In this document: positions 1 to 32,000 of the stretch, in pieces
Layout: the number at the start of each line of letters is the position of its first letter
How positions within the stretch are numbered: the first letter of the stretch is position 1
Assembly (NCBI GenBank): GCA_963692945.1
Contig: OY843585.1
Span: forward strand, 360,001 to 392,000
Source: Bdellovibrionales bacterium
GTDB taxonomy: Bacteria > Bdellovibrionota > Bdellovibrionia > Bdellovibrionales > UBA1609
Direction of reading: 5' to 3'
DNA: 32,000 nucleotides
Made by a program: the position numbers and the translations under genes
Notes under the pieces: model-generated
What the model saw: only the letters and a program-made list of their open reading frames with translations
Told to the model about the DNA's origin: nothing
The model's database searches: none

Positions 1-17
1 TTAAAGGGGTAACATTT

Positions 18-746
18 TTGCCCGCTACTAAACCTATTTATAAAAGAATTCTGTTAAAAATCAGCGGAGAAGCTCTTGCTGGAGACAAAGGCTTTGGAAT
101 CAATGGTCAAGTTCTCAGGCAAGTTGCCTCAGACCTTAAGGCTGCTAAAAATCTTGGTATTCAAATTGCTGTTGTTATTGGAGGTGGTAATATTTTTCGT
201 GGCTTATCGGCTGCGGAAGAGGGAATGGATAGAGTCAATTGTGATTATATGGGAATGTTAGCCACTTGTATCAATGCCTTAGCTTTACAAGATGTTTTAG
301 AACAGCAAGGAGTTTCCACACGAGTTATGTCTGCTATTGAATTATCAGACATTGCGGAACCTTATATTCGTCGCCGAGCTCTTCGTCATTTAGAAAAAGA
401 AAGACTTCTTATTTTTTCCGGTGGCACAGGTAACCCTTACTTCACAACGGATACGGCAGCCTCTCTTAGAGCGATGGAGATTGAGGCCGAAGTTCTTTTG
501 AAAGCGACAAAAGTGGATGGTGTTTTTGATAAAGACCCTGAAAAAAATAAAAACAGTAAAAAGTTTGCTAAAATCAGCTATATAGATGTTCTCAACAAAG
601 AATTAAAAATTATGGATTCAGCAGCTATCAGTTTATGTATGGATAATAGATTAACTTTAATTGCATTTAATTTAAAACACAAAGGCAATTTAGTGAAAGT
701 TGTTTGTGGAGAAAAAATAGGTACAATTATTAATCATCAAGGTTAA
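18..746 (+). CDS. pyrH: UMP kinase
   Basis: TTG start; 242 aa. Amino-acid-kinase motifs [18 protein letters not shown] and [16 protein letters not shown]. Heads the conserved pyrH-frr-uppS cluster. Confidence 0.95.
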
Positions 747-760
747 ATAGAGGAGGTAGA

Positions 761-1315
761 ATGGAAGAGCAAAAACAAAAGGCTATAAAAAAAATGGAAG
801 ATAATATAGAATCTTTTAGCTCTCGTTTACGTAAAATGCGAACAGGGCGAGCTCAAACCTCTTTGTTAGAAAGTATAAAAGTTCTCTACTATGGAGTTTT
901 AACTCCTCTTTCTCAAATAGCTACCATTTCTGTTCCATCCCCTCGTAGTCTTGTTATCACTGCTTTTGATATAAAATCTTTGAAAGATATAGAGCAAGCC
1001 TTAGTCAAAGCCAATTTGGGATTAACTCCTCAAAATGATGGAAAATTGATACGACTTACAGTTCCTGAATTAACAGAAGAGAGAAGGAAAGATTTAGTGA
1101 AAGAGATTAAAAAAGAAGCTGAAAAATGCCGTGTGGATTTAAGAAACAATCGCCGAATCAGTAATGATGAAGTTAAAAAATCAGTTAAAGATAAAATCCT
1201 TAGTGAAGATGATCACAAACGATGGAATGAAGAGATTCAAAAAATAACTGATAAATTTATGGCTCAAGTTGAAACTATCTTAGAAGTAAAAGAAAAAGAA
1301 ATTATGGAGATTTGA
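761..1315 (+). CDS. frr: ribosome recycling factor
   Basis: AGGAGG RBS just upstream; 184 aa. Typical RRF sequence (MRTGRA..., LRLTVPELTEERRKDLVK) and position after pyrH. Confidence 0.95.
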   Translation: MEEQKQKAIKKMEDNIESFSSRLRKMRTGRAQTSLLESIKVLYYGVLTPLSQIATISVPSPRSLVITAFDIKSLKDIEQALVKANLGLTPQNDGKLIRLTVPELTEERRKDLVKEIKKEAEKCRVDLRNNRRISNDEVKKSVKDKILSEDDHKRWNEEIQKITDKFMAQVETILEVKEKEIMEI

Positions 1316-1319
1316 GATT

Positions 1320-2027
1320 TTGTTAAAGCAAGACTCTTTAAAACATCTTGCCATTATAATGGATGGCAATGGTCGTTGGGCAAGTCAAAGAAATCATAGA
1401 AGACTTTTTGGTCATGTTAAAGGAGCCAAAACAGCTCAATCTATTATTTTTAAATGTTTGGATTTAAAAATTCCTTACTTGAGTCTTTTTACTTTAAGTA
1501 CAGAAAACACTTTGAGACCAGAGTCAGAGATTCGAGACCTCACCCATCTTTTTGAAAAAATAATTTTTAAGCATACAAAACAATTCATTGAGAAAGATAT
1601 ACAGCTTCATATTTTAGGTGATATTTCTATTTTTCCTTCTAAACTTCAAACCGATTTAAAGGCGATTCAAAAAAAGACGAAATCCAATAAAGGATTAAAC
1701 CTTATCGTTGCTTTAAACTACGGAGGTCGGCAAGAGATTGTAAATGGAGCTAAAAAACTAGTTCAAAAAATTCAGTCGGGAGATTTAAAAATAAATGAAT
1801 TAACAGAAAGTCAATTTGGCGAGCTTCTTTCTTCTTCTCAGTTTCCAACTCCTGATTTAATTATTAGAACGGGAGGGAATTTGCGACTTTCTAATTTTTA
1901 TTTATGGTCATCAGCCTATTCAGAGTTTTATTTTACAGAGACTTTATGGCCTGATTTTGATGAGAAATGCCTAGACTTAGCTCTTCAAAAATACTCTGTT
2001 ACGGAACGAAAGTTTGGTGTTTTATAA
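1320..2027 (+). CDS. uppS: undecaprenyl (di-trans,poly-cis-decaprenyl) diphosphate synthase
   Basis: TTG start. cis-prenyltransferase motifs IIMDGNGRWA, ALNYGGRQEI and IRTGGNLRLSNFYLW. Confidence 0.9.
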   Translation: MLKQDSLKHLAIIMDGNGRWASQRNHRRLFGHVKGAKTAQSIIFKCLDLKIPYLSLFTLSTENTLRPESEIRDLTHLFEKIIFKHTKQFIEKDIQLHILGDISIFPSKLQTDLKAIQKKTKSNKGLNLIVALNYGGRQEIVNGAKKLVQKIQSGDLKINELTESQFGELLSSSQFPTPDLIIRTGGNLRLSNFYLWSSAYSEFYFTETLWPDFDEKCLDLALQKYSVTERKFGVL

Positions 2028-2089
2028 ATGAAAGAGAATCCTTCTTTTTCTTTTATTGATTTCTGCTATAATTTGAGGAAGAGTTTTTT

Positions 2090-3721
2090 ATGCTGTTAGA
2101 AATTTTTACTTCCCTATTTGTGCTTCCTTACAAAATTCTATCTTCTGTAGGGCCTTTTATTTTACTACTTGGTGTTCTTGTGTTTATTCATGAGTTAGGG
2201 CATTTTTTAGCGGCTCGTTATTGCAATGTTAAAGTGGAAGTCTTTAGCTTAGGATTTGGACCTAAAATTTTTAAATATCGTAAAGGGGAAACTCTTTATG
2301 CTATTTCTCTTTTTCCTTTAGGTGGTTATGTCAAAATGTTTGGAGATAATCCAGCCGAAGAGGTTCCTCTTTCTCAACAGCCTCGTGGTTTTTTGTATAA
2401 AAATGTTCCTCAAAAATTACTCATCGCTTTTGGTGGACCGCTTATGAATTTGATTTTTACTTTATTTGCTTTTTTTCTTTTAGGTTTTATAGGAGTTCCT
2501 TCTTTAAAGCCTAAAATGGGGGATATAAAGAAAAATACATTAGCTTATGTCTCTGGATTGCGTTCAGGAGACACTATTTTATCTATCAATGAGAAGCCCA
2601 TTTCTTATTGGGAGGATGTCGATCGTTTTATCAAGAAAAACCCTAATAGAAAAATATCTTTAGAGGTTTCTAATAAAAATAATAAAATCAAGAAGCACAC
2701 AGTGAATGTAGGTTTAAAAAATAATGAAAATATTTTTACTACAAAAAAAACCATTGGTTTTATAGAGGGGTTAACTCCTTTGTCTAGAGCTTCACAAGTT
2801 GGTATTGTTTTTAATTCTCCATCTTATAAATCAGGATTAAGAACTTTTGATAAAATCACAAATATCAATGGAGAAGAAGTTCGTTACTGGAGAGATTTAA
2901 AAAGGATTGTAAGAAAAGAACAATCCAATTTGTTTGTCACTATAAAAAGACAAGATAAAGACTTACAAATGAATCTTAAAGGATTAGGTTCTTTAAAGAA
3001 TTTGGGAATAGAGAATGCCTTTTTATACATTTCTAAAATTGGCAAGGGGACTCCAGCGGATAAGGCTGGTCTAAAAAAAGGAGATCGTCTTTTCTCTATA
3101 GATGGTAAAGAAATTAAAAATTGGAGAGAGGTTTTAGAGACCATTCAATCTTTTTCTGGAAAGAAGTTTTTAGTAGAATTTTTCAGAGAAGGGAAAAAAC
3201 AGCAGGTGAGTATTGCTCCTAAAACCATGTATGTAGAAGGTCATTTGAAAGAAAAATTTATGTTGGGAATTGCTTCGGGTGGAGTAGAAGCTCTTCCACC
3301 AGAAATCTTAAAGCAAGAAACTCTTCTGGGTTCTGTTGTTTATTCAGGAGTTCAAACTTGGCATTGGTTATCTGTCATTTCTATAGGTTTATATCGTTTG
3401 ATACAAGGTAGAGTCTCTGCAAGAACTTTAGGAGGTCCTGTGACTATCGGTCGCGTGGCACACAGTTCTTTTCAAAATGGATTCATTTCTTTTATTTTTA
3501 TAATGGCACTTATTTCACTCAATTTATTTTTTCTTAACTTGTTACCTATTCCTATGTTAGATGGTGGACATATTTTATTTTTTACAATAGAGGGTATTTT
3601 AGGTCGTCCTTTAGACATTAAAAAACTTATGGTGGCTCAGCAAATGGGAGTTTTTGTTTTAATTTTCTTTTTTGCATTTACTTTCTTTAATGATATTTAC
3701 AATTGGCTGAATGCCTGGTGA
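2090..3721 (+). CDS. rseP: RIP (site-2) zinc metalloprotease RseP with three PDZ-like modules
   Basis: GAGGAAG RBS. HELGH zinc motif in the first TM segment and NLLPIPMLDGGH near the C-terminus. Three internal segments share the pattern SGL(R/K)xGD..SI(N/D)G..I..W.(D/E)V. Confidence 0.9.
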   Translation: MLLEIFTSLFVLPYKILSSVGPFILLLGVLVFIHELGHFLAARYCNVKVEVFSLGFGPKIFKYRKGETLYAISLFPLGGYVKMFGDNPAEEVPLSQQPRGFLYKNVPQKLLIAFGGPLMNLIFTLFAFFLLGFIGVPSLKPKMGDIKKNTLAYVSGLRSGDTILSINEKPISYWEDVDRFIKKNPNRKISLEVSNKNNKIKKHTVNVGLKNNENIFTTKKTIGFIEGLTPLSRASQVGIVFNSPSYKSGLRTFDKITNINGEEVRYWRDLKRIVRKEQSNLFVTIKRQDKDLQMNLKGLGSLKNLGIENAFLYISKIGKGTPADKAGLKKGDRLFSIDGKEIKNWREVLETIQSFSGKKFLVEFFREGKKQQVSIAPKTMYVEGHLKEKFMLGIASGGVEALPPEILKQETLLGSVVYSGVQTWHWLSVISIGLYRLIQGRVSARTLGGPVTIGRVAHSSFQNGFISFIFIMALISLNLFFLNLLPIPMLDGGHILFFTIEGILGRPLDIKKLMVAQQMGVFVLIFFFAFTFFNDIYNWLNAW

Positions 3722-4398
3722 TGAAACGCTTTTTATCTCTTGAAACATCTATGTCCCAAGGGTCTCTCGGAATCTTTCAAATAGAAAAAAGGAATCTTTC
3801 AACTCTTCTTTTTAAAACATGGTCTTTAGAAATAAAAAATAATAATAAAATTCATCACAGTGAAAGATTGCCTTTAGAAATAAAAAAATCTTTAGAAGAA
3901 GTAAAATTAACATTTCAAGATTTACATTTTTTAGCTGTAGGTATTGGGCCGGGTCGATTCACAGGTGTAAGGACAGCCATCAGTGCCATTAAGACACTTG
4001 CTTTTTTATTAAAATTACCAATCTATCCTGTGGATTCTTTAAAAATTGTTGCAGAGCCTTTCTTACTCTCACGAGATTCTGTTTGTGTTGCTTTTAATGG
4101 ATTTAAAAACTCTGTTTATTTTGTAGAGTTTATTCAAGGAAAAATGTGTAAAGAACCAAGAGTTATGGATTTTTCTAATTGGCTGGAATATATGATTAAA
4201 GAAGAAAAAAAGTTTTGTGTTGGAGATGTAGAGGAATTTTATGATATCCCTACGAATTGCAAATGTCATTTTGAAAAAAGTTTTCCTACAGCTCAAAGTT
4301 TAGCTCAAATTGTTTGTAAGGAGTTTCAAATAGAACATTTAAAACCTTGGTTTAAATTAGAACCTCTTTATTTAAGATCCATTCATGAAAAAGAGTGA
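3721..4398 (+). CDS. tsaB: tRNA t6A37 biosynthesis protein TsaB
   Basis: An ATG at 3721 overlaps the rseP TGA by 1 nt, and I prefer it to the track's upstream extension at 3703. Motif LAVGIGPGRFTGVRTAISAIKTLAF is typical of TsaB/YeaZ. Confidence 0.8.
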   Translation: MKRFLSLETSMSQGSLGIFQIEKRNLSTLLFKTWSLEIKNNNKIHHSERLPLEIKKSLEEVKLTFQDLHFLAVGIGPGRFTGVRTAISAIKTLAFLLKLPIYPVDSLKIVAEPFLLSRDSVCVAFNGFKNSVYFVEFIQGKMCKEPRVMDFSNWLEYMIKEEKKFCVGDVEEFYDIPTNCKCHFEKSFPTAQSLAQIVCKEFQIEHLKPWFKLEPLYLRSIHEKE

Positions 4399-4401
4399 GT
4401 T

Positions 4402-5358
4402 TTGCAAAAAGATAAAAACATTGTTTATCAAATAAAAGTTTTATTAAAAGATAAAGGTCTAAGGTTAGATCAATTTCTTGGAGCAAAAGATTTTATTAAA
4501 AATAGGTCTCAGGCTTTAAAACTGATACTTGAAGATCGTGTTCTTTTAAAAAATCAAATTTTAAAATCTTCTTATAAATTAAAGGAAGGAGATATTTTAA
4601 AAGTCACTGTTCCTCTAGAATCTAAAGAGGAAGTAACAGCTTACAATATTCCTTTAGAAATTGTTTATGAAGATGAGGATATTTTAGTTATTAACAAACC
4701 CACGGGTTTAGTGGTTCATCCAGCGCCGGGACATAAATCAGACACTCTTGTCAATGCTCTTTTTCATCATAAAAAACTTCTTTTAAGAAAAGAATCTTCT
4801 CGTCCCGGAGTTGTGCATCGTTTAGATAAAGATGTCAGCGGTCTCTTAGTTTTAGCCCGAACTGCAAAAGCAGAGGAGAGTTTAATTCATCAATTTAAAA
4901 ACCGAACAGTTCAAAGAATCTATTGGGCTTTGAGTGTTAAAACTCCTAGCCCTTTACATGGAACTGTGAATAGTTATTTATGTCGCCACCCTATTTTTAG
5001 AAAAAAATTTATTTCTGTTACAGAGTATAAAAAAGGTTGTAAAGAAGCTATCACTCATTATAAAACTATAAAAAGTCATAACAATGGTGTGACTTGGTTG
5101 GAGTGTAAATTGAGTACAGGAAGAACTCATCAAATCAGAGTTCATTTGTCTTCTTTATCTTGTTTTTTATTGGGAGATGATCTTTATGGTAAAAAATTGA
5201 GAACAAAAGCTCTTCAAAATCTTTGTAAGGATTTAAAAGGTGTAGCTCTTCATGCCCAATCTTTAAGTTTTATACACCCTACATCAAAAAAATCTATGAC
5301 TTTTAACTGCCCTTGGCGATTGGATTTGAAAGACCTTGTAAAACGGCTGGATTTTTAA
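4402..5358 (+). CDS. rluD: RluA-family 23S rRNA pseudouridine synthase (RluD-like) with N-terminal S4 domain
   Basis: TTG start. Catalytic motif GVVHRLDKDVSGLLVLA and GRTHQIRVHL. The N-terminal approx 60 aa look S4-like. Confidence 0.85.
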   Translation: MQKDKNIVYQIKVLLKDKGLRLDQFLGAKDFIKNRSQALKLILEDRVLLKNQILKSSYKLKEGDILKVTVPLESKEEVTAYNIPLEIVYEDEDILVINKPTGLVVHPAPGHKSDTLVNALFHHKKLLLRKESSRPGVVHRLDKDVSGLLVLARTAKAEESLIHQFKNRTVQRIYWALSVKTPSPLHGTVNSYLCRHPIFRKKFISVTEYKKGCKEAITHYKTIKSHNNGVTWLECKLSTGRTHQIRVHLSSLSCFLLGDDLYGKKLRTKALQNLCKDLKGVALHAQSLSFIHPTSKKSMTFNCPWRLDLKDLVKRLDF

Positions 5359-5414
5359 ATGAAATGGTAAAATTAAGATTAGACTATAAAAATACCGAAA
5401 AGAGAGCTTAAGTT

Positions 5415-5942
5415 ATGTATAGTAGAATTTCTAGATTAAAAACTTTTTTGAGTTTCAAAAAACAAGCTTTAATAAAAATAGGGTTGATTCTTTGTCTTTC
5501 TATCCCCATTTTCTATGCAAATCATTTCTTTCTTTTTCACCCTTTAGTTTTAAAGAAGAGGGTGCAAAAATTTAAAAATGAAAAACCTAAAACTCTACAG
5601 ACAGTTAAAGGATCTATTTTGGGTGACGAGTTGGATATTCATGTTATTAAAATGAAATATAGGGGTAGAGTTTATTTGGATTTTTTATCTAGACAAGAAG
5701 ATGGGACTTTTCATTTTATAGATAGCCTTACTTTAAAAGGAAAACATGATGGATTTTTTGAATATTGGAATGAGCCGCTTTCTTTAGCTTTATTAGATGA
5801 CAATGGAGATGGGCTTTTAGAAGTGATTGCCCCCACTTTTGATAAATTTTTAAAACCCCAGTTGAATGTTATTTTTTATAATAAAGAAAAAAAGAAATTC
5901 CAAATCAAATCTTTTTTAAAGTCAAAACCTAAAACACAATAA
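5415..5942 (+). CDS. hypothetical membrane-anchored protein
   Basis: 175-aa ORF with an N-terminal hydrophobic segment (IKIGLILCLSIPIFY). It has one DDNGDGLLEV segment resembling an FG-GAP/Ca-binding loop. No family recognised. Confidence 0.5.
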   Translation: MYSRISRLKTFLSFKKQALIKIGLILCLSIPIFYANHFFLFHPLVLKKRVQKFKNEKPKTLQTVKGSILGDELDIHVIKMKYRGRVYLDFLSRQEDGTFHFIDSLTLKGKHDGFFEYWNEPLSLALLDDNGDGLLEVIAPTFDKFLKPQLNVIFYNKEKKKFQIKSFLKSKPKTQ

Positions 5943-6273
5943 GGATTTAACAATAGTAAAAAAGATTCTTTTTAAAGAGGCTCTTTTATATTCTTAAGAT
6001 AAAAAAATAAGTTGTATAAATTTATTTTGACTGAGCTTGTTCAGAATAAAATACAATGTGTAAAATATTTTTTTATTACAGTCTCAGTCTTTAAAATTTT
6101 TTTTCTAATTGTAGTTTTATCTGATGCATTTCTATAAAAAATAAGATTAAATTAGATTCCATTCCATAAATCCAATAGGCATTTTATTATCATTTAAGAA
6201 AAAGAAAGACACTAGACCAATGGAGGTATTAATTTATAAAAAAGAATTTATTATTATTCTAAAAAACGAAACA

Positions 6274-6303
6274 TTGACTAGTAGTAAAAATTTTTTTTAA
6301 AAT
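6274..6303 (+). promoter_or_regulatory. candidate sigma70-type promoter for the Sel1-repeat gene
   Basis: TTGACT, 18-nt spacer, TAAAAT, about 40 nt upstream of the ATG at 6343. The background is AT-rich, so specificity is limited. Confidence 0.3.
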
Positions 6304-6342
6304 TGAAGAGTTCTCTATGATATTTCTTTAACAAGGGTGACT

Positions 6343-7149
6343 ATGAAATTTTTTTTATTGGTTTTACTTGTAATAAGTCATCAAGCTTTTCCTCGCTCGG
6401 AAACGGAGAGCAAACATATCATTGACAAAAAAATAAAAAGGTTGTGGAAAAAAGACAACCCATCTCATTATGAACGAGCTTTGATGCTCCTTCACAGAGA
6501 TGACTTTGATCAAACTCAAGCATGGAAGAGAGGGGAGGAGCCTCCTTACAGAGAGCGAGACTTAATAGTAGCAGTAAAAGTTTTAAAACTTGCTATTGAA
6601 GAAGATGAAGATAATGAAAAAGCTCTTTATGTCTTAGCTAAAATAGTAAGAGTTTCTGGATCAGGAATAGAATCTTTAGATCAACAAGATAGTGTAAGGT
6701 TTTTTAAAAAATCAGCAGCAGCTGGTTATCCACCAGCCCTTCATCAAAGGGGATTACATTATCTTTATGGTCATACTGGTTCTCATGTTGTAGAACAAGA
6801 TGATAAAAAAGCCTTTGATTTTTTTAGGAGAGCAGCTAAAAAGGGTTCTCTAAGATCACAAGCCCGATTGGCTTATATGTATTTTGAAGGTAGAGGTGTT
6901 GCTAAAGATACAGAAAAATCCCGACTTCTTTGGTTGGATGCTGCTCAGAAAGGATTATACAGAGCTTACAGTCGTTTAGCTTACGATTGGTATGACCGAG
7001 GAGCTTTGAGTCCGAATATTTGGAAATATAATGAATATCATAACAAATTCAAAAATAATGAAGATAGACGAAATCCCTCAGACAAATCATTCAAAGAAGG
7101 AGATTTTTTACATGGGATATTTCTTAATTTTGAAGATTTTATGCTGTAG
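6343..7149 (+). CDS. secreted Sel1-like repeat (SLR/TPR-like) protein
   Basis: Signal-peptide-like N-terminus MKFFLLVLLVISHQAFP (the track starts at a GTG at 6337). Sel1-type repeats: AAAGYPPALHQRGLHYLYG, AAKKGSLRSQARLAYMYFEGRGVAKD, AAQKGLYRAYSRLAY. Confidence 0.75.
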   Translation: MKFFLLVLLVISHQAFPRSETESKHIIDKKIKRLWKKDNPSHYERALMLLHRDDFDQTQAWKRGEEPPYRERDLIVAVKVLKLAIEEDEDNEKALYVLAKIVRVSGSGIESLDQQDSVRFFKKSAAAGYPPALHQRGLHYLYGHTGSHVVEQDDKKAFDFFRRAAKKGSLRSQARLAYMYFEGRGVAKDTEKSRLLWLDAAQKGLYRAYSRLAYDWYDRGALSPNIWKYNEYHNKFKNNEDRRNPSDKSFKEGDFLHGIFLNFEDFML

Positions 7150-7360
7150 TTTGTTTTTATTTGGTTGTGGGCTTGCTCCAGAGGCTACAGTATCCAAGTG
7201 CAACGAACAACAAAAAGTTTGTAATCGTAAAGCAAATGAAGACACCTGTGGATTGTCGTCTTGTGTAGAGTTAATACTTGCAGGCAATATTCCAGACAGT
7301 TTTAATCAAAGAATAGAGCAATGTAATAAAGCTTATAGTCAGTGCCTCAGTGGTGGATAA
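7112..7360 (+). CDS. small cysteine-rich lipoprotein (82 aa)
   Basis: An internal ATG at 7112 is preceded by AGGAG about 9 nt upstream. Lipobox LFG-C in MGYFLILKILCCSLFLFGC. The mature part carries 6 further Cys. The gene overlaps the Sel1 gene 3' end by 38 nt. Confidence 0.55.
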   Translation: MGYFLILKILCCSLFLFGCGLAPEATVSKCNEQQKVCNRKANEDTCGLSSCVELILAGNIPDSFNQRIEQCNKAYSQCLSGG

Positions 7361-7399
7361 ATGATGAGCTTAAAATATTAAATTTTTATAGAGATCATT

Positions 7400-7741
7400 T
7401 TAACTCATCAAATCAGAAACACATTCTCTATAAAAAACAGGGGTGGATTCCATAAACCCAATATGCATTTCAAATAAATGTTTATTAACGGGAGATATGC
7501 TTTTAATAACTCCTTCAAATTTTAACTCATATTTAGATAAAAAGAGTTCCACATAGTGATTTAAAAATTCTATAAGAAAAGATTTTTCTGAGATTGGAAT
7601 TTGGTCTTTTTTAAAATGAAAATAAAGACCTTTGTTGTCAACATTCACTAATTGTACTTTATGAGCTAAAATAGATTTTTTTTCAAGAGAGATGACATCA
7701 GATACAATATGATTTTTAAGTAGAAGTTTTGATTTTTTCAT
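7400..7741 (-). CDS. hypothetical protein, possibly a degenerate PilZ-like domain
   Basis: 113-aa ORF convergent with the lipoprotein gene. NVDNKG loosely fits the (D/N)x(S/A)xxG PilZ motif, but no RxxxR is present (only KLLLK). The functional call is weak. Confidence 0.45.
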   Translation of the reverse strand: MKKSKLLLKNHIVSDVISLEKKSILAHKVQLVNVDNKGLYFHFKKDQIPISEKSFLIEFLNHYVELFLSKYELKFEGVIKSISPVNKHLFEMHIGFMESTPVFYRECVSDLMS

Positions 7742-7893
7742 TTTTATATCCTTTTTATATTATCTAAAATCTGTATCGGATAGAAATTTCTTTTTTAAGA
7801 GATTTATTTTAAAAATTCTCAAATTGATTCACTTTTTAAATCTACTGTATAAAAAGTTAACACTCTTAATTTTTATTGAAAAGTTTTAGATTC

Positions 7894-8415
7894 TTATAAA
7901 ATTTTTACTAAAGCCATTGTAAATAAGGAATTTTTTTGTATGAATCCTTTTCCTCTGAAATTTTTAAATCGGACATGAAAAGTTTTTGAACACTCATTAT
8001 TTTTAACTTCAATATCTCTTATAAAGATTTTTTCTTGTAAAAAGGAGAGAGATTTTACACTTGCTTCTTTTAAAGTCCACAGAATTGAGACTTCAGTTTG
8101 TTGCTCCTTTTCTTTAGAAATGATTTTTTCATAAAGATGTTTTTTACATCTTGAAGTTTCCTCTATGTCAAAACCTATAGATTGATTAGGAGCTATTACA
8201 TAACCTCCTATTTTTTTAGAATGACTTATAGATATAAAATAATTTTTAAATTTTAAAGGAGGTTTTAAAATATTTAATCCTTCATAAAAAGGTTTATTTG
8301 TGAGTTGAAACATTTTTTGAAATAGAGATTGTCTAATGAGATGTCTATGATTTTTTTTGTGAGAGGCAAAATCAGGAGAGATGAATCCTTCTATATGAGG
8401 TAGATCTAATGCCAT
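7894..8415 (-). CDS. 4'-phosphopantetheinyl transferase superfamily protein
   Basis: PPTase signature motifs SISHS, GFDIEE and WTLKEASVKS. 173 aa, lying 20 nt downstream of the GTPase gene. Confidence 0.7.
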   Translation of the reverse strand: MALDLPHIEGFISPDFASHKKNHRHLIRQSLFQKMFQLTNKPFYEGLNILKPPLKFKNYFISISHSKKIGGYVIAPNQSIGFDIEETSRCKKHLYEKIISKEKEQQTEVSILWTLKEASVKSLSFLQEKIFIRDIEVKNNECSKTFHVRFKNFRGKGFIQKNSLFTMALVKIL

Positions 8416-8435
8416 CTTTGCTTGTTTTAAGAAAT

Positions 8436-9008
8436 CTATTGTATGTCTCCCGATTTTAAAACGGTCAATATAGATTTGAAAAGATGTTTTAGGGGTTCTA
8501 TAATTTTTTGCCCTGTTTTGATAGAACTCTCAAAATCTTTACAATTGTATTTATTAAGATGAGTTCTTAAATTTTCAATAGAAATCGTTTCTGGAAGGTC
8601 TCGTTTGTTGTATTGAAAAACAAGTGGGAGTTTAAAAATATCTACATTTTGATCTTCTAGTATTTTATGAAGTTCCTTAAGAGATTGTTCGTTGCTTTTA
8701 TGAGCTGTTGGTTCAGAATTGGCAACAAAAACAATTCCATCTACTTCTCGCAGTAAATATTTTTTTTCTTCTAAATTCAAATCTGGAACAGAGTAAATAT
8801 GAAAAAAGGTTTCTAAGCCCAGTACTTTTCCTATAGAAATAACGAGGCTTTCTACGGGAGATTCTAAAGGAATAGAAAAGGAGCTCACTTTATTTTTTTC
8901 AGAATGTTTTTGAATGTATTTAAGAGATGAGGTTTTTCCAGCTCCTAAAGGACCATAGTAGATCACTTTGCAGTGAATTTCTTTAGCATTGTTATTGATG
9001 ATAGACAT
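8436..9008 (-). CDS. mglA: MglA-family Ras-like small GTPase (divergent catalytic residues)
   Basis: Collinear with Myxococcus MglA as I recall it (MSxIN...EIxCKxxYYGP..GKT...FHxY(T/S)VP...DG(V/I)VFVA(D/N)S...QYNKRDL). Walker A GPLGAGKTS and NKRD are present. The start ATG overlaps the recR TAA (TAATG). Confidence 0.85.
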   Translation of the reverse strand: MSIINNNAKEIHCKVIYYGPLGAGKTSSLKYIQKHSEKNKVSSFSIPLESPVESLVISIGKVLGLETFFHIYSVPDLNLEEKKYLLREVDGIVFVANSEPTAHKSNEQSLKELHKILEDQNVDIFKLPLVFQYNKRDLPETISIENLRTHLNKYNCKDFESSIKTGQKIIEPLKHLFKSILTVLKSGDIQ

Positions 9009-9607
9009 TAGAAATAATTACGGTTTTCTATAGCTTGACTTAAGGTTTTATCATCTACATATTCTAAATCACTTCCAAAGGGAATGCCACTGGCTAAGCG
9101 AGAGATTTTGAGAGAGGATTCTTGCACCATTTTTACAATATATAAAGCAGTTGTATCTCCTTCAAGATCCGAATCAATGGCCAGAATCAATTCTTTAATC
9201 GGGGATTTTTTTATACGATTTTCTAACTCTGAAAGAGTTAAGTTTTTTGGATGGATATGATTCAAAGGAGATATAGACCCGTGCAGAACATGGTATCGCC
9301 CTTTGAAGACTCCACAATTTTCAATACGGAAAACATCAAAAGGCTGTTCCACAACACATAAAGTGTTAGGGTTACGAGTGGGGTCTTGACAGATAGAGCA
9401 TAAAGATTCTTTTTCTGTAAGGTTAAAACATTCTATACATTTTTTAACCTTGCTTTTCAAATCTACAAGAGATTTAGAAAGTGTTCTTATATCCTTTTCA
9501 TTTGTTTTTAAAAGATGTTGAGCTAATCTTTGTGCACTTCTTGGACCGATACCTGGAAGCTTTTGAAGTTCAAATAAAAGAGATTGTAAAGAAGGAATAG
9601 TCTTCAT
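9008..9607 (-). CDS. recR: recombination protein RecR
   Basis: HhH motif LPGIGPRSAQRLAQHLL, a C4 zinc finger (CxxC...CxxC) and a Toprim region; 199 aa. Confidence 0.95.
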   Translation of the reverse strand: MKTIPSLQSLLFELQKLPGIGPRSAQRLAQHLLKTNEKDIRTLSKSLVDLKSKVKKCIECFNLTEKESLCSICQDPTRNPNTLCVVEQPFDVFRIENCGVFKGRYHVLHGSISPLNHIHPKNLTLSELENRIKKSPIKELILAIDSDLEGDTTALYIVKMVQESSLKISRLASGIPFGSDLEYVDDKTLSQAIENRNYF

Positions 9608-9649
9608 TTTTTAATACTGAATGGGGATAAAGACTTTTGTCAAAATCTT

Positions 9650-11374
9650 CTAATGGGTGTCAGAAGTTTCTTTAGAGACGGATTTAATATTTCCTTGAAA
9701 GACCTCTGTCACATCCTTTATAAAGGGGTCTTCTTGTATTTGTTTTAGAAGAATTTTTTGATCTTGCTCTTTTTTTTCTGTTTTTAAATTCCTATTTGCT
9801 TTTAGGGAGGTTTCAAACTTTATGGATATTTTTGAATCTGTTTGGAGGTATTCATTTAATTTTTGTTCAAGGAATTTGTGAGTCTTTGTATCCGTCAATT
9901 TGTTTTTCATATAAGAAAAAGCTTCAGGAAGTAAGTAAATGTAGCTGGTTTGATTTTTTTCTTTAAAAGATAGGTGTTCAAATAGGGAGCTCAAACCAGA
10001 ATCTACTCCTCTTAAAAAATCTAAAAATCCAAAGTGGTCAAAATCTTTCTTTGTCTTTGAGAGTGTTTTTTCTTTAGAAGGTTCTTTTAGAGGCTGCTCC
10101 TTTGGATTTATTTTGTTTTTAAACTCTTGTTTTAAAGGCTCCACTTGTTTTTTCAAAATCTCTTGAGATTCTATCTCTTGAGATTTTATCTCTTCAGAGT
10201 TTTTTTTTACAACTTCAGGTCTTGTCTTAGAAGGTTTTTCTTCTCCCTCTTTTAAGATGGAGAATGGCAAGATAGATTCTATTCTTGGAGATTGACACAC
10301 TCTCAAAAGTAAGACTTCTAAAACCATTCGGCTTGCAAAGGAAAGGGAAATCTCTTGTTCTCCTTTTAAAAGCATATCAAATAAAAAGTGCAGGTCTTCA
10401 TAGGAGGTTTCAGCACACATTGCTTTTAAGGATTGAATCTCTTGTTTTGAAGTTTGAATCAAAGGCGGTGTATTTTCAGGGTTGATTTTTAAAATCAAAA
10501 GATTCCTTAACCCTTCAATCAAACTTTGTAAAATAAGTTTTGTTTCATTACCTTTAGAGTAAAGGTCTTTTAAAACAGCTAACATTTGTTGTTCATCTCT
10601 TTTAACAATGGATTCTAAACATTTAAAAATAATTTCAGTATCTGTTAAGCCTAGAAGTTCTATGATTTCTTCTTTTGAAATTTTTTCACCACAAAAGGTT
10701 ATGATTTGATCCAGAAGACTTTGAGCATCTCTTAGAGACCCTTCAGATTGCTTTGCAATCAGCCATAAGGCTTCTTCTTCTAAAGGTATTTTTTCTACCT
10801 TACAGATTTTTTCTAAGTGTTCTTTTATAAGTAAAGGGGCAATGAGGTGAAAGTCTAATTTTTGACAACGAGATTCAACAGTTTGTGGAATTTTATGAGA
10901 TTCGGTTGTGGCCATAATAAAAATAACATGGTTAGGAGGCTCCTCTAAAGTTTTTAATAGAGCATTGAAAGCACTGTTAGATAACATATGCACTTCATCA
11001 ATGATATAGATTTTTAACGACCCTTTAGAAGGCATGTAATGAACGGTGTTTCTTAGCTCTCGGATAGCATCCACACCATTGTTGCTAGCTCCGTCAATTT
11101 CTATCACATCTAAACTTTTTCCCTCTTGAATAAGGATGCATTCTTGGCATTGATTGCAAGAGTTGTTGTTCTTTTTTTCAAGACAGCGAAGTGTTTTTGC
11201 TAAAATTCTGGCTGTTGAAGTTTTCCCAGTTCCTCTAGGTCCTGTAAATAAGAGAACAGGATAGAGGCGGTTTTGTTTAAGGGCATTTGTTAAAACCCTT
11301 TGAACAGAGTTTTGTCCAATCAGCTCTTCTAAACTTTGAGGTCTCCATTTACGAGCTAAAACTTCATAGGCCAT
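9650..11374 (-). CDS. dnaX: DNA polymerase III subunits tau/gamma
   Basis: AAA+ clamp-loader motifs GPRGTGKTS, the zinc module CNQCQEC, IIDEVHML and SRCQ. The low-complexity K/E-rich C-terminal half is tau-like. Confidence 0.95.
   Translation of the reverse strand: MAYEVLARKWRPQSLEELIGQNSVQRVLTNALKQNRLYPVLLFTGPRGTGKTSTARILAKTLRCLEKKNNNSCNQCQECILIQEGKSLDVIEIDGASNNGVDAIRELRNTVHYMPSKGSLKIYIIDEVHMLSNSAFNALLKTLEEPPNHVIFIMATTESHKIPQTVESRCQKLDFHLIAPLLIKEHLEKICKVEKIPLEEEALWLIAKQSEGSLRDAQSLLDQIITFCGEKISKEEIIELLGLTDTEIIFKCLESIVKRDEQQMLAVLKDLYSKGNETKLILQSLIEGLRNLLILKINPENTPPLIQTSKQEIQSLKAMCAETSYEDLHFLFDMLLKGEQEISLSFASRMVLEVLLLRVCQSPRIESILPFSILKEGEEKPSKTRPEVVKKNSEEIKSQEIESQEILKKQVEPLKQEFKNKINPKEQPLKEPSKEKTLSKTKKDFDHFGFLDFLRGVDSGLSSLFEHLSFKEKNQTSYIYLLPEAFSYMKNKLTDTKTHKFLEQKLNEYLQTDSKISIKFETSLKANRNLKTEKKEQDQKILLKQIQEDPFIKDVTEVFQGNIKSVSKETSDTH
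10200..10208 (-). other. A9 tract in dnaX (candidate recoding / transcriptional slippage site)
   Basis: Codons 389-392 read GTA AAA AAA AAC, confirmed by the translation VVKKN. This gives an A_AAA_AAA heptamer. The -1 frame gives K-L-TGA and the +1 frame gives T-L-K-R-TAA. Confidence 0.3.
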
Positions 11375-11493
11375 AAATACATCTTTCTATCCTATTCATT
11401 TTAATCCTTTCATTCTTTTGATCGGAAAGATAAAAAATCTTTTCAATCCTATCTTTATTTTAGATAAGAAACAAATGACTAAGAAATAAAAAA

Positions 11494-12375
11494 TTATAAA
11501 TTTTGTTTTTCCAGCCATTGTGAAATTTTAAACCCTGTTCCTTTAGGGATTCGGATACGATGATGATAAATCGTTTTTGGTATAAGGCTTTTTTTCAGTT
11601 CAGGATTTAAGGTTTTCAACTCTGAAAAGGAAAGGCTTGTTTCTTGGCATAATTGTTTTAAATTTAAACCTCCTGGAGCATAAAAAACATCATATCTATA
11701 AGGAAATAAAATAGAAAACTGCGAGAAGCCATAGCGTTCAGGATTTTTCATAATCAAGGTTGCAGCTAGAATTTTTGGAACATAAAGAGCCGTTTCTGAA
11801 GGAAAATCGTGTTTTTTAGCTAGAATCCAAAAATTTCTACTCTTATGTTTTTTTATCAATTTAGCGAGGCGATTTTCTCCCATATTGTAAGCTGCCATAG
11901 TTAAAAGCCAGTCATCAAACTCCTTATAGAGCTTAGAAAGGTAGTTTGTAGCGGCTAGAGTGCTTTTTTCAAAATCTTTTCTTTCATCTAGCCAGTGATT
12001 GACACGAAGTCCATGTTGAGAGGCTGTAGGTTTGATAAACTGCCAGTAACCAACAGCTTTTGCTGAGCTTACAGCTGTAGGAGATAAACTGCTTTCTATA
12101 AGAGTCATATAGACCAACTCTTCTGGAAGAGATTTTTCTCTTAAGATTCTTTTCATCATAGGGAAATAGCGATAAGAACGTTTGAGCCAGATTTTAATAT
12201 AATTGGGTTTTTTATTTTTAACAAAAAAATGAATCCATCTATAAGTTTCATTATTGTAGATGATTGGGAAGGGTTTGATAGGGTTGATTTTTATAGTCTG
12301 TGGCAAGTTTTTTTGATTTTTGGACAGTGCATAACTTGATGAAAAAAAGAAAAAGAGTATTAAACAAGCCTTCAT
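11494..12375 (-). CDS. membrane-bound lytic murein transglycosylase (MltD-like, SLT domain)
   Basis: Signal peptide. SLT catalytic motif LIESSLSP...AVGYWQF plus AAYNMGENRL. The C-terminal segment is LysM-like. Confidence 0.8.
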   Translation of the reverse strand: MKACLILFFFFSSSYALSKNQKNLPQTIKINPIKPFPIIYNNETYRWIHFFVKNKKPNYIKIWLKRSYRYFPMMKRILREKSLPEELVYMTLIESSLSPTAVSSAKAVGYWQFIKPTASQHGLRVNHWLDERKDFEKSTLAATNYLSKLYKEFDDWLLTMAAYNMGENRLAKLIKKHKSRNFWILAKKHDFPSETALYVPKILAATLIMKNPERYGFSQFSILFPYRYDVFYAPGGLNLKQLCQETSLSFSELKTLNPELKKSLIPKTIYHHRIRIPKGTGFKISQWLEKQNL

Positions 12376-12583
12376 ATTATAAAGTATAGATAAAAAATAA
12401 AAAAAGAACAGATTATTTTTATAAGTGTTTTTAAGAAAATCTAAAATTATTTTTTCTTTAGAAAAAAGGTTGACATGTTTTTTTAAAATGTTAATTCTAA
12501 TAATCCTGCCTTGAGATGTCCAAAAATGATCCCACGGTGGTAAAATTTTTTTTAAGTATTGTGTTCTAAAAGGAGGTTATCCA

Positions 12584-12787
12584 ATGTTAGTTTTGACGCG
12601 AAAATCTGGTGAAACCATTACTATTGATGGAGATATTACTATACAAATTATTCAAATTAGAGGTCGGCAAGTTAGAGTGGGTGTTGAAGCTCCTAAGCAT
12701 AAAAAAGTGCAAAGAGGAGAGTTAATCAATCCTTTAAATTCTAAAGAGACTTTTATTTTAGATAGCAACTCACAAAAATCTTTATAA
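12584..12787 (+). CDS. csrA: carbon storage regulator CsrA
   Basis: AAAGGAGG RBS; 67 aa. MLVLTRKSGETITIDGDITIQI...VRVGVEAPKHKKVQRGEL is canonical CsrA. A consensus TTGACA lies at about 12470-12475, but I could not pair it with a convincing -10. Confidence 0.95.
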   Translation: MLVLTRKSGETITIDGDITIQIIQIRGRQVRVGVEAPKHKKVQRGELINPLNSKETFILDSNSQKSL

Positions 12788-12844
12788 ATCATTTGTTTTT
12801 ACAAATAAGGTTAAAAATGAGTGTAATGACACAAGGTTAAGTGT

Positions 12845-13633
12845 ATGAGGCGATTTTGGATTGATCGTTCGTGCTTTCAAGAAGAAAAGATTATTTTAAA
12901 AGGTTCTCTTTTTCATCATATATGTCGTGTTTCTCAAATACAAAAAGGGGAACCTTTTGAGTTGTTTGCAGAAGGGTTGCAAAAATACACAGTTGTTCTC
13001 ACTTCTGTCAGTCACTCTAGAGCCTTTGCTAAAATTGTAGAAACACATCCCGTTCCAAGTTTAGCAAAGCCTTCTATTCATCTCGCTCTTTCTATACCAA
13101 GATTTTCAAAATTAGATTTTATTCTGGAAAAATCTGTGGAATTAGGAGTTAAAGAACTGCATCCCTTTGTTTCTTCTTTGAGCTTTATAAATAAGGCTTC
13201 TCAATTTCCTTTAGCAAAAAAGAAAAGATTACAAAAGATTGTTGAAAGTTCTTTGGCTTTGAGTGGGCGAACAGAAAAACTTGAAATTCATCCTGTTTGT
13301 AACTTGGAAGATATTCAAATTCCTAAAAATCATAGGGCTTTTATGGCCTATGAAGGGGGTGAAGGGGATTCTTTAGCAGAAACGAAGGCCTCTAAAAAGG
13401 GGAACTCTTTTGGTGTGGGGATAAAACAAGTGCTTTCTTTTTTAGAAAAACAAAAAGACTCTTCAGAAGAAGTTTGGCTTTTTATAGGTAGTGAGGGTGG
13501 ATTCACTTTAGAAGAAGCCAAGCGATTCTTTCAATCTGGGGGTTTTGTTGTATCTTTAGGAGAACAGATATTAAGGGTTGAAACTGCTTGCTTGCTTGGC
13601 TTGAGTATTTTAAAATACAACTATCACAATTAA
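12845..13633 (+). CDS. rsmE: 16S rRNA (uracil1498-N3)-methyltransferase
   Basis: RsmE/DUF558 pattern: MRRFWID N-terminus, SIPRFSKLDFILEKSVELGV, IGSEGGFTLEEA and LGEQILRVETA. Confidence 0.85.
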   Translation: MRRFWIDRSCFQEEKIILKGSLFHHICRVSQIQKGEPFELFAEGLQKYTVVLTSVSHSRAFAKIVETHPVPSLAKPSIHLALSIPRFSKLDFILEKSVELGVKELHPFVSSLSFINKASQFPLAKKKRLQKIVESSLALSGRTEKLEIHPVCNLEDIQIPKNHRAFMAYEGGEGDSLAETKASKKGNSFGVGIKQVLSFLEKQKDSSEEVWLFIGSEGGFTLEEAKRFFQSGGFVVSLGEQILRVETACLLGLSILKYNYHN

Positions 13634-13644
13634 GGATTTTAATA

Positions 13645-13815
13645 TTGAAAATACCAGTTTCTAAATTAAGTAGCGAACAACTTGAAACTCTTTTTGAAGA
13701 AAGTCAGTATGTAGAAAAATTCTTTTTTCCTCCAGAGGTTCCTACTGTGCCTGCTTTTAAAGAGGAAGAAGAACTTTTAGTTTTAAAAACAGAAAGCTCC
13801 ATAGAAGATGAATGA
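13645..13815 (+). CDS. small acidic hypothetical protein (56 aa), translationally coupled to menB
   Basis: A TTG at 13645 has AAGGA 8 nt upstream, right after the rsmE stop. The ORF's TGA overlaps the menB ATG (ATGAATGA). No homology recognised. The track's 13588 start overlaps rsmE. Confidence 0.3.
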
Positions 13816-14629
13816 GTCATGGAAAAAAATTAAAGATTTTGAAGATATCAAGTTAGAAAAAACATCGGATGGGATAGGTCGTATCACAATCAATCGTCCT
13901 GAGCTACGAAATGCTTTTCGCCCTCTCACAGTGAAAGAGTTAAAAGAATCTTTTGAGATTTGCAGAGAGGATTCCTCTCTAGGAGTTATTATTTTAAGAG
14001 GAGAAGGGGAAAAAGCTTTTTGTTCAGGAGGAGATCAGAAAGTTCGTGGTTCTGGAGGCTATGTGGATCAAAACGGAATTCCCCGATTAAATATTCTAGA
14101 TGTTCAAAAACAGATTCGCTCTTTACCTAAACCTGTGATTGCTAGTGTGGCAGGTTATGCTATAGGTGGAGGTCATATCTTACATGTTGTTTGTGATATA
14201 AGCATTGCTGCTGATAATGCCCGGTTTGGTCAAACAGGTCCTAAAGTGGGTTCTTTTGACGGGGGGTTGGGTAGTTCCTATTTGTCTCGTATTGTGGGTC
14301 AAAAAAAAGCAAGAGAGATTTGGTTTCTTTGTCGGCAATATTCTGCCAAAGAGGCTTTAGATATGGGATTGGTGAATGCGGTTGTTCCTCTTAAAGATTT
14401 AGAAAAAGAAACCTTAAAATGGTGTCGTGAGATTTTACAAAACTCTCCTATGGCTCTTCGTTGTTTAAAGTATGCTTTGAATGCGGATTGTGACGGTCAA
14501 ATGGGTCTTCTAGATTTTGCAGGGAATGCCACTTTACTTTATTATTTAACAGAAGAAGCCGAAGAAGGAAAAAAAGCTTTTCTAGAAAAACGAAAACCTA
14601 ATTTTTCTAAATTTCCTCGTTATCCTTAA
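13808..14629 (+). CDS. menB: 1,4-dihydroxy-2-naphthoyl-CoA synthase
   Basis: Crotonase fold with MenB-specific stretches [39 protein letters not shown] and a C-terminal KRKPNF. Confidence 0.95.
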
Positions 14630-14631
14630 AA

Positions 14632-15510
14632 ATGTTTCACTATTTATCTGCGTTTGTTCAAGGAGCTCGGTTAAAAACTTTACCAGCCGTTATTGTTCCT
14701 GTTGTTATGGCCACCGCTTTGGCTTTTTATAAAGAACATCAATTTGACTTTAAAATTTTTATATTTATTTTAATTTCAGGAGTTTTTTTACAAATGGCTG
14801 CTAATTTTTTTAACGATGCTTTGGATTACCAATTTGGAGGAGATACAAAACTTCGTAAAGGCCCTGCTCGTGTAGCTCAAACCAAGAAACTTCCAATCCG
14901 ATCTATTTTTATTTTTGGATTTCTTTGTGTGGCTATTTCTTTTTTAACAGGATTGGTTCTTGTATTTAAAGGAGGCTGGCCGGTTTTACTTTTTGGTTTG
15001 GTTGCTTTGGTTCTTTCTTATCTTTATACAGGTTACTCTTTTTCTCTTGTCCAAAAAGGCTTAGCTGAATTGGCTGTCTTTTTATTTTTTGGAGGATTTG
15101 CTGTTGGTTTCACTTACTATCTTCAAACTTTAAAATGGGACTACTCCATCATTTATCTAGGTATTCAATGTGGTTTATGGGCTTTATCTCTTCTCTTGGT
15201 TAATTACTTAAGGGATGAAGAAGAGGACAGGTTGTCGGGTAGAAAACACTTGATTACGATTTATGGGAGAACAACAGGCTTACTTGCACTAGCTATCATT
15301 CAATCTTTTATTTATTTGTTATGTTTTTACTGGCTTAATTTGAATATGAAAGGTGGAGCCTTTTCTTTTTTTCTTATTATCCCTTCTGTTTTTTTAATTT
15401 ATTTTATTTGCACCACTCCTCCTTCTTCAAAATACAATCTCTTTCTTTCCTTAACTTCTTTGCTTTATATTTTATTTGGTGGTGTATGGGTTTTAGGGAT
15501 ATTTTTTTAA
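14632..15510 (+). CDS. menA: 1,4-dihydroxy-2-naphthoate polyprenyltransferase
   Basis: UbiA-family polytopic membrane protein with NDALDY and a second Asp-rich region (RDEEEDRLSG). It starts 2 nt after menB. Confidence 0.9.
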   Translation: MFHYLSAFVQGARLKTLPAVIVPVVMATALAFYKEHQFDFKIFIFILISGVFLQMAANFFNDALDYQFGGDTKLRKGPARVAQTKKLPIRSIFIFGFLCVAISFLTGLVLVFKGGWPVLLFGLVALVLSYLYTGYSFSLVQKGLAELAVFLFFGGFAVGFTYYLQTLKWDYSIIYLGIQCGLWALSLLLVNYLRDEEEDRLSGRKHLITIYGRTTGLLALAIIQSFIYLLCFYWLNLNMKGGAFSFFLIIPSVFLIYFICTTPPSSKYNLFLSLTSLLYILFGGVWVLGIFF

Positions 15511-16470
15511 ATGAGAAAGATGCCTTTCTTCAAAAAAAATACTAAAATTTTTATTAGTCCTTACCAGTTAAAGTTTAAAGATAAAAAGAAAAACCCTTCT
15601 GTTTTAGAGGGTGTGCTTATGGCTTTTGATTTTGATTCCAAGTTAAAAGGTTATGCTGATTTTTTACCTTGGACTTCCTATGGAGAAAAAAGTTTAGATC
15701 AGCAATTAGATGACATCACTCAAGGAATAGAATCCAATCGGTTTCAAATGACAAAGAAAAATGCTTGGTTAGATGCTGTGGCTAGGTTTAAAAAACAAAA
15801 CTTATTTTATGGTTTGAAGATGCCACCCAGTCATTTTTTAATTGAAAATCTTTTTTCTTTTTCTGAACAAAAAGATATTTTACGGGGAGGTTATAAATAT
15901 GTGAAAGTGAAATTGAGTCCTCTTGATCTAGATCAACAGATTAAAAAACTCAAAAAGATTGTAGGAGAATTACCAAAGACTATAAAATACAGGTTAGACT
16001 TATATCATCAAAAATGGTCTTTATGGAAAGAACCTCTTCATTTTATGAAGACGCAAATTGATTTTATAGAAGATCCTTTTTTAGATATTCAAAAAATAAA
16101 AGAAGAGGACTGTTCTTTTTTTGCAGAAGATTGGGTCTTTAATAGTCGTTGTAAAATACGAATAGTTAAACCGACAAGAGATTGTCTAGATGGTGTAACT
16201 AAAGAGTTGGCTTTTTCTCGTTGGAAAAGAATAGTGTTCACTCATAGTTTTGATCATCCTTTGGGTCAAGCCACCTCGGCTTATTGGGCGGCTAAATTTT
16301 ATCAAATCCATCCTTCTTTTTTTGAAACTTCTGCTTTAAAATGTTTCGCCTTTGAAGAAAATAATTTTTATTTTCATAATTCAAAAAATCCTTTTTTAGA
16401 GATACCAAAAGGTTTTGGTTTTGGCTTTGATAAATGTCTTCAAGCAGAAAATTGGAAAAGGTTGGTGTAG
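15511..16470 (+). CDS. menC: o-succinylbenzoate synthase (enolase superfamily)
   Basis: KVKL (KxK), RLDLY, IEDP and IVKP positions fit the OSBS/enolase catalytic pattern. The men-operon context supports the call. The sequence is divergent. Confidence 0.65.
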   Translation: MRKMPFFKKNTKIFISPYQLKFKDKKKNPSVLEGVLMAFDFDSKLKGYADFLPWTSYGEKSLDQQLDDITQGIESNRFQMTKKNAWLDAVARFKKQNLFYGLKMPPSHFLIENLFSFSEQKDILRGGYKYVKVKLSPLDLDQQIKKLKKIVGELPKTIKYRLDLYHQKWSLWKEPLHFMKTQIDFIEDPFLDIQKIKEEDCSFFAEDWVFNSRCKIRIVKPTRDCLDGVTKELAFSRWKRIVFTHSFDHPLGQATSAYWAAKFYQIHPSFFETSALKCFAFEENNFYFHNSKNPFLEIPKGFGFGFDKCLQAENWKRLV

Positions 16471-16471
16471 T

Positions 16472-17584
16472 TTGAGTCTTCTTATCAATGAAACTTCTGT
16501 GGATTGGGAATCTTCAAAGAGTTATTATTATTTTAATGAAAATCATCCTCAAGCACAAAAAATCAAAGAACGAGCTTCAAAAATTCCTTTTTTCCCAAGT
16601 TGTATTTATATTTTCACATCAGGAATGCAAAAAATTTGTATTTTATCTAAAGAATCTTTTTTGATATCTGCTCAAGCGGTTAATAAGCATTTAGAATGTG
16701 ATTCAAAAGACAAATGGTTGCTTTCTTTACCTTTGTTTCATGTGGGAGGTCTATCTATTTTGGCTCGTGGCTTTTGTGGAGGATACTCTTCAATTCAAGG
16801 GAGTGCTTGGGAAGCAAAAAAATGGAGGCAAGAAGTGGAGTCTCAAAAAATCACTTTAAGCTCTTTGGTTCCTGCTCAAGTTTATGATCTTGTAAAAAAA
16901 AATTTAAGAGCTCCTAAAAATTTAAGAGCTCTTATTGTTGGAGGTTCTTCACTTTCTTCCAATCTTTATCAAAGAGCGAGAGATTTAAATTGGCCTGTCT
17001 TACCATCTTACGGTTTAACAGAAGCTTGTTCTCAAGTGGCAACAGCTAAGTTGGACTCCTTAAAAACAAAAGAGCCAGCTCAACTTAAAATTTTATCCCA
17101 TATTGAAGTTAAAGAAAAAAAAGATTTGTTTTGGATAAAATCTCCTTGTTTATTAAAAGGATATTTTTATGTAGATACTTTAACTTTTGAAGACCCTAAA
17201 GACAAAGACGGTTGGTTCCAATTGGAAGATAGAGGAGTCAAGCAGGGGGAGTATTTACATATTAAAGGTCGGGGAGAAGAACAGATAAAAATTCTGGGAG
17301 AAATAGTGAATTTAAAAAAACTCTTTGAACTTGTAAAAGAGATCACTTTTTCTTCTTCTTATGATTATGAATTATTAGCTACAACTCATAAAAGACAAGG
17401 TTATGAGTTAAATCTAGTGACCAATTCTTTTCATTTAGAAGAGGTTTTTTCTATTTGTAAAAAATTTAATGAGCAAGTTTTTCCTTACGAAAGATTACAA
17501 AGAATCTACTGTGTAGAAAAGATAGAAAAAGAAACTTTGTTCAAGATTCGGCAAGAAACCCTTCGCCAGCAAATTGGTTTGTAG
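16472..17584 (+). CDS. menE: o-succinylbenzoate-CoA ligase, short form
   Basis: I prefer the TTG at 16472, just after the menC stop, to the track's 16415. Adenylate-forming motifs SYGLTEA and WFQLEDRG...GRGEEQIKILGEIV are present. The P-loop is atypical (FTSGMQKICILS). Confidence 0.75.
   Translation: MSLLINETSVDWESSKSYYYFNENHPQAQKIKERASKIPFFPSCIYIFTSGMQKICILSKESFLISAQAVNKHLECDSKDKWLLSLPLFHVGGLSILARGFCGGYSSIQGSAWEAKKWRQEVESQKITLSSLVPAQVYDLVKKNLRAPKNLRALIVGGSSLSSNLYQRARDLNWPVLPSYGLTEACSQVATAKLDSLKTKEPAQLKILSHIEVKEKKDLFWIKSPCLLKGYFYVDTLTFEDPKDKDGWFQLEDRGVKQGEYLHIKGRGEEQIKILGEIVNLKKLFELVKEITFSSSYDYELLATTHKRQGYELNLVTNSFHLEEVFSICKKFNEQVFPYERLQRIYCVEKIEKETLFKIRQETLRQQIGL
16898..16933 (+). repeat. 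18-bp tandem duplication inside menE (KNLRAP/KNLRAL)
   Basis: AAAAATTTAAGAGCTCCT is followed by AAAAATTTAAGAGCTCTT: one mismatch, in frame. Confidence 0.8.
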
Positions 17585-17610
17585 TTTTGGTTTATTAAGT
17601 GGTGAATCTT

Positions 17611-18018
17611 TTAAGAACGATTGTCTTTTAAAAGAGAAACCCATTTTTTAGGCAGAGGCTTGGACTTGAAGTGCACTCTATCTACACAAACATAAACGGC
17701 TTCTACAATACAACAAACCTCTTCTTTTAAAGTTAAAATTTTATAGGTGAATCCTAAACTGCTTGTCCCGATATGGACTATATGTAGCTCAACAAAATAT
17801 TCTTTTCCAGGGAAAAGAGGTTTTTTGTATTCATTATTCAGTTTTACAACGGGCATGAAAAGGTCCTCATTTTCAAACCAATCCGCCCAAGGAATGCCGA
17901 TGAATGAAATGTATTCTTCCATTACCCTTTGGACAATAATACTGTGTTGCCCGTGAAAAGTTATCCGTGCAGGATCTCCTTGGTCAAAATAGATTTTTAC
18001 TTTTTTTTTGAATGCCAT
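17611..18018 (-). CDS. hotdog-fold (4HBT/YbgC-like) acyl-CoA thioesterase, probable DHNA-CoA thioesterase
   Basis: 135 aa. The N-terminal pattern IYFDQGDPARITFHGQ resembles the 4HBT catalytic Asp region. It is convergent with menE inside the men cluster. Confidence 0.65.
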   Translation of the reverse strand: MAFKKKVKIYFDQGDPARITFHGQHSIIVQRVMEEYISFIGIPWADWFENEDLFMPVVKLNNEYKKPLFPGKEYFVELHIVHIGTSSLGFTYKILTLKEEVCCIVEAVYVCVDRVHFKSKPLPKKWVSLLKDNRS

Positions 18019-18110
18019 TTCATTGAGTTATTTCAAAAAGATATAAAAATCAAGATACTTTTAAGAAATAGTTGACCTCTTTATTTTTCCAGTGAAAGAT
18101 ATCTTCCATT

Positions 18111-19046
18111 GTGTTTCAAAACTATCAAAATTTGTTGGATAAAGAAAAACTTCAAGAAGAGCCTAGAGAACTTCGTGAAATTTGTGAAATTATTTTTTCT
18201 AAGGGGAAAAATTTACGATCCAGACTCATATCTCTAGTTAGCTTTTATTTGCAGCTCAAAGATAAAGATACGCAAACTTTATGTCGCATTATAGAGTATA
18301 TCCATAACTCTTCTCTACTTCATGATGATTTTATTGATCACTCTGGTTTTCGTAGAAATCAAAAAACGGCTTGGCTTCAGTTTTCTCCAGAGCAAGCTGT
18401 TTTGGCAGGTGATTATTTGTTGGCACAAGTGAATATTTATCTCTCTCAAGAGGGTAACTTGCCCCTTTTAGAGTTGACGGCTGAATCCATTAAGTCTTTA
18501 GCGAAAGGGGAGTTTTTGCAGAGAGAGCTTTATTTTTTTTGTAAAAAAGATTTGAAAAAAATAAATCAAGTCAGTGAGTATAAAACGGGGAGTTTATTTA
18601 AATGGTGTTTAAAAGCTCCTTTTGTCTTTAAAAAAAGAGAGGATTCTGGTTTGTATGATTTGTTAGACCTTATAGGTTACCATTTGGGATTGCTCTATCA
18701 AAGATTTGATGATTTATTAGATTTTGATAAAGAATCTAATGATGGCAAACCTATTCTTTCAGACTTAAAACAATCTTATTACAATTCTTTTTCTTGTTAT
18801 TTGGTAAAAGACATTGAACCAACTTTAGAGCAAAAATATCAAAATTGTAAGACAATTTCAGAAATCCATGAGATTTTTCCTAATTGGGAAGAAACCTTAA
18901 AAACTTTTCATAAAGACAATCAAGAATTGATTCAAGATACAGAACAAAAGATTGAAAAACTTAAACCTTTTTTAAATCAGGAAGAGCAGCTGTTAATTAA
19001 AGATTTAAAAACGATTCCTTCTTTGCTTTATTGGAGGAAAGGCTAA
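18111..19046 (+). CDS. trans-polyprenyl diphosphate synthase (menaquinone side chain)
   Basis: First and second Asp-rich motifs LLHDDFIDHSGFRRN and RFDDLLDFD. GTG start. Coordinates are taken from the track. Confidence 0.85.
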   Translation: MFQNYQNLLDKEKLQEEPRELREICEIIFSKGKNLRSRLISLVSFYLQLKDKDTQTLCRIIEYIHNSSLLHDDFIDHSGFRRNQKTAWLQFSPEQAVLAGDYLLAQVNIYLSQEGNLPLLELTAESIKSLAKGEFLQRELYFFCKKDLKKINQVSEYKTGSLFKWCLKAPFVFKKREDSGLYDLLDLIGYHLGLLYQRFDDLLDFDKESNDGKPILSDLKQSYYNSFSCYLVKDIEPTLEQKYQNCKTISEIHEIFPNWEETLKTFHKDNQELIQDTEQKIEKLKPFLNQEEQLLIKDLKTIPSLLYWRKG

Positions 19047-19052
19047 TTTAAA

Positions 19053-19772
19053 GTGATAGATAAAGGTCTTTTGAGTAAGATTTCTCTTCCTCCTCAATGG
19101 AGCTTGGAGGTCAAAGAAGAAGACTTATATCTTCATACAGGAGAAGGCCGTCCCTTCACCTTAGATTTTTCTAAGCTTAAAAATCTTTCAAAAAATCAAC
19201 CTTTAGCAAAGGCTGTTGGAGTAAAAAGTGGTAAAAGGTTGAGGGTTTTAGATGTGACAGCAGGCTGGGGAAAGGATGCTTTTTTATTGGCCAGTTTATC
19301 TTGTGATGTCATTGCTATAGAATCTCATCCACTGGTTTTTATTTTTTTAAAGGCGGCTTTATCTAAGAGAGATCTTAAAACTCCAAAATCTTTACAATTT
19401 ATACTTGATAATAGTTTAAATTACTTGAAAAATATGAAAAGTGAGGAAAAACCAGAAGTGATTTATATGGACCCTATGTTTGCAAGTGATAAAAAATCTT
19501 TAAGCCATAAACCTTTGAGAGTGTTAAAGACACTGGTTGGAGAATCCAACCAGTCAGAGACTTTTCAGTCGGAGACTTTCCAGTCAGAAACTTTTCAGTC
19601 GGAAACTTTATTTAAACAGGCTCTTGGAAAATCTCTCAATCGTATTGTGGTAAAAAGACATAAGCATCAAAAATCAATGCCTTTTGCTCCTTTAATGTGT
19701 ACTTTTTCAGGACGCTCCGTTTGTTATGATGTTTTTTCTACGCAAAGGAAAAAAGGACAGACATTATGTTAG
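19053..19772 (+). CDS. rsmJ: 16S rRNA (guanine1516-N2)-methyltransferase RsmJ
   Basis: Collinear with E. coli RsmJ/YhiQ as recalled: AKAVG(I/V)K, VLDVTAGWGKDAFLLASL, VIYMDPMF and IVVKR. It carries an inserted SETFQ repeat. Confidence 0.85.
   Translation: MIDKGLLSKISLPPQWSLEVKEEDLYLHTGEGRPFTLDFSKLKNLSKNQPLAKAVGVKSGKRLRVLDVTAGWGKDAFLLASLSCDVIAIESHPLVFIFLKAALSKRDLKTPKSLQFILDNSLNYLKNMKSEEKPEVIYMDPMFASDKKSLSHKPLRVLKTLVGESNQSETFQSETFQSETFQSETLFKQALGKSLNRIVVKRHKHQKSMPFAPLMCTFSGRSVCYDVFSTQRKKGQTLC
19551..19610 (+). repeat. 4 x 15-bp tandem repeat encoding QSETF x4 within rsmJ
   Basis: The units are CAGTCAGAGACTTTT, CAGTCGGAGACTTTC, CAGTCAGAAACTTTT and CAGTCGGAAACTTTA. Differences among the first three are all synonymous. 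Confidence 0.9.
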
Positions 19773-20662
19773 ACAATTCATCAGATGTTTTATTATCTAA
19801 GATAAAATCTCTTGAGACACAGATTAAAGACCGAGAGAATCTTCTCAATAAATATAAAGAAGCTTTAAATTTTTCTAATAACCGTATAGAAAAAGTAGCT
19901 AAAAATATTGAAGAAGGATTGTCTCTTATTTCAGGGATTCATAAACACTTACTTCCTGTTGATCTTCCAGATATTCCTTACTTTGAATTTAGTTATAAAT
20001 TTTTACCAACATCTAATGGTGTGAGTGGAGATTTTTTTGATGTTGTTAAAATTAGAGATAGTTTAAAATTTGGAATCATTCTTTCAAGTTGCAATACTTA
20101 TGCAATGGCGGCTTTATTTATATCTTCTTTTTTAAAATCATCTCAACATTTACAAGATTTTAAAACTTCAAAAGATTTTGTATCTTATGTTTCTGAGCAT
20201 TTATCAAAATCTTTTTCTGACATAGAAAAGATTGATTTATTTTATGGAGTCATTGATCGTAAACACTTTACTTTGGATTATTGTCTGATTGGAGATGTAT
20301 TTGCTGGTTTTAAAAAAACAGGGGGAGAGTATCAAATTTTAAAACCCTGTTCTAAAAATCTAGCCGAAAAAGAATCTTTTAAAAATGAGACAATATCTCT
20401 TGATGCTAAAGATACTTTTTTATTTTGTTCTTCTGGTGTAAAGACAAATAAAAATTCAAACAATGAAGAATTTGGAGTTTCTAATATTTTAAAAGCAGCT
20501 TATAAAGAGGAAGAAAAAGGAGTGCTGGGGATTCGGCAAAACGTGCTTTTTCAATGCAATCAGTTTAATAAGAATATAGAATCTCCTAAAGATAAGACGG
20601 TTTTGGTTATGGAAGTTAAAGATAGAATTTTAAGATTAAAAAAACCACCGACGACCTCTTAA
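19766..20662 (+). CDS. PP2C/SpoIIE-family phosphatase-like protein with N-terminal coiled coil
   Basis: The GVSGDFFDV motif and overall spacing resemble RsbU/SpoIIE domains. Other metal-binding motifs look degenerate (see findings). It overlaps the rsmJ stop by 7 nt. Confidence 0.6.
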   Translation: MLDNSSDVLLSKIKSLETQIKDRENLLNKYKEALNFSNNRIEKVAKNIEEGLSLISGIHKHLLPVDLPDIPYFEFSYKFLPTSNGVSGDFFDVVKIRDSLKFGIILSSCNTYAMAALFISSFLKSSQHLQDFKTSKDFVSYVSEHLSKSFSDIEKIDLFYGVIDRKHFTLDYCLIGDVFAGFKKTGGEYQILKPCSKNLAEKESFKNETISLDAKDTFLFCSSGVKTNKNSNNEEFGVSNILKAAYKEEEKGVLGIRQNVLFQCNQFNKNIESPKDKTVLVMEVKDRILRLKKPPTTS

Positions 20663-20680
20663 GTGAAGGGCGATAGGGTC

Positions 20681-21361
20681 ATGGTTAGAGAATCTACACT
20701 TAATAAAAAAAAACGATTAGAAAAGATCATTGCCAAGTTAAAAAAAAATTATCCTGATGCAAAATGTGCACTTCATTTTAATACTAAACTGGAACTTTTA
20801 ATAGCGACTCAACTCAGTGCTCAATGTACAGATAAAAGAGTCAATCAAGTTACAAAAGACTTATTTAAAAAGTATAAGACAGCAAAAGATTATGCGGAAG
20901 CTCCTATTAAAAAATTGGAAACAGCTGTGAAGTCCACTGGATTTTTTAGGAATAAGGCACGTAATATAAAAAAATCTTGTACCGAAATTGATAAAAAATA
21001 TTGTGGTAAGGTTCCAAAAGACTTTGATCAATTGGTTCAGTTAGCCGGAGTGGGAAGAAAAACAGCTCATGTTGTTATGGGAAATGGATTTAATATACCA
21101 TCTGGTGTGGTGGTGGACACTCATGTTAAAAGACTTTCAAATAGAATGGGATTGGTAAATACCGCTAATGTTTTTCATATTGAACAAAAATTGGAAGCCT
21201 TAGTCTCTAAAAAGTATTGGATTTTATTTTCTCATTGGCTTATAGAGCATGGTCGGAGTGTATGTTCCGCTCGTCGTCCTCATTGTGGTTTGTGTTTTTT
21301 AGTGGATATTTGTCCTAGAAAAGGTGTTTCTTTGAAAGGAATGGATGATAAAAAAAACTAG
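20681..21361 (+). CDS. nth: endonuclease III
   Basis: I prefer the ATG at 20681 to the GTG at 20663. HhH-GPD region LVQLAGVGRKTAHVV, a catalytic Lys/Asp context and the Fe-S cluster CSARRPHCGLCFLVDIC. Confidence 0.93.
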   Translation: MVRESTLNKKKRLEKIIAKLKKNYPDAKCALHFNTKLELLIATQLSAQCTDKRVNQVTKDLFKKYKTAKDYAEAPIKKLETAVKSTGFFRNKARNIKKSCTEIDKKYCGKVPKDFDQLVQLAGVGRKTAHVVMGNGFNIPSGVVVDTHVKRLSNRMGLVNTANVFHIEQKLEALVSKKYWILFSHWLIEHGRSVCSARRPHCGLCFLVDICPRKGVSLKGMDDKKN

Positions 21362-22349
21362 TTACCTGTTTCTTTTTGTTTTTCTATTCCTCTTTTTTAT
21401 TTATTTGATTTGGAATAGAAACTTTTCTTCTCCTCAAAAAAAAAGTATCAAAATTTTAACTTATTCTTCTTTTGCTGGTCTGTATGGAGCTGGAAGGTTT
21501 TTACAAGCTGAGTTTGAAAAAAACTGTGATTGTAAAGTAGAGTGGTTTCTTGCTGAAGATTCAACCACCTTGTTGCAAAGGCTTCATATCTATCCAGCTA
21601 TAGATGTTGTGATTGGTTTTGATCAACTGAGTATAATGAATCAAGGGATGTATAAATTGCAATGGGAGAAATTATCATTTATTAAAAAGCCTTTCTATGA
21701 AGAAGCTAGGAAATGGCGAGGAGATTTTTGGATACCTATAGATTGGGCTCCTATTGGATTTATTTTTAAAAATTCTGAGGAAAATATAAAAGAGTTAAAA
21801 AAATTACATCATGTGAAGAATAAAATATCTTTTCCTGAACCTGTATCTAGCACTTTAGGTCTTCAATTTTATTATTGGATTTATGAAGTTTTTTCAGGAG
21901 ATGTCCATCGTATAAAAGTCTTTTTAAATCAAATGAAAAATAAAATTTATGGCCCTGTTTTCTCTTGGTCTTTGGCTTATGGTTATTTTCAAAAAGGTCG
22001 GGTTTCCATGAGTCTTTCCTATCTAACCTCTCTTATGTATCATATCAAAGAGGAGCAAAATTCTTCCTATAAGTTTTCTTATTTTCAAGAAGGGCATCCT
22101 TATCAGGTGGAATTTGCGGCTGTTCCTAAATCTTGTGAAAATTGTTTATTGGCTTTTCAGTTTATCAAGTTTTTACTTTCTCCTGCATCTCAAACACTGA
22201 TTAGAGATAAACATTATATGTTGTCAGTCCTAAAAAATAAGAATCAGTCTTTTTTAAAAAAACCAACTTTAATTTCTTACGATAGACTTGATGAGTTTAT
22301 GAAAAATAAAGATTCTCTTTTAAAAATTTGGAAGGAAAGTCTCTATTGA
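21345..22349 (+). CDS. thiB: thiamine ABC transporter substrate-binding protein
   Basis: Collinear with E. coli ThiB/TbpA as recalled: TYSSFA, FEKNCDCKVEW, SLSYLTSLMYHI, FQEGHPYQVEFAAV and FLLSPASQ. N-terminal hydrophobic anchor. It overlaps nth by 17 nt. Confidence 0.85.
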   Translation: MIKKTSYLFLFVFLFLFFIYLIWNRNFSSPQKKSIKILTYSSFAGLYGAGRFLQAEFEKNCDCKVEWFLAEDSTTLLQRLHIYPAIDVVIGFDQLSIMNQGMYKLQWEKLSFIKKPFYEEARKWRGDFWIPIDWAPIGFIFKNSEENIKELKKLHHVKNKISFPEPVSSTLGLQFYYWIYEVFSGDVHRIKVFLNQMKNKIYGPVFSWSLAYGYFQKGRVSMSLSYLTSLMYHIKEEQNSSYKFSYFQEGHPYQVEFAAVPKSCENCLLAFQFIKFLLSPASQTLIRDKHYMLSVLKNKNQSFLKKPTLISYDRLDEFMKNKDSLLKIWKESLY

Positions 22350-23836
22350 AAATAAGATTTTTTTCAAAGGATGTTGTTTTTCATTTGCCAGCCGCTTTGA
22401 TAAGCCTTCTCTTATTAGCTCCCTTAGTTCTTTTTTTATTTCAATTTGATAGTTTGTCTTTTCCAAAAGACAGTGAGTTTTTATCTGTTATTGGTTGGAC
22501 TTTTTTTCAAGCTATAGTCTCCACTTGTATTATTTTATTCCTATCTCTTTTAGGTGCAAGAGGTTTAGTGGCTTTATCTTTTAAAAAATATTATTTTTTT
22601 ATAGAGGCTTTTGTTATTATGCCTGGACTTCTCCCTCCTTTGATACTTGTTACATCCGTTACTCATTTTATTGAATTTTTTAGTCCTTTTCCTTTTGGTT
22701 TGAGAGCTCTTATTTTTTTCCAAGTGTTCACTTATACGGGTCTTTGTTCTGTTGTTTTTAGTCGCATTTTTAAAAATGAAATTGTTTTGTTGAGTGAGTG
22801 GGCTTATGTTCATGGGTTGTCTTCTTGGAAATTTTTAAAACATATTAGTCAAACTGTTTTAAAAAAGGATTTGAAAGTTCTTATGACTCTTGTTTTTGTA
22901 AGTGTTTTTACAAGTTTAAGTTTACCACTTTTAACAGCAGGAGGTCAGGCTATCAGCTTAGAGTTTTTTATTTATGAAAAATTAAAAAATCCAGATTTAT
23001 GGCCTATTGCAAGTGCTTTAATTTTAATTCAAACTCTCATTGTTTTCTTTATATACATACAAGCCTTTTCTTATCCGCTTGCTTCTTCTTTTCATTTTCA
23101 TTCTGGAAAAATTTATTTAATTCCTAACAAAAACTTTCTTTTGATTCCTCTTTTACCAAGTGTCATTTCTTTATTCGGTTTATTTTTTATTTCTGATTTT
23201 AAAAAGAATCTCTATCAATTTTTAGAATTGAGTCCTATTCTTTGGGAGGCTTTTCTTTCAACTCTTTGGATTGGGTTAGGTGTGGGCTCGTTGGTTTTAT
23301 TTTTTCTTACGATGATGTCTCTTTCTTTTCAAAGTTTAATTTTTCGTAAATTTGTAGTGGCTTATATGTATCCAGGAGTGACTCTTTTGGGATTTGTTTG
23401 TTTAACAATTCCTTTTTATAGTAAGGAAGGAGTGTTGCTAAAATGGATTATAGGGCTGTCTTTATTGTTATTTCCCATCGTTTATCGGTTGCGAGGTGAG
23501 TTGATGTTGGAAAAATTAAAAGATCAAGTTGAGGTTGTTCGGCTTTTAGGTGGAAAGTGGTTTTTTATTTTTCGCAAAATTTTATGGCCTCAAAGTCGTA
23601 GTATTTTTTTTCTTTGTTCTGGAATTGCTGCTTTTTTGGCTTGTGGAGATTTTGCTTATAGTTTAATAGTTTCTCAAGGTCATTGGAACTTAGCCTTATT
23701 CACTTATGATTTGTTTTCTTCTTACCGTTTAGATTTAGCGGTTTTAGGAAGTTGGGTGTTGTTGTTTTTGAGTTTTCTTGTTTTACTTTTTTGGGTAGGA
23801 GTGGCTTTTGTCTTTGATAAAAAACTTAACTTATAA
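22328..23836 (+). CDS. thiP: thiamine ABC transporter permease (two fused MetI-like domains)
   Basis: 502-aa polytopic membrane protein between thiB and thiQ. The start is uncertain (TTG at 22328 or 22346). Confidence 0.8.
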   Translation: MEGKSLLKIRFFSKDVVFHLPAALISLLLLAPLVLFLFQFDSLSFPKDSEFLSVIGWTFFQAIVSTCIILFLSLLGARGLVALSFKKYYFFIEAFVIMPGLLPPLILVTSVTHFIEFFSPFPFGLRALIFFQVFTYTGLCSVVFSRIFKNEIVLLSEWAYVHGLSSWKFLKHISQTVLKKDLKVLMTLVFVSVFTSLSLPLLTAGGQAISLEFFIYEKLKNPDLWPIASALILIQTLIVFFIYIQAFSYPLASSFHFHSGKIYLIPNKNFLLIPLLPSVISLFGLFFISDFKKNLYQFLELSPILWEAFLSTLWIGLGVGSLVLFFLTMMSLSFQSLIFRKFVVAYMYPGVTLLGFVCLTIPFYSKEGVLLKWIIGLSLLLFPIVYRLRGELMLEKLKDQVEVVRLLGGKWFFIFRKILWPQSRSIFFLCSGIAAFLACGDFAYSLIVSQGHWNLALFTYDLFSSYRLDLAVLGSWVLLFLSFLVLLFWVGVAFVFDKKLNL

Positions 23837-24443
23837 AATTAAAGATTTTTCTATTGATATTCCTAAATGGTCTTTTGTTGAAGAAAACATCACGGTTCTT
23901 TCTGGGGTTTCAGGAAGTGGGAAAACAAGTGTTTTAAAAATTTTGTGTGGTCTTCTTTCTTGTCCTTCTTTAATTTGGGAATTTAAGGGAAAGGATTTGG
24001 CAAAAATTCCTCCTCCTGAAAGACGATTGGGAGTTTCCTTTCAAGATTTAAGATTGTTTCCTCACTTGTCTGTTAAAGAAAATATTTTAATGGCAGGGGA
24101 AGCCAGAGGTTACCGTTTTTCTTCTATGGAGAAAGATTTTAAAGAGATCATTTCTATTTTGCAAATTGAGAATAAATTGTCTTCTTTTGTGAATCAACTC
24201 TCGGGTGGGGAACGACAAAGGGTTGCTTTGGCTAGAGCCTTATTGTCTCAACCACAGTTTTTACTATTGGATGAACCATTCACCCATTTAGATGAAAAGA
24301 ACAAAAAAGAAGCTCGTTTCTTAACAAAAAAAATTATTAAAACAAGAGGTTTAGGTGCTTTGTTGATAAGTCATGACTTAGAAGATGTCAAAGAATTAGC
24401 GGATGAGGTATTTATCTTAGAGAAAGGTCGTTTAACAAGTTGA
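23808..24443 (+). CDS. thiQ: thiamine ABC transporter ATP-binding protein
   Basis: Walker A GVSGSGKTS, signature LSGGERQRVALARAL and Walker B LLLDEPF. TTG start overlapping the thiP end. Confidence 0.85.
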   Translation: MSLIKNLTYKIKDFSIDIPKWSFVEENITVLSGVSGSGKTSVLKILCGLLSCPSLIWEFKGKDLAKIPPPERRLGVSFQDLRLFPHLSVKENILMAGEARGYRFSSMEKDFKEIISILQIENKLSSFVNQLSGGERQRVALARALLSQPQFLLLDEPFTHLDEKNKKEARFLTKKIIKTRGLGALLISHDLEDVKELADEVFILEKGRLTS

Positions 24444-24474
24444 CCCTTATTCTTTGTCTAGGTAATTAAAACTT

Positions 24475-26478
24475 ATGGAGATTATTTCTATAAAAAATTC
24501 ATTGGCTTGTCCTTCTTCAAAAGAGCCTTCTTTTTCAGTCCGTTTGAAGAGTGCATCGGGAGAAGCATTTACTTTAGCAGATCCAAAAGCAACAAGAGCT
24601 CTTTTAGCCTGTATGAATATGGAAGCTGTTTTAGGTGGAGCGGCCAGTCACTGGGGAGGTCCAGCGGCTTTTGCAGAAATTATGTCTGCTCTTTATGGAT
24701 TGGTTTTTGCTGAAGCTCAAAAAAAGAATCAAAAATGGTATGAGAGATTTCATCTTATCAATGATGCTGGTCATTGTGAAAATGGTCTCTATGCCTTAAA
24801 AGCGAATTATCAAATGGCCCATTTGAGTTTGGAAGATTTAAAGAAATTTAGATCTGTAAAAAGTTTTTTGACAGGACATGGGGAAGCTCATTTGTTTCCA
24901 GAAGGAGTTTATTTAAGTAATGGTCCTTTAGGCTCTACAGTGGCTCAAGCTCAAGGTTTGGCTATGGCCGATAAACTTTTAAACAAGGAAAGAATGTGCA
25001 TCGTGACTCTCAGTGATGGGGCTTGTATGGAGGGGGAAGTTAAAGAAAGTTTTGCAGCTCTACCGGGCTTTGCGAAAAAAAATCAAGTGAATCCTTTTTT
25101 ATTAATTATTAGTGATAATAATACAAAACTCAGTGGTCGTATTGATAAGGATAGTTTTTCTTTAGAACCGACTTTTGAAAGTTTAAAAAGTTTAGGTTGG
25201 GATTTACAAGTAGTTCCTAAAGGTAACGATTTGGAGTCTGTTTTTTATGCTTTAGAGCAAGCCTTACAAAAAACATGGAACAACCCTCAAACTCCTTTAG
25301 CTCTTGTGGTGAAAACCTGTAAGGGGTTTGGAGTGAAATCTACTATGGAATCCGCTTCAGGTGGTCATGGATTTCCTTTAAAAAAACCAGAAGAGTTAAA
25401 ACCTTTTTTAGAAGAGATTTACGAGGGAGGAGTGATTCCTTCTCCTCTATTAAAATGGTGTGAGGAATTGCAATTCAAAAAGAAATCCACAAAAAGCAAT
25501 TCTTCTTTTGTAAAAGTTCAATCCGGAGTGAATAAGGCTTTGATAGAAGAAAAGCAAAAAGGGAAACCTCTTGTCTCTATCAGTTCTGATCTTTATGGTT
25601 CAACAGGAGTTGGAGATTTTAGAAAAACTTTTCCAGAAAGTTCCTTTGATGTTGGAGTGGCTGAAGCCAATATGGTGAGTGTGGCTGTTGGGTTTTCTAA
25701 GCAAGGATTTATTCCTGTTGTAGATACTTTTGCACAGTTTGCTATCACAAAAGGGTCTTTACCTCTTATAATGTCTGCTCTTTCTCAAGCTCCCATTCTT
25801 GGTGTTTTCTCTCATGCTGGTTTTCAAGATGCTGCGGATGGAGCCTCTCACCAAGCTCTTTCTTATATTGCAAAAACTTTTTCTCTCCCTCATACAGAGG
25901 TTTATAATTTAAGTTGTGCCGATGAAGCTTATGCTTTTATCTCTCAAGCCGTAGAAGAATTTTACAATCAAAGAAAAAATGGAAAAGTTCCAAATTCAAA
26001 AATTTTTTTTCTAGGCAGGGAAACATTTCCTAAAAAATTAGGAGACTTTTCTGGAGAGTATCAAATTCGGAAACCTCAGCTTTTATTTCAGTATAAAACA
26101 GAGAAAAAACCAGTTTTAGTTGTTGCTACAGGAGCTTTAGTTTATGAAGCCTTACAAGCAGCAGAACAGCTTAAAAAACAAAATCAAGCTGTTGTTGTTA
26201 TCAATAACTCCTCTGTTAGCCATCCTGATATTTCTATTATTTCTCATTGGTTAAAAATTTGTGAAGGACGATTGTTAACAGTGGAGGATCATCAATACAG
26301 AGGAGGAATGTCTTCTCTTCTTGTTTCAGAGCTTGTTAGCCAAGGTGTATCTATAAGTCAGTTTAAAACCCTTAGTGTGAAAGGGGAATTTGGTCGCAGT
26401 GCTTACAATGCAAAAGACCTTTATCAATTATTTGGTTTGGATAGTGTTTCTATTGTAAAAGCGGTTTTAGAGTTTTAA
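24475..26478 (+). CDS. tkt: transketolase (single-chain version of the split N/C type)
   Basis: ThDP motif SDGACMEGE...IISDNN, GGHGFPL, a Pyr domain (GVAEANMVSVAVGF) and a C-terminal domain; 667 aa. Confidence 0.75.
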   Translation: MEIISIKNSLACPSSKEPSFSVRLKSASGEAFTLADPKATRALLACMNMEAVLGGAASHWGGPAAFAEIMSALYGLVFAEAQKKNQKWYERFHLINDAGHCENGLYALKANYQMAHLSLEDLKKFRSVKSFLTGHGEAHLFPEGVYLSNGPLGSTVAQAQGLAMADKLLNKERMCIVTLSDGACMEGEVKESFAALPGFAKKNQVNPFLLIISDNNTKLSGRIDKDSFSLEPTFESLKSLGWDLQVVPKGNDLESVFYALEQALQKTWNNPQTPLALVVKTCKGFGVKSTMESASGGHGFPLKKPEELKPFLEEIYEGGVIPSPLLKWCEELQFKKKSTKSNSSFVKVQSGVNKALIEEKQKGKPLVSISSDLYGSTGVGDFRKTFPESSFDVGVAEANMVSVAVGFSKQGFIPVVDTFAQFAITKGSLPLIMSALSQAPILGVFSHAGFQDAADGASHQALSYIAKTFSLPHTEVYNLSCADEAYAFISQAVEEFYNQRKNGKVPNSKIFFLGRETFPKKLGDFSGEYQIRKPQLLFQYKTEKKPVLVVATGALVYEALQAAEQLKKQNQAVVVINNSSVSHPDISIISHWLKICEGRLLTVEDHQYRGGMSSLLVSELVSQGVSISQFKTLSVKGEFGRSAYNAKDLYQLFGLDSVSIVKAVLEF

Positions 26479-26672
26479 GTTTTATTGTCAGAATGATTCT
26501 CAAGGGATTCTTTTTTCTTGGAATCTGTTTTATCCTCTTCTCCACTGAGACCTTTGCGAAAACCTCGTATGGCTTCCCCAAGAGATTTACCTAATCCAGG
26601 AATTCTTTTTGGACCAAAAAGAAATAAAACAATAGCAAGCACAATAAGTATTTGCCAAAAAGAAGGACTCAT
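26475..26672 (-). CDS. tatA: twin-arginine translocase subunit TatA/E
   Basis: 65 aa. WQILIVLAIVLFLFGPKRIPGLGKSLGEAIRGFRKG is canonical TatA. AAGGAG RBS. A perfect TATAAT (minus strand, about 26718-26723) lies upstream. Confidence 0.9.
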   Translation of the reverse strand: MSPSFWQILIVLAIVLFLFGPKRIPGLGKSLGEAIRGFRKGLSGEEDKTDSKKKESLENHSDNKT

Positions 26673-26722
26673 AAAATTACTCCTTTAATGAAAACATTCC
26701 TAATGTTCTTTTAAGTTATTAT

Positions 26723-26894
26723 ATAGGAAGTGTCAAAGATGAATTTAAAGCTTACATAGGAAATTAAATATAGATAGGAGTTTTTTATAAAGTAAAAAAG
26801 CTTCGTAATCAGCAAACGATAGGAAGTTGGAAAAGAGTTCAACATTCTTTAAAATAGGAAATCTTAAATACTCTTACAGTTCTTGTCATTAGGA
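26723..26894 (+). repeat. cluster of six same-orientation (A/T)TAGGA(A/G/T) motifs in the tatA / repeat-array intergenic region
   Basis: ATAGGAAG 26723, ATAGGAAA 26756, ATAGGAGT 26774, ATAGGAAG 26819, ATAGGAAA 26854 and TTAGGATA 26889. I did not see the motif clustered in any other intergenic region of the window. Confidence 0.8.
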
Positions 26895-26975
26895 TATTTG
26901 AGTTTATGCTTGTTTAATATCAGTTAAATAAAAGATTTTATAGGTGTAATAACAAAAATAACGCTATTTAATAAG

Positions 26976-27004
26976 TTGATTTTTTACAAATTAGATTTTA
27001 TATT
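26976..27004 (+). promoter_or_regulatory. candidate sigma70-type promoter driving the repeat array and downstream gene
   Basis: TTGATT, 17-nt spacer, TATATT. The predicted TSS is about 27011, 20 nt before the ATG at 27031. Confidence 0.4.
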
Positions 27005-27030
27005 GTTTTATATCTTGGTTTGTTGATCAA

Positions 27031-27507
27031 ATGAAAGATAATTATTCTAAGAATAATAAAGTTCTTAAGAATAATAAAGTTCTTAAGAATAATAAAGTTC
27101 TTAAGAATAATAAAGTTCTTAAGAATAATAAAGTTCTTAAGAATAATAAAGTTCTTAAGAATAATAAAGTTCTTAAGAATAATAAAGTTCTTAAGAATAA
27201 TAAAGTTCTTAAGAATAATAAAGTTCTTAAGAATAATAAAGTTCTTAAGAATAATAAAGTTCTTAAGAATAATAAAGTTCTTAAGAATAATAAAGTTCTT
27301 AAGAATAATAAAGTTCTTAAGAATAATAAAGTTCTTAAGAATAATAAAGTTCTTAAGAATAATAAAGTTCTTAAGAATAATAAAGTTCTTAAGAATAATA
27401 AAGTTCTTAAGAATAATAAAGTTCTTAAGAATAATAAAGTTCTTAAGAATAATAAAGTTCTTAAGAATAATAAAGTTCTTAAGAATAATAAAAAAGGAGG
27501 TTCTTAA
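27031..27507 (+). CDS. repeat-encoded ORF MKDNYSK(NNKVLK)24NNKKGGS; translation uncertain
   Basis: Open frame with an ATG but no Shine-Dalgarno. Its TAA directly abuts the next ATG. It could equally be an untranslated leader. Confidence 0.25.
   Translation: MKDNYSKNNKVLKNNKVLKNNKVLKNNKVLKNNKVLKNNKVLKNNKVLKNNKVLKNNKVLKNNKVLKNNKVLKNNKVLKNNKVLKNNKVLKNNKVLKNNKVLKNNKVLKNNKVLKNNKVLKNNKVLKNNKVLKNNKVLKNNKVLKNNKVLKNNKKGGS
27052..27483 (+). repeat. 24 perfect tandem copies of the 18-bp unit AATAATAAAGTTCTTAAG
   Basis: Read directly from the sequence. The copy number is confirmed by the track translation (NNKVLK)x24. A degenerate copy lies 5' (about 27034-27051). A 25th copy, interrupted by AAAGGAG, lies 3' (27484-27507). 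Confidence 0.97.
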
Positions 27508-28434
27508 ATGAGCAAAATTTTCAAAAAAATACTTATTGTTGGTGTTTTTATCTTCTCTTCAGTGCAAGCTGTGGGAACTGTTATAACCCCAACGGAGAGT
27601 ACAACAGCCGTTAAAATAACAGATGGTTTCGGGAATCCAGTTCCTTCAATAGTTAGATCAGTAGCTGTAAATGTTGCAGTAGATTTAGATACCGAAATTC
27701 TTAATAAATTTGCACCTATAGTTGGAGCTATTGAGGAATCTAAAACAAAGGATAATGTAGAAGTAGACCTTACAAGCATTGTACCAGAAGACTTTAGTGC
27801 TTTACTTAAGAGAATTAGAGTCAGTGTTGAAGGGAGCTTAATTAATGATATAATGACGCCTGATCTCAGAGCTACATTAGCTCCAATACTTGTTGAAAAT
27901 GATTCAAGCATGAAAATTGAGTTGGATGTAAGTGGTAAAAATCTTTTAAGTTTCTTAATAATTGTAGGTAATTCTCAAAAAGAATCTAATTCTCTAGAGA
28001 AAATGCTTAGTTTCTTATCTGCTAATAAATACGAAGAGGTTGAATCATCTTCACCTGTTACATCAATGTCAGTTGAATTGGATGTAGATGTAGATCTTAT
28101 AGAGTTTGCTCAATCTCTAGAGACTTTCAATAATCTAATGAAGCCAGGAACTGATAAGCAGAGTTGGCTTAGTAAATTAGATCAAGTGACGGCAATGTTT
28201 CCAAGGATTTTAGCGAAACTAGATGTAAATGATACAACTGAAAGTCATATTATACACAGCGTGTTATGGTTTATGTATGATGTTGCAATGGAAGAAGACG
28301 CAGAAATATCCGAGCATGTTAGTGCTAGCGAATATTTTAAAGAAAGGGATGTTGAATATTCTATTTCAAAGAAAGGTGATAGAATGTCTATACTTATGTC
28401 TGAACAACGATCTATGTCTGAACAACAAAACTAA
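27508..28434 (+). CDS. secreted acidic protein of unknown function
   Basis: Strong RBS (AAAGGAGG, 7-nt spacing). Sec signal peptide MSKIFKKILIVGVFIFSSVQA. By hand count about 48 D/E versus about 25 K/R. No family recognised. Followed by a strong terminator. Confidence 0.75.
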   Translation: MSKIFKKILIVGVFIFSSVQAVGTVITPTESTTAVKITDGFGNPVPSIVRSVAVNVAVDLDTEILNKFAPIVGAIEESKTKDNVEVDLTSIVPEDFSALLKRIRVSVEGSLINDIMTPDLRATLAPILVENDSSMKIELDVSGKNLLSFLIIVGNSQKESNSLEKMLSFLSANKYEEVESSSPVTSMSVELDVDVDLIEFAQSLETFNNLMKPGTDKQSWLSKLDQVTAMFPRILAKLDVNDTTESHIIHSVLWFMYDVAMEEDAEISEHVSASEYFKERDVEYSISKKGDRMSILMSEQRSMSEQQN

Positions 28435-28462
28435 TTTATAGATTCTTAATAAATAAATTTAT

Positions 28463-28493
28463 AAAAGGGGTTAAGGAATTAACCCCTTTTTTT
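28463..28493. terminator. bidirectional rho-independent terminator
   Basis: AAAA GGGGTTAA-GGAA-TTAACCCC TTTTTTT: an 8-bp stem with 4 G:C pairs, a 4-nt loop, an A-run 5' and a T-run 3'. It lies between the convergent genes 27508..28434 (+) and mutY (-). Confidence 0.75.
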
Positions 28494-28527
28494 GTTTGTT
28501 TTAAAAGTGAAACATTCTAGAGATGTT

Positions 28528-29505
28528 TTAAGTTTTTAAAATTTTTTGAATTAAGGAAGAAGGGTTTAGTTTTGTGGCTTGTTTTTGTGTGAACCATTGA
28601 ATCGGTTTTTCTTTTAGTTTTTTAACCGTAGTAGATTTAATGTTAACAAAAATTTGGTAATGCATAATACTGTGACAAAAATGGTATTTTTTTGGTTTAG
28701 ACTTAAGTTTTTTTATAGTTCCTGGAAACATAATTTTATCTTTTAAAAAAGGAATGTTTTTATGTTTTGTAAAAGCCAACTTAGAATTTTTAAAGACAAT
28801 CTCTGGTTGCCAATACCAAAGTTCTTTTTCTTTTTTAGTCTTTTTTAAAGGAAGTTCATTTTGAATTTTACTTTTAAAAGCTTTGCAATACTTCATTAAA
28901 GGGCATATCAGGCAAAGTGGATTTTTAGGAATACAAACTAAAGAACCTAATTCCATTAAAGCTTGATTCATCAAAGAGGAGTCCATTTGTTGAACCCAAA
29001 GGTCTGCCAAATTTTGGAGTTGATTTTTACTAGAAGCTTCCCACCATTTTAAAGCTTGTCCATAAAACCGAGATAAAACTCTGATCACATTTCCGTCAAG
29101 GACTCCAACTGACTCTTTAAAAGCTAAGGAGCTCACAGCTCTGGCTGTGTAGGGGCCAAATCCTGGTAATAAAAGAAGTTCTTTATGATTTTTTGGAAAA
29201 TGCTTCTGATTTTTAATCTTCTTAGCTGCTTTTATGAGATTTTCGGCTCTTCTATAATAACCTAGTCCAGTCCAAAGAGGAAAAACATCTGCCTTTTTAG
29301 CTTGGGATAATGATTTTATAGTGGGAAATCTCTTTAAAAACTTAGTGTAGTAAGGGATAACGGCTTTAGAAGTTGTTTGTTGAAGCATGACTTCTGAAAT
29401 CCAAATGCGATAAGGGTCTTTTGTATTTCTCCAAGGTAAATCTCTATGATGTTTTTCAAACCAAAGAAGTAATTTTTTTTGTACCTGTTTTTGGACTTTT
29501 TTCAT
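28528..29505 (-). CDS. mutY: A/G-specific adenine DNA glycosylase
   Basis: LLLWFEKHHRDLPWR, YRIWISEVMLQQT, GLGYYRRA, the Fe-S cluster CIPKNPLCLICPLMKYC and a C-terminal NUDIX-like domain. I prefer the start at M18 (29505) on N-terminal length; the track's start is 29556. Confidence 0.88.
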   Translation of the reverse strand: MKKVQKQVQKKLLLWFEKHHRDLPWRNTKDPYRIWISEVMLQQTTSKAVIPYYTKFLKRFPTIKSLSQAKKADVFPLWTGLGYYRRAENLIKAAKKIKNQKHFPKNHKELLLLPGFGPYTARAVSSLAFKESVGVLDGNVIRVLSRFYGQALKWWEASSKNQLQNLADLWVQQMDSSLMNQALMELGSLVCIPKNPLCLICPLMKYCKAFKSKIQNELPLKKTKKEKELWYWQPEIVFKNSKLAFTKHKNIPFLKDKIMFPGTIKKLKSKPKKYHFCHSIMHYQIFVNIKSTTVKKLKEKPIQWFTQKQATKLNPSSLIQKILKT

Positions 29506-29565
29506 AGGGACTTTAGAGTAGATTTTAACACATCCAAGAGAGATGTTGATCTCCATACAAAAACA

Positions 29566-32000
29566 TCATGACTTCTTTAAACTTTGTAATAAAAAAGTCT
29601 CTAATTTTGACAGTTGAGATTTATCACTGAAAGAGCCTTGTGCAAAATGGTTTTGACCACCTCCCTTTCCTTTTAAAAAGGGGGCTAATTCGTTTTTTAA
29701 AAACTCTCCTGCTGAGATGTCTTTTTGTAGATTTTTTGTGACAGTGACAATGATAGGATGAGACTTTAGGTCTTCTCCAATGGCAACAATCACTCCAGAA
29801 GACATTTTTGTTTTGAGTTGGTCGGCTATTTCGGCTAGGAGTTTTCTATCTTTTAAAGGGAGATTTACAATAAGTAAATGCCCTTGAATTTCACCTTTTT
29901 TAAAAGGCTTAGATTGTTTCAATAGGTCTTTTGTTTTTGAAAAAAAACTTTGAACATTGTCAAATTGTTTCTGTAAAGTTTCTAGCTGGTTTTGTTTTTT
30001 TTCTGCCCAGTCTAAAAAAGGATTATGAGATTCCATTTTTTTAGGAATAGAAATCCCTAAATACTTTCTCAGTTCTAAATTGAATTTTGTAAGAATAGAT
30101 CTTCTAGCATGTTCAACCTTTGGATAAGCAAGGGATTTAGAGTTTTTAACAGATAGGATAGAGGAGTTAGGTTTTAAGTTTATAAATTGTAAATTTACAA
30201 TTTGTTTTTTTAAATGATCCATTTTTTGATTTTGTTCTTTTTCCCATTGAAAGAAAGGATTCTCTTTTTGATTTAAAGTTTCTTTAGAGAAATTTAAATC
30301 CTGAGCCAATTCTACGACTTGATTTTTAAGATCTTCTTCCCATTTTTCAGAGATGGAACTTGTGCAGGCTAAAATTCTTCTCACACCGGATTGAACTCCT
30401 GTTTCCATAATGATTTTAAAGTCTTTGATCTCTTGAAGATTTTTAACATGAATACCACCACAGAGTTCCTTAGAGGTGTTTTTTCCAATCTGAATCACAC
30501 GAACTTCATGATCATAGTTTTCTCCTCTAAGGGAGAGAGCTCCTTCTTGAAGGGCTTGTTTGTAAGGGAGGAATTTAAAAGAAACCTCCTCTTTATTTTG
30601 AATTTTCTCACAAATATCCTTTTCAAGAATCTCTAATTGTTTTTCTGTTAAGGGTTGAGCTTGAGTGAAATCAAATCTTAAGTAGCCGGGTTCCACAAGA
30701 GAGCCAGCTTGTCGGACAGTGTTGCCCAGCAGTTTTCTTAAGGAACTGTGTAAAAGATGAGTGGCAGAATGACTGGTAGAAATGAGAGAGCGAAATTCAG
30801 AATTGACAATGAGTTTGCAAGAAGAGTTTTGATTTAAAGTTCCCTCAAGCACTTTTATTTTGTGAAAGATGATCTTATTTTTTTTAAGAGTGTCTAAAAT
30901 TTCAGCTTCTCCTGTATCTGTTTTTAGGAGACCTCTATCTCCAATAGGACCTCCTCCTTCAGGGTAAAAACAGGTTTTTTCAGTTACCAACCATCCCATT
31001 TTATTTTTTTCTATTTTTTTAACTTCTGAAAAAGATTCTTCCTCTTGAAAAAGAAAAAGAATAGAAGATTCTGCTTGGTCTTTTTCATAACCTGTAAACG
31101 AAGTTTCTTGATGGGTAAGGGTTGGGTTAAAGTTTTTCATAAGACTTTCTAAATGGTTTTTTTCTAAACCCAAAGAGGGTTTTTGATTTTTTTCTAAAAG
31201 AGATTTTTCTTTTTCAAAAGTTTTTTCGTCTATGATTTGACAATGGTTTTCTTTTACAATGAGACGAGTGAGATCAATAGGGAAACCATAAGTGCTATAG
31301 AGATCCCATGCTGTTTTAAAATCTATAAAAGAGTTAGGTGAGGATTTGATTTTTTCTTTTAGTTTTTTACGACCAATTTCTAAACTTTTAGAAAAACGAT
31401 GAGTTTCTTCATCAATCAAAGAGAGAATAAGAGACCTTTCTTTCTTTAAATAAGGATAAACGGATGACATAAGTTCTATCGTTTTCTCCGTGGCTTTTTC
31501 AAGAAGATTGACTTTGGGATTTAATTTTTGATTGTAATAAAGAGCTCTTCGCATGATTCTTCTTAGAACATAATTGGAACCGTCGCTTCCTGGGATCACT
31601 CCATCACTTATGAGGAAAGAAAGAGCACGACTGTGATCCGCTATCACACGGAAGGCCATTTGTTCTTCTTTCAATTGATGCTCCAAAAAATTATATTGAT
31701 AGGGTGAGTGTTCTTCTAAAGATTGAATGATTTCCTTGAATGAATCGGTGTTATAATTGCTTTTTGTTTTTTGGACAAGACAGGTTAATCTTTCTAAACC
31801 CATACCTGTATCCACACAGGGTTTAGGCAGTGGTTTTCTTTCTTGTGTTTCGGTGTCATAAAATTCCATAAAAACAAGGTTCCAAATTTCAATAAGATCC
31901 TCAGGGTTTGGTTTTTTTTCTTTGCCATTGTAATAGTGAATCTCTGAGCAAGGACCACAAGGACCCGTATCTCCCATTTGCCAAAAATTACTTTTTTTTC
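29566..32000 (-). CDS. alaS: alanine-tRNA ligase, partial (N-terminus lies beyond the window end)
   Basis: QMGDTGPCGPCSEIHY is an internal class II AlaRS motif, so the gene continues past 32000. The editing domain HSATHLLH...CGGIHV and the C-terminal DHHA1-like GKGGGQNHFAQG are present. Confidence 0.95.
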   Translation of the reverse strand, partial: KKSNFWQMGDTGPCGPCSEIHYYNGKEKKPNPEDLIEIWNLVFMEFYDTETQERKPLPKPCVDTGMGLERLTCLVQKTKSNYNTDSFKEIIQSLEEHSPYQYNFLEHQLKEEQMAFRVIADHSRALSFLISDGVIPGSDGSNYVLRRIMRRALYYNQKLNPKVNLLEKATEKTIELMSSVYPYLKKERSLILSLIDEETHRFSKSLEIGRKKLKEKIKSSPNSFIDFKTAWDLYSTYGFPIDLTRLIVKENHCQIIDEKTFEKEKSLLEKNQKPSLGLEKNHLESLMKNFNPTLTHQETSFTGYEKDQAESSILFLFQEEESFSEVKKIEKNKMGWLVTEKTCFYPEGGGPIGDRGLLKTDTGEAEILDTLKKNKIIFHKIKVLEGTLNQNSSCKLIVNSEFRSLISTSHSATHLLHSSLRKLLGNTVRQAGSLVEPGYLRFDFTQAQPLTEKQLEILEKDICEKIQNKEEVSFKFLPYKQALQEGALSLRGENYDHEVRVIQIGKNTSKELCGGIHVKNLQEIKDFKIIMETGVQSGVRRILACTSSISEKWEEDLKNQVVELAQDLNFSKETLNQKENPFFQWEKEQNQKMDHLKKQIVNLQFINLKPNSSILSVKNSKSLAYPKVEHARRSILTKFNLELRKYLGISIPKKMESHNPFLDWAEKKQNQLETLQKQFDNVQSFFSKTKDLLKQSKPFKKGEIQGHLLIVNLPLKDRKLLAEIADQLKTKMSSGVIVAIGEDLKSHPIIVTVTKNLQKDISAGEFLKNELAPFLKGKGGGQNHFAQGSFSDKSQLSKLETFLLQSLKKS

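Follow-up and report, generated by a model that had tools for sequence, protein, structure and literature searches.

A perfect 18-bp tandem array between a candidate promoter and the ribosome-binding site of a lineage-specific gene in a Bdellovibrio-like bacterium

Introduction

What is a perfect array of two dozen identical 18-bp units doing immediately in front of the ribosome-binding site (RBS) of a bacterial gene, and how did it come to be there? The array lies within a 32-kb stretch of DNA (the window, by which we mean the whole stretch that was analysed) and stands upstream of a gene at 27508-28434. The explanation to which we incline, with somewhat better than even confidence, is that a slippage-prone minisatellite (VNTR) has arisen recently in the leader or promoter region, and that its copy number changes expression. 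The effect of copy number on the expression of 27508-28434 is argued only by analogy. Judged by the same kind of comparison, the array is most likely a further case of a known kind, in which repeats in promoters or leaders tune expression in other bacteria.

Results and Discussion

Anatomy of the array

A pattern search of the 32-kb window found 24 zero-mismatch copies of AATAATAAAGTTCTTAAG, arranged head to tail on the + strand at 27052-27483 (432 bp, 16.7% GC). Tandem Repeats Finder reported one array at 27048-27492, with a period of 18, 24.7 copies, 100% matches and no indels, and the two methods agree on the 24 identical 18-bp copies counted in the preliminary description of this DNA. Repeats of the contingency type consist of a head-to-tail tract of identical or near-identical units, as is found here in 24 exact copies. 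The units adjoin one another directly, with no spacers between them; a CRISPR array, in which unique spacers would separate the AATAATAAAGTTCTTAAG units, is ruled out on that ground. Further copies of AATAATAAAGTTCTTAAG at up to three mismatches were absent from the 32-kb window, with 0.36 expected by chance, and we reject a dispersed minisatellite of the MIRU type for the same lack of any other copy in the window.

The edges of the array are informative about its origin. On the 5′ side, and in register with the units, a degenerate copy AAAGATAATTATTCTAAG (27034-27051, + strand) matches the unit at 11 of 18 positions, where 5.5 matches are expected (binomial p ~0.008). On the 3′ side, a 25th copy on the + strand is split into AATAATAAA (27484-27492) and GTTCTTAA (27500-27507) by the intervening AAAGGAG (27493-27499), an arrangement that had been pointed out before and that can be read directly in the sequence; both halves are perfect matches to the unit (9/9 and 8/8). 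Arrays that have been homogenised from within usually have edge copies that deviate from a uniform core. The degenerate 5′ copy and the two perfect 3′ halves support the earlier suggestion that the array is an amplification of the gene's own leader, and the zero divergence among units fits the accompanying view that it is very recent or continually homogenised, as would be expected of a slippage-prone array.

Each unit junction carries the 10-bp palindrome TTCTTAAGAA, and two adjacent units can form a hairpin of ~10 bp with a computed energy of -6.1 kcal/mol as DNA and -10 kcal/mol as RNA. A second array in the same genome is coding: it has a 15-bp unit, encodes (QSETF)x4 and lies in an rsmJ-like gene.

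Promoter candidates and the putative leader

Between the divergent tatA and the array is a region of unique, AT-rich intergenic DNA (26673-27030, 23% GC), which should contain the promoters of both tatA and the array/gene unit. By consensus match, a sigma-70-like promoter candidate, TTGATT-17-TATATT, is present on the + strand at 26976-27004 (9/12 positions). The array starts 44-48 bp past the best -10 candidate. On its other side, 12 nt separate it from the GGAGG and 24 nt from the ATG of 27508-28434, which is on the same strand. The earlier statement that the array is wedged between a promoter and an RBS is therefore accurate for the best -35/-10 candidate, and its position upstream of 27508-28434 is the promoter or leader position that is typical of contingency-type repeats. 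Describing the TTGATT-17-TATATT promoter as "good", however, was too strong. The site is indeed there, but its score of 9/12 is shared by sites inside the array and by three others on the + strand of the 358-bp upstream region (starting at 26827, 26828 and 26883), and ~11 such sites per 2.4 kb are expected in shuffled sequence. As also stated previously, TTAAGA-17-AATAAT recurs in register within the array; there are 23 occurrences, each scoring 9/12.

Transcription is predicted to start at ~27010-27012, in which case the whole array would be expected to lie in a leader of ~500 nt. Alternatively, transcription could start inside or after the array, because 9/12 sites recur in register in every unit. 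The putative leader has a predicted folding energy of -178.6 kcal/mol (z = -19.6), and no one fold dominates; the Shine-Dalgarno sequence is largely unpaired in the predicted local fold. No structured-RNA family was matched in Rfam at gathering thresholds, and relaxing the limit to E <= 1 gave chance-level matches only; a tRNA search found none.

The downstream gene

The gene at 27508-28434 (+ strand), recognized by its open reading frame (ORF), Shine-Dalgarno sequence and codon-position GC, encodes an acidic protein of 308 aa whose mature form has a pI of 4.4 and a net charge of ~-23. Its N-terminus, MSKIFKKILIVGVFIFSSVQA, resembles a Sec signal peptide when judged by eye, and the product may thus be a secreted or environment-facing protein. 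The Shine-Dalgarno sequence GGAGG (27496-27500) lies 7 nt before the ATG at 27508 and is, jointly with that of frr, the strongest in the window, in which most genes have no clear Shine-Dalgarno sequence. The values of GC1/GC2/GC3 (0.46/0.33/0.22) match those of housekeeping genes.

The protein itself was the sole hit when 1.84 billion representatives were searched exhaustively with phmmer and when 5.8 billion clusters were searched through a word index. There was no Pfam match, a single-sequence AlphaFold2 model was unusable (pLDDT 35), and internal repeats are absent, with a self-alignment score equal to the shuffle mean. Downstream, between this gene and the convergent mutY, there is an intrinsic-terminator-like hairpin (28463-28490, + strand) with a 12-bp stem followed by a T run. 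The gene is thus a true ORFan, and yet it looks like a real gene of native codon composition, because its codon-position GC is typical, its RBS is strong, its N-terminus is signal-peptide-like and it has its own terminator. The array and the gene form a self-contained monocistronic unit with its own terminator.

Genomic context

The host genome is small, AT-rich and Bdellovibrio-like. Upstream of the array and divergent from the array and gene is a 65-aa twin-arginine translocase subunit (26475-26672, - strand; translation MSPSFWQILIVLAIVLFLFGPKRIPGLGKSLGEAIRGFRKG...), which we take to be tatA on the basis of a recognized motif. On the right, the lineage-specific segment is bounded by a mutY-like HhH-GPD glycosylase gene identified by Pfam match (28528-29556, - strand). 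The closest relative is a Bdellovibrionales MAG contig (L003), whose gene order is ABC ATPase, tkt, tatA and mutY. The tatA product is 80% identical to that of the L003 ORF at 12005-12187 and the mutY-like protein is 67% identical to L003 mutY, but the gap between the two genes is 67 bp in L003 versus 1855 bp in the window, where it holds the array and the gene. Array and gene are thus a lineage-specific cassette with tatA at its left edge and mutY at its right edge. No intergenic gap in the window, which is ~91% coding and has a median gap of 14 bp, is longer than the 835 bp between tatA and the gene, and for these reasons the array is not ordinary spacer DNA.

A search of related genomes for the unit and its synteny had been suggested: the order of the flanking genes is kept in L003, and the unit occurs in no other genome of the collections searched. 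Exact patterns of two units and of 28 nt from the array had no match in genome, metagenome or viral contig collections. When TTCTTAAGAA repeated every 18 bp was sought with a degenerate pattern, viral contigs gave no match and metagenome contigs gave one; the latter (L009) is an SSU rRNA fragment whose 18-bp expansion array is unrelated, and the match is treated as a coincidence. An origin from a mobile element was rejected, as there is no plasmid or phage similarity and there are no terminal inverted repeats at the segment edges. A replication origin or terminus was likewise rejected, as GC skew is uniformly positive across the window.

Copy number and expression

Under the explanation that we prefer, the array would have grown in place from the A/U-rich leader just 5′ of the RBS of a lineage-specific secreted-protein gene. 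With transcription from or near the site at 26976-27004, a non-coding leader of ~500 nt would consist mostly of the array. Frequent gain and loss of 18-bp units would result from replication slippage or unequal exchange, promoted by hairpins of neighbouring TTCTTAAGAA cores, and the unit count would in turn set the distance from promoter to RBS and the length and structure of the leader, and through these the amount of secreted protein. Because the array is outside the gene, copy number would never alter the reading frame of the gene. By analogy with hmw1A and hmw2A a longer array may lower expression, although this direction is a guess.

The preliminary description knew of no system with this architecture, but repeats that lie between promoter and start codon and tune expression are in fact known (PMC2424069, PMC4679880, PMC12817950). 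In H. influenzae, hmw1A and hmw2A carry 7-bp repeats in 9-28 copies, and mRNA level is generally inverse to their number (PMC2424069). As in those genes, the array described here is perfect, is located between promoter and start codon and precedes a gene for an exported protein (export being predicted in our case), and its 24 copies are bracketed by the hmw range. Changes in the length of the hmw arrays affect the level of expression rather than the reading frame, and the array here is likewise outside the frame. The unit is 18 bp here versus 7 bp, however, and the organism and gene are unrelated. Moreover, variation within and between strains and an effect on expression have been demonstrated for the hmw arrays, whereas the present array is known from one sequence. 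We know of no palindromic core in the hmw unit.

Other examples share some of these features. In the passage of PMC4679880 that cites Attia and Hansen 2006, M. catarrhalis uspA2 is described as carrying 6-23 copies of AGAT in its 5′ UTR, the number depending on the strain, with a peak of expression at 18. Judging from that passage, uspA2 (and uspA1, with its poly-G tract) resembles our locus in that repeats lie between promoter and start codon, the gene encoding a surface protein there and a putative secreted protein here, but the uspA2 unit is a tetranucleotide and its repeats have been shown experimentally to be in the mRNA, whereas transcription of the present array is predicted. Arrays of TAACTGA, with up to 43 copies in forward orientation just 5′ of start codons, have been proposed to have a post-transcriptional or leader role and are absent from relatives (PMC4679880). 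These arrays, found in marine Beggiatoaceae, Cyanobacteria and Bacteroidetes, are similar to ours as direct repeats just 5′ of a start codon. Nevertheless, they share one common heptamer that occurs at many loci per genome, often in place of a Shine-Dalgarno sequence, whereas a unique 18-bp unit is confined here to a single locus in 32 kb and the Shine-Dalgarno sequence is kept.

The promoter tandem repeats of M. tuberculosis dop, lpdA and cysG have units of 54-58 bp that are located 12-29 bp from the start, and copy-number variants occur at 10^-2 to 10^-3 per chromosome in isogenic populations, as well as between isolates (PMC12817950). They resemble the present array in having minisatellite-size units directly 5′ of a gene. 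However, the M. tuberculosis unit is a whole promoter present in few copies, whereas the unit here is too short to be a promoter and is present in 24 copies; and the M. tuberculosis genes are leaderless, whereas a strong Shine-Dalgarno sequence follows the array here.

Should copy number vary and set expression, an uncultured, Bdellovibrio-like lineage with a small genome would have its first candidate contingency locus. The ORFan secreted protein would then stand out as a factor on which selection fluctuates, for instance where the cell meets prey, host or phage, and the array would be a rare bacterial case of a mid-sized unit (18 bp), between simple repeats of 1-9 bp and the 54-58-bp repeats of M. 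tuberculosis. The locus is also an obvious marker for strain typing.

If the array is neutral, it is merely a young minisatellite of little consequence. This would be the case if recent runaway slippage in a dispensable leader had produced it, with neither a regulatory effect nor a selected function, a possibility that we regard as unlikely though far from negligible. Zero divergence implies that the array is very young, its unit is found in no other sampled sequence, the array in the rsmJ-like gene implies that slippage products exist elsewhere in the genome, and self-complementary units favour slippage whether or not they have a function. On the other hand, a neutral array of 445 bp should be short-lived in so compact a genome, ~445 nt of self-pairing sequence between promoter and RBS is unlikely to leave expression unaffected, and known arrays in like position do change expression.

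Possible action of the array as DNA

Instead of acting through leader length, the array might act at the DNA level, either as a ladder of weak promoters or as a series of TTCTTAAGAA operators at which a dimeric protein would silence or activate the gene. We consider this improbable. Repeated promoter units in M. tuberculosis have been proposed to alter promoter strength (PMC12817950). The 23 in-register sites of our array equal the upstream candidate in score, and the penultimate one would yield a leader of ~30 nt in which the Shine-Dalgarno sequence is kept. Yet the array sites lack both the TTG of the -35 element and the first T of the -10 element, which are the most conserved positions of promoters.

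The presence of a perfect 10-bp palindrome in every unit would suit an operator. The chance that a circular 18-mer contains such a palindrome is 3.1% at the composition of the window and 7.7% in shuffles of the unit, so that the ~3% estimated previously holds, but the significance of the palindrome is only modest, and at this level (3-8%) it constitutes weak evidence for operators. Moreover, exact TTCTTAAGAA is absent from the 32-kb window outside the array, and one-mismatch matches there are at chance (11 found versus ~10). Pfam revealed no gene for a DNA-binding regulator, Rep or Par protein in the window, only housekeeping genes, in a scan of the ORFs of at least 80 aa, except for two small ones that lie within larger ORFs or overlap them. 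The 18-bp spacing would also place successive sites out of phase with the DNA helix. The proposal that the array provides sites for a regulator that acts elsewhere too is not supported, given the lack of the palindrome at other positions in the window, the chance-level near-matches and the missing DNA-binding gene.

Plasmid iterons and the ParR-binding parC comprise tandem direct repeats of ~10-22 bp, sometimes with dyad symmetry, that are bound cooperatively by protein. Unlike these, the present array faces an RBS rather than an origin or a partition operon. An iteron-like or centromere-like array was rejected given the absence of a cognate binding-protein gene in the window, the absence of plasmid or phage similarity and the monotonic GC skew. 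A role connected with restriction sites was also dismissed: CTTAAG sites outside the array are neither under- nor over-represented (12 sites versus ~16 expected, the latter value being inflated since the shuffles included the array).

Assembly of the array

It seems very unlikely that the 24 copies are an artefact of repeat-loop resolution during assembly and that the true number of units is far lower or different. Perfect tandem arrays that exceed short-read length are hard to assemble, and the M. tuberculosis promoter repeats were missed in short-read assemblies (PMC12817950). However, the usual error of assemblers is to collapse tandem repeats, not to expand them, an argument made also in PMC12817950, and the source is a single contig of 1.56 Mb, which suggests long reads or finishing. 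Furthermore, the unique edge copies on both sides show that the repeat locus is real. The array serves as a reminder that short-read assemblies collapse or mis-size such repeats.

The open reading frame through the array

The array can also be read mechanically as protein. As described previously, an ORF runs from the ATG at 27031 to a TAA at 27505-27507 that touches the ATG at 27508 (27031-27507, + strand), and its translation, MKDNYSK(NNKVLK)24NNKKGGS, has 158 aa and a charge that we compute as ~+50. The preliminary description also held that the array is open in one frame; the open frame is real, but it is not the only one, since the AATAATAAAGTTCTTAAG unit is open in two of three frames on each strand (4/6 in total), and for this reason the open frame is not special.

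That this 158-aa (NNKVLK)24 polycation is actually made, whether to permit reinitiation at the abutting ATG or as a partner of the acidic secreted protein, is more doubtful still than an assembly artefact. The frame does have an ATG and a stop codon adjoining the next start, the charges of peptide and mature protein are opposite (~+50 versus ~-23), the missing Shine-Dalgarno sequence is not decisive given that most genes in the window have no clear one, and translation would be expected to shield a long leader. However, the AUG at 27031 not only has no Shine-Dalgarno sequence but is predicted to be half-paired in a 5′ hairpin, and GC2 of the ORF is 0.025 versus 0.26-0.39 in real genes, so that both translation-initiation signals and coding-like composition are wanting. 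The deposited annotation does not include the ORF, which is missing from the protein collection that contains tatA, tkt, mutY and the ORFan of the same contig. Of 8000 candidates that share words with the (NNKVLK)n peptide, drawn from 5.8 billion clusters, none was similar to it at E <= 0.01, which gives no sign of conservation of the peptide in other genomes. Translational coupling is unneeded because a very strong RBS of its own serves the downstream gene, and the peptide, having no signal peptide, could not accompany a secreted protein. The polycationic peptide and the termination-reinitiation that had been put forward are not supported by these observations, and the ORF at 27031-27507 is probably not a gene.

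Least likely of all the readings considered is a variable-length translated uORF, in which ribosomes starting at AUG 27031 would melt the repeat RNA, make (NNKVLK)n and stop at the abutting TAA, with copy number setting the dose and length of the +50 peptide as well as the coupled output of the ORFan; if true, such a two-product, copy-number-tunable uORF cassette would have no described counterpart.

The MIRU-VNTR loci associated with Supply et al. in 1997 are reportedly intergenic minisatellites in which small ORFs overlap or abut the flanking stop and start codons, and the stop-abuts-start geometry of the ORF at 27031-27507 is similar. MIRUs are 40-100 bp in size, imperfect, and dispersed over dozens of loci inside operons; the array here differs in showing none of these features. 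A further point, not remarked earlier, is that the ORF at 27031-27507 is in frame with the gene at 27508-28434.

Results

Tandem Repeats Finder returned a single array at 27048-27492 (period 18, 24.7 copies, 100% matches, 0 indels, score 890), by a wide margin the strongest repeat of the window, and a pattern search located AATAATAAAGTTCTTAAG 24 times without mismatch at 27052-27483, in agreement with the 24 identical 18-bp units of the preliminary description. No further match with three or fewer mismatches was found by pattern search in the whole 32 kb, where 0.36 would be expected. The array ends in a decayed copy on one side and an interrupted perfect copy on the other, as is evident from its two flanking blocks. 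Block 27034-27051, directly 5′ of the first perfect copy, agrees with the unit in 11 of its 18 positions compared with 5.5 expected (p ~0.008), and blocks farther 5′ show unit similarity at chance level only. At the 3′ edge the order is AATAATAAA, AAAGGAG, GTTCTTAA and ATG (27508), and reading this edge confirmed that the 7-nt block splits a 25th copy, creating AAAGGAGG with GGAGG 7 nt 5′ of the ATG. Such edge copies are the usual anatomy of arrays homogenized from within.

Each unit junction is spanned by the 10-bp palindrome TTCTTAAGAA, for which simulation gives a chance of 3.1% at the window's composition, as previously estimated (~3%), and 7.7% in shuffles of the unit. Neighboring units are predicted to pair through these palindromes into hairpins of ~10-12 bp (-6.1 kcal/mol as DNA, -10 kcal/mol as RNA). 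The predicted fold of the whole putative leader reaches -178.6 kcal/mol (z = -19.6), with many equivalent registers and without a dominant structure. In the local fold predicted near the ribosome-binding site, the last two units pair mutually, with the Shine-Dalgarno mostly free.

The surrounding window is ordinary chromosomal DNA (~32% GC, uniformly positive GC skew, ~91% coding, median intergenic gap 14 bp) with Pfam matches for pyrH, frr, uppS, rseP, recR, dnaX, the men cluster, ispB, nth, an ABC transporter, tkt, mutY and alaS. Its proteins are singletons at 90% identity, all from one 1,561,448-bp contig, and the closest genomes identified were MAGs of Bdellovibrionales and Bdellovibrionaceae (52-77% transketolase identity). 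ORF lists with a cut-off of at least 80 aa overlook a 65-aa tatA gene at 26475-26672 (-), which has a 4-nt overlap with the tkt stop codon; the true intergenic region 5′ of the array therefore begins at 26673 and is a divergent promoter region. On the contig of the closest relative, a Bdellovibrionales MAG, the genes run in the order ABC ATPase, tkt, tatA (-), mutY (-), an arginase-family gene (+) and alaS (-), and only 67 bp (12188-12254 of that contig) lie between the mutY stop and the tatA start. The tatA-mutY spacing in the window is 1855 bp (26673-28527), a segment that carries, on the strand opposite tatA and mutY, 358 bp of unique AT-rich DNA, the array, a 308-codon ORFan gene and a terminator; the 835-bp gap 5′ of this gene is the longest in the window. 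Based upon this comparison, the array and the ORFan gene are a self-contained, lineage-specific cassette. The relative instead has its arginase-family gene between mutY and alaS (13176-14192 of its contig).

The ORFan gene (27508-28434, +) looks real and resident because its composition (GC1/GC2/GC3 of 0.46/0.33/0.22) matches that of housekeeping genes, its Shine-Dalgarno (AAAGGAGG) is the strongest in the window jointly with that of frr (GAGGAGG), its product starts with the signal-peptide-like MSKIFKKILIVGVFIFSSVQA, and it has its own terminator, a strong hairpin at 28463-28490. The protein has no relative in a word-indexed search of 5.8 billion clusters or in an exhaustive HMMER comparison with 1.84 billion representatives, each of which recovered only the self-match. 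It has no Pfam match, and its AlphaFold2 model is unusable (pLDDT 35). The mature protein is acidic (pI 4.4, net charge ~-23). The motif [VI]x[VL]D[VL] occurs four times (residues 61, 89, 142 and 194; region 56-195); internal repeats are unsupported, as the self-alignment score is no better than that of shuffled sequence. Most window ORFs lack a recognizable Shine-Dalgarno no more than 25 nt from their listed start, the ORFan gene and frr being the clear exceptions, in a survey that is rough because some listed starts are merely the first possible start codon.

Discussion

We favor, with moderate confidence, a young slippage-prone minisatellite that grew in situ out of the A/U-rich leader of a secreted-protein gene specific to this lineage. 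The array's anatomy, position, lineage specificity and self-complementarity are directly observed, and the favored account adds to them an inferred transcription start, instability and effect on expression. Going by established slippage models, the self-complementarity of the unit should stabilize slipped replication intermediates, and it would also tie the length and structure of the leader to copy number. Copy number would then most likely modulate expression of the ORFan gene, with the reading frame untouched. This account keeps the in-place leader expansion of the preliminary description and abandons its translated peptide or coupling, as well as its assertion that no described system has such an architecture.

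Contingency loci are defined by copy-number variation together with an effect on expression. Comparable arrays have in fact been described in several bacteria. In the promoter regions of Haemophilus influenzae hmw1A and hmw2A, for example, a 7-bp unit is repeated 9-28 times, and more copies generally yield less mRNA (PMC2424069). The 5′ UTR of Moraxella catarrhalis uspA2 contains 6-23 AGAT units, expression peaking at 18 copies, and some Bacteroidetes and Cyanobacteria have start codons preceded by TAACTGA arrays that reach 43 copies (PMC4679880). Promoters of Mycobacterium tuberculosis contain 54-58-bp tandem repeats, with variation at 10^-2 to 10^-3 per chromosome, that short-read assemblies had concealed (PMC12817950). 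The window locus is like these arrays in position and logic, but differs in its 18-bp unit, its palindromic core, its retained strong Shine-Dalgarno and its organism. By analogy, it is a candidate contingency locus rather than a proven member, and a clean, testable one in a poorly known lineage.

The array could also be a neutral minisatellite, its copy number being of no consequence for the gene, which we regard as unlikely but as the most serious alternative. Less probable still is that it acts at the DNA level as a promoter ladder or operator array. TTAAGA-17-AATAAT scores 9/12 against the promoter consensus in each of 23 registers within the array, which equals the score of the upstream candidate TTGATT-17-TATATT (26976-27004) and of three other upstream sites on the + strand, and ~11 sites of this type are expected per 2.4 kb in shuffles. 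The 26976-27004 site is qualitatively better because it retains TTG in its -35 hexamer and the initial T of its -10 hexamer, and in the favored account the array would be transcribed from this candidate promoter. For a protein-binding role, the sole pointer is the palindrome, with its chance level of 3-8%. Outside the array, the window holds no exact copy of it and 11 one-mismatch matches versus ~10 by chance, and CTTAAG is neither avoided nor enriched. Moreover, no regulator, Rep or Par gene, Rfam family or tRNA was found in the window, and no plasmid or phage similarity in the 1855-bp segment.

An assembly artefact in copy number seems quite improbable.

The ORF at 27031-27507 is present as previously described, with its TAA abutting the ATG at 27508. 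It encodes 158 aa with a calculated charge of ~+50, and it is in frame with the ORFan gene. On each strand, two of the unit's three frames are open, and an open frame over the array is therefore expected. The GC2 of the ORF is 0.025, compared with 0.26-0.39 in real genes. AUG 27031 has no Shine-Dalgarno, a weak argument alone given that most window genes also lack a clear one, and structure prediction places part of it in the stem of a 5′ hairpin. The exact protein is missing from a collection that holds tatA, tkt, mutY and the ORFan of the same contig, and hence was not called by the depositor's gene caller; among 8000 word-sharing candidates from 5.8 billion clusters, none resembled (NNKVLK)n at E <= 0.01. 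With a strong Shine-Dalgarno of its own, the ORFan gene has no need of coupling. The evidence speaks against the array being coding, and the polycationic peptide or termination-reinitiation coupler proposed earlier is the least probable explanation.

Other repeats and genes

A further array was noted at 519-952 of a metagenome contig (Ga0242657_1012821). This contig is an SSU rRNA fragment (Rfam RF00177, 189 bits) with a ~650-bp insertion (roughly 333-986), in which a CT-rich array of 7-bp units accompanies an 18-bp array, AGAAAAGGAAAGTTCTTA x24.6 (83% matches). Its 18-bp unit has AAAGTTCTTAAGAA in common with the window unit. Despite the equal period and similar copy number, the context is completely different, and the likeness is thus probably coincidence. 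The repeat-filled rRNA expansion segment is odd in itself.

A second slippage-type array of the window is a 15-bp coding repeat at 19550-19609 (+) within ORF 19053-19772, CAGTCAGAAACTTTT x3.9 (86-93% matches). Its translation, (QSETF)x4, lies close to the C-terminus of a SAM methyltransferase that resembles RsmJ. Another 15-bp repeat, ATCTCTTGAGATTCT x2.7 (92% matches), lies at 10158-10198 inside the dnaX ORF (9650-11374, -). Adjoining recR, 8436-9008 (-) encodes a 190-aa protein with a Pfam match to Arf small GTPases (PF00025, E = 7e-8), which may be a Ras-superfamily GTPase similar to MglA. A Sel1-repeat protein gene (PF08238; 6337-7149, +) follows a 394-bp gap and adjoins ORFs 5415-5942 and 7400-7741, both without a Pfam match; together they are another small non-housekeeping patch. 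Two genes for HhH-GPD/EndoIII-type iron-sulfur glycosylases, nth-like (20663-21361, +) and mutY-like (28528-29556, -), are located less than 8 kb apart.
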